DNA from: a candidate division FCPU426 bacterium | Lineage (GTDB): Bacteria > Oederibacteriota > PGYV01 > Palsa-1178 | DNA: 64,000 nucleotides | Direction: 5' to 3' | Assembly: GCA_963840035.1 (NCBI GenBank) | Contig: CAWIXE010000002.1 | Location: 96,001 to 160,000 of the forward strand | Shown: positions 1 to 64,000 of the stretch, piece by piece | Layout of the letters: the number at the start of each line of letters is the position of its first letter | How positions within the stretch are numbered: position 1 is the first letter of the stretch | The notes under the pieces: generated by a model | The model's input: the letters and a program-made list of their open reading frames with translations, nothing else | Databases searched by the model: none | What the model was told of the DNA's origin: nothing | Position numbers and translations under genes: made by a program

Positions 1-250
1 CGGGTCTGCTGTATTATGGATGGACAAGATAGCGGCTTTTTTAAGGACAGACCTACTGCCGGTGCTGCCTAAAAGCGCGCCATATTTCGCGCCTGAAACA
101 ACTGAAGAGTTATGGGAAAGGCTGAAGGAAAAAAAATCCGTCTATCTCGATATAAATCAAATGAATAAATACTGGGAGAACAACCCGTCCCTGAACGCGT
201 TTTTTGAAAAATACAAGGGTGTGAAGGAAGAACTGGTAAGAATAAAGTAG
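1..250 (+). CDS. 3' end of a hypothetical protein (frame open to the window edge)
   Basis: ORF 20..250 has no in-frame stop between position 2 and the ATG at 20, so it is probably truncated by the window. No recognisable motif. Confidence 0.5.
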   Translation, partial: GSAVLWMDKIAAFLRTDLLPVLPKSAPYFAPETTEELWERLKEKKSVYLDINQMNKYWENNPSLNAFFEKYKGVKEELVRIK

Positions 251-319
251 GTACAGCGCTCCCGCGTGGTTCGAATTTATTAAAGCTATGAAATATAATC
301 GTAAGGGAGGTAAGGGGAA

Positions 320-1645
320 ATGAGTAAAAAATCCGGTATCAGCTGGCTTGCTGCGGAACTTCCTGAGTTAGTCAAAAAAGGGATAATCAACGAAAACGCA
401 TCGTCAAAACTGCGTGAGTATTACGGCATGGCCGGCATCAAGCCGCGGATGACATTATTCGAACTATTTTCTGTTATAGGCGGCGGGCTTGTCGCAATCG
501 GAATCATCCTTGTCTTCGCCTACAACTGGGCAAGTTTTCCTAAGTTTGTAAGGCTTGTACTGGCGCTTCTTCCTTTGATTGCGGCGCAGGCGCTGGCCGT
601 GTATACCGTAAACCTTAAAAAATCATCTGTATCCATGCGCGAGGGGGTTGCGGTATTCTGGGCCATATCAGTCGGCGCGTCAATCGCTTTAATCAGCCAG
701 GTTTACCATATCATGGGAAAGCTTTCTGATTATTCGCTTGTCTGGATGCTGATGATAATACCGGTCATGTACATACTCGAATCAGCTTCGGCGTATGTGG
801 TATATCTTGCCCTCACTGTCATGTGGACATCCTCGGCGCAAATTGACGGCGGAAACTCGCTTCTTTACTGGCCGCTGCTGGCTCCGGCGCTGCCTTTTTT
901 GGCGCAGAAATTAAAGGAGGACAGGTACTCCAATAAGGCCATGGCCATGTCGTTCCTCCTGGCTGTATCATTAACCGCCGGCCTGGGTGTTTCGCTTGAA
1001 AAATGCATTCCGGGGTTGTGGATGATAATTTATACATCGTTTTTTGTATGCCTTTACCTCATGGGAGGCATGATGCATGATAAGGACGACAGCCTTGTCC
1101 ATAAACCGCTTTATGTTTTCGGCGTCATCGGCCTTTCATTTATCATTTATATGCTTACATTTGACTGGCCGTGGGAACATATTGGCTGGTCAAATTACAG
1201 GTACATGGGCAAGTACCAGCCGCAGGCGGCTTTTGTGGATTACATATTCACGCTGGCCCTGCCGCTTGGCGCCATGTTCCTCCTAAACCGCGCGGATAAA
1301 AAAGGCGTTAATTCGCTCCTGTCATTTGGCATCGCGCCCGGCGTTGTGGCGCTGTGCTTTGTGGCCGTTTCCGCGAATGAAATAAGGTATCTGCCATATG
1401 TGATTTTTGCCATGAACGCGTATTTCTTTTACCTCGGGGTATCAACCATGATCAGGGGGATTAAAGAAAACCGGATGTCAATCATGAACGGCGGAATGCT
1501 GATGTTTGTGGTGCTGGTGGTGACATGGTTTTTAAAGATGGAAATGAGTTTCTTAAGCCGCGGTATCATGTTCATCATAATTGGCGCGGCGTTTTTAGGC
1601 GCTAACAGATACATGTCGCTTAAGATAAAGGCGGTGTCAAAATGA
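320..1645 (+). CDS. DUF2157-type polytopic membrane protein
   Basis: 441 aa with many hydrophobic segments. N-terminal 'WLxxELPELVxxGII...YY' and 'GGGLVAIGIILVFAYNW...ISQVYHI' fit DUF2157. GGGG/GGAGG RBS upstream. Confidence 0.8.
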   Translation: MSKKSGISWLAAELPELVKKGIINENASSKLREYYGMAGIKPRMTLFELFSVIGGGLVAIGIILVFAYNWASFPKFVRLVLALLPLIAAQALAVYTVNLKKSSVSMREGVAVFWAISVGASIALISQVYHIMGKLSDYSLVWMLMIIPVMYILESASAYVVYLALTVMWTSSAQIDGGNSLLYWPLLAPALPFLAQKLKEDRYSNKAMAMSFLLAVSLTAGLGVSLEKCIPGLWMIIYTSFFVCLYLMGGMMHDKDDSLVHKPLYVFGVIGLSFIIYMLTFDWPWEHIGWSNYRYMGKYQPQAAFVDYIFTLALPLGAMFLLNRADKKGVNSLLSFGIAPGVVALCFVAVSANEIRYLPYVIFAMNAYFFYLGVSTMIRGIKENRMSIMNGGMLMFVVLVVTWFLKMEMSFLSRGIMFIIIGAAFLGANRYMSLKIKAVSK

Positions 1646-2211
1646 AGAATAATACCCTCATAAAATGGCTCCTTGGCCTGACTATCATAGCGCAGCTTGC
1701 TGTATGCGGATTTCAGATAGCCTCGCAGGAGCGCATCATGTTCGCGGGCACGGATTACAAGTTCAGGACAAGGCCGGTGGACCCGTATGACGCATTCAGG
1801 GGAAAATACGTCGCGCTTGGCTTTGAGCAGGACCGCTTCTCAGACAAGGAAAAATTCGCGCCCGGGGAGACAGTGTACGCGCATGTTGTAAAAGCTGATG
1901 ATGGCTACGCGGAAATAATCGGGCTTTCAAGGGTGTATCTGAAAAATGATGACTGCTTTAAAGTTACGGTGCATTATACAATAGGCGATGTCGTATACTT
2001 AAGTTTCCCGTTTGAAAAATACTTCATGGCAGAGGATGACGCGCCGATAGCCGAGAAGGCATACAGGGAAAGCACAAACAGCGGCAATTGTTACGCCCTT
2101 GTTTACATTGAAAAAGGGAGCGCCGCTTTAAAAGGCGTCTACATTCAAGGAAAGAAAATTGAAGAACTGGTGAAGGAAAGAAAACAGGCGGAAGAGAAGA
2201 AACCAAAGTAA
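1642..2211 (+). CDS. GDYXXLXY domain membrane-anchored protein
   Basis: 'PVDPYDAFRGKYVALGF' motif, N-terminal TM helix, ATGA overlap with the DUF2157 gene (usual partner). Confidence 0.8.
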   Translation: MKNNTLIKWLLGLTIIAQLAVCGFQIASQERIMFAGTDYKFRTRPVDPYDAFRGKYVALGFEQDRFSDKEKFAPGETVYAHVVKADDGYAEIIGLSRVYLKNDDCFKVTVHYTIGDVVYLSFPFEKYFMAEDDAPIAEKAYRESTNSGNCYALVYIEKGSAALKGVYIQGKKIEELVKERKQAEEKKPK

Positions 2212-2227
2212 ACTTAAGGAGGATCAA

Positions 2228-2581
2228 ATGGCGCTTACCAAGATCAATCACAAGGGTGTGGAAATAGTAATTGCCGATTTTTCAAACAAGAAATGGGAGC
2301 AGATATTTGAATATGGCGAAGCGTACTCAAAAGACTTCCTTGCGGAAGGCAAGCCGCAGAGGGTGCTTTTGGACCAGTCTAATATTGTAATGTCAGCGGA
2401 AGTAAGCCGTTATTTTAAGGCTTCGGCGTTAAAGGTCCAGCACCTCCAGGAAAAACTTGCCCTTGTCGGGGTTACGGGAATACAGAAGATAGTGGCAAAT
2501 GCCATAATGGCCCTTGTGAAGTCGAATGTGAAGATGTTTGATACAAGGGAACAGGCCATGAACTGGCTTGCGGAGAAGTAG
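2228..2581 (+). CDS. STAS/SEC14 (SpoIIAA-like) domain protein
   Basis: 117 aa with 'VLLD', 'KLALVG' and C-terminal 'FDTREQAMNWL'. AGGAGG RBS. Confidence 0.7.
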   Translation: MALTKINHKGVEIVIADFSNKKWEQIFEYGEAYSKDFLAEGKPQRVLLDQSNIVMSAEVSRYFKASALKVQHLQEKLALVGVTGIQKIVANAIMALVKSNVKMFDTREQAMNWLAEK

Positions 2582-2690
2582 GTCTAAAACCTTCGATAAT
2601 CGAGAATCGAAAATTAACCGTCTATACTCACCTTTGAGCGGAGGAGTCTTTTCGGGCGGTTAGCTTATTGATCGCGCTGATTTCAATACT

Positions 2691-2739
2691 CCGCAACCAA
2701 AATGAAAAAAGGCAGCCTTTCGGCTGCCTTTTTTCATTT

Positions 2740-2748
<9 letters not shown>
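2691..2748. terminator. Bidirectional intrinsic terminator, 27-bp perfect inverted repeat extending into the tRNA 3' end
   Basis: ccgcaaccaaaatgaaaaaaggcagcc-tttc-ggctgccttttttcattttggttgcgg, between convergent genes, with A/T runs on both sides of a GC stem. Confidence 0.85.
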
Positions 2749-2814
<66 letters not shown>

Positions 2815-2939
2815 ACTTAACTTAATCACAAATCCCATATCCCAAATCTCAAGGGAAGGGCTTAATTTATACTTAATCAGGAGACTTCACCTTTCTCCTG
2901 TCGACTCTCGACTTACTCCAAAATCCGCTCCGCGGATTT

Positions 2940-3028
2940 TGGTGCCGGGAGCCGGACTCGAACCGGCACGGAGGGTGAACTCCGGAGGATTTTAAGTCCT
3001 CTGCGTCTACCAATTTCGCCATCCCGGC
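2940..3028 (-). tRNA. tRNA-Leu(TAA)
   Basis: Reverse complement GCCGGGATGGCGAAATTGGTAGACGCAGAGGACTTAAAATCCTCC...GGTTCGAGTCCGGCTCCCGGCACCA: TAA anticodon, long variable arm. Confidence 0.95.
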
Positions 3029-3070
3029 GAGGCTTCTTATTTAAAAAAGAAGAATTCGAAAACGAGACCT

Positions 3071-3099
3071 ATTATATAGAAAACAACAGGGGGTGTCAA
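3071..3099 (-). promoter_or_regulatory. Sigma70-type promoter for the tRNA-Leu/tRNA-Met pair
   Basis: Minus strand TTGACA-17 bp-TATAAT, perfect consensus, about 40 bp before tRNA-Leu. Confidence 0.8.
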
Positions 3100-3244
3100 G
3101 AGTTATAAAGGCAATTACGAATTAATAATTACTAAGTTACTAAAGAAGGTGCCGCTTCGCGGTCTATTATAATAATGCGAGGAATGAAATGACGAGCATG
3201 TACCATGATTGGTAATTAGTAATTATTAATTTGTAATTTTCCTT

Positions 3245-5131
3245 TTAGCTGGTTGCTTGCCTGTCAGAACCGTGTTTTTTCAGCATTATAAGCAGCACGT
3301 TGACGTCTGCCGGGGTTAGGCCGTTTATTCTTGACGCCTGGCCTATGGTGTTCGGCCTTATTTGCTTTAGTTTTTGTTTGGCTTCCAGGGAGAGGCCGTG
3401 GTATTTATCGTAGTCAAAATCATCCGGGATCTGCTTGGATTCGAGTTTCTTGAAATTTTCTATGTCCCTCATCGCTTTCTTTATATATCCCTCATACTGC
3501 ACCTCGGCGTCGAGAAAATCTATGAAGTGTCCGGGGACATCCGTACGGATCGTAGTGAAGGCGCCTAACATGCCATATGTTACTTCCGGCCTTTTAAGCA
3601 GGGTATAAAGGGTTACGCCTTCGTTTATCGGCGTGGTTCCCATGGCTTCAAGGGCTTTGTTTGTCTCTGCGGTTGCGTGAATGTGGCAGGAGGCGAGCCT
3701 CTTTATTTCATTGGCGAAGAAGAGCTTTTTCTCCTGCAGCATTGAATTTCTTTCTTCAGTCACAAGACCGATTTTCCTGCCGTGCTCTGTCAGGCGGATG
3801 TCGGCGTTATCGCCTCGGAGCACCAGCCTGTATTCGGCGCGGGAGGAGAAGAGCCTGTACGGCTCTATGAGTTCGTTTGTTATGATGTCGTCAATCATAA
3901 CTCCTATGTATGACTCTGACCTGTCAGGCGTAAATCCTTCCAACCCCTTTACTTTAAGGGACGCGTTAATGCCTGCTATTATGCCCTGGGCAGCGGCTTC
4001 TTCGTAACCTGATGTGCCATTTATCTGGCCGGCAAGGAATAACCCTGAAACCGCCTTAACTTCAAGCGTGTACTTAAGCTGCGAGGGAGGGGCAAAGTCG
4101 TATTCAATGCCGTAGCCGGGTTTTAATATATCAACTTTTTCAAAACCGGGGATGGTCCTTAAGTACGCCAGCTGAACATCAAGCGGCAGGGAAGTGGAAA
4201 GGCCGTTTAAATACAGTTCATTGCTTAAGCGTTCCTCGGGTTCTATGAATACCTGATGGGTTTTCTTCTCGGGGAACTTCATTACCTTGTCCTCTATGGA
4301 CGGGCAGTAGCGCGGCCCCAGGCCGAATATCATCCTGTTGGTTTTACTGTATAAAGGGGAACGGTCAAGGTTGTCCGTGATTACTTTATGCGTGTTCTCG
4401 TTAGTATGCGCCAGCCAGCACATGGCCTGTTCTATATCAATTTTTTTTGTCATGAATGAGAAAGGGACTGGAGTAATATCCCCGGGTTGTTCCTTGAACT
4501 TTGAGTAATCAAGGGTGTTTTTATCCACCCTGGGATTGGTGCCTGTTTTTAAGCGGCCAAGGGTAAGGCCGAGCGCTTTCAGGGAATCAGAGAGCTTGTT
4601 TGAGGCAGGATCGCCGAGCCTGCCGCCTTCTTTTGATTCCAGCCCGGTAAACATAACGCCCTTTAAAAATGTGCCGGTGGTGACAATTACGGATTTCGCG
4701 CCGAAACGTTCGCCGGTTGAAATGATAACGCCATTAACCGCGCCCGCTTCCGACGTAATTGCGTCAACCATTGCCTCAATAACCGTCAGCCCGGGCTGGC
4801 TCATGACGGTTTTTATCATGTAATCGCGGTATTCTTTTTTGTCAGCCTGGGCGCGCAGTCCGCGCACGGCAGGGCCTTTTGTGGAGTTTAAGACCTTAAA
4901 CTGCAGGCAGGTGGCGTCAGCGGCTTTTGCCATTTCGCCGCCAAGGGCGTCTATCTCGCGCACCAGCTGTCCCTTTGCAAGCCCGCCGATAGCCGGATTG
5001 CAGGACATCTCGCCGATTTTGGCTTTGTTAATGGTAAATAAAGCCGTATTTAACCCCATGCGGGAAGACGCTAAAGCAGCCTCTATACCGGCATGGCCGG
5101 CTCCTATGACGATGATATCAAACTTGTCCAA
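3245..5131 (-). CDS. mnmG: tRNA uridine-5-carboxymethylaminomethyl(34) synthesis enzyme MnmG (GidA)
   Basis: Motifs '[17 protein letters not shown]', '[24 protein letters not shown]', '[11 protein letters not shown]', '[17 protein letters not shown]'. Start placed at TTG 5131 behind GGAGG. Confidence 0.97.
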
Positions 5132-5152
5132 ACAAACCTCCGGGTAAAGTGA

Positions 5153-5282
5153 CGGGCGAGCCATCCGTCTACGCTGAAGCTTCAACGGACATGGCCGGCT
5201 CGCCCCTACGAAAACAAAACAAACTTATTTAGACCCTGTAGGGGCCGCCCTGTGTGGCGGCCCGCAACGTTGGCGGGCGGGC
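5153..5282. repeat. GTAG-type REP-like hairpins (GTAGGGG family)
   Basis: gggcgagcc...ggctcgcccctac and gtaggggccgccctgtgtggcggcccg. Related copies at 33649-33802 and 48649-48673. Confidence 0.7.
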
Positions 5283-5419
5283 ACACAAATCACCCCATGC
5301 AGGTAACGCTAAATATTTACATTAAACATTTAAATCCAGAAGCGTATTACTGTGTTATAATTATATATTATGAAACGTAATTGTAAATAGGCAAAAAATA
5401 CACCGTTAAAGGATGAACA

Positions 5420-6451
5420 ATGAAAAGAAGCTTAAGGGATTATACAAGGACAGAGATTAAGGAAATCGTCGCAAGGCTCGGGTTTCAGAAATTCCGCGGG
5501 GACCAGATATTTGAATGGGTTTATAAGGGCGTTAAAACCATAGATGACATGAAAAACATAGCCGCAGACCAAAAGGAAACGCTTAAGCATGAAGGCTTTC
5601 ACATAGGCACCCTTAAGGTGGCAAATAGGCTTGAATCCAAAGTGGACATGACCATCAAATACCTTTTTGAGCTGGAGGATGGCAATAAGATAGAAACTGT
5701 TTTTCTTCCGGACAGAAAGAGAAATACGCTTTGCATATCCTCACAGGTGGGCTGCGCGTGTAACTGCGGCTTCTGCGCGACAGGCGGCCTCGGATTTACA
5801 AGGGACCTGACAACGGGCGAGATACTCAGCCAGTTCATGCATGTGGTAATTGACGAAGGGCTGAAAGTGGATAATATAGTCTATATGGGCATGGGCGAGC
5901 CGCTTTTGAACTGGGAAAATGTAAAAAAGTCCATAGAGATACTCAATGACGAAAAAGGGTTCCATTTTTCAAGGTCCCGCATCACCGTATCAACCATCGG
6001 AGTGCTTCCTATAATGAAGGAAATAGCCGATTCCAAGTTAAAGTTCAGGCTTGCGGTTTCCATAGTGACCCCGGATACCGTGAAGAGGTCAAAGCTGATA
6101 CCCATGAATAAGACATATAAACTCAATGACATCATAGAGATGTGCAGGTACTATAACCGGAGAACAGAACAGCCCGTAATGATTGAATACCCGATGTTCA
6201 AGGATATCAATGATTCAGCCCTTGACGCGGAAAACCTGTATAAATTGCTCAACGGCATAAACTACAAAATAAACCTGATTCCGTACAACCCTGTCAAAGG
6301 CAGCGCCTTTGAAAAACCTGAAAAGGAAGCGGTTATGATCTTCCAGAAGTATTTCACGGATAAAGGCGCCCTGGCTTTTACAAGGAAAGAAAAAGGCGCG
6401 GACATTGCAGGCGCCTGCGGGCAGCTGGCAGGGAAGGCAATTGATAAGTAA
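5420..6451 (+). CDS. rlmN: 23S rRNA (adenine2503-C2)-methyltransferase RlmN
   Basis: 'CISSQVGCACNCGFCATG' radical SAM motif, 'NIVYMGMGEPLLN', 'INLIPYNP', 'DIAGACGQL'. Confidence 0.95.
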   Translation: MKRSLRDYTRTEIKEIVARLGFQKFRGDQIFEWVYKGVKTIDDMKNIAADQKETLKHEGFHIGTLKVANRLESKVDMTIKYLFELEDGNKIETVFLPDRKRNTLCISSQVGCACNCGFCATGGLGFTRDLTTGEILSQFMHVVIDEGLKVDNIVYMGMGEPLLNWENVKKSIEILNDEKGFHFSRSRITVSTIGVLPIMKEIADSKLKFRLAVSIVTPDTVKRSKLIPMNKTYKLNDIIEMCRYYNRRTEQPVMIEYPMFKDINDSALDAENLYKLLNGINYKINLIPYNPVKGSAFEKPEKEAVMIFQKYFTDKGALAFTRKEKGADIAGACGQLAGKAIDK

Positions 6452-6519
6452 TAATTACCAATTACTAATGACTAAGTTACTAATAAAGGGCTGTTTATAT
6501 TAGTCATTCGTGATTTTGA

Positions 6520-6548
6520 TTGACCGGCTATGTAAAATCGTCTAAAAT
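6520..6548 (+). promoter_or_regulatory. Putative sigma70 promoter of the LPS cluster
   Basis: TTGACC-17 bp-TAAAAT upstream of msbA. Confidence 0.45.
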
Positions 6549-6607
6549 ATCATAATTATTGGTAAAAACCATGGTTTTTAATTATCTTAATATCATAAGG
6601 AGATACT

Positions 6608-8377
6608 TTGGAAACGTATAAACGCCTTTTTAAATACATGAAACCCTATATGAGCAGGGTTGTTATATCCATTTTTCTTATGCTTTTAACCGCCGGCTTC
6701 ACGGCGGCTTCCGTATATGTTTTAAAACCTGTTATCGATAAGATATTCGCCAATACAAATACAGTCGAGGCAATGCAGTGGCTCAAATTGCTGCCTTTTG
6801 CCATAATAATAATTTTCATTCTTAAAGGCGTCACGGGATACGCCCAGAAGTACATGATCGACTGGGTGGGGAACAAAATAATCCTTAACATGCGCAGGGA
6901 GCTTTATTACCATGTGACTTCGCTTTCCATGGGGTTTTTCAACAACCAGAAGATGGGCGTCCTGATTTCCCGCATCACCAACGACGTCATGCTTGTGCAG
7001 GGCGCGATAGCCAATGTGCTGGGCAATATCATCGGCAGCATTTTCACCATAATCGGCATCGCCGGCATGCTTTTTTACCTTAACTGGAAGTTTGCCTTAA
7101 TAGCCATAACCGTAATACCGCTGGCGATATACCCCATATCAAAATTCGGGAAAAGGATAAAGAAGTCGGCGGTCAATGTCCAGGAAAAAATGGGGGACAT
7201 GACTTCCATACTCAATGAAAGTTTTAACGGAATAAGGATAGTAAAGGCGTTTGGCATGGAAAAGTATGAACGCTCGCGTTTTGACTCCGAGCTTCACAAG
7301 CTTTTTGACTGGACCATGAAAGGCGTGCGCGCGTACAACCTTTCTTCGCCCACAATGGAATCCATAGGCGCCATAGGCATAGCGATCCTTGTATGGACTG
7401 CCGGTTCCGCCGTTATCAGCAAGGAACTTACGACAGGCACATTTTTCGCGTTTTTAGTCGGATTAACTCAGCTCTACCCGCAGATAAAAAGAATGAACGA
7501 TATGAATAACGTCATCCAGCAGGCGCTTGCCGCCTCCGAGAGGGTATTCCAGATACTCGACACAAAGCCCGATGTGGTGGAAGCCCCGGACGCGGTGGAT
7601 GTAACGGATTTTAAGGAAGGGGTGACATTTGAACACGCCGGATTTTACTATTTGGAAGGGCAGCCTGTATTAAAGGATGTGAACTGCAGGATAAATAAAG
7701 GCGAGATATTCGCCGTGGTCGGGCCCTCGGGCGCCGGAAAATCCACAATGGCAGACCTGCTCGCGAGGTTTTACGACCTAAAGGAAGGCGTCATAACCAT
7801 AGACGGCACTGACATAAGGAATATAAAGTTTGATTCACTGCGCAGCATGATAGGCATGGTAACGCAGGAGACAATACTCTTCAACGATACGATACGCAAT
7901 AACATAGCGTACGGCAAGGAAAACCTGGACATGACACAGGTAGAGCTTGCGGCGCGCGCGGCAAACGCGGCGGAGTTTATAGATAAGTTACCCGAAGGGT
8001 ACAACACCATGATAGGCGACAGGGGAGTAAGGCTCTCCGGAGGCCAGAGGCAGAGGATGGCGATTGCCAGGGCCATACTAAAGAACCCGCCAATCCTCAT
8101 ACTTGACGAAGCCACGTCCTCGCTGGATTCGGAGTCAGAAATACTTGTGCAGGAAGCCATTAATAACCTGATGAAGAACAGGACTACTTTTGTAATAGCC
8201 CACAGGCTCTCGACTGTCAGAAACGCCAATAAAATTATAGTAATTGACGGCGGCACCATAGTGGAGCACGGCACGCATGATACGCTGATTAAGAAAAACG
8301 GCGTTTATACTAAGCTTTACAATCTTCAGTTCAGGCTGAATAAGGAAGCGGCAGCGGAGGATAAAAAGGATGAGTAA
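6608..8377 (+). CDS. msbA: Lipid A export ABC transporter MsbA
   Basis: TMD-NBD fusion with Walker A GPSGAGKS, LSGGQRQR and ILILDEATS. Heads the LPS core cluster. TTG start behind AGGAG. Confidence 0.85.
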   Translation: METYKRLFKYMKPYMSRVVISIFLMLLTAGFTAASVYVLKPVIDKIFANTNTVEAMQWLKLLPFAIIIIFILKGVTGYAQKYMIDWVGNKIILNMRRELYYHVTSLSMGFFNNQKMGVLISRITNDVMLVQGAIANVLGNIIGSIFTIIGIAGMLFYLNWKFALIAITVIPLAIYPISKFGKRIKKSAVNVQEKMGDMTSILNESFNGIRIVKAFGMEKYERSRFDSELHKLFDWTMKGVRAYNLSSPTMESIGAIGIAILVWTAGSAVISKELTTGTFFAFLVGLTQLYPQIKRMNDMNNVIQQALAASERVFQILDTKPDVVEAPDAVDVTDFKEGVTFEHAGFYYLEGQPVLKDVNCRINKGEIFAVVGPSGAGKSTMADLLARFYDLKEGVITIDGTDIRNIKFDSLRSMIGMVTQETILFNDTIRNNIAYGKENLDMTQVELAARAANAAEFIDKLPEGYNTMIGDRGVRLSGGQRQRMAIARAILKNPPILILDEATSSLDSESEILVQEAINNLMKNRTTFVIAHRLSTVRNANKIIVIDGGTIVEHGTHDTLIKKNGVYTKLYNLQFRLNKEAAAEDKKDE

Positions 8378-8434
8378 TATCTTTGTTCGTATTACTCCTG
8401 TCTCCAGTCTCCGGTCTCTTGTCTCTGGTTTATA

Positions 8435-8998
8435 ATGAACAAAGCCGCCTTTATCGACCGTGACGGAAACCTGATACATGAAGTAGGTTATATCAGTTCC
8501 TTGGACAGGATTAAATTTTATAAAAGAAGCATTAAAGCCGTTAAGTTCCTTAAGGATAATGGTTATAAAATAATTGTTGTGACAAATCAGTCAGGCGTTG
8601 CAAGGAACTACATTCCGGAAAGTTTTGTGAAAAACGCGCACGCTAAGATAAACAATATGTTAAAGAAGTTTGGCTTACAAATTGACGGCTTTTACTACTG
8701 CCCGCACCACCCTAAAAAAGCGGTATTTAAAAGGTATCTAAAGGATTGTGACTGCAGAAAACCGAAACTTGGCATGGTTAAAGCCGCGGCAAAGAAGTTT
8801 AATATAGACCTGAAAAAGAGTTTTGTGATTGGCGATAAGCTGACAGATGTGCACCTGGGTAAGAACGGAAAGATGAAAACAGCGCTTGTTCTGACCGGGT
8901 ATGGCAAAAGCGAAAAGAAGTTAATCAAGACAGCATATGATAAGCCTGATGTTATAGCAAAAGATTTCTATCAGGCAGTGCGATTGTTGGTTTCGTAG
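8435..8998 (+). CDS. gmhB: D-glycero-D-manno-heptose 1,7-bisphosphate phosphatase
   Basis: HAD 'FIDRDGNL', 'VTNQSGVAR', Zn motif 'YYCPHHP...CDCRKPK', 'IGDKLTD'. Confidence 0.92.
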   Translation: MNKAAFIDRDGNLIHEVGYISSLDRIKFYKRSIKAVKFLKDNGYKIIVVTNQSGVARNYIPESFVKNAHAKINNMLKKFGLQIDGFYYCPHHPKKAVFKRYLKDCDCRKPKLGMVKAAAKKFNIDLKKSFVIGDKLTDVHLGKNGKMKTALVLTGYGKSEKKLIKTAYDKPDVIAKDFYQAVRLLVS

Positions 8999-9430
8999 AG
9001 CCGCCGCTTGCATATGCCATGAGCTCTATAATATGCTCATGACATATACATATCGAATGGCTGCGGCTCAAGGCCGGTTTTGTTTTCGTAGTCGCAGGCC
9101 TACGCTCCACCGGCCTGCGCCTAGATTAGGAATTGAATTACGCAAACGGTAGATATTCAAGACTACCGCGTACGCACCCCGATGGAGCGTAGAGGGTGCG
9201 ACTACACAAACGATAAAGCGAAGGCTGCAACGTTTGAGCCGCAGCAAGCAGCGGCTCTACAAGAACGGTAAAGGATTCGTTTTCGTAGTCGCAGGCCTAT
9301 GCCCCACCGGCCTGCGTCTGGATGAGGAATTGAACACGCAAACGATAGAGCCAGGTCCTGCCCTGAGACGGGCACGGGTCCCGTCTCTGCGGGTTTGATT
9401 TTCTGTAGAGACGCCAACTGTGGGCGTCTC
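8995..9430. repeat. Composite REP cluster: outer GTAGAGCCGC pair (8995-9260) enclosing an inner GTAGTCGCA pair (9088-9205), plus further REPs
   Basis: gtagtcgcaggcctacgctccaccggcctgcg ... cgcaccccgatggagcgtagagggtgcgactac, then gagccgcagcaagcagcggctctac. Half element at 9285. GTAGAGAC-type hairpins at 9356-9430. Confidence 0.85.
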
Positions 9431-9469
9431 TAGGCTGGTTTTTGAATTTAAATAACCAAGGAGAAACAG

Positions 9470-10453
9470 ATGAAAAAATACCTGAAATTAATAGATGCTT
9501 TTAAAGGCAAGAAAGTACTTGTCCTTGGAGATTTTATCCTTGATGAATATGTTTACGGCGAGACAGAGCGTATTTCAAGGGAAGCGCCTGTTTTAATCCT
9601 TAAATACAACAAATCAACCTATTTGGCCGGAGGCGGGGCAAACCCTGTAATGAACATTGTTGATTTGGGCGGCGTGCCTGTGCCTGTATCAGCGGCCGGA
9701 ACAGAGGAATATTCTGACATACTCATAGATATGATGTCAAAAAAGGGCGTGGACACTTCTTTTATAACGCGTTCCGATAAATACTCCATACCGGTAAAGA
9801 CCAGGGTCATGGCGGGATCGGTCCACACTGTTAAGCAGCAGATAGTCAGGATAGACAGGTATAATGAGGGGAAACTTGAAGCTGACATTGAGAAGGACAT
9901 GATAAATAACTTAAACGAGGCGTCAAAAGGCATAGACGTTATCCTGGTCTCCGATTACGGAAGCGGCCTTATAACGGAGAAAATCATAAAGGCGGTAAAC
10001 GCCCTTGCAAAAGCCGGCAAAAAGGTTGTTGTTGATTCGCGTTACGGCCTGAAGAAGTTCAAGTACGTGGCTACTGCTACGCCGAACGAAACAGAAGCAG
10101 GCCCGGCCGTGGATTATGAGAAATATGAAGAGGAAGACGTTGAGTACATAGTAAAGCAGCTGGGAAAGATGATGAAATCCACAGGCATGATAGTAACCCG
10201 CGGCAGCCGCGGCATGATAGTCCTGGAAAAAAAGAAGGTTCACAAGGTGGCGCCTTTTGGTTCGGACGAAATAGTGGATGTTTCAGGGGCCGGCGATACC
10301 GTATCATCAATAGTGTCGTTATCGCTGGCATGCAAAAGCACCCTTGTTGACGCGGCTTACCTGGCCAATATCGGCGGAGGCCTTGTGGTCATGAAAAGAG
10401 GCGTGGCTACAGTGACGGTTGCTGAGCTTAAAGGAGCGCTTAAAAATGTCTAA
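9470..10453 (+). CDS. Heptose-7-phosphate kinase (RfaE/HldE domain I, PfkB family), copy 1
   Basis: 'VLGDFILDEY...RISREAPV', 'GGGANPVMN', 'KTRV...QQIVRID', 'SDYG', 'TPNETEA', 'DVSGAGDTV'. Confidence 0.88.
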   Translation: MKKYLKLIDAFKGKKVLVLGDFILDEYVYGETERISREAPVLILKYNKSTYLAGGGANPVMNIVDLGGVPVPVSAAGTEEYSDILIDMMSKKGVDTSFITRSDKYSIPVKTRVMAGSVHTVKQQIVRIDRYNEGKLEADIEKDMINNLNEASKGIDVILVSDYGSGLITEKIIKAVNALAKAGKKVVVDSRYGLKKFKYVATATPNETEAGPAVDYEKYEEEDVEYIVKQLGKMMKSTGMIVTRGSRGMIVLEKKKVHKVAPFGSDEIVDVSGAGDTVSSIVSLSLACKSTLVDAAYLANIGGGLVVMKRGVATVTVAELKGALKNV

Positions 10454-10922
10454 AATAAAAAAAAGGGAAGACCTCGCGAAAATAGTGGCGAAGCTTAAGA
10501 AACAGGGAAAGAAAGTGGCGTTTGCCAACGGCTGTTTTGACATCCTGCACGTGGGCCACATCAGGTTCCTCAGGGCTGCTAAAGCAAAAGGCGACATATT
10601 GGTCCTGGGTCTGAACTCGGATTCATCCGTCAGGAAACTCAAAGGCGAAGGCAGGCCCCTTGTAAACCAGCGCGAGCGCGCTGAGATAATGGACGCCTTT
10701 GATTTTGTCGATTACATAGTAATATTTAACGAACTCACGGTTGATAAGACCCTGCAGACATTGCTCCCAACATACCACTGCAAGGGTACTGATTATACGG
10801 TCGATACGGTTCCTGAGAAGGAAATGGCGAAGAAGTTCGGGATTAAGATAGCGATAGTGGGAGACCCGAAGGGTCATTCAACGAAGGATATTATAAAGAC
10901 GATAGTGGAGAAATACAAATAA
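10446..10922 (+). CDS. Heptose-1-phosphate nucleotidyltransferase (RfaE/HldE domain II), copy 1
   Basis: 'ANGCFDILHVGHIRFL', 'LGLNSDSSVRKLKGEGRP'. Start moved to MSKIKK, which overlaps the upstream stop. Confidence 0.88.
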   Translation: MSKIKKREDLAKIVAKLKKQGKKVAFANGCFDILHVGHIRFLRAAKAKGDILVLGLNSDSSVRKLKGEGRPLVNQRERAEIMDAFDFVDYIVIFNELTVDKTLQTLLPTYHCKGTDYTVDTVPEKEMAKKFGIKIAIVGDPKGHSTKDIIKTIVEKYK

Positions 10923-10923
10923 T

Positions 10924-10995
10924 AGCCCAGAGCCCAAAGCCCATAGCACAGGTGGTATGTTTTCCCTTGAGCTTTGGGCTCTGAGCTCTGGGCTC
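10924..10995. repeat. Inverted array of degenerate heptamers (GCCCA[AG]A type)
   Basis: agcccagagcccaaagcccatagc ... gagctttgggctctgagctctgggct. Same motif at 15203-15251, 41229-41248, 45527-45613, 46134-46294 and 50266-50285. Confidence 0.85.
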
Positions 10996-11009
10996 AAACC
11001 CGGGGTATT

Positions 11010-11975
11010 ATGAACAAGATTCTCATCTCAAGAACAGACGGCATCGGCGACCTTCTTTTAACAACCCCGTTAATACGCGAATTAAAACTTAAATACCCGT
11101 CTGCCCACATCTCTGCGCTTGTCAGCGGGTATGCCGCTCCGTTACTTGAGAATAACCCTAATGTTAACGAGGTCATCATATATGACGAGAAGAGCAAACC
11201 TGAACTTATTAAAAAACTAAAAAACGACAAATACGACGCGGTTATAGCCGTATATCCCAGGCCGGCGCTTGCGTGGATATTTTTTCTCGCCGGCATACCC
11301 AAAAGATTTGGTACTGCTTCGCGGTGGTATTCCTTCCTATATAATAACGGCGTAAAGATCAGCAGGAAGTCCTCTGAAAAGCATGAGGCAATGTATAACA
11401 TGATGCTTGCGGACAGCTTAATCGGCGAAAAGGAACCTGTTAAAGCGGATTATTTCACAACTCCTGAGGAAATAAAAAAGGCAAAAGCCTACGTAAGGTC
11501 AAAGAAACTCAAGAAATTCGTGACCGTGTATCCCGGCGGCAACGGCTCGGCAGCAAACCTACCGCCGGCGAAATATACGGAAATAATAAACAGTTTTATT
11601 GAAAAATCAGGAATGAACGTATTGATAGCCAGCGGCAAGTGGGAGCAGGGGCTCTGCGAGGAAGTTTACGCCGGTGTTAAGGAGAAAAGCGGGGTTGCCG
11701 TTATGACGGAGCTTTTAACAATCAGGGAACTTGCCGCTGTGATATCGCTTTCAGAGGCTTTCTTAAGCGGCAGCACAGGGCCCATGCACATCGCGGCAGC
11801 GCTGGGAGTCAAGACTCTGGCATTGTTCCCGTTGTCCGGCGTTGTGCCTTCCAGATGGGGCCCGCTGGGGAATGAAGTGCTCATATTAAGGCCCGGGCAG
11901 GGAAGCCACATGGATGACATGAATACCCAGGAAATAGCTGAAAAATTAAATGAATTTACAGCGGGGCAAAAATGA
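11010..11975 (+). CDS. Glycosyltransferase family 9 (LPS heptosyltransferase)
   Basis: 'ILISRTDGIGDLLLTTPLI', 'LLENNPNV', 'STGPMHIAAALG', 'RWGP'. Confidence 0.9.
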   Translation: MNKILISRTDGIGDLLLTTPLIRELKLKYPSAHISALVSGYAAPLLENNPNVNEVIIYDEKSKPELIKKLKNDKYDAVIAVYPRPALAWIFFLAGIPKRFGTASRWYSFLYNNGVKISRKSSEKHEAMYNMMLADSLIGEKEPVKADYFTTPEEIKKAKAYVRSKKLKKFVTVYPGGNGSAANLPPAKYTEIINSFIEKSGMNVLIASGKWEQGLCEEVYAGVKEKSGVAVMTELLTIRELAAVISLSEAFLSGSTGPMHIAAALGVKTLALFPLSGVVPSRWGPLGNEVLILRPGQGSHMDDMNTQEIAEKLNEFTAGQK

Positions 11976-13027
11976 AAAAAATGCTTGTCCTGGCAATGAG
12001 CCTTGTTCTTACATCCTGCGCCACTACAATGCCCAACAAAGTATCCGTGGTAAATGTTGAAAAGGATGAACAGGCAATGCGGAGCGCCGCGGATAAGATC
12101 GTTGAAAAAAAAGCGGTGGAAGAAGTAAAGGCCAGGGAATACATAGTAAAAAAGGCAGATACGCTCTGGACAATCTCGAAGGCGTTATGCGGCAAAGGTT
12201 CCTACTGGAAGCTGCTGGCGGATTCAAATAACATGAAGGAACCATACGCGCTTAAGGAAAATATGGTGCTAAACATTGAGAACGCCTGCCCCGGGACGGC
12301 AACCGGGACAGCTGCAGGTAAAAATTCCGGAAAGTTCGCATACCGTACCGTGCCAAATAAAGCGTTTGGCGTCGGCGAAAAACTGACTTTCGCGGTAAAG
12401 TATTTCGGCGTGACCGCGGGAATAGGCATACTTGAGGTCAAGGATTTTGAAGAAATAAACGGCAGGAAAGTTTATCATATAGACGCCACAGCCAGGACAG
12501 CGCCTTTTTTTGAAACGATGTACAGGGTAAAGGATGTAATTTCATCTTATGTGGACGTCATGGGGCTGTTTTCATGGAAATACACCAAACACCTGGAAGA
12601 GGGCGGCTACAGGAACGACACCATAATGTCCTTTGACCACGAGAAAAAATTCGCCGAAAAGAACAACGGGCAGAGGTGCGAAATAGTGCCTTTTATACAA
12701 GATGTGCTTTCGGAGTTTTATTACTTCAGGTCGGTCTACAAGGGTGACGAAGAAACCAAAATCGACGTGGCGTCAGATGAATGCAAATCATATCAGATAG
12801 TGGTAAAGAAGCTCAGGACTGAAAAAATTACGGTGGACGCGGGTACTTTTGACTGTGTGGTGGTGCAGCCGTTCCTTAAATACGAAGGCATATTCAGGCA
12901 AAAAGGCGATGTCTGGATATGGATGACAAACGACAAAAATATGATACCGGTGCTGGTTAAAAGCCAGATAGCGATAGGGACGATAGACGCTGTGCTGCAG
13001 GACGCTGTGGTGGTGAAAGCGGAATGA
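11972..13027 (+). CDS. Lipoprotein with LysM domain and C-terminal DUF3108-like domain
   Basis: Lipobox LTS-C. LysM 'YIVKKADTLWTIS...YWKLLADSN'. DUF3108-like 'GEKLTFAVKYFGVTAG' and 'ITVDAGTFDC...VWIW...IPV'. Confidence 0.72.
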   Translation: MKKMLVLAMSLVLTSCATTMPNKVSVVNVEKDEQAMRSAADKIVEKKAVEEVKAREYIVKKADTLWTISKALCGKGSYWKLLADSNNMKEPYALKENMVLNIENACPGTATGTAAGKNSGKFAYRTVPNKAFGVGEKLTFAVKYFGVTAGIGILEVKDFEEINGRKVYHIDATARTAPFFETMYRVKDVISSYVDVMGLFSWKYTKHLEEGGYRNDTIMSFDHEKKFAEKNNGQRCEIVPFIQDVLSEFYYFRSVYKGDEETKIDVASDECKSYQIVVKKLRTEKITVDAGTFDCVVVQPFLKYEGIFRQKGDVWIWMTNDKNMIPVLVKSQIAIGTIDAVLQDAVVVKAE

Positions 13028-13169
13028 AGGCAGGGTAGAGGGTGGAGGGTAGGGTTCGAAGTTAATGTTGAACTTCGAATTTCGAACTCCGAACACCGAA
13101 CTGTTTTTTGGTTGACTTCCAACCACCATTCCTATTATAATTATACATCCTAAGACTTAAGGAGCTGTT

Positions 13170-13748
13170 ATGGCTGATTATTTTGGAAGATCAATACAGG
13201 AAAGCGTTGTTGTTAAGCAAAAAAGCTACAAGGCCTTAAAGTCTAAACTTCTCTCTGTAGTCGACACCCTTTGCACAACATTGCAATCAGGCAATAAAAT
13301 ACTTCTGTTCGGAAACGGCGGTTCGGCTGCCGACGCGCAGCATATTGCTGCCGAGTTCGTGGTGCGCCTTAAGATGGAGCGCCGCGGTTACCCGGCAATC
13401 GCTTTGACCACGGACACATCCATACTTACTTCCTGCGGCAATGACTATGGTTTTGACCATGTTTATGAAAGGCAGGTTGAGGCTTTGGGGTGCGCAGGGG
13501 ACGCGGCAATGGCCATATCAACTTCCGGCAATTCGAAGAACGTTATACTTGCCATAAATGAAGCAAGGAAAAAGGGCATGACAATCATCGGGTTTACCGG
13601 AATGGGCGGCGGCAAAATGGCGAAACTTTGCGATATACTTATAGACATAAAATCAAAGAACACCATGAGGATACAGGAGACGCACATAACATTTTTCCAC
13701 ATTATCTGCGACCTGGCTGAAAGAAGACTCGCGGGGGAGAAAATTTGA
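13170..13748 (+). CDS. gmhA: D-sedoheptulose-7-phosphate isomerase
   Basis: 'FGNGGSAADAQHIAAE', 'NDYGF', 'ISTSGNSKN', 'RIQETH'. Confidence 0.95.
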   Translation: MADYFGRSIQESVVVKQKSYKALKSKLLSVVDTLCTTLQSGNKILLFGNGGSAADAQHIAAEFVVRLKMERRGYPAIALTTDTSILTSCGNDYGFDHVYERQVEALGCAGDAAMAISTSGNSKNVILAINEARKKGMTIIGFTGMGGGKMAKLCDILIDIKSKNTMRIQETHITFFHIICDLAERRLAGEKI

Positions 13749-14725
13749 AGAACATAAGCAAGGCTGTCTTAAAAAAGGCCATAAAAAAATTCAGAAATAA
13801 AAGGATACTGGTTGTCGGAGACCTCATGCTTGACAGCTATGTATGGGGCACGGTATCGCGTATTTCTCCGGAAGCGCCCATACCGGTTGTTGATGTAAAT
13901 AAGGAAGAGTCAAAACCCGGTGGCGCGGCAAATGTGATTTTGAACCTCCTCTCCCTTGGCGCAAAAGTATTCGCGGCAGGCATAGTCGGTTCGGACGACG
14001 AGGCTGAAGTGCTCATGTCCAGCCTTAAAAAAGACGGTGTTAATACTTCGGCTGTGCTCGTGGATAAAAAAAGGCCGACTACGGTCAAGACAAGGGTCAT
14101 TGCTCATAACCAGCAGGTGGTCAGGATTGACAGGGAGCATAAGACGGACATAAGCCCGGCAACTGCAAAGGCAATAATCGCCGCGGTAAAAAAGGAACTT
14201 AAAACAATTGACGCCATTATTTTTTCTGACTACGATAAGGGCCTTCTGACAAAGGAACTCGTGGAAGGCATCATGGCCATAGCAAAGGGCAAGATAGTAA
14301 CCGTGGACCCGAAGCCTTCTAATGTGGAGATATTCAGGGACATAACGCTCATATCGCCAAATAAAAAGGAAGCTTCGGAAGCCGCAGGCATGGCCATCAC
14401 AAGCGAGAACGACGTACTTCTAGCCTCAAAAATATTAAAGGACATAACCAACGCGGAAGCCATATTAATCACCCGCGGGGAAGAGGGCATGTCCCTTTAC
14501 ATGAACGACGGCATACATACCATACCGACTATGGCGCGCGAGGTTTTTGACGTAACAGGCGCGGGAGATACGGTCATAAGCGTGGTTACACTGGCGCTTA
14601 CTGCAGGCGCTTCTTTTGAAGAAGCCTGCTCGCTGTCAAACATCGCCGCGGGCGAAGTGGTTGCAGAGGTAGGCGTAGTTACCCTTACACCAAAAGAACT
14701 TGAGGCGGCTGTGGATGGCAAATAG
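13745..14725 (+). CDS. rfaE1: Heptose-7-phosphate kinase (RfaE/HldE domain I), copy 2
   Basis: 'VGDLMLD...RISPEAPIPV', 'GGAANV', 'KTRVIAHNQQVVRID', 'SDYDKG', 'DPK', 'VFDVTGAGDTV'. Confidence 0.9.
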   Translation: MKNISKAVLKKAIKKFRNKRILVVGDLMLDSYVWGTVSRISPEAPIPVVDVNKEESKPGGAANVILNLLSLGAKVFAAGIVGSDDEAEVLMSSLKKDGVNTSAVLVDKKRPTTVKTRVIAHNQQVVRIDREHKTDISPATAKAIIAAVKKELKTIDAIIFSDYDKGLLTKELVEGIMAIAKGKIVTVDPKPSNVEIFRDITLISPNKKEASEAAGMAITSENDVLLASKILKDITNAEAILITRGEEGMSLYMNDGIHTIPTMAREVFDVTGAGDTVISVVTLALTAGASFEEACSLSNIAAGEVVAEVGVVTLTPKELEAAVDGK

Positions 14726-15203
14726 CCCGAAAATAATATTTGACAGGAAGAAACTTGTTTCCGCGGTTAAGAAACTTAAAAAATCCGGCAAAAAAGTCGT
14801 CTTTACGAACGGCTGTTATGACCTGCTTCACGTCGGCCATGTAAGGTTCTTAAAGGCGGCCAGGAAGTTAGGCGGCGCGCTGGTGCTTGCGTTAAACAGC
14901 GACGCTTCAGTGCGCAGGATAAAGGGCCCCAAAAGGCCGGTTACGCCCGAGAATGAAAGGGCAGAGGTAATGTCAGCGCTTTCCTGCGTTGATCTTATCA
15001 CGCTTTTTCACGAGGACGACCCGTTTAACATAATAAAAGATGTAGTTCCTGACGTGCTCGTAAAAGGCGGGGACTGGTCCCTTGATAAAATAATAGGCGC
15101 GGACATAGTAAAAGCCGCGGGCGGAAAAGTGAAGAACGTGCCGTATATAAAAGGAAAGAGCACGACGAACATAATAGCGAATGTGATAAAGTACTATAAA
15201 TAG
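14715..15203 (+). CDS. rfaE2: Heptose-1-phosphate adenylyltransferase (RfaE/HldE domain II), copy 2
   Basis: 'FTNGCYDLLHVGHVRFL', 'NSDASV', 'PDVLVKGGDW', 'GKSTT'. Confidence 0.9.
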   Translation: MANSPKIIFDRKKLVSAVKKLKKSGKKVVFTNGCYDLLHVGHVRFLKAARKLGGALVLALNSDASVRRIKGPKRPVTPENERAEVMSALSCVDLITLFHEDDPFNIIKDVVPDVLVKGGDWSLDKIIGADIVKAAGGKVKNVPYIKGKSTTNIIANVIKYYK

Positions 15204-15269
15204 CCCAAAGCTCAAAGCCCAAGGTACGACTTGGGCTTTGGGCTCTGGGCCATGTTCCCAAGGAGCCTT

Positions 15270-16004
15270 ATGAACATCATCGGCGTTATCCCGGCGCGGC
15301 TAAAGTCAACCCGCCTTCCGGGGAAGATGCTTTTAAAGATAAACGGAAAGACCCTAATAGAGATGGTTTACGCGAACGCGAAAAAAGCTTCCTGTTTACG
15401 GGAGCTTTATGTCGCCACTGACAACAAGCAGATAAAGGAAGTCATAGAAAAAGCAGGCGGCAAGGCGATAATGACGCCTGCCTCGTGCAAGTCAGGGACT
15501 GAGCGCATCAGGGAAGCATTAAAGTCCATACACGCGAACATGAACGACATAGTGGTAAACATTCAGGGTGACGAGCCGCTTTTGGAGCCGGAACTCATTG
15601 ACAAAGCGGTTAAAGCGCTTATTAACGATAAGACATGCGACGCGTCGACGATTGCCGCGCCGCTCCATGAAATAAAAGAAATAGCAGACCCGTCCGTGGT
15701 GAAAGTCGTCACGGACCGCTCCGGTAACGCGTTGTATTTTTCAAGGTCAATAATTCCGCACAACAGGGATGGAGTGAAAACAGGCAATGGCGCCTGGCTT
15801 AAACACATCGGCCTTTACGCTTACAGGAAAAGCGTCCTCGACAGGTGGCTCAAACTCGAAAGCAATTACGAAGGGATCGAGAAGCTTGAGCAGTTAAGGA
15901 TGCTGGAAAACGGGTGCAGGATCAGGGTTGTGGTAGCAAAGAGCAAAAGCATAGGGATAGATACGCGCAGGGATTTTGAAAGGCTTAAGAAAACATTAAA
16001 ATAA
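15270..16004 (+). CDS. kdsB: 3-deoxy-manno-octulosonate cytidylyltransferase
   Basis: 'IPARLKSTRLPGK', 'SGTERI', 'NIQGDEP', 'ALYFSR', 'KHIGLYAY', 'EKLEQLR'. AGGAG RBS. Confidence 0.95.
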   Translation: MNIIGVIPARLKSTRLPGKMLLKINGKTLIEMVYANAKKASCLRELYVATDNKQIKEVIEKAGGKAIMTPASCKSGTERIREALKSIHANMNDIVVNIQGDEPLLEPELIDKAVKALINDKTCDASTIAAPLHEIKEIADPSVVKVVTDRSGNALYFSRSIIPHNRDGVKTGNGAWLKHIGLYAYRKSVLDRWLKLESNYEGIEKLEQLRMLENGCRIRVVVAKSKSIGIDTRRDFERLKKTLK

Positions 16005-16080
16005 TTTTCAATTTTGAATTTTCAATTTTCGATTACAGGCCAAACAAGGGCTGTGACTTTAATTGAAAATTTAGAATTGA

Positions 16081-17733
<1,653 letters not shown>

Positions 17734-17967
17734 ATGGCGGATACAGGCAAGACAGACAGGGAAATGCAGGAGGACCTTTTAAAGTTCGCCCAGACAAAGT
17801 ACCTGGACGCGCAGCAGAAGTATAACGCCATACAGGCGCTGGCGAAAAAGTATAATATGCCGCTGGAGCAGATGATAAAAAAAATTATAATGGAGTGGAT
17901 GATTGAAGACAAAACGCAGAAGTTCACAAACGCAGGAAAAAAAGCCCCTTTCAAAAAGATACTCTGA
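17734..17967 (+). CDS. Small hypothetical protein between pyrG and kdsA
   Basis: ATG directly follows the pyrG stop (TAAATG). 77 aa, helical-looking. 3' end overlaps the kdsA start. Confidence 0.5.
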   Translation: MADTGKTDREMQEDLLKFAQTKYLDAQQKYNAIQALAKKYNMPLEQMIKKIIMEWMIEDKTQKFTNAGKKAPFKKIL

Positions 17968-18757
17968 GATAACCGGAAGCGGCCTTTTCCTCATAGCCGG
18001 CCCGTGCGTTATTGAGAGCGAAAAGATGGCGTACGGCATAGCCGAAGCCCTCGGCGAGATCACCTCAAACCTGGGCATTCCCTTCATTTTCAAAGCATCC
18101 TATGACAAGGCAAACCGCACTTCCATAAAAAGCTTCAGGGGAGTGGGTATTGATAAGGGCTTAAAGATATTATCAGGCATAAGGAAAGCATACGGCATTC
18201 CGGTACTGACGGATGTCCACAGCCCCGAAGAAGTTAAAAAAGCCGCGCAGAATGTCGATGTGCTCCAGATACCGGCGTTTCTTTGCAGGCAGACTGACCT
18301 GATAGTCGCCGCGGCGAAGTCAGGCGCGATAGTGAACATTAAAAAAGGGCAGTTCCTCTCGCCCCAGGAAATGGGAAACATAATTAAAAAAGCAGAAGGC
18401 GCCGGAAATAAAAACCTCATGCTAACCGAAAGAGGATTTACTTTCGGCTACAATAATCTCGTTGTAGACCTAAAATCAATAGCCCACATGAAAACCCTAG
18501 GATACCCCGTTATCATAGACGCCACGCACGCGGTTCAAAGACCCGGCGGAGCCGGAGACAAAAGCGCCGGCGAAAGGCAGTACGTCGAAGCCATAGCCAA
18601 AGGCTGCGTAGCAGCCGGAGCAAACGGAGTCTTCATGGAAGTCCACCCCAACCCGGAAAAAGCCCTCTCAGACAGGGACACGCAGTACAGCCTGGATAAA
18701 ATCGAGGAACTGCTCGGAACGCTGTTGGATGTGTATAAGGCGGTAAATAAGGTTTGA
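17903..18757 (+). CDS. kdsA: 3-deoxy-8-phosphooctulonate (KDO8P) synthase
   Basis: 'IAGPCVIES', 'KASYDKANRTS', 'QIPAFLCRQTDL', 'NIKKGQF', 'DATHAVQ'. Exact start (TTG 17903) uncertain. Confidence 0.95.
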   Translation: MKTKRRSSQTQEKKPLSKRYSEITGSGLFLIAGPCVIESEKMAYGIAEALGEITSNLGIPFIFKASYDKANRTSIKSFRGVGIDKGLKILSGIRKAYGIPVLTDVHSPEEVKKAAQNVDVLQIPAFLCRQTDLIVAAAKSGAIVNIKKGQFLSPQEMGNIIKKAEGAGNKNLMLTERGFTFGYNNLVVDLKSIAHMKTLGYPVIIDATHAVQRPGGAGDKSAGERQYVEAIAKGCVAAGANGVFMEVHPNPEKALSDRDTQYSLDKIEELLGTLLDVYKAVNKV

Positions 18758-18763
18758 TTTTTT

Positions 18764-18872
18764 GTAGTCGCAGGCCTACGATCCACCGGCCTGCGCCTAG
18801 ATTAGGTATTGAAGCACGCCAACGGTAGACGCCAATATTCGCACCCCGATGAGACGTAGAGTGTGCGACTAC
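18764..18872. repeat. Paired GTAG REP element (REPIN-like), empty copy
   Basis: gtagtcgcaggcctacgatccaccggcctgcgcctag...cgcaccccgatgagacgtagagtgtgcgactac, with terminal inverted GTAGTCGCA/TGCGACTAC. Confidence 0.88.
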
Positions 18873-18910
18873 GGGAACAATATCAAACAACTAGCGCACG
18901 CCAAGATTTA

Positions 18911-19527
18911 GTAGTCGCAGGCCTACGATCCATCGGCCTGCGCCTAGCCAAGGAATTGAAGCACGCCAACGGTAGATAACAACGCGCAGAATGGAATATG
19001 TTTATAGGGGACAAAAAAATGAAAACTACAAATACTTGTCCGGATTGTGGGGCTGAGATGTATTCGGACACTGTCTGCAAAAAGTGTAATTCCCGTATTA
19101 AAAATCATGAAGGTAGCGACGCTTTTAATTTTGAAGATATGGAAAAAAATATTGAAAAGCTTGCGGCTGAAAAACGTAATAATGAAAACATTGCCGTTTC
19201 GGGATCTTTTATAAATGAAAAAGAAGTAGATGCGCGTGTTGTATTGTTAAAGGCGTTATCAACGTCATTTGGAGTTTTTATTATTTTTTCTGTGGTTGTT
19301 ACAATGTTGTTTTTATATTTTGCTAATTTAAGGCCTGGAATCAAGGATTACTTTATGCGCGATCAGTTAGCTATTGGCGGTAGCTTTGTTGTTTCGCTGA
19401 TAGATTATTCAGTGATAGCGATTGCGACCTGGAGCGTAGCAGCTATTAGCAGACAAGCATATATAAGGACTGACTGGAAGCAAGAGCCAACGCACGCACC
19501 CCGATGAGGCATAGAGGGTGCGGCTAC
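18911..19527. mobile_element. Paired GTAG REP element enclosing a passenger gene
   Basis: Left half 18911-18988 and right half 19495-19527 match the empty copies. The ORF lies between them. Confidence 0.65.
19019..19507 (+). CDS. Hypothetical membrane protein with N-terminal CxxC-CxxC zinc-ribbon-like motif
   Basis: 'CPDCG...CKKC', two hydrophobic segments, visibly AT-richer than its neighbours. The last codons run into the REP. Confidence 0.6.
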   Translation: MKTTNTCPDCGAEMYSDTVCKKCNSRIKNHEGSDAFNFEDMEKNIEKLAAEKRNNENIAVSGSFINEKEVDARVVLLKALSTSFGVFIIFSVVVTMLFLYFANLRPGIKDYFMRDQLAIGGSFVVSLIDYSVIAIATWSVAAISRQAYIRTDWKQEPTHAPR

Positions 19528-19574
19528 GAAAGTACAAGGAATGAAATACAACGCAAAACAAATAGAGGTGTTTT

Positions 19575-20063
19575 GTGGAAAAGAAACACAGGCTTGATGA
19601 ATCTGTTTATATAGGCAAACTGCGCGCAACTTTTACGGTTTGCGTTGAAGACAGGCAGCCGCTGTTTAAAGATAAGGCCGTCGTAAACGTCATGCTGCAA
19701 ATCCTGAAACAAATCTTTGAAAAATATCATTTGCTTAACTGGATTTATACTTTCATGCCGGACCATCTGCATCTGATATTTGAAGGCGTCAAAGATAATT
19801 CAAACCTGCTGAAGGCTATGCATATGTTTAAACAGAAAGCTGGCTATTGGTTGAAGATAAATAAGCCCGGATTTAAACTCCAAAAAGATTTTTATGACCG
19901 CGTTCACCGGCAGGATGTAGTACTGGTTTTACAGATGCTTTATATCGCGGAAAACCCAGTAAGGTCCGGTTTGGTGAAAGAGTGGCAGGAATTTGAAAAT
20001 ACAGGGTCGTTAAGTTTTGATTTAAACGTTGAGATGCAGTCAGCGGATGTTTTAAAGCCGTGA
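19575..20063 (+). CDS. REP-associated tyrosine transposase (RAYT; Y1 HUH nuclease)
   Basis: 'TFTVC', HUH 'MPDHLHL', 'QKDFYDR', catalytic Tyr in 'YIAENPVRSGLV'. Flanked on both sides by GTAG REPs in opposite orientation. Confidence 0.9.
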   Translation: MEKKHRLDESVYIGKLRATFTVCVEDRQPLFKDKAVVNVMLQILKQIFEKYHLLNWIYTFMPDHLHLIFEGVKDNSNLLKAMHMFKQKAGYWLKINKPGFKLQKDFYDRVHRQDVVLVLQMLYIAENPVRSGLVKEWQEFENTGSLSFDLNVEMQSADVLKP

Positions 20064-20068
20064 TTTTC

Positions 20069-20184
20069 GTAGTCGCAGGCCTACGATCCACCGGCCTGCG
20101 CCTAGATAAGGAATTGAAGCACGCCACCGATAGAACATAAAATCCAACTGGCGCACCCCGATGAGGCGTAGAGGGTGCGACTAC
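20069..20184. repeat. Paired GTAG REP element, empty copy downstream of the RAYT
   Basis: gtagtcgcaggcctacgatccaccggcctgcg ... gcgcaccccgatgaggcgtagagggtgcgactac. Confidence 0.88.
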
Positions 20185-20193
20185 ACAGGAAAA

Positions 20194-20251
20194 ATGAATA
20201 AAAAGACATAAAAACCCTTATAAATAAGGGTTTTTATGTCTTTTTATTCAT
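20194..20251. repeat. Perfect 28-bp AT-rich inverted repeat
   Basis: atgaataaaaagacataaaaacccttat-aa-ataagggtttttatgtctttttattcat. Confidence 0.85.
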
Positions 20252-20271
20252 CAAAAACCTGTTTTTCCCAG

Positions 20272-20300
20272 TTGCCTTATGTCTTTTTATCTGTTATAGT
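20272..20300 (+). promoter_or_regulatory. Putative sigma70 promoter for the RNase HI-tldD unit
   Basis: TTGCCT-17 bp-TATAGT. Confidence 0.5.
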
Positions 20301-20336
20301 TTATAGGTATTTAAACCAATAAAACAAGGAGTATTT

Positions 20337-20760
20337 ATGACTGAAACTGATAAATATACGGCTTTTATCGATGGCGCTTCTAGCGGGAATCCCGGGCATG
20401 CCGGCATTGGCGTGGTTATATATAAGGGAAAGGACCAGATACTTATGGAGTCCAAGTATATCGGCGAGGCCACAAATAACGTGGCTGAGTACTCGGCGCT
20501 TTTACACCTTCTGGATATCGCCACCAAGCATAAGATCAAGCACCTTGATATTTTCTCCGACAGCGAACTTCTGGTAAAGAGGCTTCTCCGGCGAGTATAA
20601 GGTCAGGGACGAGAAACTTCAGGAGTTTGTAAAGAACGCCATCGCCCACAGGAAGACCATCAAGTATACGGTCACCCATATCCCCAGGGAAAAGAACAAG
20701 GAAGCTGACAAGCTCTCCAAAGAAGGATCCAAAAGGGGAGGCAACATCAGAAATGTATGA
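20337..20760 (+). pseudogene. rnhA: Ribonuclease HI family protein split by a +1 frameshift near 20583
   Basis: 'FIDGASSGNPGHAG...TNNVAEY...SDSELLVK' continues in the +1 frame as 'FSGEYKVRD...THIPREKNKEADKLSK'. Could be a sequencing error. Confidence 0.85.
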
Positions 20761-20932
20761 GCTTTTAGCGGGCATCTTTTTTGTGACGGCAGCCTTAAGC
20801 GTTTACGCCATGATAAAATTCGGGTTTAATATAATCTTCCTGTATATCCTTTTATTTTCCCTTGTGATTGTAGTCTGGGTTGTAGCTGTCATAATAGAAG
20901 AGAGAAAGGCAAAAAAGGAAAATGCTGGATAA
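20753..20932 (+). CDS. Small two-TM membrane protein (59 aa, below the ORF-track cutoff)
   Basis: MYELLAGIFFVTAALSVYAMIKFGFNIIFLYILLFSLVIVVWVVAVIIEERKAKKENAG. GGAGG upstream. Overlaps the rnhA stop and the tldD start. Confidence 0.65.
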   Translation: MYELLAGIFFVTAALSVYAMIKFGFNIIFLYILLFSLVIVVWVVAVIIEERKAKKENAG

Positions 20933-22280
20933 GAGCAGCGGCGCGGCGCGCCTGGCGGCCTCAGGTTTCCAAATCTGGGACATCTTTGAAGAGGAATCAA
21001 TAGTAAACACCATTGTCTTTGAAGACGGCCGGGTGGACAAGATATCCGCCGGGACAGACTATGGAATCGGCGTCCGCGGCGTCAGGGACTATAAGACATT
21101 TTACGGGTACACAAACGACCCGCAGGCATTATATAAGACCATAGAAACCATAAGCGCCGGGGCAGCGGCGGGGAAAAAGGAAGCTGATTTCAATTTAATT
21201 AAAGCCGGATTTGCCAATAAAGTGTCCATCATGCCTGACACTGTAACCCCGGAGCAGAAGATAAGCCTTCTAAAAAAGATAAATGACAGGGCAAGGTCGG
21301 CCGGGCCCGGCGTCAAGCAGGTGACGGCCACATACCTTGAAAGGATACAGTCGGTTGAGATCGTAAATGACCTCGGCCGCATGATAAAGGATAAAAGGGT
21401 TTATTCGACCTGCGCGATAATGGTCATAGCGGAGAAAAACGGCAGGATAGAAACGGGCTATACGGTTTTATCGGGCCACGCGGGTTTTGAGATCTTTGAA
21501 GACAAAGAAGTGCTGAAAAAAACAGACGAAGCCTCGGGCCTGGCCTTAAGGCTCCTGGACGCTGATAAAAAAATTACCGGCGAAATGACCGCCGTAATCT
21601 CCTGCAGGGCGGGCGGCACTATGATTCACGAAGCTGTCGGACATTCACTTGAGGCGGACCTCGTGCAGAAAGGCGTGTCGCAGTACCGCGGGAAAAAAGG
21701 GTCAAAAGTGGCCTCTGATGTAATCACGGTAATTGACGACGCGACCATACAGGGCAGGCGCGGTTCTTTCTCGTTTGATGACGAAGGCACGCCGTCGGAG
21801 AAAACAGTACTCATAGAAAAAGGCATTCTTAAGAATTTCATGTATGACAGGGAAACGGCGTCAAAAGACAAAGTGGATTCAACGGGAAACGGAAGAAGGG
21901 AATCATATAAATTCAAGCCGATACCCAGGATGCGCAATACCATGATTGCCTCCGGCAAAGGCTCTGCCGAGGACATTATTAAAGATACAAAGAGCGGTAT
22001 TTTTGTTGTGAAGATGGGCGGAGGCCAGGTAAACACGGTCACCGGCGAGTTTGTCTTTGAGGTAAAGGACGGATACATGATTGAAGGCGGGAAGATAACA
22101 TCTCCAGTGCGCGGCGCGACGCTTATGGGGACCGGGACGGAAGTGTTAAATACCATAGACGCGGTTTGTGATGACATCGGTTTTGACGCGGGTACCTGCG
22201 GCAAGGACGGACAGGGAGTGCCTGTTGCGGACGCCCAGCCGACGCTGAGGATACCTAAGATTTTGGTGGGAAGTAAATAA
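20922..22280 (+). CDS. tldD: TldD family metalloprotease
   Basis: 'HEAVGHSLEAD', 'FDDEG', 'STGNGRRE...PIPRMRNT', 'GGQV', 'CGKDGQGVPV...QPT'. Confidence 0.92.
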   Translation: MLDKSSGAARLAASGFQIWDIFEEESIVNTIVFEDGRVDKISAGTDYGIGVRGVRDYKTFYGYTNDPQALYKTIETISAGAAAGKKEADFNLIKAGFANKVSIMPDTVTPEQKISLLKKINDRARSAGPGVKQVTATYLERIQSVEIVNDLGRMIKDKRVYSTCAIMVIAEKNGRIETGYTVLSGHAGFEIFEDKEVLKKTDEASGLALRLLDADKKITGEMTAVISCRAGGTMIHEAVGHSLEADLVQKGVSQYRGKKGSKVASDVITVIDDATIQGRRGSFSFDDEGTPSEKTVLIEKGILKNFMYDRETASKDKVDSTGNGRRESYKFKPIPRMRNTMIASGKGSAEDIIKDTKSGIFVVKMGGGQVNTVTGEFVFEVKDGYMIEGGKITSPVRGATLMGTGTEVLNTIDAVCDDIGFDAGTCGKDGQGVPVADAQPTLRIPKILVGSK

Positions 22281-22333
22281 ATTCTGAATTCTGGATTCTA
22301 AATTTTGGATTCAAACATATTACGGAGGACAAG

Positions 22334-23107
22334 ATGAAAAAAACAATGATGCTTATGACTTCAATGTTACTGATTGCCGGCGTTATTTTTGCGGCTGAGC
22401 CGGTCACAAATACTGCCAAGGCAGCTGAAGTAAAAGCCACTGTTGCGGCAACTGCCGCGCCGACGGCTGTTCCTACAATTGCTCCGGCGGCTGTTACTTC
22501 GACTCCGGCAGCCATAGAAGGCATGACGCCTCCGGCTCCGGGCGGCCTTGAAGGCGCTTATGAAGAGGCGAATGAACCTGTACCCGGGCCTGAAGTGACG
22601 CCTGAAGCATTAACACCCAATCACAGGAAGGACAGGCACTTTACCGTTGAAATGACCTTATACACCCCGAGCGCGCTCGGCACCAGGCTGGGGTATTTTA
22701 TAAATGAGAACTGGAAAGTTATAGGCGAGTTTTCTACGGTCTCATCGCTGCTTGCGAATTCCGCGGGCGAAAAAAACCTGTCGTGGGCTGTGGGAGGCAA
22801 TTACTCGCCGGCGGACGACGACCTGTCGCCATTTTTTGGGGCTAGCTTTTCTTCTATTGATATCGCCTATGACAGCAAGGATGGAGCTGATGTAATAAAG
22901 AACTATAAAACATTTTTAGGCGCTGTCTTGAACGCGGGCTTAACTTATGTTTCCGAATCACCGCTGTTTCTTTCGCTTGAATTTGACCTGTATGCCGGAA
23001 GGTTCACACGGAAGCAGGTAAACGATACCACCCATGCAGTACCAACGGATGATACAAAATGGACCCTGTCCGTGATGCTTGGCGGAGGCATAGGAGTTAT
23101 TTTTTAA
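22334..23107 (+). CDS. Exported protein with Ala/Thr/Pro linker and probable outer-membrane beta-barrel
   Basis: Signal peptide, low-complexity linker, alternating beta-like strands, C-terminal 'GGGIGVIF'. Confidence 0.55.
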   Translation: MKKTMMLMTSMLLIAGVIFAAEPVTNTAKAAEVKATVAATAAPTAVPTIAPAAVTSTPAAIEGMTPPAPGGLEGAYEEANEPVPGPEVTPEALTPNHRKDRHFTVEMTLYTPSALGTRLGYFINENWKVIGEFSTVSSLLANSAGEKNLSWAVGGNYSPADDDLSPFFGASFSSIDIAYDSKDGADVIKNYKTFLGAVLNAGLTYVSESPLFLSLEFDLYAGRFTRKQVNDTTHAVPTDDTKWTLSVMLGGGIGVIF

Positions 23108-23137
23108 GCAATGCATAATAGGCAATAACGCACCGTT

Positions 23138-23217
23138 GAACCGCAGCAAGCGGCGGCTCTACGAAGAGCAAGGCGGGATTCTTTTGGTTTTTGTAGAGCC
23201 GCTGCTTGCTGCGGCTC
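23138..23217. repeat. Pair of GTAGAGCCGC-family REPs (CTAC..GTAG facing inward)
   Basis: gaaccgcagcaagcggcggctctac ... gtagagccgctgcttgctgcggctc. Confidence 0.8.
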
Positions 23218-23329
23218 AGACGCCGGGTTTTGAATGTAACACAAGCTGTCACCCTGGCCGTCTAAAGATTGACAGCATATATATGGTGTGATAATGTTAA
23301 TAAAGTTGTTAAAAAATACGGAGGAAAAT

Positions 23330-24196
23330 ATGAAAAAACTGATGATGTCGGCGCTGCTTTTAACGGCAATATGCGCGTTTGCCTGCTGCGCCGGAACTTC
23401 AGAGACGCTTTCCTCCGCCGTTAAACCTGATCAGGCGCCTGCCGCGGTTTCAGATGCTGTTAAGCCCGCGCAAACACCTGCCGTTGTTTCGGCAGCTGTA
23501 AAGCCGGCTCAAACGCAGGTTGTTGTTTCAACCGGAATTAAGCCGTCACTTACGCCGGACGCGGCTGATGATTCCTATCTGTATTATCCCGCCCATGTGG
23601 GCAATATCCTGTATCTTAAGGCGCGGAAAAAGGCCGAACCGGATAAGGAAGTATTTGTTAAGGCTGAAATCATAAAGATTGAAAAAAAGGACGACGGCGA
23701 TTATTTCTATTTTTACGGACCCCAGGTAAATGTGCGCTATTTGATCGGTATTGATAAAGACGGGGTATCAATGAGGGTGATAAAGTACCCGTTCCCGTTT
23801 TTTGATATTTCCATCGAAGTGGATATAAAGCCGAAGATGCCCATAATAAAGTTCCCGCTTAAAGCCGGGGCAAAGTGGCACTATGAAGGCCAGGGCGAGG
23901 CCCACCTTTTATTCATACCCATCACCAGGAACTTAAAGGCTGATTTTGAAATAGTCGAGAGGGTCACAAGGAAAACAGAGGCAGGCGACATAGACTGCTA
24001 CCACCTGAAAGTACTGCTTGACTCGGGCGACGGTAAGGGCGTAACCACCGAGGAGTACTGGTACGCGAAAGGCATAGGCTACGCCATAGCGGATACAAGC
24101 GGGCATGTGGCGTCGATAGTCGGATATAAGATTTTTGACGATACAACCGGCAAATGGAATGAGAAGATACCTGCAAACGTGGAATTATACAAGTAG
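23330..24196 (+). CDS. Exported or lipoprotein hypothetical with N-terminal 'SxAVKPxQxPA' repeats
   Basis: GGAGG RBS, signal peptide with Cys, 3-4 copies of a 12-aa repeat. 'KFPLKAGAKW...TEAGDIDCY...EYWYAKGIG' beta-rich domain. Confidence 0.6.
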   Translation: MKKLMMSALLLTAICAFACCAGTSETLSSAVKPDQAPAAVSDAVKPAQTPAVVSAAVKPAQTQVVVSTGIKPSLTPDAADDSYLYYPAHVGNILYLKARKKAEPDKEVFVKAEIIKIEKKDDGDYFYFYGPQVNVRYLIGIDKDGVSMRVIKYPFPFFDISIEVDIKPKMPIIKFPLKAGAKWHYEGQGEAHLLFIPITRNLKADFEIVERVTRKTEAGDIDCYHLKVLLDSGDGKGVTTEEYWYAKGIGYAIADTSGHVASIVGYKIFDDTTGKWNEKIPANVELYK

Positions 24197-24225
24197 TCGC
24201 ACCCTCTACGTTTTATCGGGGTGCG
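24193..24225 (+). repeat. Single GTAGTCGCA REP overlapping the upstream TAG stop
   Basis: gtagtcgcaccctctacgttttatcggggtgcg, the reverse complement of the element's right half. Confidence 0.8.
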
Positions 24226-24258
24226 TACGTAGGTTGGAAAAAAACAAAGAGGTTTAAC

Positions 24259-25152
24259 ATGAAAAAAATTAAAGTCCTTTTAGTTGTTGTAATGGCGTTC
24301 ATCCTTTTGAGCGGGTGTTCGCTTAAAAAGACAGTGGTAAATACCACGGCGCTTATTATGGACGATGTGGTTGACGCTTTTTTTGCAGACCCGGACGCTG
24401 ATTTTGTTTATCAGGCAATACCGGGCAATCTTAAGCTTTTAGACGGGTTGATCCGCGGTTCCGCTTATGAAAATGACGGCCTGCTTTTAAAGGGCTGCAA
24501 GCTATACGGCATGTACGCCATGGCTTTCTTTGAGGATGTTACAACGGATAAGAAACTTGAAAAGGCCAATTTTAAAAAGGCGGCGCAGTTTTACCTGAAG
24601 TCAAAAGAATACGGCATGATGATACTTACGAAAAATTCGGATTTCAAGGCTGTCGTCGATACCAATCTGGATGATTTTACAAAGACCCTTGCCGCGTTCG
24701 GGAAAAATGACGTTGAGACTCTGTTCTGGACTGCTTTTTCCTGGGGCAGCTACATTAACTTAAACAGGAGCTCGGCTACGGATATAGCGGACTTGCCGAA
24801 GGTGAAAGCCATGATAGACAGGGTAGTGGAGCTTGAGCCGGGTTATTTTTACGGCCTGCCCAACCTGTTCCTGATAGTATACTACGCGATGCCGAAGATG
24901 TTTGGCGGAGACCTGGAAAAGGCAAAAGCCGCGTATGACGCTGTCAAGGCGGTTTCAGGCGCGAAATTTGTCCTTGCCGATTATTTTATGGCAAAGTATT
25001 ACGCTGTACAGGCGCAGGATAAGCAGATGTTCGACACGCTTATCAATAACGTTGAATCAGCGGATGATAATGTAATACCCGAAATGCTCTTTACCCAGGT
25101 GGCAAAGAGGAAAGCGGCGGTCTTAAAGGTGAAGGCGGAAGAGTTGTTTTAA
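24259..25152 (+). CDS. TRAP transporter TatT component (lipoprotein)
   Basis: Lipobox LSG-C, 'AIPGNLKLLDGLI', 'LFWTAFSW', 'PKMFGGDLEKA', helical. Directly upstream of dctPQM. Confidence 0.8.
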   Translation: MKKIKVLLVVVMAFILLSGCSLKKTVVNTTALIMDDVVDAFFADPDADFVYQAIPGNLKLLDGLIRGSAYENDGLLLKGCKLYGMYAMAFFEDVTTDKKLEKANFKKAAQFYLKSKEYGMMILTKNSDFKAVVDTNLDDFTKTLAAFGKNDVETLFWTAFSWGSYINLNRSSATDIADLPKVKAMIDRVVELEPGYFYGLPNLFLIVYYAMPKMFGGDLEKAKAAYDAVKAVSGAKFVLADYFMAKYYAVQAQDKQMFDTLINNVESADDNVIPEMLFTQVAKRKAAVLKVKAEELF

Positions 25153-25265
25153 TACAATTGAAGATAGCAGATTGAAGATTGCGGATTAATGGACATGGCA
25201 ATGTTGTAAGGTTTTTAATCCGCAATCTGCAATCAACAATCTTCAATACCAACGGAGGTTATGAT

Positions 25266-26270
25266 ATGCGCAAACTATGGATGGTTACAATGGCTTTATT
25301 TATGATGGCATCAAGTATGTACGCGGCTGCAAAGTACGAGATCAAGTTCGCTTCTATCGCACCGGACGGCTCCACATGGATGAACGTCATACAGGAATTA
25401 AATGACGCTATCGCGGAAAAAACAAACGGCGAAGTGAAGTTTAAGTTTTATCCGGGCGGCGTCATGGGCGATGAAAAGGATGTATTAAGGAAAATGAAGG
25501 TCAATCAGATACAGGCGGCGGGATTTACTTCGCAGGGGCTTGGCGAAGTCGTGCCTGAAGTCAGGCTTTTAAACCTGCCCCTGCTTTTTAAGGATTATAA
25601 CGACATAGACAACGTGATGGCAAAGATGGGGCCGGAGATAGAGGCGAAATTCCTGAAAAAAGGCTATGTGGTCCTGGGCTGGCCCGAGGTAGGGTTTGTT
25701 TACGTATTTACCAAGAATAAGGTTGAGAGCTTAACCGACCTGCAGAAGACCAAAATGTGGATATGGGGCGATGACATCCTCGTAGGGACCATGTTTAAAA
25801 ACTTAAAGATAGTCCCGATACCGCTCGGCATAACAGACGTCATGCAGTCACTCCAGACCGGATTGATAGAGGGAGTGTACTGTTCGCCCCTTTCGGCCAT
25901 TGCCATGCAGTGGAACACAAGGATAAAATCCATGCTTAATATTAAAATAGCAAATGTCCCGGGCGGCGTGCTCGTCAGCAAAAAGTCATGGGATAAGATA
26001 CCGCCAAAGTATCAGGCAGTGATAAAAGCCGAGGGCAAGAAGTATTTTGAAAAGCTGACTAAACTATCAAGGAAAGAGAATGACGACGCGCTTGCCGTAC
26101 TGAAAAAACAGGGTGTGGCATTTACCGATATTAAAAACCCCGGGGATTTAAAACTTTTTGACGAAGTAAGCGTGAAAACAGGCAATGACCTTGTGGGCAA
26201 GTTCTACGACAAGCCCACACTCGACAGGATGTTAAAAATACTGGAAGACGGAAGAAAGGCAAAAAAATAG
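25266..26270 (+). CDS. dctP: TRAP substrate-binding protein DctP (TatP-type)
   Basis: 'IKFASIAPDGSTW', 'KFYPGGVMGDEKDVLRKM', 'SLQTGLI'. Start MRKLW behind GGAGG. Confidence 0.88.
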   Translation: MRKLWMVTMALFMMASSMYAAAKYEIKFASIAPDGSTWMNVIQELNDAIAEKTNGEVKFKFYPGGVMGDEKDVLRKMKVNQIQAAGFTSQGLGEVVPEVRLLNLPLLFKDYNDIDNVMAKMGPEIEAKFLKKGYVVLGWPEVGFVYVFTKNKVESLTDLQKTKMWIWGDDILVGTMFKNLKIVPIPLGITDVMQSLQTGLIEGVYCSPLSAIAMQWNTRIKSMLNIKIANVPGGVLVSKKSWDKIPPKYQAVIKAEGKKYFEKLTKLSRKENDDALAVLKKQGVAFTDIKNPGDLKLFDEVSVKTGNDLVGKFYDKPTLDRMLKILEDGRKAKK

Positions 26271-26765
26271 TTGAAAATTTTAAAGCGCATTAACTACAGC
26301 CTATACAACATACAAAAAGTCGTGGTTGTCATACTGTTCCTGGCGTTGCTGGGTATTTCCGCGCTGCAGATCATACTGCGGCTTGTGTTCCACTCGGGCA
26401 TCCCTAACGCCGAAACCATGATGCGCTATCTTGTCATGTGGGTGGCGTTCCTCGGCGCTTCGCTGGCGGCTTATAAGGGACGCCACATAAACCTCGACGT
26501 GGTTTCCAGGTCGCTTAAAAAAATAAACAAGAACCTTGTTAAGCTCATAGTCAGCATAGCTTCCTTTCTAATTCTGGCATTTCTGCTGAAAGCATCCGTG
26601 GAATTCATTTTAAATGAGATGCCTGACAGCCCGGCTGTTTTCTTTGTCCCGGTCTGGGTCCTTGAGACCATAATCCCGCTGATGTTCTTTTTCATGACCC
26701 TTGTTTACCTGCAGGGGATCATTGATTCAATTGGGGCGATGATCAGGGAGAAAAAGAAAAAATGA
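26271..26765 (+). CDS. dctQ: TRAP small permease DctQ
   Basis: Four TM segments, 'QIILR', 'RYLVMWVAFLGASLA...HINLD'. Confidence 0.88.
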   Translation: MKILKRINYSLYNIQKVVVVILFLALLGISALQIILRLVFHSGIPNAETMMRYLVMWVAFLGASLAAYKGRHINLDVVSRSLKKINKNLVKLIVSIASFLILAFLLKASVEFILNEMPDSPAVFFVPVWVLETIIPLMFFFMTLVYLQGIIDSIGAMIREKKKK

Positions 26766-28039
26766 TACCCATAATCGTAGGGCTCGCGTTAATATCGCTC
26801 GCGTTAATAGGCACCCCGCTGTTTGTTGTATTCGGCGGGCTCGCCGTGGTGCTTTTTGCCATAGCGGGAATAGACACATCGGTTGTCATCATAGAGATAA
26901 GCAAGATAGGCACGAACCCCACGCTCATCGCCATACCCTTATTTACATTTGCCGGATACCTGCTCGCTGAGTCAGGCGCACCGGTCAGGCTCATCGCGCT
27001 CGCGCGCTCGCTTGTGGGATGGTTTAAGGGCGGCACAGCCATAGTGACACTGATAGCCTGCGCGTTCTTTACCTCTTTTACCGGCGTTTCAGGTGTGACC
27101 ATAATAGCCCTGGGCGGATTGCTTTTGCCCATGTTGATTAAGGACAAATACACGGAAAAATTCTCCCTCGGGCTTGTGACCACGGCCGGAAGCATAGGAC
27201 TTTTATTTCCGCCAAGCCTGCTGCTCATCCTCTACGGCGTTCTGGCAAATGTCCCGATATCAAAACTTTTTATAGCCGGCATCATACCGGGAGCCATCCT
27301 CATACTGCTCTTTTCTTTTTATTGCATTAAAGAGGGGCTGGTAGCGGCTGAAGTGGAGCCGTTTTCATTCAAGAAACTGTTCTCTGCCATAAAAGGCGCG
27401 GCCTGGGAAATACCGCTGCCGTTTGTCGTGTTATGGGGCATATACAGCGGGACTTTTACAGCGTCCGAAGCTGCCATAATAACCGCGCTTTACGCCTTCG
27501 TGGTGGAAGTGCTCATATTAAAGGATTTATCCATAAAAAAAGACGTCCCGCGCATCATCAGGTCATCCATGATAGTGGTGGGCGGAATATTTGTCATACT
27601 CGGGTCAGCAATGGGGCTGACGAACTATTTGGTCGACGAGCAGGTGCCCATGAAGATTCTCGCGTGGATGAAGATTTACATCACGCAGAAATGGCTCTTC
27701 CTGCTGATGCTTAATATATTCCTTATCGTTGTCGGCGCCGTGCTTGATGTTTTCTCGGCGCTCATAGTGGTCCTGCCGCTCATGGTGCCGATTGCAAGGG
27801 ATTTCGGGATAGACCCGGTGCACATGGCCATGATATTCCTCGTAAATCTTGAGATAGGGTATAACGCGCCGCCGGCAGGCATAAATCTTTTCATCGCCAG
27901 TTTCAGGTTCAGGAAACCGGTAATGTCGCTCGCTAAACACACACTTCCGTTCATTGTCATAATGTTCGGGGTGCTCATGCTTATAACATATGTCCCCGAC
28001 ATAAGCCTCTTCCTGGTGAAACTGTTAAAAGTTGAATAA
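26762..28039 (+). CDS. dctM: TRAP large permease DctM
   Basis: 'LIAIPLFTFAG', 'GSIGLLFPPS', 'FTASEAA', 'GIDPVH...NLEIGY...PP.G.NLF'. Confidence 0.92.
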   Translation: MIPIIVGLALISLALIGTPLFVVFGGLAVVLFAIAGIDTSVVIIEISKIGTNPTLIAIPLFTFAGYLLAESGAPVRLIALARSLVGWFKGGTAIVTLIACAFFTSFTGVSGVTIIALGGLLLPMLIKDKYTEKFSLGLVTTAGSIGLLFPPSLLLILYGVLANVPISKLFIAGIIPGAILILLFSFYCIKEGLVAAEVEPFSFKKLFSAIKGAAWEIPLPFVVLWGIYSGTFTASEAAIITALYAFVVEVLILKDLSIKKDVPRIIRSSMIVVGGIFVILGSAMGLTNYLVDEQVPMKILAWMKIYITQKWLFLLMLNIFLIVVGAVLDVFSALIVVLPLMVPIARDFGIDPVHMAMIFLVNLEIGYNAPPAGINLFIASFRFRKPVMSLAKHTLPFIVIMFGVLMLITYVPDISLFLVKLLKVE

Positions 28040-28065
28040 GTTTTTATAATATATAAGGGGGATTT

Positions 28066-28797
28066 ATGAAAAAAATCATTATGCCTTTGTTATTTGCTGT
28101 TCTATGTTTGTCCGGGATGTTATTAATACAGGGATGCCACAAAAAAGCGCCTAACACGCCAATAATGCCGACTTCAACTGAAACAGCCACACCGACAATA
28201 ACTACCTCTAAGACAAATACACAGACGTATACGGCAACTCCGTCCATAACACCCACATATACCGCCACGCCGACTTCCACAGCCACGCAGACTGTGACGC
28301 AGACGATAACGCCTGACGCATCGTCAAAAGCTTACGGATTTGAGGATAATACACAGCAGGGTTGGGGTAAGAATAATTCGCTCGGGGCTGCATCTTATGT
28401 TGCAGTGACAGATACCACCGTTTTCAGCGGAACATACGGCCTTGAAGTCAAATGCGCGTATGACTTAAGCAACGACAGGATAGGCATAAAAAGATCCTTC
28501 ACAGGGTATCCGGTGTACTTAAGGAATAAAACAGTTGACGCTAAAATATTCCTGACGGCTGAGATGGCGGTTGTGGCAAACACATACATGCCTGAGCTTA
28601 CGCTTGTGGGTTATGACGGTACAGTATACCCGGCTATATCACCGGGAACATATTTTGTGGCCGGGTGGAACTCCATGTCGCTTTCGGTGCCTGATACTGC
28701 CGAATACGAGATGATAGGGGAAGTAAGGATAGCCCTGAAAAATGACATGGCTTCAACATACAGTAATTTTACCTTTATTGACGACATTTCCTGGTAA
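28066..28797 (+). CDS. Lipoprotein with Thr/Pro-rich linker and beta-sandwich (carbohydrate-binding-like) domain
   Basis: Lipobox IQG-C, TxT tract, 'YGFED...GW', 'SGTYGL', 'GWN', C-terminal 'FIDDISW'. Confidence 0.6.
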   Translation: MKKIIMPLLFAVLCLSGMLLIQGCHKKAPNTPIMPTSTETATPTITTSKTNTQTYTATPSITPTYTATPTSTATQTVTQTITPDASSKAYGFEDNTQQGWGKNNSLGAASYVAVTDTTVFSGTYGLEVKCAYDLSNDRIGIKRSFTGYPVYLRNKTVDAKIFLTAEMAVVANTYMPELTLVGYDGTVYPAISPGTYFVAGWNSMSLSVPDTAEYEMIGEVRIALKNDMASTYSNFTFIDDISW

Positions 28798-28810
28798 CAG
28801 TGGCTTTAAA

Positions 28811-29296
28811 ATGATATACGTCATCACAGGCGTTTTAGGGTCGGGCAAGTCTACCATAGGAAAAATGATATCTGATAAGCTGAAAATACCATTCTATGAC
28901 GCTGATGAATACATAACCCATGAAGACCGCAAGAAGCTTTCCAAAGGCATCACCATGACCGAAAAAGAAATGAAAGACCTCATGTTTGCCTTACGCGCCA
29001 TAGTGGACAGGGAGTTGGCCAGGGGCGGAAGCGCGGTTATAGCCTGCACCGCGCTTAAGGAACAATACAGAAAACTGTTAATGCACGACCACGGGAATAT
29101 GAAGCTGATTTTTTTAAAGGGCGATAAAAGCGTTATTGAAAAACGACTTAAGCATAATAAGACACACCATAACGCGAGCTGGGAGATAGTGGAGAGCCAA
29201 TTTAAGATACTCGAAGAGCCCAAAAACGCGCAGGTTTTCGACATAACCATTACCGCGGAAAAGATAGTGGATGAGATAATAAAGCAGGGAAAATAA
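28811..29296 (+). CDS. gntK: Gluconokinase (GntK/IdnK family)
   Basis: 'GVLGSGKSTIG', 'FYDAD', 'VIACTALKEQYR', 'SQFKILEEP'. Confidence 0.8.
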   Translation: MIYVITGVLGSGKSTIGKMISDKLKIPFYDADEYITHEDRKKLSKGITMTEKEMKDLMFALRAIVDRELARGGSAVIACTALKEQYRKLLMHDHGNMKLIFLKGDKSVIEKRLKHNKTHHNASWEIVESQFKILEEPKNAQVFDITITAEKIVDEIIKQGK

Positions 29297-29376
29297 ACCG
29301 TTTTTACGTTCAATACGGTCCGGACAAACCTTGGCTTTTCGATTTATACAAACAACATATTATGATATTATCTTGA

Positions 29377-29494
29377 CTGTCATTGCGAGGAGCCGATTTT
29401 GGATTATGGCGACGAAGCAATCCCTGCTGTTTTTAAGACTTAAAGCGAGATTGCTTCGTCGGAAAAGAAATAAAGCGCCTCCTCGCAATGACAG
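29377..29494. repeat. Palindromic element of the GTCATTGCGAG...GAAGCAATC / GATTGCTTC...CTCGCAATGAC type
   Basis: 16-bp terminal inverted repeat ctgtcattgcgaggag/ctcctcgcaatgacag, with an inner gacgaagcaatc/gattgcttcgtc stem. Confidence 0.8.
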
Positions 29495-29533
29495 ATAAAA
29501 TACAATATGAACCGATATAAAAAGGAGACTTAC

Positions 29534-30685
29534 ATGCAATACAGGCCATTTGGAAATGACGGTTGGAAAGTATCCGCCCTTAGTTTCGGCGCCATGAGGC
29601 TGCCGATGATGCCCGGCGTGGATAAAGTGGACGAGGCGGAAGCCATAAGGATAATGCGCTACGGAATTGATAAGGGCATCAATTACATTGATACCGCCTA
29701 TTTTTACCACAACGGTATGAGCGAAGAGATTGTGGGAAAGACTTTAAAGGACGGTTACAGGGCGAAAGTCAGGATAGCGACCAAGCTGCCGGTCGGGCTT
29801 ATGAAAGAAGAGGCTGATTTTGACAAGTTCCTGAACCTTCAGTTAAAAAGGCTGGATGTGGACTACATTGATTATTACCTTTTCCACGGCATCGGCGACG
29901 GCGGGCTTGCGGCGATGAGGAAATTTGACCTGTTTAAGAAAATGGAAGACGCGAAAAAGGCGGGCAAAATAAAGCACATAGGATTTTCATTCCATGACAA
30001 GGCAGAGTCGTTCATCCGTGTTATTGACAGCTATGACAAATGGGAATTCTGCCAGATACAGTATAACTACATGGACACAGACAATCAGGCGGGGACAGCA
30101 GGATTAAAATACGCGGCTTCAAAGAACATCCCGGTAGTGGTTATGGAGCCGCTGCTCGGAGGAAGGCTCGCAAGGCCGCCTAAAAAAATAGCCGATATGT
30201 TCAGCGAATTCATCATACAGAGGACGCCTGCTGAGTGGGCGCTGCAGTGGATTTGGAACCACCCGGAAGTATCAACCATATTAAGCGGCATGTCTAACTT
30301 TGAGCAGGTGGAGGAAAATTTAAAATCAGCCCACAGGTCCAGGCCTGACCAGTTAAGCGGCGGGGAAAAGACCCTAATATTCATGGCCAAGGGAGAATTC
30401 CAGAAACGCACCGTAATCCCCTGCACCAAATGCGAATACTGCATGCCATGCCCGCAGGGAGTGGCAATACCGAGGAACTTTGAATTATATAATGAAGGCG
30501 CGGTATACGGCGACCCGGGCTCGCCAAGGTACACATATAAGCTGTGGATGAAACCTGAAGACAGGGCGTCAGCCTGCACCGGCTGTAAAGTGTGCGAGGA
30601 AAAATGTCCGCAGAAGATAAACATAAGCGAATGGATGCCGAAAGTTAACGATATAATGACAGGCAAGGCGGAGTATCCGGAGTAA
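29534..30685 (+). CDS. Aldo/keto reductase with C-terminal 4Fe-4S dicluster
   Basis: 'SALSFGAMRLP', 'GINYIDTAYFY', 'IGFSFH', 'MEPLLGG', 'CTKCEYCMPCP', 'CTGCKVCEEKCPQ'. Confidence 0.9.
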   Translation: MQYRPFGNDGWKVSALSFGAMRLPMMPGVDKVDEAEAIRIMRYGIDKGINYIDTAYFYHNGMSEEIVGKTLKDGYRAKVRIATKLPVGLMKEEADFDKFLNLQLKRLDVDYIDYYLFHGIGDGGLAAMRKFDLFKKMEDAKKAGKIKHIGFSFHDKAESFIRVIDSYDKWEFCQIQYNYMDTDNQAGTAGLKYAASKNIPVVVMEPLLGGRLARPPKKIADMFSEFIIQRTPAEWALQWIWNHPEVSTILSGMSNFEQVEENLKSAHRSRPDQLSGGEKTLIFMAKGEFQKRTVIPCTKCEYCMPCPQGVAIPRNFELYNEGAVYGDPGSPRYTYKLWMKPEDRASACTGCKVCEEKCPQKINISEWMPKVNDIMTGKAEYPE

Positions 30686-30880
30686 GGGCAATTAACAATT
30701 TACAATTAAGAATTAACAATTATGGTCTATTGCTGCGGGCCGGTGGCCCCTGCAATATTATAGTAAGGCGCGGATATATAGGTTCCTAAATTTTCTTTTA
30801 GCGGTTGCCTCCAGCTTTGCGGGACATGGCCATGTGACGGCCCGCACGGTTGAGTCACGTTGTGTTGTTTTGTTTTTTTA

Positions 30881-30968
30881 TCCCTCTCCCCTTGGGAGAG
30901 GGTAGGGTGAGGGGAAGTGAAAACTTGATTCACATCACCCCAGCCCCTCTCCTATATAGGAGAGGGGA
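30881..30968. repeat. CCCTCTCCC/GGGAGAGGG palindromic element
   Basis: ccctctccccttgggagagggtagggtgagggg ... tcaccccagcccctctcc..ggagagggg. Near-identical at 48698-48785, variant at 36039-36154. Confidence 0.85.
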
Positions 30969-31042
30969 AGAAATACCCACATACCACCGCTACAAATCCT
31001 TCTTTTTGTGTTATTATATCTAAAACGACAAGGGGAAATAAA

Positions 31043-31414
31043 ATGCTTACAAAACTCTGGAAGAGCCTTATCTATGCCTTAAAAGGCGTGCAATACGGCT
31101 TTGTCACAAGAAAGAATATGACGGTTTTTGGCTGTGTCGGCATGCTCGTCGCCGCTCTTCTCATATGGCTTGGTACCTCCAAGATTAAATTCGCCATAAT
31201 CATGGCGTCATGGATGCTTGTAATAATCATTGAGATCACAAATACTGCCATAGAAAAAGTAATAGATACCATCCATCCGGGATACAGCAAAGACATAGGC
31301 CATGCTAAAGATGTTATGGCGGGGGCTGTTTTTATAAGCCTGATAACCGCGATATGCACGACAATCCTGATGATATGGGACCCGTTGATAGCAAAAATAA
31401 TGCGGATAATGTAG
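31043..31414 (+). CDS. dgkA: Prokaryotic diacylglycerol/undecaprenol kinase family
   Basis: 'SLIYALKG', 'EITNTAIEKVID', 'AKDVMAGAV', three TM segments. Confidence 0.85.
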   Translation: MLTKLWKSLIYALKGVQYGFVTRKNMTVFGCVGMLVAALLIWLGTSKIKFAIIMASWMLVIIIEITNTAIEKVIDTIHPGYSKDIGHAKDVMAGAVFISLITAICTTILMIWDPLIAKIMRIM

Positions 31415-31446
31415 TTAAATAATATATTGAAAATTAAGGGGGGAAA

Positions 31447-32187
31447 ATGAAAAAAGTATTGTTGTCTGTCCTGGCGGTTGTTCTATTCCTGTCTTTTGTA
31501 TTTTCCTGCAAGAAGAACGATCCTGCGGCGCCGGCCGACCCTACAGCTACGCGCACCATTACCTGCACTGTAACTAACACAATGTCGGTAACGGTAAGCC
31601 CGACCATTACATGTACACCCACAAGCACATCCACGCCGCCCGACCTGTATATTGATAATTTTGAGGACGGCAACCTCGCGAATTTAATCAGCACATGGGG
31701 TTCAAACTCCATGGGTGACAGCGTCATCCATTATCAGGGCCTCATCACGCCGCCCCCGGGCAACGGCTCTTACGCGTACGCCCTGACCACGACCGTACAG
31801 GTCGCCGCAGGTATGACATATGGATACGCAACCATCTCAACTGGCCCCACCGGCAGCGCTTTACCTCTTAACGCAAGAGCATATAATAAACTCATGTTCT
31901 TAAGGCGTTATAACGGAACTGTGCACGGAGGCACTAAAACCCTATTCGTGACCATAACCGACGATGTAAATATGGCGTCATATCAGATAGGGTCAGTCTT
32001 CTCCACCGGCCTTGATGACTGGGAATTAAACTTAAGGCAGTCCTACAGCCTCTCCGGTGGAACCATTGACGATTTATTAAGCAACATAAAACAGATAAAC
32101 TTCACATGCTATACAAACGGAGTCCCGGGCGACGCGATAGATATTGAGTTGGTAATTGATGATGTCAGGTTCGTATACAGGCCTTAA
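31447..32187 (+). CDS. Lipoprotein with Thr-rich linker and CBM-like domain
   Basis: Lipobox VFS-C-KK, TxT tract, 'IDNFEDG', C-terminal 'IDDVRF'. Confidence 0.6.
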   Translation: MKKVLLSVLAVVLFLSFVFSCKKNDPAAPADPTATRTITCTVTNTMSVTVSPTITCTPTSTSTPPDLYIDNFEDGNLANLISTWGSNSMGDSVIHYQGLITPPPGNGSYAYALTTTVQVAAGMTYGYATISTGPTGSALPLNARAYNKLMFLRRYNGTVHGGTKTLFVTITDDVNMASYQIGSVFSTGLDDWELNLRQSYSLSGGTIDDLLSNIKQINFTCYTNGVPGDAIDIELVIDDVRFVYRP

Positions 32188-32200
32188 ATAAGGAGGACTG

Positions 32201-32708
32201 ATGAAAAAAGGCATTTCAATTGTATTTACATTAATATTTGTTCTGAGTATCTTTTCCGGCTGCGCAAGTGAACGCGTTTATGTAAAATCCGGGCTTCTCA
32301 GAGATTAAATGCGCTGAAAAACTCAGCCAGACAACGATGGGATTTAATGTTTACGGTAGAACATCCATGATAACTGTACCGGCGGAGCATCCGGACGTAA
32401 GTAAACTGTTTCTGTTTGAAGAAAAAAGCGGCACTGCATATATGGCATTTTTAGACGCTAAAAAAGGTTATGATTTAACCATGTATATTTCACTGGCGGG
32501 TTTAGCTGTAGTTACAGTGTCTTCCGGGGTGTTAATAGGAAGCATGGGAAATTACACGCCAAAAGACAGCGGCGCGTGGCTGAATGTGTTTTTATCCAGC
32601 GCATGTGTCACAAGCCTGTTTGCCATAATCGGACTGGCGGACTGGATAGATGCAGGAGTAAAGCTCGACAGCGCCATATCAATTTACAACGCGTCCTGTA
32701 AGTTCTAG
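32201..32708 (+). pseudogene. Putative lipoprotein split by a +1 frameshift in an A-run (32284-32287)
   Basis: AGGAGG then MKKGISIVFTLIFVLSIFSG-C. Removing one A joins it in frame to NPGFSEIKC...MGFNVYG (ORF 32337..32708). Confidence 0.65.
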
Positions 32709-32742
32709 ATTTCGCAGGTAGCGCAAGTTTGAGGAGGCAAAT

Positions 32743-33615
32743 ATGTTTTTTATAACACCTGTTATTGTTATTATAGCGGTGATTGTCATACTTGCCGCCG
32801 TTCAAAAGAAAAAAACAAGCATTGCCCGCGCTCAGACGGGTGTTGCTATTGTCATAATTGGCACGGGTTGCCTGTGCGCGGTGTCCTTCTTTGGCCTGCT
32901 TAAAATGATATTTATGGGCGGGTTCCTTTCAAGCAAGGGAGAAACTGTAGGCGGACAGATTGTAATCGTGACGGTTTTTACCATGTTAATGCTACTTTCC
33001 GCGGCTGTTGTGGTTTTTGGATTAAGCCTGTTTACAACAATCATGGAGCAGAAAAAAATGATTGCCGGGATAATGCTGGCCGGCCTGATATTCCCGGCCA
33101 TATTCGGGCTGACCGGGCTGCTTGACATGGGAACACAGAATGTAAACTTTAAGGGAGTAATTGATTATTTAGCCTCAAAAAAATTCAAATACGGCCGCCT
33201 CCATTGGAATATGGATAAAACAGAGGTCATGAATTTATACAGGGAAGGTTACTCAAGCCCGCCGGAGGAAACCTGCGGAATTTCCGGGAAGATACTTTTC
33301 ATAAGGTATAATTTTAAGAATAAGCTTTACCAGATAGAAGTGCTCTTCGATACCAAAACAAAAAAAGAGCAGGATTACTTTTTATCCTGTCTGACATCAA
33401 AATACGGAGCGCCAGTATCAAGGCAAAAGGGAGCCCAATGCGGCTGTTCGACGGTAAACTGGACCCTGCCTGAAACAAACATAAAAATGACCCTGTACGA
33501 CGAAGCAATAAACGGAGCCATAGAAACGCCGCCATACAGTCTTGTGAGCATAGAATACACCTTCGCACCGCAATACCTAAAACTGAAACAAGCCGCAGCC
33601 TGGGGCGGGATGTAA
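32743..33615 (+). CDS. Hypothetical membrane protein (4 TM plus soluble domain)
   Basis: GAGGAGG RBS, hydrophobic N-half, 290 aa. Confidence 0.65.
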   Translation: MFFITPVIVIIAVIVILAAVQKKKTSIARAQTGVAIVIIGTGCLCAVSFFGLLKMIFMGGFLSSKGETVGGQIVIVTVFTMLMLLSAAVVVFGLSLFTTIMEQKKMIAGIMLAGLIFPAIFGLTGLLDMGTQNVNFKGVIDYLASKKFKYGRLHWNMDKTEVMNLYREGYSSPPEETCGISGKILFIRYNFKNKLYQIEVLFDTKTKKEQDYFLSCLTSKYGAPVSRQKGAQCGCSTVNWTLPETNIKMTLYDEAINGAIETPPYSLVSIEYTFAPQYLKLKQAAAWGGM

Positions 33616-33648
33616 GAAAATAAGCAAAGTTATTAGGTTAATGTTTTT

Positions 33649-33802
33649 GTAGGGCAATTCACGAATTTTCCCTACGAATGCAATATTTACAATCCCTGTA
33701 GGGGCGGCCCCAAGGCGTCATTGCGAGTGAAGCAAGCAAAATATAATTATATGGGCAACATTTCGCCTTGTCGAAAAGGTTTACCCGACATGTGGCCGCC
33801 CG
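33649..33802. repeat. GTAGGG-family REP hairpins, one interrupted
   Basis: gtagggcaattcacgaattttccctac. The arms gtaggggcggccc ... tgtggccgcccg are separated by about 80 bp containing gtcattgcgag. Confidence 0.65.
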
Positions 33803-33819
33803 AATTGAATGGAGGCTAA

Positions 33820-34479
33820 ATGAAAGGAATAATTGCGTTTTTATTTGTTGTTTTAGTTCTTGCTTCCGGCTGTTCGGAAAAACCTGATAAAGTCATGAAG
33901 GATAAGGGCTATGAAGTGTTCACTGTTATGCGGAGTTTGATGTATGCTGATGACCCTCGAATTTTGGGAAAAATTGATCCTCAAAAAATAGTTGGTGATA
34001 AAAATGCGGAATCCAGGATGATTCTCGCTTCTTGGGCAAAGTTAAGGAGCCAAGGAATAAATCCTAAACCGGATACTGCGGATCAGTTATTGGGCGTTAT
34101 TGTTGAAATTGCAGAGTATCAAAAAGAAGCTGATAACACCGTATATATGGCCATAAGCGGATATAAGGATGGAGATACCAGATTTTTTACAAGCTTGGGT
34201 GGTGGAAATATAGGCGAGAAATGGTCAACAGAAATGAGGGATGCTGTAAGAGTGTTTGTGAATTCAGCTGAAAAGTTTGTTTTGAAGGCTGCAATTGAGA
34301 AAGAACATCCTTTGCCAAAATCCGGGAAGATCCGTTTTGTTTTTCTTACCCCTGCCGGGGCAAGGTCTTTGACATTTCCGCATAAGTTTATAGCTGACGG
34401 GGGAAATGATTTGTATGAGGTATATGAGGCTTGTTTTGGAAATGTATTAAGGCTGCACAATGAGATCCGCAAGAAATAG
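33820..34479 (+). CDS. Hypothetical lipoprotein
   Basis: GGAGG RBS, lipobox ASG-C, 'DGDTRFFTSLGGGNIG', 'PLPKSGKIRFVFLT'. Confidence 0.65.
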   Translation: MKGIIAFLFVVLVLASGCSEKPDKVMKDKGYEVFTVMRSLMYADDPRILGKIDPQKIVGDKNAESRMILASWAKLRSQGINPKPDTADQLLGVIVEIAEYQKEADNTVYMAISGYKDGDTRFFTSLGGGNIGEKWSTEMRDAVRVFVNSAEKFVLKAAIEKEHPLPKSGKIRFVFLTPAGARSLTFPHKFIADGGNDLYEVYEACFGNVLRLHNEIRKK

Positions 34480-34508
34480 CGCCGTGGTTCTATTTAATAA
34501 ATGAACCT

Positions 34509-34571
34509 GTAGAGAGCCGGCTTGCTGGCTCTCTGCGTTGAAGGGCGAGAGGGGGCAAGCCCCCTCTCTAC
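34509..34571. repeat. GTAGAGAG REP pair
   Basis: gtagagagccggcttgctggctctc ... gagagggggcaagccccctctctac. Confidence 0.7.
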
Positions 34572-34609
34572 AAATACTCTGAAGGATGGAAATATATACA
34601 GGAGGTTTT

Positions 34610-34936
34610 ATGAAACAAAACATCATCGTAACAACAGCCTTTGAAATCCCCGACATGAAGGTCGTAGAACACAAAGGCCTCGTCCGCGGTATCATTGTCA
34701 GGACCCCAACCATTATCCAGGGCGTCCTCGGCGGCCTAAAATCCATCATAGGCGGAAACATAGGAGCCTACACGGAAATGTGCGAGCAGGCCAGGACCCA
34801 GGCATACGACGCACTGGTAGCCCACGCGCAGCAGCTGGGAGCCAACGCGGTCATAGGAGTGCGCTACGACGCATCAGAAGTGGCAGTAGGGGCGACGGAA
34901 GTGCTGTGTTATGGCACGGCGGTTGTGGTTAAGTAA
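34610..34936 (+). CDS. YbjQ/UPF0145 family protein
   Basis: 'GLVRGIIVR', 'LKSIIGG', 'EQAR..A', 'LGANAVIGVRYD', 'EVLCYGTAV'. Confidence 0.9.
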   Translation: MKQNIIVTTAFEIPDMKVVEHKGLVRGIIVRTPTIIQGVLGGLKSIIGGNIGAYTEMCEQARTQAYDALVAHAQQLGANAVIGVRYDASEVAVGATEVLCYGTAVVVK

Positions 34937-34951
34937 ATATACACGTTTTTT

Positions 34952-35738
34952 GTAGAGCCACCGCTTGCTGCGGCTCAGACGTTGGATTTCGTAGTCGCAG
35001 GCCTTCGTCTCACCGGCCTGCGCCTAGATAAGGGATTGAATAACGCAAACGAAAGACGGACCAGACCACGTATGACCAGTTACTAATCTATTAAAATGAT
35101 GGTTGTCGGGAGGTGGTTGTGTTTAAAAAAATTACTAAAATTATTGGCGTTGTGATGGTGTTCGCAATATTAATTGGGATATTAGGCTGTTTCTTTGCGG
35201 AAAAAACGATACCTGGATTTGTTTCAAATATCGTGTGCGAAAAGATGTATGGCGACACTACTATCCCGCACAATTTGTTTGTTGATTACTTTGATATTTA
35301 TAATTATCAGATTATTAAGAGTGGAAAACTATCAAAGCAATCAGATTGTTATACAAAATATCTTAAAGAAACAGAAAGAATTAAATATTTTTCTGAAGAT
35401 AAAATCAAAGTAATCGACAATTATTACAAGGCTTGGAATGATTTAACCGATAACCCAAAAATAAACGGCCTTTTGAAGTGCTACAGGTTATCGATTTTAA
35501 AAAAAGAAATTGAAAGGTATTACGGCATTTAATTAAGTCGGATTAAGCGTGGTATTTATCTTGTTATAATATTCTATATGCTTTGGCCGCGAATTTTATT
35601 TCATGCAACTCCACGTTTTAATATATCAATCAATGACGCAAACGAAAGACGGACTAGACCATGCTTGCGCACCCCGATGAAGCGTAGAGGGTGCGACTAC
35701 CAATGTCAAAGGCGAGACACAGCAAGCTGTGTCTCTAC
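34952..35738. mobile_element. Nested composite REP element carrying a passenger gene
   Basis: Outer REPs at 34952-34976 and 35714-35738. Inner element halves at 34991 and ending 35700. Direct repeat at 35043-35070 and 35636-35663. Confidence 0.7.
35113..35532 (+). CDS. AT-rich hypothetical membrane-anchored protein (passenger)
   Basis: 139-aa ORF, GGAGG near the start, N-terminal TM. Exact start uncertain. Confidence 0.55.
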   Translation: MVVFKKITKIIGVVMVFAILIGILGCFFAEKTIPGFVSNIVCEKMYGDTTIPHNLFVDYFDIYNYQIIKSGKLSKQSDCYTKYLKETERIKYFSEDKIKVIDNYYKAWNDLTDNPKINGLLKCYRLSILKKEIERYYGI

Positions 35739-35766
35739 GAAGAACATTTAAACACATAAATATTAT

Positions 35767-35795
35767 TTGACAACCACCCGTATTTTTGTTATATT
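35767..35795 (+). promoter_or_regulatory. Sigma70 promoter upstream of the leader peptide
   Basis: TTGACA-17 bp-TATATT. Confidence 0.7.
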
Positions 35796-35820
35796 CTAAT
35801 CACAAAGGAGGACGTGCACA

Positions 35821-35934
35821 ATGGCTAATAATTACAGCAATTCTATCGCAATCAACACAGCCATTAATACGTCTGTCCTTCTTCCGGTAGTAGTCCTTTT
35901 ACTTACCGGGCTTCTGGTAGTCGTACTCGCCTAA
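35821..35934 (+). CDS. Putative branched-chain amino acid attenuator leader peptide (37 aa)
   Basis: AGGAGG RBS. MANNYSNSIAINTAINTSVLLPVVVLLLTGLLVVVLA has 18 of 37 residues I/L/V. Alternative stems follow. Upstream of the ilv-leu cluster. Confidence 0.65.
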   Translation: MANNYSNSIAINTAINTSVLLPVVVLLLTGLLVVVLA

Positions 35935-36038
35935 GGCGAGCAACGGCGCAGAAACCCGGGAACCTCAAAAAACCCCCAAGTTTCAAGCGCCGTGATAGGT
36001 CTGTTTACAGTTGCTATATTATATAGTCCCATCCACTT

Positions 36039-36154
36039 TCCTCCCCCTTTTAGGGGGAGGATCAAGGTGGGGGTGAAGTTGTACTGCGGGAGGGTCAGCT
36101 GTGTATGTGCTGCGTTGACCCTCACCCTGGCCCTCTCCCTGGAAGGGAGAGGGA
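36039..36154. repeat. CCCTCTCCC/GGGAGAGGG palindromic element variant
   Basis: cctcccccttttagggggaggatcaaggtggggg ... ccctcaccctggccctctccctggaagggagaggg. Confidence 0.75.
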
Positions 36155-36172
36155 AAAGGTAGGTGAAACTTT

Positions 36173-36967
36173 ATGATGGACAAGTGGAACGCGCAGGAGT
36201 ACAGGAAGAATTCTCAGAACCAGTACAGGTGGGGGATGGAGCTTGTTTCTAAGACCGGCGTAAAGAAAGGTGATAGTGTCCTTGATATTGGCTGCGGGGA
36301 CGGGAAGATTACCGCGGAGATTGCGAAGAGAGCAAGCGGCGGAAAGACCGTGGGACTGGACAGTTCCGCTAAGATGCTGAAGCTCGGGAAAAAGTTGTTC
36401 CCGGCTGATGCATACCCGAACCTGAGTTTTAAAAAGGCTGACGCGCAGAAATTTGATGTAAAAGGGCCATTTGACCTTGTTTTTTCAAATGCCTGTCTGC
36501 ACTGGATAAAGGACCAGAACAAAGTGTTGAAGAACGTAAATAAGGTTTTACGCCCGGGCGGCAGGATATTCTTCCAGATGGGCGGCAAGGGCAACGCAGG
36601 AATAATGAATGAAATAGTGGAAAATATGACAAAACAGGATGAGTGGAAAAAGTATTTTAAGAAATTCAAAGGCGCTTACTATTTCTATTCACCCGAGGAG
36701 TATATAGTGTTCCTGAAGAAAAACGGATTGCAGCCGGTGCGGGTTTTTCTTAACCCTAAGGTTGCCGTGCATGAAGGTGCGGCTGGCCTTGCCGCCTGGA
36801 TTAGGACCACATGGCTTCCTTATACCCATATGGTGCCTGCAAAACTGCGCGAATCCTTCATCGGCGAGGCTGTAGCTAAGTTTTTAACGGCAACAAAACA
36901 AATAGATAATAAGGTAGTTCAAATGCAGATGATAAGGCTCCAGGTTGAGGCTGTAAAACCCCTTTAA
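36173..36967 (+). CDS. Class I SAM methyltransferase, trans-aconitate methyltransferase (Tam)-like
   Basis: 'WNAQEY...Q', 'VLDIGCGDGKIT', 'GLDSS..M', 'FDLVFSNACLHWI', 'LRPGG'. Confidence 0.8.
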   Translation: MMDKWNAQEYRKNSQNQYRWGMELVSKTGVKKGDSVLDIGCGDGKITAEIAKRASGGKTVGLDSSAKMLKLGKKLFPADAYPNLSFKKADAQKFDVKGPFDLVFSNACLHWIKDQNKVLKNVNKVLRPGGRIFFQMGGKGNAGIMNEIVENMTKQDEWKKYFKKFKGAYYFYSPEEYIVFLKKNGLQPVRVFLNPKVAVHEGAAGLAAWIRTTWLPYTHMVPAKLRESFIGEAVAKFLTATKQIDNKVVQMQMIRLQVEAVKPL

Positions 36968-37025
36968 AATAAAGGGTTTTTCATGGTGAAACAGAAAAAA
37001 GCCATAGTTTTAAGGGCTTTTTCGG

Positions 37026-37054
37026 TTGAACCGAAGTTTGATTTTTGATATACT
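37026..37054 (+). promoter_or_regulatory. Putative sigma70 promoter of ilvD
   Basis: TTGAAC-17 bp-TATACT. Confidence 0.55.
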
Positions 37055-37123
37055 CTTTACGTTTTCTGTATACACGTAAAGTTACATATATGCAACGAAA
37101 AATTTAGTAAAAGGAGATATAAA

Positions 37124-38800
37124 ATGAGATCTGACGCGATGAAGAAAGGCAATGAAAGACAGCCGCACAGGGCGCTTTTTAAAGCCATTGGTTATTCGGA
37201 TGAACAGCTGAAAAGACCTATAATCGGCGTTGTTAATTCATTTAATGAAGTTATTCCGGGGCACATACACTTAAACACCATAGCGCGCGCCGTGAAAGAC
37301 GGTATCCTTATGGCTGGCGGCACGCCCATGGAATTCCCGACAATCGGCGTTTGTGACGGCATAGCAATGGGCCACGCGGGCATGAAGTATTCGCTCGTTT
37401 CCCGCGAGTTAATAGCCGACGGCATCGAGATCATGGCAAACGCTTATCCTTTTGACGGACTGGTTTTCATACCCAACTGCGACAAGATAATCCCCGGCAT
37501 GCTCATGGCGGCTGCCAGGGTTAATGTCCCGTCCATATTCATCAGCGGCGGCGCCATGTTAAAGGGTAAATACAAAGGCAAGAATTATGACCTGATATCC
37601 GGCGGCTTTGAGGCTGTCGGCGAATTTGCAAATGGCAAGCTTTCCAAAGAGGATCTGGCAGGTATTGAAAATTCCTGCTGCCCGACCTGCGGCTCATGCT
37701 CGGGAATGTTTACCGCGAACACCATGAACTGCATGACAGAAGTGCTTGGCTTAGGCCTACCGGGGAACGGGACTATCCCCGCGGTTTATTCAGAGAGGAT
37801 AAGGCTTGCTAAGACCGCCGGCATGAGGATACTTGAACTCGTGGAAAAAAATATAAAGCCACGTGACCTTTTGACTGATAAGGCTTTTGAAAACACATTT
37901 ACAGTTGACGTGGCGCTTGGCGGCTCGACAAACACTGTGCTCCACCTGCCTGCGATCGCGCATGAAGCCGGATTAAAGTTTGACTTAAAAAAGATAAACG
38001 AAATATCGGCGAAGACCCCGAACCTGTGCAAGCTTTCGCCGGCAAGGCGTTCCGACGGCAGCCAGCACTTTATTGAGGATTTAAACGACGCGGGAGGCAT
38101 TCCGGCGGTTATGATGGAACTCGCGAAAAAGAAACTTCTTCACCTGGACGCAATGACGGTCGCGGGCAAGATCGGCGATATCATAAAGAACGCGGAAAAT
38201 ATTAATACTGACGTTATAAGGACGGCGGAGACTGCGTACTCGCAGCAGGGCGGCCTCGCGATATTATTCGGCAACATAGCCCCTGATGGGGCTGTTGTAA
38301 AACAGTCGGCAGTCGCGCCGGAGATGATGAAAAGGGAGGGCAGGGCAAGGGTTTTTGGCTCCGAAGAAGACGCTCAAAAAGCGATCCTCGGAAAAAAGAT
38401 CGTGCCCGGTGATGTAGTAGTCATCCTGTATGAAGGCCCCAAAGGCGGGCCGGGCATGAGGGAAATGCTCGCTCCCACCGCGGCGATAGCCGGCATGGGG
38501 CTTGATAAAGACGTGGCGCTTATTACGGACGGAAGGTTCTCCGGAGGCACGAGAGGCGCGGCCATCGGCCACATCTCCCCTGAAGCAATGGAAGGCGGCC
38601 CCATCGGCCTGGTGCGCGAAGGAGATATCATAGCCATAGATATTCCGGCAAGAAAAATTGACCTGAAAATATCGGACGGGGAAATGGCAAAAAGAAAGTC
38701 CGAATGGAAACAGCCGGAGCCGAAAATAAAAAGCGGCGTTCTTTACAGGTACTCGCAGATGGTGACATCGGCGTCTACAGGGGCTGTTTTTAAAGACTAA
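37124..38800 (+). CDS. ilvD: Dihydroxy-acid dehydratase
   Basis: 'PGHIHL', 'VCDGIAMGH', 'NCDKIIPG', '[13 protein letters not shown]', 'GGSTN', 'TDGRFSGG'. Confidence 0.97.
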
Positions 38801-38938
38801 TACGTGGTAAGTGATACGTGGTGTGTGGTAAGTGATATGGTGGGACAAATTGTGGAAGGTGATAGTAGCAAGTGGTATGTGGGAAGTTCACGTATCACAT
38901 AGCACATATCACGCACCACTAAATAAAGGAGAAAAACT

Positions 38939-40612
38939 ATGCTGGGTTCCAAAATATTGCTTGAATGCTTGAAAAAGGAAGGCGTGGATACCATATTCGG
39001 ATATCCGGGCGGCGTGGTTCTTCCGCTCTTTGACGCTTTATATGCTGAGAAGGATATCAACCTCGTTCTCGTAAGGCACGAACAGGGCGCGGCGCACATG
39101 GCTGACGGCTACTCGCGCTCCACGGGAAAGACAGGCGTATGCCTGGCAACATCAGGCCCGGGCGCTACAAACTTAGTCACCGGCATTGCGACCGCATACA
39201 TGGATTCCATACCCATGGTCGCCCTCACAGGACAGGTTACGACAAACTTAATCGGCAACGACGCGTTTCAGGAAGTTGACATGACAGGCATCACAAGGCC
39301 TATCGTAAAGCACAACTATATTGTAAAAGACATAAAAGACCTGGCGCAGACCATAAAGAACGCGTTCTACATAGCCTCCACGGGAAAACCCGGGCCGGTT
39401 GTTGTGGACCTTCCCAAGGATATTTTCACGGGCGAAACCGAATACATTTACCCGGCGAAGCCGAACTTACGCGGCTACAAACCCGTATACGATGTCAATA
39501 AAGCGGAGATAAAAAAAGCGGTCGATATGATAGAAAAAGCAAAGAGGCCGCTTTTATACGTGGGCGGCGGAGTGGTGTTATCCGGCGCGACTGAGGAACT
39601 GGCAAAGTTCGTGGAAAAAACCGACATCCCGGTCACCACGACACTGATGGCCATGGATTCCTTTCCGTCAGCGCACCCGCTAAGCTGCGGCATGCTCGGC
39701 ATGCACGGGACAAGGGCCGCGAATTACGCGGTTCAGGAATCAGACCTTTTAATCGCCGTGGGCGCGAGGTTTGACGACAGGGTAACAGGCAAAGTATCTG
39801 AGTTCGCTCCTCACGCGAAGATACTTCACATAGACATAGACCCGGCGTCCATTTCAAAGATAGTGCGCGCGGACCTTCCGGTCGTCGGCGACGCGAAGAA
39901 TATACTGAAAGAGATGACGGTTCAGATAAAAAAGATGGACCATAAGACATGGCACGCGCAGATAGGGCAGTGGAAAAAGGAATTCCCGCTGACATATAAG
40001 GATACGGAGAAAGAGATAAAGCCACAGTACGTCGTGGAAAAGATAGCCGAGCTCACAAAGGGCGAAGCCATCATCGCAACCGAGGTTGGGCAGAACCAGA
40101 TGTGGGCAGCTCAGTTCTCAAAGTTCAAAACGCCGAGGACATTTATTACGTCCGGCGGGTTGGGTACTATGGGATTTGGGCTACCAGCGGCCATAGGAGC
40201 GCAGGCAGGCAACCCGGATAAGCTTGTTATTGACATTGCCGGAGACGGTTCCATTCAGATGAACATCCAGGAACTGGCCACGGCTGTTAAGTATAAATAT
40301 CCGGTAAAGATAGTTATTTTAAATAACGGCTGGCTCGGCATGGTAAGGCAGTGGCAGGAACTTTTCTACGGCAAGCGTTACTCCTCCACGCTTATCGAGC
40401 AGTCTGTTGATTTCGTAAAGCTTGCCGAGGCGTACGGAGCCAAGGGCATGAAGATAGACAAAAAGGGCGATGTTGAAAAAGCCCTGAAGGAAGCCTTTGC
40501 GTATAAGGGCGTGGTTGTTATGGACTTCACGGTATCCAGGGAAGAAAACGTTTTCCCGATGGTCCCGACAGGAGCCGCGCTGCATACGATGATTGACGGA
40601 GGGTTGGCGTAA
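38939..40612 (+). CDS. ilvB: Acetolactate synthase large subunit
   Basis: 'FGYPGG', 'RHEQGA', 'TSGPGATN', 'MLGMHG', 'RFDDRVTG', 'GDGSIQMN', 'GMVRQWQ'. Confidence 0.97.
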
Positions 40613-40736
40613 TTTAAAATTTGAAATTTGAAATTTTAAATTGAAGGCGAAAGGACAGTTTAAAACGGTTTGAGTTTTGGTTTGAGATATCAATTTCAAA
40701 TTTTAAATTTCAAATCTTAAATTAAAGGAGCATTTT

Positions 40737-41228
40737 ATGGAGCAAACCAAGATCATAGCGGTAACAGTGGAAAACCAGCCGGGCGTGCTTGCGCGCGCCG
40801 CGGGGCTTTTTTCGGGCAGGGGATTTAATATTTCCAGCCTGGCTGTCGGCGAGACAGAGGACCCGACTACTTCGCGCATGACCATAGTGGCCAGCGGCGA
40901 TGAGCTTGTGCTTGAGCAGATTATGAAGCAGTTAAATAAGCTTATTGATGTCATCAAAGTTGTGGATATGAGCGCCGAGACGCATGTGGAGCGCGAACTC
41001 GCGCTGGTGAAGATAGGCGTGACAAAGAAGAAAACAGAAATGCTGGCCGTGATAAAGGCGTTTAAAGCCAACGTGCTCGACGCGGCAAAAGACGCGTACT
41101 TGGTGGAAGTCACCGGCAGCGACGAGCGGATTAACTCCTTCATCGAGGCAGTAAGCGACTACGGCATTAAGGAAATGGTAAGGACGGGGACGATTGCGAT
41201 GACGCGCAGTAAAAAAGGGAAGAAATAA
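40737..41228 (+). CDS. ilvN: Acetolactate synthase small subunit
   Basis: 'VENQPGVLAR...FSGRGFNISSL', 'KQLNKLIDV', 'ERELALVK', 'RTG'. Confidence 0.95.
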   Translation: MEQTKIIAVTVENQPGVLARAAGLFSGRGFNISSLAVGETEDPTTSRMTIVASGDELVLEQIMKQLNKLIDVIKVVDMSAETHVERELALVKIGVTKKKTEMLAVIKAFKANVLDAAKDAYLVEVTGSDERINSFIEAVSDYGIKEMVRTGTIAMTRSKKGKK

Positions 41229-41321
41229 GCCCAGAGCCCAAAGCTCAAGGGGTGGAAGGGTAATAGTAAAAAAGTTTTAAAAAAATCCGGGCGATGCCCG
41301 AAAATTTGAAAGGAGAAATAA

Positions 41322-42389
<1,068 letters not shown>

Positions 42390-42541
42390 ATGATATAGTC
42401 CCAAGACCCAAGCCCCATGACCCAGGTAACTGGGTTATGGGCTTGAGGGCTGGGAAAGGAAGGATATGTGACAGATTCGGATCTGGTTTTGACTTGGGTC
42501 CTGAGTCCTGGGTCATGAGACTAACGTAAAGGCGGTGCTTT

Positions 42542-44065
42542 ATGAAAAACGAAAAGATCCTGATATTTGACACGACGCTCCGTGACGGCGAACAGGTTCC
42601 GGGCGCGTCGCTAACAAAGGCAGAAAAACTTGAGATAGCGCTGCAGTTAGAGCGCCTCAATGTTGACATAATAGAGGCGGGATTTCCCTTTTCCTCGCCG
42701 GGCGACCTTATATCCGTAAAAGAGATAAGCAAAGTTGTGAGGAAACCCATAATCGCGGGTTTGTGCCGTTCCGTGAAAAAAGACATTGACGCTTGCGCGG
42801 AAGCGATAAAACCCGCCAAGAGGGGAAGGATACACACATTTATTGGCACGTCCCCGCAGCACGTGAAGTTCATAACAAGGTCGACAAATGAAGAAATTTT
42901 AAAGCGCGCAATAGACGGCGTTAAATACGCGCGTACTTTTTGCGACGATGTGGAGTTCTCGGCTATGGACGCGACCCGCACAAGTTTTGATTACCTCTGC
43001 CAGATAGTAGAAGAGGTAATAAAAGCCGGCGCGACAACAGTCGACATTCCTGATTCGGTAGGTTATACGACCCCGGAAGAATTCGGGGCCATGATAAAGA
43101 AACTGATGAATACCGTCCCGAATATTAACAAAGCTGTCATAGCGGTCCACTGCCATAACGACCTTGGAATGGCGACCGCAAACTCACTGGCCGCTGTTGT
43201 AAACGGCGCGAGACAGGTTGAGTGCACCATTAACGGCCTCGGAGAGAGGGCGGGCAACGCGGCACTTGAGGAAGTTGTTATGGCATTAAAGACCCGCGAG
43301 GACATTTACGGTTTTACGACAGGCATCAAAACAGAGGAAATATACAAGACTTCAAAGATGGTCTCGCGCTTAACCGGAATGCCGGTACAGCCGAATAAGT
43401 CCGTGGTCGGGGCAAACGCCTTCGCGCACGCTTCAGGCATACACCAGGACGCCATACTGAAAAATGAAACGACCTTCGGCATTATGACGCCGAAGTCCAT
43501 AGGCATACCCGGACATGAATTGATCTTAACTTCGCGCTCCGGCAGGCACGCCATAATGCACAGGCTTGCTGATTTAGGCTTTAAGGTAAGCGAGACAGAG
43601 ATGGCAAGCGAGATATACCCGAAGTTCCTCCAGATAGCGGACAAGAAAAAGGAAGTCTTTGACGAGGATTTGACAGCCATGATGGAAGGCCAGGGCAAAA
43701 AAGGCAACGAAACCTTTGTGCTCGAGTCAATTTACTCGGCTACAGGTACTAACATAATCCCGACATCGACAGTGGAGATAAGCAAAGCCGGAAAAAAATC
43801 AGTGGCGGCTTCCACCGGAGACGGCCCTGTGGACGCGACATATAAGGCCATTAACGAGATAGTAAAGGCAGACTTAAAGATTGTTGATTACCAGATAAAG
43901 TCGGTCACAAAAGGCGAGGAAGCCCAGGGCGAAGTAACGATACGCGCTAAAAAAGGCGACAGGGAAGTAACCGCCCGCGGCATCTCAACGGACATAATAG
44001 AGGCCAGCGCGAAGGCATACCTTAATGCGCTTAGTAAATTCGAGAATTATAAAAGCAAAAAATGA
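42542..44065 (+). CDS. leuA: 2-isopropylmalate synthase
   Basis: 'FDTTLRDGEQ', 'HCHNDLGMA', 'GERAGN', 'HASGIHQD', regulatory domain 'GDGPVDA'. Confidence 0.96.
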   Translation: MKNEKILIFDTTLRDGEQVPGASLTKAEKLEIALQLERLNVDIIEAGFPFSSPGDLISVKEISKVVRKPIIAGLCRSVKKDIDACAEAIKPAKRGRIHTFIGTSPQHVKFITRSTNEEILKRAIDGVKYARTFCDDVEFSAMDATRTSFDYLCQIVEEVIKAGATTVDIPDSVGYTTPEEFGAMIKKLMNTVPNINKAVIAVHCHNDLGMATANSLAAVVNGARQVECTINGLGERAGNAALEEVVMALKTREDIYGFTTGIKTEEIYKTSKMVSRLTGMPVQPNKSVVGANAFAHASGIHQDAILKNETTFGIMTPKSIGIPGHELILTSRSGRHAIMHRLADLGFKVSETEMASEIYPKFLQIADKKKEVFDEDLTAMMEGQGKKGNETFVLESIYSATGTNIIPTSTVEISKAGKKSVAASTGDGPVDATYKAINEIVKADLKIVDYQIKSVTKGEEAQGEVTIRAKKGDREVTARGISTDIIEASAKAYLNALSKFENYKSKK

Positions 44066-44262
44066 CGTTTGAGGGATAGCGAGACAAGAGACTGGAGACA
44101 AGAGTACTTAACTGAGTAAGAACTAGACAAGAGACTGGAGACAAGAGTAAGAATAAAGGCAAGGTGAGGTTTTGTGGGATTTGGGTTGTTTTTTTTACTC
44201 CAGTCTCCTATCTCTTGTCTCTTAAACTCTACGCGGTCTAACTAACTTCTGGAGGTTTTATC

Positions 44263-45528
44263 ATGGCAATGAACATAGCAGAAAAGATCCTGGCTTTCAA
44301 GTCAGGCAAAAAACACGTAGAACCCGGCGAGCTTATTATCGCCGATATCGACCTTGTGTTGGCAAACGATATTACCGCCCCTATCGCCATTAAGGAATTC
44401 AAGGCGTCCGGCGCCACAAAGGTTTGGGATAGGACCAAGATAGCGCTTGTGCCCGACCATTTTACGCCGAACAAGGATATCAAATCCGCTGAGCAGGCAA
44501 AGATGCTGCGCGAATTCGCTCATGAGCAGAAGCTCACGCATTACTATGACCAGGGCGAAGTCGGCATAGAGCACGCGCTGCTTCCTGAAAAGGGAGTTGT
44601 CGTGCCCGGAGACCTCGTAATCGGCGCGGACTCGCATACCTGCACATACGGCGCTTTGGGCGCTTTTGCAACGGGCGTGGGTTCCACTGACGCCGCATTC
44701 GGCATGATGACAGGCAAGGCGTGGTTCAAAATACCCGAATCAATCAAGTTTATATATAAAGGAAAGCTTAATAAATGGGTGGGAGCGAAGGACCTGATAC
44801 TTCATACCATCGGCGACATCGGAGTTGACGGCGCGCTGTATAAAGCAATGGAATTCACAGGGCCGGTAATAGACAGGATGTCAATGGACGGAAGGCTTAC
44901 CATGTCAAACATGGCAATTGAAGCCGGCGGAAAAGCAGGGCTTATGAACCCGGATGAAATAACCATGGAGTATGTAAAAGCGCGCGCCGAGCATAAGTGG
45001 AAGATATTTACCTCTGATAAGGACGCCAAATATGAGAAAGTCATTGAGTACGATTGCGCGAAGATTGAACCCATAGTTTCGTGCCCGAGCCTGCCTGAGA
45101 ACACAAAGGCGGTTTCCAAGCTCGGCAAAGTCATGATAGACCAGTCAGTCATCGGTTCATGCACAAACGGCAGGATGGATGATTTAAGGATTACGGCAAA
45201 GATATTCAAAGGCAGGAAGATAAATTCCCGCGTGCGCTGCCTGATATTCCCTGGAACCAGGGACATATACGTGCAGGCCATGAAAGAGGGGCTGGTTGAC
45301 ATATTCATGAAAGCAGGCGCGGTATTTTCAATGCCCACCTGCGGCCCGTGCCTGGGCGGACACATGGGAATCCTGGCAAAAGGCGAAGTGGCCGTGTCCA
45401 CGACAAACAGGAATTTTGTCGGCAGGATGGGACATACCGAAAGCTCGGTATACCTCTCGAGCCCGGCAGTAGCCGCGGCAAGCGCGGTACTGGGGTATAT
45501 AGGAACGCCGGAAGGTTTGAAGAAATAG
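44263..45528 (+). CDS. leuC: 3-isopropylmalate dehydratase large subunit
   Basis: 'DH', 'GIEH', 'GADSHTCT', 'IGSCTNGR', 'CGPCLG', 'TNRNF.GRMG'. Confidence 0.96.
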
Positions 45529-45631
45529 CCCAGAGCCCATAGCCCAAGTGAGGGCTGAAGGCGGGGTTGTTTTTGATCTTAAAACTTGAGCTTTGAGCTT
45601 TGGGCTCTGAGCTAAATACGGAGGTTTTCTT

Positions 45632-46129
45632 ATGAAGTTCACAGGCAAAGTTTGGCGGTTCGGAAACGACATAGACACTGACCTTATCATACCGGCGAGG
45701 TACTTAAACTCATCCGACCCTGCGGAGCTGGCAAAGCACTGCATGGAAGACGCGGATAAGACCTGGGCGGGAAAAGTGGGCAAAGGCGATATCATAGTCG
45801 CGGGAAAGAATTTCGGATGCGGTTCCTCGCGCGAGCACGCGCCGGTGGCCATTAAAGCCGCAGGGGTATCATGCGTTATCGCGAAGGATTTCGCCAGGAT
45901 ATTTTACAGGAATTCATTCAACATCGGGCTGCCGATATTTGAGTCTGAGGAAGCTTCCCTTAAGATAAAGGAAGGCGACACCGTGGAAATAGACGCTGAC
46001 AAAGGCGTGATAAAGAACATAACCAAAAACGAGACTTATAAAGTAAAGCCAATCCCGCCGTTTATGCAGGAGCTCGTGGAAGCGGGCGGGCTGATCGCGT
46101 ACGGGAAGACTAAGTTTAAAATAAAATAG
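45632..46129 (+). CDS. leuD: 3-isopropylmalate dehydratase small subunit
   Basis: '[12 protein letters not shown]', '[11 protein letters not shown]', 'FARIFYRN'. Confidence 0.96.
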
Positions 46130-46176
46130 TACCAGCCCAAAGCTCAAAGCCGAGAAAAACCACTTGAGTTTTGGGC

Positions 46177-46285
46177 TCTGGGCTTTGGGATTGCAGTATA
46201 ACTTTCGTTCTGGGCTTTGGGGTTGCAGTATAACTTTCGTTCTGGGCTTTGGGATTGTCGTATAACTTTCGCTCTGGGCTTTGGG
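46177..46285. repeat. Tandem repeat, about 3.4 copies of 32 bp, inside a heptamer array
   Basis: tctgggctttgggattgcagtataactttcgt at 46177, 46209 and 46241, partial at 46273. Confidence 0.85.
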
Positions 46286-46314
46286 CTCTGGGCTAACACA
46301 CTGGAGGTTTTATT

Positions 46315-47382
46315 ATGGGAAAGACCTACAACATCGCGGTAATGGGCGGGGACGGAACAGGCCCGGAAGTAGTGGCGGAAGGCATTAAAGTTTTAAAAGT
46401 CGCGGCTGCAAAGCATAATGTCGGGCTGCATTTTGTGGATTATGACCTCGGAGGCGAGAGGTACATGAAGACCGGGGAAATGGTGCCGGATTCGGTTCTG
46501 GAGGAATTCAAAAAAGCCGACTCCATCTATCTCGGGGCCATAGGCCATCCGGACGTAAAACCGGGCATCCTGGAGCTGGGCATTCTTTTAAAGATCCGTT
46601 TTGCCCTGGACCAGTACATCAATTTAAGGCCGGTAAAACTTTATCCTAACGTGGAAACCCCGCTTAAGGACAAAGGGCCGGAACACATAGAGTTTGTGGT
46701 AATCAGGGAAAATTCAGGCGGCATATACACGGGCATGGGCGGAGTGGTAAAAAAAGGCACGCCGAACGAAATCGCCACCCAGACCATGGTATATTCGCGC
46801 TTTGAAGTGGACAGGTGCATAAAGTACGCTTATGAACTTACGCGCAAAAGGAATAAAAAGAATATGTTAACGCTCGTGCATAAATGCAACGTATTAACGC
46901 ACACCGGAGACCTCTGGGTCAGGGCGCATAAGGAAATGGGAGACAAACACTTCCCGGACATAAAACAGGATTACGCGCACGTGGACGCCACGACAATGTG
47001 GTTTGTGAAGAACCCGGAATTCTTTGACGTTATCGTCACAGAGAACCTCTTCGGCGATATCATCACCGATTTGGGCGCCATGATACAGGGCGGCATGGGA
47101 ATAGCGGCCGGAGGAAACATCAACCCGGAAGGCGTATCCATGTTCGAACCCATCGGCGGCTCGGCCCCGAAGTACACAGGCAAAAACGTCATTAACCCGC
47201 TCGCAGCAATCAACGCCGCGGCCATGATGATGGATACTATGGGCGAGGACAAACTTGCAAAGTCCATAGATAACGCAGTAACAGCAGCGCTGTCTACCGG
47301 AAAGATACCATCCATGTCGGCAGGCAAGATGGGAATGGGGACGAGGGAACTTGGGGATTTTGTGGCGGGGTTTGTAAAGTAA
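46315..47382 (+). CDS. leuB: 3-isopropylmalate dehydrogenase
   Basis: 'GDGTGPEV', 'NLRP', 'REN', 'HKCNVL', 'VD', 'NLFGDIITD', 'FEP..GSAP'. Follows leuCD. Confidence 0.93.
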   Translation: MGKTYNIAVMGGDGTGPEVVAEGIKVLKVAAAKHNVGLHFVDYDLGGERYMKTGEMVPDSVLEEFKKADSIYLGAIGHPDVKPGILELGILLKIRFALDQYINLRPVKLYPNVETPLKDKGPEHIEFVVIRENSGGIYTGMGGVVKKGTPNEIATQTMVYSRFEVDRCIKYAYELTRKRNKKNMLTLVHKCNVLTHTGDLWVRAHKEMGDKHFPDIKQDYAHVDATTMWFVKNPEFFDVIVTENLFGDIITDLGAMIQGGMGIAAGGNINPEGVSMFEPIGGSAPKYTGKNVINPLAAINAAAMMMDTMGEDKLAKSIDNAVTAALSTGKIPSMSAGKMGMGTRELGDFVAGFVK

Positions 47383-47503
47383 TATGTAATTAAGATAGTA
47401 GATTTTAGATTGCGGATTAATAGTCTATTAATCAACAATCTACTATCAACAATCTTCAATAATATGGAACACACTATATGAAGAAAGGGTAAGGTAAACA
47501 AAC

Positions 47504-48523
47504 ATGAGCAAGGAATACAACGTAGCGATTATGGGCGCGACGGGCGCCGTGGGAAAGGAACTGCTTTCGATAGTCGAGGAGCGGAAGTTTCCGATAAAGA
47601 ACCTGAAACTCCTGGCTTCCGAGAGGTCAGTGGGTAAAAAGATGAAGTACCAGGGCAGGAACCTGACTGTCGAGCTCCTGGACTCAAATTCGTTTAAAGG
47701 CGTGGACATAGTCCTGGCGTCAGCCGGAGCTTCCTTATCCAAGCAGTACCTTAAGGATATGGCCGACGCAAAAGCGCTGTGCATAGACAATACGTCCGCT
47801 TTCAGGATGGAAAAGGACGTTCCGCTCGTTGTCCCGGAGATAAACCCCGAGGACTGCCGCTGGAACACGGGCGTGATAGCCAACCCGAACTGCACGACCA
47901 TCATAGCCATAGTGCCGTTAAAACCCATACATGACGCCGCGAAGATTAAGAGGATGGTGATTTCCTCATACCAGGCTTCTTCAGGCGCGGGCGACAAGGC
48001 CATGTTTGAAGTACAGCAGCAGGCAAAGGACTGGGCAGCGGGCAAGCAGTTAAAGGTCGAAAAATTCGCGTACCAGCTCCTGTGGAACGTGATACCGCAT
48101 ATTGACGCCTTTACGGATAACGGTTATACAAAAGAAGAACTCAAGGTATTAAACGAGACCAGAAAAATTATGCACGAGCCTGAGATGATGATATCTTGCA
48201 CGTGCGTCAGGGTGCCGGTATTACGCGCGCATTCAGAGTCCATAATGATAGAGACCGAGAAAAAATTATCGGTTAAAGAGATCCAGGACCTGATGAAGAA
48301 TGCCCCCGGAGTGACGCTTGAGGACGATCCGGCAAACAAGAAATACCCCATGCCGCTTTTTGTCTCAGGCAAGGATAACGTCTCCGTAGGCCGCATAAGG
48401 GAGGACATCTCCTGCTCAGGAAACGGATATAACCTGTGGGTGGTAGGAGACCAGATAAGAAAAGGCGCCGCTTTAAATGCCGTGCAGATAGCCGAGATTG
48501 TTGCAAAAGAAGGATTGAAGTAA
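47504..48523 (+). CDS. asd: Aspartate-semialdehyde dehydrogenase
   Basis: 'GATGAVG', 'DNTSAFRM', 'ANPNCTT', 'YQASSGAG', 'CVRVPV..AHS', 'RKGAALN'. Confidence 0.96.
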   Translation: MSKEYNVAIMGATGAVGKELLSIVEERKFPIKNLKLLASERSVGKKMKYQGRNLTVELLDSNSFKGVDIVLASAGASLSKQYLKDMADAKALCIDNTSAFRMEKDVPLVVPEINPEDCRWNTGVIANPNCTTIIAIVPLKPIHDAAKIKRMVISSYQASSGAGDKAMFEVQQQAKDWAAGKQLKVEKFAYQLLWNVIPHIDAFTDNGYTKEELKVLNETRKIMHEPEMMISCTCVRVPVLRAHSESIMIETEKKLSVKEIQDLMKNAPGVTLEDDPANKKYPMPLFVSGKDNVSVGRIREDISCSGNGYNLWVVGDQIRKGAALNAVQIAEIVAKEGLK

Positions 48524-48592
48524 ACGTTTGATGTAGAGAGACAAGAGACTGGAGACTGGAGTAAGTCGACAGTCTTAAGTCTGGAAAATACG

Positions 48593-48620
48593 GGCCGGAG
48601 AGAAATCTCCGGCCTTTTTT
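48593..48620 (+). terminator. Intrinsic terminator after asd
   Basis: ggccggaga-gaaa-tctccggcc-tttttt. Confidence 0.85.
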
Positions 48621-48648
48621 ATTTGTATTGTCAATATTTACAAACCCT

Positions 48649-48785
48649 GTAGGGGAGGACCTGTGTGTCCGCCAGTAAGGTTGGGTTCCGTTTTTTATCC
48701 CTCTCCCCCCGGGAGAGGGTAGGGTGAGGGGACATTAAAGGCAAGGTTCACCTCACCCCAGCCCCTCTCCTAAGAGGAGAGGGGA
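48649..48785. repeat. GTAGGGG REP plus CCCTCTCCC palindromic element
   Basis: gtaggggaggacctgtgtgtccgcc, and an element matching 30881-30968. Confidence 0.8.
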
Positions 48786-48965
48786 GGAAATAACTGCCGT
48801 TCGGGCTAATACAATCTATTTCTTAAAGACAAACCGTCTTACTTGTAGTATAATGTCCTTCGCTTCAGATTTTACCGGTTTTGCTGTTTAAGGGACCCTA
48901 AACTCTTGTCTCCAGTCTCTTGTCTCTTAAACTCATGCCAGGTATATATAACGGGGAGGTTTACT

Positions 48966-50258
48966 ATGATTAAACGCTACACACTCGAAAAAATGGGCGC
49001 GCTATGGACGGAAGAAGCTAAGTTTCAGTCATGGCTTGACGTGGAAGTGGCTGTATGCGAGGCATGGGCTAAAAAGGGCAAGATACCAAAGAAAGACATG
49101 GCAGTCATAAAGAAAAAAGCCGGTTTCAACATAGATGAAATAGATAAAATAGAACTCAGGACACGCCATGACCTTATCGCTTTTACTGAATCCGTAGCCA
49201 ACCATGTAGGGCCTGCCTCAAGGTATATCCATATGGGAATTACTTCATCTGATGTTGTGGATACCGGGTTTGCTTTAAGGCTGGTAAAGGGATGCGATAT
49301 TGTTTTAGCGGATATGAAAATACTGGTAGCCACCCTCAAAAAACTCGCGACAAAACACAAATACACCGTCCAGATAGGCCGCACACATAATGTGCACGCC
49401 GAACCCATAACATTCGGGCTTAAGGTGCTTGTATGGCATTTTGAAATGAAGAGAAGCATTGAACGGTTAAAAGCGGCGAAAGAGGATATCAGGGTAGGAA
49501 AGCTTTCAGGCGCGGTCGGCAACTACGCGAACATACCGCCGGATGTTGAGAAGATAGCCATGACAAAACTTGGCCTGAAAAGGGCTGAGATTGCCAACCA
49601 GGTAATACAGAGGGACAGATACGCGTATTTAATGACAGTAATGGCTGTTGCCGCAGGCTCGATTGAAAAAATTGCCACCGAGATCAGGAACCTGCAGCAT
49701 ACAGAGATACTTGAAGTTGAAGAACCCTTCGCAAAGGGCCAGAAAGGCTCCTCTGCCATGCCGCATAAGAGGAACCCGGTGGTCTGCGAGCAGATAACAG
49801 GTTTGGCCAGGGTTATAAGGTCAAATTCCATATCATCGCTCGAAAATATAGCCCTATGGCATGAGAGGGACATATCCCACTCTTCAGTGGAGAGGATTAC
49901 GGTACCTGACACATTCATTCTCCTTCATTATATAATCAACAAGATGAACTGGGTTATGGACGGACTGCAGGTATACCCGTCAAACATGAAGCGCAACCTG
50001 CATTACCTGAAGGGCGCTATATTCTCCCAGAGGCTCCTGCTTGCGCTTGTCCAGAAGGGCCTGACAAGGGAAAAGTCGTATGAAATAGTGCAGGACAACG
50101 CCATGAGGGTATGGAGAGGCGAATCCCCGGACTTCATAACGTCGCTGCTCGCTGACCCGGATGTTAAAAAGAACTTTGAAGCCAAGGAACTCGACGGCAT
50201 ATTTGACGTGAATTACTACCTGAAATACGTGGATGAGTTCTTCCGCAGGGCAAAATAA
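48966..50258 (+). CDS. purB: Adenylosuccinate lyase
   Basis: 'MIKRY', 'TRHD', 'H.G.TSSD', 'GRTH.VHAEP', 'SSAMPHKRNP'. GGAGG RBS. Confidence 0.97.
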   Translation: MIKRYTLEKMGALWTEEAKFQSWLDVEVAVCEAWAKKGKIPKKDMAVIKKKAGFNIDEIDKIELRTRHDLIAFTESVANHVGPASRYIHMGITSSDVVDTGFALRLVKGCDIVLADMKILVATLKKLATKHKYTVQIGRTHNVHAEPITFGLKVLVWHFEMKRSIERLKAAKEDIRVGKLSGAVGNYANIPPDVEKIAMTKLGLKRAEIANQVIQRDRYAYLMTVMAVAAGSIEKIATEIRNLQHTEILEVEEPFAKGQKGSSAMPHKRNPVVCEQITGLARVIRSNSISSLENIALWHERDISHSSVERITVPDTFILLHYIINKMNWVMDGLQVYPSNMKRNLHYLKGAIFSQRLLLALVQKGLTREKSYEIVQDNAMRVWRGESPDFITSLLADPDVKKNFEAKELDGIFDVNYYLKYVDEFFRRAK

Positions 50259-50297
50259 GATACAAAGCCCAGAGCCCAAAGCTCAGGGAAACATTGG

Positions 50298-50322
50298 GGC
50301 GGGCGAAAGCCCGCCTTTTTTT
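50298..50322 (+). terminator. Intrinsic terminator after purB
   Basis: ggcgggc-gaaa-gcccgcc-ttttttt. Confidence 0.85.
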
Positions 50323-50355
50323 GTAGGATAATACATGTCGGTAATGGAGGAAATA

Positions 50356-51034
50356 ATGGGGCGTTCAATTTCACTGGTTGCCATAAAAGGGAATTCCATA
50401 GACGGGGTCAAAAAGATCATAGGGTTGAGGAAAACTGGGAAAAAGACTTCAATTGGGGACAATCCTTTATGTGGCAAACTTTTGAAAAATGGGTGGTATC
50501 TGATAGCCTGCAGATACATCTGAAAGCCCGGTGTCAAAAAACAGCCTCATGAGGAAAGTTTCAGTTAATGCAAATGTGCTTGCGTTTTCTATGGATGACC
50601 ATGTCATGAACAGTACTTGTAAAGCCTGGAAAAATGGTAAAAACATATGGGCTGTTGTACATAATGGTGACAAAGACGTATTAAACATAACTGAGCGCGG
50701 GGAACTCCCGGAATTTTATGAAAGTATGAAGAAAGGTTATATTAAAAGACAAAAAGGCGCTGAAGACGATGTTGACCTGTTTTTTGATATGCCGGCAGAT
50801 ATTATAAGGGAGGTCACAGGGTTTAACCTTAATGGAAAATCCGCAGGAACCGATTTTGAAATATTGGATGCTGATTTTAGGTTGAAAATGTCGAAGTCTT
50901 TATCAGGAATTATGGTCTGGCTCGAAATAGCCGGAGTCGTTGTGGGTTTCTTGCTAACAATTGTTCTGGCAGTTATATTTGTTCCAAAAATACTAAATGT
51001 AATAATGAAATTTATTGCGGGGATTTTTGCGTAA
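50356..51034 (+). pseudogene. Hypothetical protein split by a +1 frameshift near 50507-50520
   Basis: GGAGG then MGRSIS...GWYLIAC. The +1 frame is open from 50507 (DTSESPV...) to 51034. No good RBS before 50531. Confidence 0.55.
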
Positions 51035-51042
51035 TTAACTTT

Positions 51043-51353
51043 GTAGAGATGGGACCCGTGCCCATCTCAAGGCAGGAAAGCGAGAGGCCCACAGGTGGCT
51101 TCTCTATAGTGTATTTGATTCTCGTAGAGCCGCCGCTTGCTGCGGCTCAGGGTTGGCAGGTATATGGTTGGTATTTGTAGTCGCAGGCCTACGTTCCATC
51201 GGCCTGCGCCTAAATTAGGAATTGATGGACGCAAAAGACGGATGGTTCACACCGCTACGTTGCGCACCCCGGTGAGGCGTAGAGAGTGCGACTACCAATG
51301 TTGCGATGTTTGATCTGTTACGACGTCTGAGCCGCAGCAAGCAGCGGCTCTAC
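51043..51353. repeat. REP cluster: GTAGAGA pair, then a nested composite (outer 51124-51353, inner 51177-51295)
   Basis: Same architecture as 8995-9260. The hairpins at 51043-51107 are reverse complements of those at 9356-9430. Confidence 0.85.
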
Positions 51354-51374
51354 AAAAAACTATAAGGCGGATTA

Positions 51375-52389
51375 ATGAAAAAAACAGGAATATTTATCAT
51401 TATCTTATCCATGCTTGTCGCGCCTGCCATTGCCGAACCGGGCTGTGATGATTATTATTTCGGACTGGATGTGGAGCAGGATTATAGGCAGGCTTTTGAC
51501 TGCTATCAGGCCGCTTCGTATAAAAACTACCTTGCGCTGGCTTCAATGTACTTAAACGGCGAGGGTGTCGGGCAGGATTTTGAGAAGGCCAGGGATATGT
51601 GGAGGCAATACACACTGACCAACGGCGGGGAATACTACGAAAGCGACGTCATGAATAAGTTCATTAATGACACTAGAAATAAAAAACATCCAAAGCGCGT
51701 GGATTATAGCGATCTTTCACAAGGCACACTTGACAGCAACTACTGGGTAAATGTACAGGGTTTATTGAGGGAACAGCAGCTTAAAAAAATGGCCGGCAGG
51801 ATGGCTTTTGAACTATCACCCGGAATGAAAGGCGATTTTGATACTATTTGCAGGCAATATGAAATTATAAAGGATAATGACAGTGAAAGGGCGTATGAGC
51901 TGTTTGCCGACGGCTCTATCAGGGACCAGGTACAGACTTTAACGCAGGTTTTTATACTTAACAGGCATAAAGACAGGTTGCCTGCATCTGGACGGAAATA
52001 TCATGCCGCAGATAAAAACCGCGGAAGAATACGCAAATCTGGATAAAAAGCTTAATGAAGCTTATGATAAAGCGGTTGTTGTGGGAGATGATTGGGTTAA
52101 GGATATGTCGGCTTCAGATGTGAATAAAATGACAGCGGCAAACCTGAAGGAATTCAAGGAAGAATATTTCAGCGCCCTTAAAAAGTCCCAGAAAGCGTGG
52201 ATAAAATACAGGGACGCGTGGATAAGCCTGTATAAAAAGAAAAAACTTACCATATATAAGAACAATGACGAGGTATTATATTCTGTCGGCGGCTGGTTGA
52301 CAGCCGAGAGGACCGAAGAGCTGGATTTTGTATCGGGGTATTGCAAGGAAAAGGTTGAGTTAAAGCCGTTTTCAGAGGAGAATAAATAA
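51375..52389 (+). pseudogene. Exported Sel1-like repeat plus LprI (DUF1311)-like protein, apparently split by a +1 frameshift near 51981
   Basis: Signal peptide, Sel1 'LASMYLNGEGVGQDFEKA'. Overlapping +1 ORF has LprI-like 'LDKKLNEAY...LKKSQKAWIKYRDA...LTAERTEEL'. Confidence 0.6.
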
Positions 52390-53156
52390 TGGCTTTTTGG
52401 AAAAGATCAGCGGTTGCTGCGGTCGTTTTGATGTTGCTTTCCGGATGCTGGCAAACCGGACCGGGGAAGAAAGCGGCTCATGAAGAGGGTAAATCCGGGA
52501 GCGCATCAGCGCAGGAAGCCGAAACCGGAATTCCCTCCAAAAACGCGCTGGATACCGCAGATCAGGTAGTAATTAAAGTCCTTGATAAGGATAAAAATGC
52601 CATATTCCAGTACACAGCTCCTGAGTCGGCCGGTATATACGAAAAATACCTTACAAAGAACGGAAAGTACGGTTATGTCCAATTTTCCGAGGCAGTGTCA
52701 GGGATGGCGTTTTTTGATGTTTACAATAATAAAACCATAGAATACAAGTATGATGAAAGCGGCGACGACCACAGCAGTTGGATAAGCTGCGCAATGAGTG
52801 AAACCGGGCTGGGCGAGGTCATAGAGAACCATGATCTTGAAAACAAGCTCATAAAAACAACGGTATATTCCATATCATTCACAGATCCGGCATATAAACA
52901 TGTAAATAAAACCATAGAGATACCCAAAAAAGTCCTGTATTACAACCCGGAAATCGAAGGAAGCGATTATCAGGACATGATGTTCAGCATCAAGTACCTA
53001 AATGAGGTGCCGGGCCTGAAAGACCTGAATATAATAAAACGGAAAATGGGTGAATATATAGTATATATGATAGCCTTCGGGGATAAATCTGTTAAAATAG
53101 ACAAGGTGCTTCAGGACGAGGATTTAAAGGACAGGATACTGAAGTTCTGCAGGTAA
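52389..53156 (+). CDS. Hypothetical lipoprotein
   Basis: Lipobox LSG-C, TAATG coupling, GAGGAG RBS. Confidence 0.65.
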   Translation: MAFWKRSAVAAVVLMLLSGCWQTGPGKKAAHEEGKSGSASAQEAETGIPSKNALDTADQVVIKVLDKDKNAIFQYTAPESAGIYEKYLTKNGKYGYVQFSEAVSGMAFFDVYNNKTIEYKYDESGDDHSSWISCAMSETGLGEVIENHDLENKLIKTTVYSISFTDPAYKHVNKTIEIPKKVLYYNPEIEGSDYQDMMFSIKYLNEVPGLKDLNIIKRKMGEYIVYMIAFGDKSVKIDKVLQDEDLKDRILKFCR

Positions 53157-53169
53157 AAAAAAGGTTCTG

Positions 53170-53353
53170 GTAGAGCCGCCGCTTGCTGCGGCTCAGGTTT
53201 GGTGTTTTGTAGTCGCAGGCCTACGCCCCACCGGCCTGCGCCTAGAGTAGGAATTGAAAGACGCAAACGACTGACAGTTCAAACCACCGCGTTGCGCACC
53301 CCGGTGGGTCGTAGAGGGTGCGACTACCAATGTTACAACGTTTGAGCCGCAGC
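53170..53353. repeat. Nested composite REP element with truncated outer right REP
   Basis: Outer left at 53170, inner pair 53209-53327. Outer right stops at gagccgcagc. Confidence 0.85.
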
Positions 53354-53368
53354 CATTAGACAGGGAGG

Positions 53369-53752
53369 GTGATTGTGAAAAAAATAAGGTATACACTATT
53401 TCCGGACCTAGCAGGGGGATTTTATAATAAGCAAGAATCTGTCCTTGCATTCTTACAGGACACTTTAATACTAAATAAGGCAAAGATAATACCCCCGCTT
53501 GATATATTAAATTCTATTTTTATGAGAGTCCCGGATATTTCAACCGGAAGGACTGCTGAATGGGAACCGTTTGAAATAAGCAAGTTGGAATATGGATTAT
53601 TAGTTAAAGAACTTGAATTAATTCAGGGGTTGCCATATAGATATGAATTACCACCGGAAACCATTAAGAATGCAAAGGACTGGCTTTTATGGCAGGGATA
53701 TAAATGGTATGCAGAAAAACCGGAGACAAAATATAGGCCGTATAAAAAATGA
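53369..53752 (+). CDS. AT-rich hypothetical protein
   Basis: 127-aa ORF behind GGGAGG, 'IPPLDILN...EWEPFEIS..EY..LV.EL'. Start may be GTG 53375. Confidence 0.55.
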   Translation: MIVKKIRYTLFPDLAGGFYNKQESVLAFLQDTLILNKAKIIPPLDILNSIFMRVPDISTGRTAEWEPFEISKLEYGLLVKELELIQGLPYRYELPPETIKNAKDWLLWQGYKWYAEKPETKYRPYKK

Positions 53753-53767
53753 AACAGGAGAAAACAA

Positions 53768-54151
53768 ATGCCACTAATCAAAATTCACATGCGCGACGGT
53801 AAGGAAAAGCAGCACAAGAGGGCTCTTTTGGACGGGGTGCATCAGGCGCTGGTTTCGGCTTTTAAGATACCCAAGAATGACAGGACTATACTGCTAACCG
53901 AGTATGACGCCGAGCATTTTGACGGCAGGGATGAGAACTTTACCATTGTCGAGGTTATCGCGTTCGCGGGCAGGACAAAGGACGCGAAAAGGGAGTTGTA
54001 TAAGAAAATCGTTGAAAACGTATGTAAAACGACAAAACTGGCGCCAACGGATATCTTCATCATAATAAACGACATACCAAAGGATAACTGGGGAATCCGC
54101 GGCGGGCAGATGGCAAGTGAAGTGGATATCGGGTTTAAAACAGATGTGTAG
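53768..54151 (+). CDS. Tautomerase family protein
   Basis: N-terminal Pro (MPLIKI), 'GRTKDAKRELYKKI', 'DNWGIRGG'. Confidence 0.88.
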   Translation: MPLIKIHMRDGKEKQHKRALLDGVHQALVSAFKIPKNDRTILLTEYDAEHFDGRDENFTIVEVIAFAGRTKDAKRELYKKIVENVCKTTKLAPTDIFIIINDIPKDNWGIRGGQMASEVDIGFKTDV

Positions 54152-54247
54152 GGACAGCGCTCCCGCGCTGTCCGACAGGATTTGGTAGCCGCAACCTGAA
54201 GGTTGCGTAAGGCTGCCAGCCCTGCGCAACCTGAAGGTTGCGGCTAC
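54148..54247. repeat. GTAG REPs: one overlapping the TAG stop, then a GTAGCCGCAACC pair
   Basis: gtagggacagcgctcccgcgctgtcc, then gtagccgcaacctgaaggttgcg ... cgcaacctgaaggttgcggctac. Confidence 0.8.
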
Positions 54248-54279
54248 CAGTGCTATAATACGACGAAATAGGAGCAAAT

Positions 54280-55080
54280 ATGACCAATAAAAACGTGATA
54301 TACCAGGTTGACTCTTTTACAGCCGTGCCTTTTAGAGGCAACCCTGCCGGGGTTATGATTGTTGATAAGACGATGAAAACTTCCCGTATGCAGGATATTG
54401 CCCTGGAAATGAACCTCTCTGAGACCGCTTTCATAATACCTGACGGCAGGGATTATAAGATCCGGTATTTTACTCCTGCCGCTGAAGTTCCTCTTTGCGG
54501 CCATGCTACATTGGCGTCCGGGCACATTCTGTACTCACTGGGCATGCGCAAGCCCGGGGAAGAGATAATATTTAAGGCAAAAGGCGGGGTTTTGACCATC
54601 ACCAATGAAAACGGCTGGATATCCATGAACTTTCCCTCATATCCTTTAAAAAAGGTTAAAACGCATAAAGCCTTTAAAAAGATAGTCGGGTTTCAGCCTG
54701 TTGAAATGTATTCAAGCCAGTATAACTGGGTAATTGCAGTGGCAAAGTCTGATAGTGACATTATAAAGGCAAAGCCCGATTTAGCTGCCCTTGAAGTAAA
54801 CGGCATGGGTCACCTCTTAATTACCGCGGCGAGCAAAGGCAAAGGCGCTGATTTTTCCCTGAGATGTTTCGCGCCCGCATTGGGAGTAAGCGAAGACCCG
54901 GTAACAGGTTCAGCCCATTGCGCCTTAACACCGCTGTGGTCCGTGAAGACAGGCAAGACAGCTTTAAATTCAATCCAACTGTCAAAAAGAGGCGGAAGGC
55001 TGAAAACAAGGTTCATCAATGGCAGGGTGGAGATTAAAGGTCAGGCAATAACGGTACTTAAAGCGGAATTATTGGTTTAA
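54280..55080 (+). CDS. PhzF family isomerase
   Basis: 'YQVDSF...GNPAGV', 'EMNLSETAF', 'EVPLCGHATLA', 'EDPVTGSAH'. Confidence 0.92.
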   Translation: MTNKNVIYQVDSFTAVPFRGNPAGVMIVDKTMKTSRMQDIALEMNLSETAFIIPDGRDYKIRYFTPAAEVPLCGHATLASGHILYSLGMRKPGEEIIFKAKGGVLTITNENGWISMNFPSYPLKKVKTHKAFKKIVGFQPVEMYSSQYNWVIAVAKSDSDIIKAKPDLAALEVNGMGHLLITAASKGKGADFSLRCFAPALGVSEDPVTGSAHCALTPLWSVKTGKTALNSIQLSKRGGRLKTRFINGRVEIKGQAITVLKAELLV

Positions 55081-55161
55081 AAAACAGGTCAAGACGTTTC
55101 ATCTGAGACGATCCACCTGAGACGGTTTATCTGAGACTATTGAGACATTCTTGGAGGTTTT

Positions 55162-55701
55162 ATGGACAAAGCACAGATCATTCAATTCATCGGAGTCACT
55201 GCAGGCATTGTGGTATTCTCCTGGTTCATCTCAATCAAACACGGCCGTTATCACGGCATCGCCCGGTTCTTTGCCTTTGAATCAATCGCGCTTATGGTTA
55301 TTCTCGATATTAAGTACTGGTTTGTCGATCCTTTCTCGCCTATGCAGATAATATCCTGGCTATTTCTGTGTTTAAGTATTTTCGTCGCCATTGGCGGGTT
55401 CATGCTTTTGGTATCCATGGGTAAGCCTAAAAGTATGTCTGAATTTGAGGCTACAACCAAGCTGGTAACTACGGGCATGTATAAATACATCAGGCACCCG
55501 CTGTATTGTTCCTTAATACTGCTTGGATTCGGCGTGTTCTTTAAACGTATTGAGACAGCACAAATAGTACTTATAATAATTAACACAGCAGCCCTTTATG
55601 TTACATCCCGCATGGAAGAAGGGGAAATGATAAAGGGTTTCGGGGAAGAATACAGGCAATACATGAAGAAGTCGAAAATGTTCATTCCATATATCTTTTA
55701 G
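55162..55701 (+). CDS. Isoprenylcysteine carboxylmethyltransferase/PEMT family membrane protein
   Basis: 'LVTTGMYKYIRHPLY', 'EEGEM...FGEEYRQY...FIPYIF'. Confidence 0.85.
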   Translation: MDKAQIIQFIGVTAGIVVFSWFISIKHGRYHGIARFFAFESIALMVILDIKYWFVDPFSPMQIISWLFLCLSIFVAIGGFMLLVSMGKPKSMSEFEATTKLVTTGMYKYIRHPLYCSLILLGFGVFFKRIETAQIVLIIINTAALYVTSRMEEGEMIKGFGEEYRQYMKKSKMFIPYIF

Positions 55702-55712
55702 AAAGGTAAACA

Positions 55713-55874
55713 ATGAAAAGAACCGCTAAAAAGAAGAAAAGCACCGTAAAGAAACACTGGTACTGGTCCAATTCCTGCCAGTGCGTAGAAAAGGCGTCGG
55801 ATAAGGATGTTAAGGCGGGCAGAGTTAAAAGGTGCATGTCCGCTGATGAACTTAAAAAGGAACTACGCGGATGA
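55713..55874 (+). CDS. Putative antitoxin (53 aa, below the ORF-track cutoff)
   Basis: MKRTAKKKKSTVKKHWYWSNSCQCVEKASDKDVKAGRVKRCMSADELKKELRG. The 'WxW...E..D.D..AGRV' pattern resembles type II antitoxin C-termini. ATGA overlap with the toxin. Confidence 0.65.
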   Translation: MKRTAKKKKSTVKKHWYWSNSCQCVEKASDKDVKAGRVKRCMSADELKKELRG

Positions 55875-56131
55875 TATTTGACAGGACGCATACATTTGAA
55901 AAAGCTTTTTTGGATTTGCCGCCTGATGTCAAAAAGGTTTTTCTTGGAAAAACGGCCATTATGGAAAAAGATTTTGACCATCCGTCATTGCGCATCAAAA
56001 AGATTACGGGTTCCGGTGGGGTATATGAAGGCAGCGTCAATATGCATTACAGGTTTACGTTTGAACTTATAAAAGGCGGCATATTGCTCAGGAACATCGG
56101 GCAGCATGACCCGGTATTGTCGAGAAGGTAG
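55871..56131 (+). CDS. RelE/ParE-superfamily toxin
   Basis: 86 aa, 'T..FEKAF..LP', 'HPSLRIKKI', 'YEGSVNMHYRFTF', 'LRNIGQHD'. Confidence 0.75.
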   Translation: MIFDRTHTFEKAFLDLPPDVKKVFLGKTAIMEKDFDHPSLRIKKITGSGGVYEGSVNMHYRFTFELIKGGILLRNIGQHDPVLSRR

Positions 56132-56177
56132 TCTCAACAATCTCAGAAGTCTCAATAGTAAAGACACGGAGGATAAA

Positions 56178-56978
56178 TTGAAAAAATACGTTCACGGTTA
56201 CTCTAAAAAGGAAAACAACAGGCTTTACGACCAGGCAGGGACTCTGACAGGACTGCTGCACGGTGATACCCGCTATAAAAAAGGGGAAAGTGTGCTTGAG
56301 GCCGGATGCGGGGTGGGAGCGCAGACGCTGATACTGGCTAAAAACAGCCCTTCCGTGGACATAACATCAATTGATTTTTCTTATGAATCCCTGGATAAAG
56401 CCAGACAGCTTATCAAAAAGAATAAAATAACCAATGTGAAGTTCCTGCACGCCGATATATTTGACCTTCCTTTTGACGATAATACCTTTGACCACGTATT
56501 TGTATGCTTTGTGCTGGAACACCTTAAGGAGCCAGTAAAGGCGCTGAAGTGCATGAAAAAAACGCTGAAAAAAGGCGGGACAATTACGGTTATAGAAGGA
56601 GACCATGATACTTCGCTGTTTTATCCTTTCAGCGAAGCTGCCATGAAAACAATAAAGTGTTTAATAGACCTGCAGGCTAAAATGGGAGGGAATTCCCTCA
56701 TAGGCAGGGAGTTATACCCGTTGTTAAAAAAAGCGGGATTCAAAGATGTTGATATATCCCCGAGGTTTGTATATGCGGATGCCTCAAAACCAGCAATGGT
56801 TGACGGGTTTACAAAGAAGACATATATAGCCATGGTAAAAGGCGTTAAAGAGCAGGCAATCAGTTCGGGTATGATAAACAGGAAGATGTGGGACAAAGGA
56901 ATAAAGGATCTGAATAAGACCGCGGGCAAATACGGAGTATTTTGTTACACTTTTTTTAAAGGTATTGCGGTTAAATAA
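56178..56978 (+). CDS. Class I SAM-dependent methyltransferase
   Basis: 'YVHGY...E..RL.DQA', 'VLEAGCGVGAQ', 'FDHVFVCFVLEHL'. TTG start behind GGAGG. Confidence 0.88.
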   Translation: MKKYVHGYSKKENNRLYDQAGTLTGLLHGDTRYKKGESVLEAGCGVGAQTLILAKNSPSVDITSIDFSYESLDKARQLIKKNKITNVKFLHADIFDLPFDDNTFDHVFVCFVLEHLKEPVKALKCMKKTLKKGGTITVIEGDHDTSLFYPFSEAAMKTIKCLIDLQAKMGGNSLIGRELYPLLKKAGFKDVDISPRFVYADASKPAMVDGFTKKTYIAMVKGVKEQAISSGMINRKMWDKGIKDLNKTAGKYGVFCYTFFKGIAVK

Positions 56979-57060
56979 GTTTGTTCCCATAACTATTGAG
57001 ACTTCTGAGATCATTGAGATTGTTGAGACTTGTTTTATCAGTACGTAACCAAAAACCCCC

Positions 57061-57089
57061 TTGAACACGTCTAATATTCTAGGTATAAT
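57061..57089 (+). promoter_or_regulatory. Putative sigma70 promoter
   Basis: TTGAAC-17 bp-TATAAT. Confidence 0.6.
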
Positions 57090-57116
57090 AATGTTATCTT
57101 ATTATAGGAGGAAACA

Positions 57117-57863
57117 ATGAAAAAAATCATTATTTCAGCGGTTTTAATACTTGCCTTATATTCCATGTCATTCGCGGGGTTGACATGCACACAGACTGAG
57201 GACGGCAAGGTCTTTTATGAGGGCTTAACGCAGGTGGCTTCGTGGACCTATGATAGCGGGGCGCGTACCATGCAGGGTATCACCATTACCGGCGCTGTAA
57301 GGATAACAGCTGATTTTGACGGCAATTCGCGTTTTGCCGTAATTAACTACAAAAACAACGGCATTGTGGACGGTGTGTATTACTGGTATTTTATGGACAA
57401 AAAGCCGGCTTCCATGGAGACATATAAGAACGGCAAGATAGACGGCGCGTGCAAGACATATCATAAGAATGGGAAAATAAACCTTACCGGCACATATAAA
57501 GAAGGCAAAAAAGACGGTGTGTGGAAAGTGTATTACACAAACGGCCAGGTGGCGGAAATAGTGAATTATTTAAATGATTTAAAAAACGGGGATTATACAA
57601 AGAACTATGAATCAGGAAACCAGAATATAACATGCAAATATGTCAATGGAAAGATAGAAGGCTTGTATCAGGAGTATTATGATTCAGGTTCCTTAAAGAC
57701 AGAAGGCAACTATGTAAACGGCGCGCGGGACGGCGATTTTTCGATGTTTTATGAGTCCGGAGAAAAGCAATATACAATGAGATACAAGAACGGAAAAGCA
57801 ATAGGCGCCGTAAATGAGGAAGGCACTGAAATGGAGCCTGTGGAAACAGAATCGGATAAGTAA
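57117..57863 (+). CDS. Exported MORN-variant repeat (YwqK-like) protein
   Basis: Signal peptide, repeated 'Y.NG..DG....YY.NG' units. Confidence 0.8.
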   Translation: MKKIIISAVLILALYSMSFAGLTCTQTEDGKVFYEGLTQVASWTYDSGARTMQGITITGAVRITADFDGNSRFAVINYKNNGIVDGVYYWYFMDKKPASMETYKNGKIDGACKTYHKNGKINLTGTYKEGKKDGVWKVYYTNGQVAEIVNYLNDLKNGDYTKNYESGNQNITCKYVNGKIEGLYQEYYDSGSLKTEGNYVNGARDGDFSMFYESGEKQYTMRYKNGKAIGAVNEEGTEMEPVETESDK

Positions 57864-57907
57864 TACATCAGTTTTATTTCAGGGGGAAGAACTATAGGGG
57901 GTAATGC

Positions 57908-59008
57908 GTGAAAAAAACCTGTTTATTTATGTTTGTTGTTATATTTTCCGTTATTGTCGGATGTTCAAAGAAACACGGGCCTTTTGACCCTATGACAGCG
58001 GTTTCATCGCCGTCATCGACCAGTACCATATCAATTCCTACGCAAACAAATACTCCAGTTATTCCTTCATCAACAAGGACAGCCACAAGAACCAATACAC
58101 CTGCAAATACGGCAACGGCCACATATACAAGAACATCAACTAAAACCGCAACCTGCACGGCCACTAATACGGATACCGTTTTCCCGACGGGAACGCCGAC
58201 ATTAAACAGCACTTCAACCGCTTCTTCTACGCAGACATTGATCATATCTGCAACGCCGACTTCCACGAAATCATGCACAAGTACCGTTACTAACACAAAG
58301 ACCGTTACATATACGGGGACTATAACTATTACAGCGACTGAAACGCTGGAAGTCTCGCCCACATCCACGGCAACAATAACACCTACGGAAGTTATAGCCC
58401 CTGGAATATTTGTGTCATTTGGCGCCGCCGAAAATGTGTCTCAATACATAATGGGCATGCCTTTAAACATTTCAGCTGCGCTTGTTATGCTCACACGCGG
58501 GACCGATATGAGCCCGCCGCTTTTGGGGGCGGATGTTACAGTAAACTCATACGCGCTGATAGACAGTATGTCAAACGGGCAGTACATGTATGTAAACTAT
58601 TCAGGCACGGTATTCACTCCGGGCATGCAGGTGGGCCTGCACATATCGTGTTCCGAGGGTGCGGCAACCTGCACAATAACGGCAACGGAAGATTTCTCAA
58701 TCACCGCGCCGGCTGACGGCACATTCCAAAGCGCGGCTGCCGGATTCGGTATCTCCTGGACATATCCTGGAAACATCCCACCGCTGATATATCTTTCCGT
58801 AGGTGATACGACAAATGCGTATGTTACGCAGACAATACCGGGGACTGATACATCGTATAATGTGCCGGGCGGAGTGCTTCCTTCATCAGGGGACATAACA
58901 ATAACATTGCAGACAATGAATAACTCGCCGATTACCGGAGTGAACGCGGGATCAGCTGATTTTATATATTTGAATTCGCGGGCGAACACGGTAAAAATGC
59001 AGCCGTAA
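57908..59008 (+). CDS. Lipoprotein with long Thr/Ser-rich linker and beta-rich C-terminal domain
   Basis: Lipobox IVG-C-SKK, TxT tract of more than 100 aa, 'ITAPADG...ISW' Ig/FN3-like strands. Confidence 0.65.
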   Translation: MKKTCLFMFVVIFSVIVGCSKKHGPFDPMTAVSSPSSTSTISIPTQTNTPVIPSSTRTATRTNTPANTATATYTRTSTKTATCTATNTDTVFPTGTPTLNSTSTASSTQTLIISATPTSTKSCTSTVTNTKTVTYTGTITITATETLEVSPTSTATITPTEVIAPGIFVSFGAAENVSQYIMGMPLNISAALVMLTRGTDMSPPLLGADVTVNSYALIDSMSNGQYMYVNYSGTVFTPGMQVGLHISCSEGAATCTITATEDFSITAPADGTFQSAAAGFGISWTYPGNIPPLIYLSVGDTTNAYVTQTIPGTDTSYNVPGGVLPSSGDITITLQTMNNSPITGVNAGSADFIYLNSRANTVKMQP

Positions 59009-59036
59009 AATACTTTAAAATAAATGAAATAAAGTA

Positions 59037-59064
59037 TTGACAGATTTTGTTTTTTTGTTATAAT
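59037..59064 (+). promoter_or_regulatory. rRNA operon promoter P1
   Basis: TTGACA-16 bp-TATAAT with an AT-rich UP region. Confidence 0.8.
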
Positions 59065-59275
59065 CATCTCACGTTCGACAAGCAAGAAAAAGCGTTCTTA
59101 TAAAGTAAAATTCAAAGATGCTCAAAAGACTAAAAATTGTTCCGGCATGCAATAAAAAAATGAGAAAAGTTGCATGAGGCAGAAAAATCTGTCATAAAAA
59201 ATACCTTTAAAATATAGGGTTTTTTAGTACTGAAAAAAGAGAAGTTAAAAAGATTGAAAAATCTGAAAATTCTTC

Positions 59276-59304
59276 TTGACAATTAATCGGAGTTTTGGTA
59301 TATT
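59276..59304 (+). promoter_or_regulatory. rRNA operon promoter P2
   Basis: TTGACA-17 bp-TATATT, followed by boxA-like GTTCTTTGAA at 59341. Confidence 0.7.
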
Positions 59305-59628
59305 GTATTCACGGTTAGACAAAAACCAAAGTTGAAGAAAGTTCTTTGAAGCAAAAAGTTGCTACAGGGGTATTTTACGCTTTTTTTTGGGTTTGTTAGA
59401 AACTTATTGTAAAGTAAATGAGTTTTTAGAACCAGAAAAGCAAAAATGAAAATCCGCAGAATTAAAAACCTCGGATATAAAAATAAAATCCCAGCAAAAC
59501 CTTATACGGGATAGTATTCACCCTAAACGGCCATAGTGGCCCGGCAGGGGTACAAAAATGGTTCTTCACCAGTTATCAGAGAGAGAATAAGTTAATAAAT
59601 TGAGTTTCGCCTTGGCCAGAATAATAGT

Positions 59629-61208
<1,580 letters not shown>

Positions 61209-61312
61209 ATTTAAAACAAGTTAAGACAGCTTTTTGGTGTAAATAAATTACTGGCCAGGCGAGCTCAATTTATTAACTATTCTCTCTCAATTCATAAAAA
61301 ATACGGATCAGT

Positions 61313-61390
61313 GGGCCTTTAGCTCAGCTGGTTTAGAGCGCACGCTTGATAAGCGTGAGGTCTCTGGTTCAAGCCCAGAAAGGCCCACCA
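61313..61390 (+). tRNA. tRNA-Ile(GAT)
   Basis: GGGCCTTTAGCTCAGCTGG...CTTGATAAG...GGTTCAAGCCC...GGCCCACCA. Confidence 0.95.
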
Positions 61391-61494
61391 GCCTTAATAA
61401 AGCTTCGGCTGGTTAAAGCCGAATCGAGCAAAACCCGACAGGTGAGGATGCGGTTTTCAGACCGAAATCCGTAATCCAAATCCGCAGTTAATGT

Positions 61495-61570
61495 GGGGAT
61501 GTAGCTCAGTTGGGAGAGCACCTGGTTTGCAACCAGGACGTCGCAGGTTCGATCCCTGTCATCTCCACCA
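61495..61570 (+). tRNA. tRNA-Ala(TGC)
   Basis: GGGGATGTAGCTCAGTTGGGAGAGC...TTTGCAA...GGTTCGATCCC...CTCCACCA. Confidence 0.95.
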
Positions 61571-61877
61571 AATCTTTAAAAATTTGAGTGAATGACAAAA
61601 GCGGTTAACCGTAAAAAATAATTGACAAACGGCGCGTAATTTAGTAAATTGTGCGCCGCATATTCGTTCTTAAAAAGCATCCAGAGTGTTGATGATACAA
61701 AGTTGAGTGATATATTAATTTAAGATTCATGATTGAGTCTCCACCAACTTTTTATTCTCAATTCTCAGGAGCATATTGAGTGGTTCTTTTACAGCTATCA
61801 GAGCAGGAAATACAATTTTCGTCGAGTGTAATACGTAATACAAATGAAACAAATTGACTTAACAATATAAAAATTGT

Positions 61878-64000
<2,123 letters not shown>

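Follow-up and report, generated by a model that had tools for sequence, protein, structure and literature searches.

Single foreign genes lodged in REP doublets of a RAYT-bearing bacterial genome, and a candidate route for their arrival

REP doublets of the bacterial genome analysed here occasionally hold a single foreign gene between their two hairpins. A genome-wide tabulation of half pairs, proposed in a first-pass annotation of the same DNA, assigns 34 of 49 left halves (L) to empty pairs with a right half (R), 13 to solo calls and two to gene-bearing pairs, each of which is unique and present in a single copy. The filled forms are thus rare but real, and the lodging of genes inside doublets is supported. 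We give a probability of about 0.5 to the reading that these genes landed at nicks made by a RAYT nuclease beside the feet of the hairpins, the involvement of the enzyme being what we infer from the positions of the junctions.

The locus that led to this reading lies in the window, the whole stretch of 64,000 nucleotides that was analysed, in a variable slot between kdsA and rnhA (Table 1; C1 and C2 denote genome contigs). Sequence and open reading frames agree with the order described in the first pass: kdsA is followed by a 109-bp empty doublet, a 617-bp filled doublet, an intact RAYT gene, a 116-bp empty doublet and rnhA. The locus is a REPtron, a RAYT gene accompanied by its own REP hairpins. 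These GTAG-headed hairpins flank the RAYT and are dispersed genome-wide (49 L and 46 R calls), and RAYT homologues elsewhere have flanking REPs with the same stems. The left hairpin of the filled doublet starts 147 bp after the preceding copy, which may be compared with the 146-bp period of a tandem array of nine empty doublets of the family at C1:663117-664403. The frameshift in rnhA is absent from contigs of both public read runs and is probably an assembly error.

Table 1. Positions of REP doublets, their cargo genes and neighbouring features (window coordinates unless a contig is named)
Feature	Position	Strand	Remarks
kdsA, left flank of variable slot	18026..18757	+	
Empty REP doublet, 109 bp	18764..18872	+	L 18764-18795; linker K and variable stretch 18796-18839; R 18840-18872
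Filled doublet 1, 617 bp	18911..19527	+	encloses cargo 1
Filled doublet 1, left part	18911..18988	+	L 18911-18942; linker and variable stretch to R-foot position
Cargo 1 ORF	19019..19507	+	162 aa, orphan
Filled doublet 1, right part	19460..19527	+	weak linker-like stretch 19460-19494; R 19495-19527
RAYT (Y1 HUH nuclease)	19575..20063	+	162 aa
Empty REP doublet, 116 bp	20069..20184	+	
rnhA, first open frame, right flank of slot	20337..20600	+	one-base frameshift near 20584
Empty doublet of the family	9088..9205	+	then solo L at 9285
Solo R hairpin	24193..24225	+	its GTAG is the stop codon of the upstream gene
Filled doublet 2	34991..35700	+	L 34991-35022; R 35668-35700
Cargo 2 ORF	35113..35532	+	139 aa, orphan; N-terminal hydrophobic segment; GC 0.30
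Two empty doublets	51177..53327	+	51177-51295 and 53209-53327; flank three accessory genes
Filled doublet 3, another REP family	C2:797762-798257		encloses a 135-aa lipoprotein-like gene
Loop inserts	C1:109425, 111052, 208215, 211070, 214128; C2:252594, 253374; window 8997-9070		

The product of the RAYT gene matches the Pfam profile Y1_Tnp (PF01797) above cut-off (E 7e-8); against the NCBIfam profile REP_Tyr_transpos (NF047646) it scores 65.6 bits, under the equivalog cut-off of 80 but still its best family (E 4e-18). Its H64-L-H66 and Y123..NP residues are invariant or conserved, with H64, H66, Y123 and N127 invariant in nine of nine aligned homologues; HUH and Y-x-x-x-NP are the motif of the RAYT class (PMC6006769). 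The earlier description of the gene as an intact RAYT is confirmed. The protein has no sequence match in the PDB and is the only member of its own subfamily found in the genome, other Y1 proteins being at most 36% identical. Open reading frames and profile searches revealed no tyrosine-recombinase integrase at the locus, where the Y1 HUH protein is the sole enzyme. The genome as a whole holds hundreds of GTAG hairpins in many families, together with several RAYTs. Several RAYT genes, at C1:545218-545769 in this genome and at L083, L086, L087, L088 and L089, carry their own REP hairpin within the reading frame.

Empty units, of which there are 34 pairs, are REP heterodimers of the ordinary BIME-1-like kind, two different inverted REPs joined by a conserved linker, as the first-pass annotation had recognized. 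The hairpins share a loop and differ in their stems; the stretch that follows the linker is variable, as had also been stated. One correction concerns length: the empty spacers fall into two classes, of about 30-51 and about 81-90 nt. In the 109-bp doublet the GTAG head of R lies on the minus strand, and the folding z-score is about −3.4 relative to shuffled sequences. A CT dinucleotide 2-3 nt 3' of the left hairpin is invariant in 41 of 41 copies here and in 34 of 34 elsewhere (75/75); none stands at the foot of R. On its reverse strand the linker consensus matches the IHF consensus, which makes it a putative IHF site. Linkers within one mismatch of it number 22 of 68, against 2.2 in shuffles, a count in which the linkers are related to each other; the four linkers of the window have one to three mismatches, and the genome has two HU/IHF-family genes, HU and IHF not being told apart. 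Promoter-like sites in the linker do not exceed chance (three against 4.1 expected).

The family is present in three of 99 genomes of the phylum; the relatives G002 and G006 carry it, and the cognate RAYT was detected in neither. Solo calls comprise 13 left and 10 right hairpins, several of which are doublets with an insert in the loop, and half-elements missing one hairpin occur without cargo. Hairpins of 30-50 nt from other repeat families interrupt the loops of further REPs as well as those of L and R (Table 1). The doublets at both ends of the interval beginning at 51177 are 85% alike, flanks included. In the surrounding region (window 50531-53752), accessory genes (Sel1 repeat, LprI and orphans; GC 0.36-0.44) are split by near-identical nested REP clusters and are absent from G002 at the same site.

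Cargo 1 encodes 162 aa from an ATG preceded by a ribosome-binding site, or 169 aa from 18998, and its stop codon lies inside the right hairpin. Its interior has a GC content of 0.36, against 0.50 in kdsA; two N-terminal CxxC motifs suggest a zinc ribbon, with Pfam matches below threshold (E 0.02-0.07), and one strong hydrophobic segment was called by script, a second being visible in the sequence. The earlier label of an AT-rich zinc-ribbon membrane gene fits these features, with at least one membrane segment predicted. The zinc-ribbon call also draws on look-alikes in the ESM Atlas (0.82-0.91), which are 130-174 aa long, so cargo 1 need not be truncated. No homologue was found among 5.8 billion clusters, 1.84 billion representatives and 98 other genomes of the phylum. 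Searches with cargo 2 likewise returned the protein alone, and among the 99 phylum genomes it occurs in this one only.

Cargo 1 had been placed within the variable stretch; its left junction, at 18984-18988, actually falls after that stretch, where the foot of R would stand. In the second filled doublet the left linker again reaches the R-foot position (junction 35072/35073), and, together with the gene on metagenome contig L120 described below, three of three left junctions lie within about 4 nt of the right-hairpin foot. On either side of cargo 2 a copy of the linker is found, positions 35632-35661 being identical to 35039-35068 at 27 of 30 nucleotides (score 50; the next-best linker reaches 24 and the highest of 87 control windows 22). 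The two copies are each other's closest match, which points to a probable duplication in place; the repeat is limited to about positions 16-45 of the linker, so that its start is not the CT. Among the top 60 direct repeats around genes genome-wide, cargo 2 is the sole case within an L-R pair, most hits being other repeats. The corresponding repeat at cargo 1 is not significant (score 21, null maximum 22). A third filled doublet, of another REP family, has a spacer of 446 nt, against 72-103 nt in simple empty pairs, and no linker repeat; gene and REPs are both absent from G002. At C1:693834-694504 an L-linker is followed by a 178-aa gene (GC 0.40; ORF6N-like by eye) that takes its stop codon from the GTAG of another L-linker, whose R is collapsed; this is possibly a further filled form.

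A staggered cut would provide a route to such structures. The RAYT would bind each hairpin on the GTAG strand and cut just 3' of it, the predicted cut after the left hairpin being the invariant CT. Because L and R lie on opposite strands, two such cuts would open the linker as a staggered break; foreign DNA joined there, followed by fill-in, would yield L-linker-cargo-linker-R, as in the second filled doublet. Capture appears to be one-way and rare. Related enzymes act on the GTAG strand only; they cut at a CT 5' or 3' of the REP hairpin, and the cut end, linked to the tyrosine, is joined to a free 3'-OH (PMC8266576). The model fits the cargo 2 copy and the three left junctions, and it leaves unexplained the mid-linker start of the repeat, the missing CT at the R foot and the repeat-less third case. 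In addition, strains probably swap the entire slot through recombination in the core genes on either side. The broader proposal, that RAYT-REP doublets constitute a general HUH-driven gene-acquisition device in which single foreign genes, mostly for small membrane proteins and lipoproteins, would be sealed in at opposed nicks with the linker duplicated and could be swapped out again, strikes us as doubtful.

Alleles at orthologous sites, which come from different genera rather than from strains of this genome, show the slot in several states. The gap between the aligned ends of kdsA and rnhA is at most 341 nt in 17 of the 19 relatives in which both genes were seen. At this site G002 and G006 carry another RAYT with another REP family; an AT-rich lipoprotein-like gene comes after the first REP in G002, and the same doublet is empty in G006. 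Metagenome contig L117 has, at the same site, a RAYT homologue 63% identical to ours with the same L and R repeats; it starts inside a spacer that looks empty and is probably an empty form. Beyond the slot this contig (L117:840 onward) is 98% identical to G002 (L029:3647 onward), yet a different REPtron stands between kdsA and rnhA; whole REPtrons are therefore exchanged at the slot among very close relatives. On contig L120, kdsA is followed by L, by the linker as far as the R-foot motif and by an unrelated lipoprotein-like gene (GC 0.33), the contig ending before any R. Occupied slots thus contain three different AT-rich genes, or none, after the REP. The second locus is occupied in G006 by an empty doublet, one and not two, in the same place and orientation. 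In G002 that site takes up AT-rich genes with no visible REP; it is variable in other relatives too. Each cargo gene is confined to one of 99 phylum genomes, and empty forms exist in G006 and probably in L117, so the cargoes are not fixed ancestral genes lacking any empty allele. The first-pass proposal of gene capture holds up as far as these empty and differently filled alleles go, the part of the RAYT in it being read from the junctions.

No gene-bearing L-R pair was seen among 22 viewed left halves (of 28) in G006 or nine in G002, a scan of a genome collection with the RAYT gave one locus with no cargo, and by eye 20 further stretches around RAYT-family matches in the taxonomic order had no gene lodged within a doublet. 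A pattern scan of metagenomes produced 14 loci, most of which repeat G002 stretches and two of which are chance matches in coding DNA; L117, L120 and L127 are independent. Two low-depth public runs, which share 9% and 5% of words with the genome and represent relatives, contained no strain-level empty allele of the first filled element. Two joints in these runs, 20118>19493 and 35051>35666, were considered as empty alleles and rejected, since their spacers belong to other loci (the second to the 9088 copy).

The association of genes with paired REPs was examined genome-wide with a simple ORF caller, defining AT-rich genes by a GC content of up to 0.385 and leaving out genes of GC 0.385-0.43 and RAYT-like ORFs. 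Plain proximity to a REP was not enriched (23/108 AT-rich against 463/2422 ordinary genes), and a first test for REPs on both sides irrespective of orientation was not significant (p 0.10). In an orientation test devised after that null result, with three GC thresholds tried, heads-out pairs surround six of 108 AT-rich genes against three of 2422 ordinary ones, and the excess persists without the two discovery cases (4/106, p 9e-5). Heads-in brackets surround one of 108 AT-rich and 23 of 2422 ordinary genes. In three of the four extra cases the paired REPs come from different families, and three relatives lack one such mixed-family case at the orthologous site. No excess was found in G002, where 0 of 45 AT-rich genes were bracketed over 1.55 of 3.4 Mb; this is a short-read assembly that has fewer REPs, and the single case known from it fell at the edge of a stretch.

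The main rival to landing at nicks is that the gene arrived otherwise, near-identical doublets were copied to both sides of it, and the inner hairpins were deleted at their feet. Doublets of the same variant do flank genes elsewhere (C1:211070/212629/214128, C1:109332/110955 and window 51177/53209), and both kinds of half-element occur, a linker-R that lacks L (C1:923536) and L-linkers that lack R (C2:185413, C1:107580). A hairpin deletion would likewise end at the foot, and a similar gene beside another RAYT, at C2:545095, stands at the same site in G002 and G006, and hence is older than its REPs. Each of the two or three cases would, however, call for two exact losses, and the heads-in precursor that it predicts brackets a single AT-rich gene against six heads-out, the proportions among ordinary genes being 23 to three; moreover, the second site in G006 has one empty doublet where two would be expected. 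We judge this history unlikely. Independent insertion of single hairpins on either side of AT-rich genes, to which we give very little credence, could draw on the solo calls, on the clustering of family copies and on the negative bracket test in G002. Under a uniform null, the two gene-bearing L-R pairs compare with 0.03 expected (P about 5e-4), a value that is too small because family copies cluster (nine adjacent pairs among 49 occupied gaps). Chance insertion accounts poorly for the duplicated linker at cargo 2, for junctions that coincide with the R foot, for the empty doublet that G006 has at the second locus, for the tandem arrangement of the two upstream copies at 147 bp and for a bracket excess that depends on orientation.

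A cassette system, one of the two forms named in the first-pass annotation, would, if reusable, have the RAYT excise linker plus gene as a single-strand circle and reinsert it in other doublets, in the manner of an integron. Excision of single-strand BIME circles with capture of neighbouring genes has been modelled (PMC3333891), a direct repeat flanks cargo 2, and different genes occupy one slot. Against this, none of the cargoes turned up at another site or in another genome, neither arrays of several genes nor excision were seen, only two of 49 left halves are filled, the strain-level empty allele was not found in the two runs, and promoter-like sites are not above chance; at cargo 2 the linker copies match each other most closely, as local duplication would predict more readily than the arrival of a unit from elsewhere. 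We consider such a system improbable. A non-autonomous IS200/IS605 transporter with a passenger gene was rejected, multiple same-ended copies being expected where each filled doublet is unique.

The system may be compared with several known ones. Capture by integrons, ISCR elements and Helitrons involves folded single-strand sites near single foreign genes, with HUH chemistry in ISCR and Helitron. Integron cassettes and IS91/ISCR/Helitron gene capture are named in PMC3333891; unlike these systems, the doublets here have no integrase, no array, no cargo seen twice and no excision seen. The E. coli REPtron (PMC3333891) resembles the locus in that a single HUH/Y1 gene lies between cognate GTAG REP doublets, which are also dispersed and tandemly amplified, and its site is likewise a replaceable slot, occupied by hicAB in some E. 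coli. Here, in contrast, the doublets enclose orphan genes at a hairpin foot, in one case with the linker duplicated; near-identical relatives have different REPtrons at one and the same site; and the RAYT is distant. BIME-1 or RIB of E. coli combines z1 and y REPs with a conserved L linker that often has an IHF site (PMC3333891), and both BIME-1 and REP heterodimers (PMC3733652) share with our units two inverted stem variants of one REP and a conserved linker. The spacers reported there are mostly 20-100 bp and non-coding, whereas a few here are 450-640 bp with a gene. Pseudomonas REPINs are, similarly, doublets of about 100 bp with tandem arrays and one RAYT per family; PMC3337134 and bioRxiv 10.1101/2021.07.10.451892 describe them as short and non-coding and their RAYTs as immobile, whereas G002 has two RAYT copies with REPs (L029:2792-3612 and L082:3179-3981) that are 93.5% identical over 821 nt at different loci. 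Their similarity suggests a recent RAYT relocation, contrary to the usual view of immobile RAYTs.

The system belongs to the REPtron family. A literature search, with subscription journals largely outside it, brought up no account of orphan genes lodged at the hairpin foot within a doublet whose linker is duplicated. Ton-Hoang et al. (2012) proposed that BIME units can sequester whole genes (codA-cynR, tnpA-REP), without a mechanism (PMC3333891). The locus offers a 109-119 nt substrate, a predicted cut at CT, a predicted linker-duplicated product and natural empty and filled alleles; with all of these defined, the capture idea is directly testable in vitro. The retention of RAYT genes by bacteria is treated as an open question in the literature (PMC3337134; bioRxiv 10.1101/2021.07.10.451892). 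If the acquisition-device reading were true, the host would benefit by being supplied with variable surface genes, and domesticated RAYTs would stay under selection for that reason; if the capture idea fails, the locus is an ordinary REPtron in an insertion hot spot.

Two further observations concern the surroundings of such loci. At L078, in genome G017, a related RAYT and REP pairs lie among genes that, named by eye, are restriction-modification-like. From window position 35823 onward, a short leader peptide and an attenuator-like region (function by eye) precede the ilv/leu genes and are conserved in the family, and the DNA just upstream of this leader varies among relatives.

Follow-up and report, generated by a model that had tools for sequence, protein, structure and literature searches.

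An AT-rich gene flanked by a duplicated spacer within a GTAG-type REP doublet of a candidate division FCPU426 bacterium

REP doublets, RAYT enzymes, and insertion with long target duplication

The gene cassettes of integrons are single small AT-rich ORFs with a ribosome-binding site and short flanks. For insertion with long target duplication, Nobusato 2000 is reportedly a reference. In the accessible part of a later account, this class of insertion is described by a target that is unique in the genome and by long repeats of variable length, and it is attributed to DNA breaks (Furuta, Abe and Kobayashi 2010, PMC2853133). According to the available portion of its description, TnpA-REP of E. coli cleaves either strand of the linkers at C^T and can join strands in vitro; a duplication of units through synthesis primed at a nick has been proposed for it, as has the sequestering of genes (PMC3333891). 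One relative also cuts at CA (PMC8266576, in the text at hand), and insertion of DNA into REPINs or doublets has already been suggested in the accessible sections of PMC3116915. In vivo footprints of RAYT enzymes are scarce; trapped genes with duplicated linkers would be such footprints. Among titles and abstracts, none was found that describes a REP doublet whose linker is duplicated around a gene. Figure S7 of PMC3333891, on sequestered genes, may bear on novelty.

The locus described here lies in a window of 64,000 nucleotides (assembly GCA_963840035.1, contig CAWIXE010000002.1, positions 96,001 to 160,000 of the forward strand). Coordinates refer to the window unless a contig or locus is named.

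The nested element, its duplicated spacer, and the passenger gene

In this RAYT-rich genome, the element belongs to the REP doublets of the GTAG type and consists of two unlike GTAG-headed hairpins around a variable spacer of approximately 50 bases. The left REP (L; 34991–35022, forward strand) starts with GTAG at 34991, followed by a GC-rich hairpin of 8–9 bp, and the right REP (R; 35668–35700, reverse strand) is inverted with its GTAG at 35700. Outside this doublet, a GTAG REP of a second family, "B" (34952–34975, forward strand), heads a nested composite of the order B-L-spacer-R-B, which is closed by an outer inverted GTAG REP (35714–35738, reverse strand) upstream of a promoter-like site at 35767. 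The intact copies at 9088 and 51177 are likewise flanked on both sides by B-type REPs. Genome-wide, 48 matches to L and 41 to R were detected, many of them intergenic copies. Of 9635 GTAG sites, 665 stand at the head of a hairpin, compared with 0.2%–0.3% for seven control tetramers; besides these at least 665 GTAG hairpins, the genome contains 10 Y1_Tnp matches, and repeats account for 23% of its intergenic DNA. The L motif is abundant in two of the 98 other genomes of the phylum, G006 and G002. A search for the motif returned 12 metagenome, eight genome, and no viral loci; no split element was present in four of the metagenome loci (the other eight and all eight genome loci are DNA already covered and were left out). 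The element itself also occurs in tandem, with nine units at C1:663117–664403, whose spacers agree at 28.8 of 30 positions, and two units at L052. Tandem arrays of REP doublets of different families were seen in this genome (G000) at C1:663117–664403, C1:196462–197749, and C2:907798–908755. Other palindromic repeats are inserted in the loops of L or R hairpins at C1:109419, C1:195303, and C2:253374 of G000 and in several copies of G006 and G002.

At the focal site, the spacer begins with an unduplicated part (35023–35038, forward strand), followed by the first copy of a direct repeat (35039–35070, forward strand), which ends a few bases before the expected start of the R hairpin. A foreign-looking insert (35071–35631, forward strand) separates it from the second copy (35632–35663, forward strand), after which the element ends normally. 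The sequence-only reading had reported that two 28-bp cores (35043–35070 and 35636–35663) agree at 26 positions and surround an AT-rich ORF. This was confirmed, with a period of 593, and the match could be extended four bases to the left (from 35039 and 35632), giving an identity of 28/30 over 35039–35068 and of 29/32 over 35039–35070. In a local alignment, the two copies scored 26, and none of 2000 shuffles gave a score above 14. Across the 3.46 Mb of the genome, they are each other's only close match, the next-best match having six mismatches to the left and eight to the right copy. Copies of the L/R family more than 50 kb apart share on average 15.4 of 30 positions in the same stretch of the spacer, and 28 was reached by one of 671 pairs. 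The 26-base core had no match in metagenome or viral contigs. Judged by these comparisons, the duplicated stretch is the private spacer of this copy of the element, and the repeat arose on the spot.

Removal of one repeat together with the insert leaves an element of 117 bp, as had been anticipated from the sequence, and many intact family copies measure 116–119 bp (others 102–168 bp). Since overlapping halves of any two near-identical copies also rebuild a normal element, this figure alone cannot separate an insertion from two half-lost elements. The rebuilt element folds as two separate hairpins and not as one long hairpin (z −1.7 and −2.3). No Rfam family matched the focal site, and the target is not a tRNA. 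No empty or circular junction was found in four low-share DNA runs, none of which spans the site or covers it well; no RNA run was listed. The one joint observed, from 35051 to 35666, is not the empty allele, because its spacer is that of a different copy, located at 9088.

The insert (561–565 bp, GC 0.31) comprises one ORF and is devoid of an attC-like hairpin and of convincing terminal inverted repeats. The passenger gene (35119–35532, forward strand) encodes 137 amino acids from the GTG at 35119, the start given in the database, or 139 from the GTG at 35113, with GGAGG at approximately 35109. With a GC of 0.30 and a GC3 of 0.33 (ORF 35113–35532), it ranks within the bottom 25 of 2740 crudely called genes (lowest 1%), and it is present as a single copy in the genome. 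One full-length homolog with 37% identity (P0002, on a contig of 1032 bases) was found among 1.84 billion representatives searched, wherefore the passenger is likely a real gene. A search with this homolog as the query gave no match in the 98 other genomes of the phylum, and no homologs of the passenger were detected in plasmids, phages, or viral contigs. The structure model, built from two sequences, is all-helical (mean pLDDT 87.8) and had no fold match at E 0.001; an Atlas score of 0.76 is a lead only. No Pfam or NCBIfam family matched over the cut-off, PADLOC gave no match, and no recombinase or defence match exceeded its cut-off. The protein has a hydrophobic N-terminal helix and is therefore likely a small membrane-anchored protein.

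Downstream of the composite, positions 35767–35990 contain the promoter-like site and a short leader, in which runs of GTA/GTC and a hairpin are present. The leader is 73%–84% conserved in relatives, where it lies upstream of methyltransferase and ilv genes; it had no Rfam match and presumably resembles an amino-acid attenuator. On the other side, a YbjQ-family gene (34586–34936) is located between REP clusters, whereas in four relatives it precedes a gene which we take to be SUI1-like. No REP scar was seen at its old site (C1, approximately 25700). In G006, which belongs to another genus, an uninterrupted element of 127 bp lies upstream of a leader homologous to the focal downstream leader. 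It follows a different gene and its spacer shows only family-level similarity to the focal one, so that it is not a proven empty allele. None of the other eight relatives read at this position has an uninterrupted element upstream of the leader. In G004 and G011, genes that are located further upstream in the window directly precede the leader, indicating that the site gains genes often.

Origin of the duplicated spacer

A RAYT-like Y1 HUH transposase gene is present in the window (19575–20063, forward strand), with L/R-family elements on both sides. HLH and a C-terminal Tyr are visible in its product, which matched PF01797 with 33 bits (cut-off 23) and NF047646 with 65.6 bits, under the RAYT cut-off of 80; several homologs are named RayT by their source. 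The product is likely the cognate enzyme of the L/R family. Next to it, a second split element (18911–19527, forward strand) consists of L with a full spacer, an ORF (18998–19507, GC 0.38), and a short spacer piece with R. None of the 98 other genomes of the phylum yielded this ORF. The spacer overlap at this element covers 6–9 bases only and is not significant (P 0.165). The region 18759–20184 has the layout of a REPtron, in which the RAYT-like gene lies between L/R elements and the low-GC ORF inside one of them; the stop codon of this ORF is part of the R hairpin.

In relatives, 69 REP heads, 160 overlapping loci (811 kb), and 60 loci of G002 and G006 (1.08 Mb) were scanned for split elements, which yielded one clear case (L044) and two loci that fit a local duplication instead (L041 and L049). 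At L044 (1063–1729), in G006, a DUF433 gene and a short downstream ORF of 42 codons lie between two 112-base copies of REP-composite DNA that differ at a single position. The second of them begins midway through the L hairpin, removal of the duplication restores an intact composite, and the inverted partner of the inner B REP follows the second copy only. The duplication thus differs in length among the three loci, with 6–9 bases at 18911, 30 at the focal site, and 112 at L044. The right end at L044 is a C^T step, whereas a fit of the focal ends to C^A requires a shift by a few bases. As CT or CA already make up 13% of the spacer steps, these dinucleotides prove little.

Local copying of REPs in the same orientation is a stronger general signal in this genome than the focal insertion, as single-strand, cis-acting models would predict. 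The best match of 41 of 220 REP clusters lies within 10 kb, compared with 3.5 expected (reciprocal pairs count twice), and the orientation is the same in 40/41 of these cases, in 16/23 at 10–150 kb, and in 101/179 of the distant best matches. Local copies span one or several genes without any gene insertion (e.g., C3:328390–347389 and C1:211070–214128). Some REP clusters even bracket genes that we take to be core cell-division genes, so flanking repeats are no proof of gene insertion. Unpaired halves are frequent: 12 of 40 L lack R (15 were flagged and three removed by eye) and eight of 30 R lack L, with the two passenger loci included. Clean deletions of the R hairpin were seen at L041:1130, L049:~1470, and C1:694469 of G000, where the TAC of the CTAC end directly adjoins the spacer; cutting by RAYT has been described at CTAC. 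Long duplications are also found at a non-REP target, namely three copies of a 100-base gene end with terminator at C1:106567–109207. These three copies bracket two units of one gene each, with REPs in or beside the units.

Copying of this kind could account for the focal arrangement if the whole element had been placed on both sides of the gene, by tandem duplication or a short hop, and the inner halves had later been deleted, an origin that we consider rather unlikely. Tandem arrays of the element do exist (nine and two units, see above), and close neighbours (0.4–6 kb apart) are more similar than distant copies, with a mean of 21.6/30, 26 being reached in four of 14 cases and 28 in one. The loss of halves is common and occurs beside genes at L041 and L049. 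A weak possible remnant of R lies at 35080, where 7/10 bases match the R end and its flank (P 0.04–0.11; 0.11 by shuffle, and four of 95 other insert windows). Three events would be needed, however, within approximately 7% divergence, and the deletions would have to erase, without a trace, both inner REPs of the outer family as well as L and 16 bases. No B-type REP was found inside the insert (best 14/24 bases), and the sequence preceding the right copy retains no sign of an L head (P 0.92 and P 0.99). L041 differs in this respect: the whole composite stands on both sides of the gene and only the R hairpin of the first copy is gone, its flank and outer REP being spared, whereas the focal site has neither; at L049, an R hairpin was lost beside a gene in the same manner. 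Loss of both halves is estimated at 10/38 × 6/28, approximately 0.06 per neighbouring pair (two passenger loci left out), and there are approximately six to seven such pairs. Two tandem elements that each lost a half were the case which the sequence-only reading had itself set against its proposal; it draws some weight from the half losses at other loci and loses weight at the focal site, which shows no inner remnant of an L head or an outer REP. That reading had also proposed that a circular cassette entered through a crossover within the spacer, and took the locus as the best evidence for an element open to gene cassettes. The 28-bp stretch would then be an attachment site brought by the cassette. 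A Campbell-type product would have this geometry, passengers occur in two of approximately 40 copies here and in one in G006, and a single-strand BIME circle is part of the model published in PMC3333891, in its accessible text. We nevertheless regard a cassette as very unlikely. An incoming site should differ from the resident spacer as much as family members do (approximately 15/30), yet the copies match at 28/30, which disfavours a cassette bringing its own site, and the core had no match in metagenome or viral contigs. Nor is the site fixed, given the 30 bases here, 112 at L044, and 6–9 at 18911.

A suitable fold or enzyme was not found either. The predicted 593-bp circle is without a GTAG hairpin, and the folding of its junction does not exceed that of shuffled sequences (z +0.7 and +2.1). 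No attC-like hairpin follows the passenger stop codon; on either strand, shuffled sequences fold better than the 3' flank. In the genome, which is 98% complete, no integron integrase exceeded the cut-off (best TIGR02249 match 89.7 bits, cut-off 265) and Cas1, IS110, and DDE_Tnp_1 had no match. With a private repeat, no hairpin at the circle junction, and none of these enzymes, most support for a dedicated circular cassette is gone. To say that the element accepts gene cassettes was also an overstatement, since a long repeat of the spacer is seen only in the focal one of 39 inward-facing REP pairs with 250–5000 bases between them (a different palindromic repeat accounts for the next score, 18.5) and the number of passengers is within chance. 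In a crude model, chance landing of 44–108 low-GC gene runs gave 0.24–1.26 expected in the family, compared with one to two seen (P 0.12–0.40), and flanking direct repeats show no clear excess at low-GC genes (6/76 versus 51/1331, P 0.12). The focal element likely has no fixed attachment site and is not part of a reusable cassette system. Descent of the insert from a non-autonomous IS or MITE, now decayed, whose transposase makes long target duplications, is highly improbable. Neither terminal inverted repeats next to the duplication nor a matching transposase or Cas1, as expected of an IS, a MITE or a casposon, were found. Three copies of one IS in G000 (C2:940436, C1:160095, and C2:585580) have target duplications of 15–16 bp and are presumably IS30-like, and the insert ends show a weak inverted match of 15/20 bases (P 0.05). 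This match, however, is AT-rich and unevenly spaced from the two repeats, the insert ends do not resemble those of the IS, and the passenger gene is single-copy.

The arrangement probably, though by no means certainly, goes back to a single insertion event with target duplication during the repair of a nick or break in the spacer. Insertion with duplication, the other option of the sequence-only reading, is the best-supported one. It accords with the private repeat, the complementary halves, the outer REPs enclosing the whole, and the foreign-looking gene. Support comes from L044 as a second case, with its duplication of 112 bases in a relative, and from the B REPs, which lie outside both halves as at intact composites and are absent from the insert. 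In such an event, a nick or break would have occurred in the spacer of the REP doublet, and the AT-rich gene would have been joined during repair, with duplication of the target spacer; two to three substitutions between the repeat copies would have accumulated since. The likeliest source of the break would be the RAYT enzyme, whose involvement at the focal site, given an insertion, appears about evenly balanced against hairpin-stalled replication or ordinary break repair. The length and position of the duplication would vary from case to case. A more far-reaching model, in which REP doublets and RAYT act as gene-capture sites, with a nick in the linker priming the copying and foreign single-stranded DNA being joined between the old and the new copy so that duplications of differing length remain, seems unlikely to us at present. 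If it were true, it would give RAYTs a role in gene acquisition in vivo and make their cut sites readable from footprints. The present evidence is that of one or two chance landings of a known type of insertion in a repeat-rich genome.

Comparison with known systems

The integron cassette resembles the focal insert in its content, one small AT-rich ORF that has a ribosome-binding site, and in its short flanks. It differs in that the insert has no attC-like hairpin after the stop codon and that a duplication of 30 bases is not made by cassette integration. Prochlorosin genes, beside which TnpA-REP genes have been described (bioRxiv 10.1101/2020.03.09.984088), are comparable insofar as a RAYT was proposed as a driver of gene content. 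In the accessible text, however, the link is to transposase genes and not to a split REP doublet, and an added note of the authors withdraws the causal claim.

The host element conforms to the GTAG REP dimers, BIMEs, and REPINs with RAYT in the available portions of PMC3733652, PMC3116915, PMC3333891, PMC8266576, and PMC3337134, which share with it the GTAG followed by a hairpin, two unlike inverted REPs, a variable linker, tandem arrays, and a Y1 HUH gene flanked by the family. A foreign gene inside the linker, accompanied by duplication of the linker, is not described in these portions. The spacers of Pseudomonas REPINs pair into one long hairpin, as far as the accessible descriptions go, whereas the focal spacer does not, which brings the element closer to a pair of the BIME-1 type.

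With the insertions treated in the accessible part of PMC2853133, the locus shares direct repeats of genome-unique sequence around a gene whose GC deviates, the variable length of these repeats, DNA breakage as the proposed cause, an insert of less than 20 kb without an integrase or other mobility gene, and a target that is not a tRNA. The inserts described there are restriction-modification genes, the repeats exceed 30 bp, and the empty site comes from the same species. In the focal case, by contrast, a small orphan gene was inserted, the repeat of 28–32 bp lies at the threshold of >30 bp (that at L044 has 112 bp), the target is a REP spacer, and the only candidate for an empty element comes from another genus. 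The footprint works like that of an insertion with long target duplication, without restriction-modification genes.
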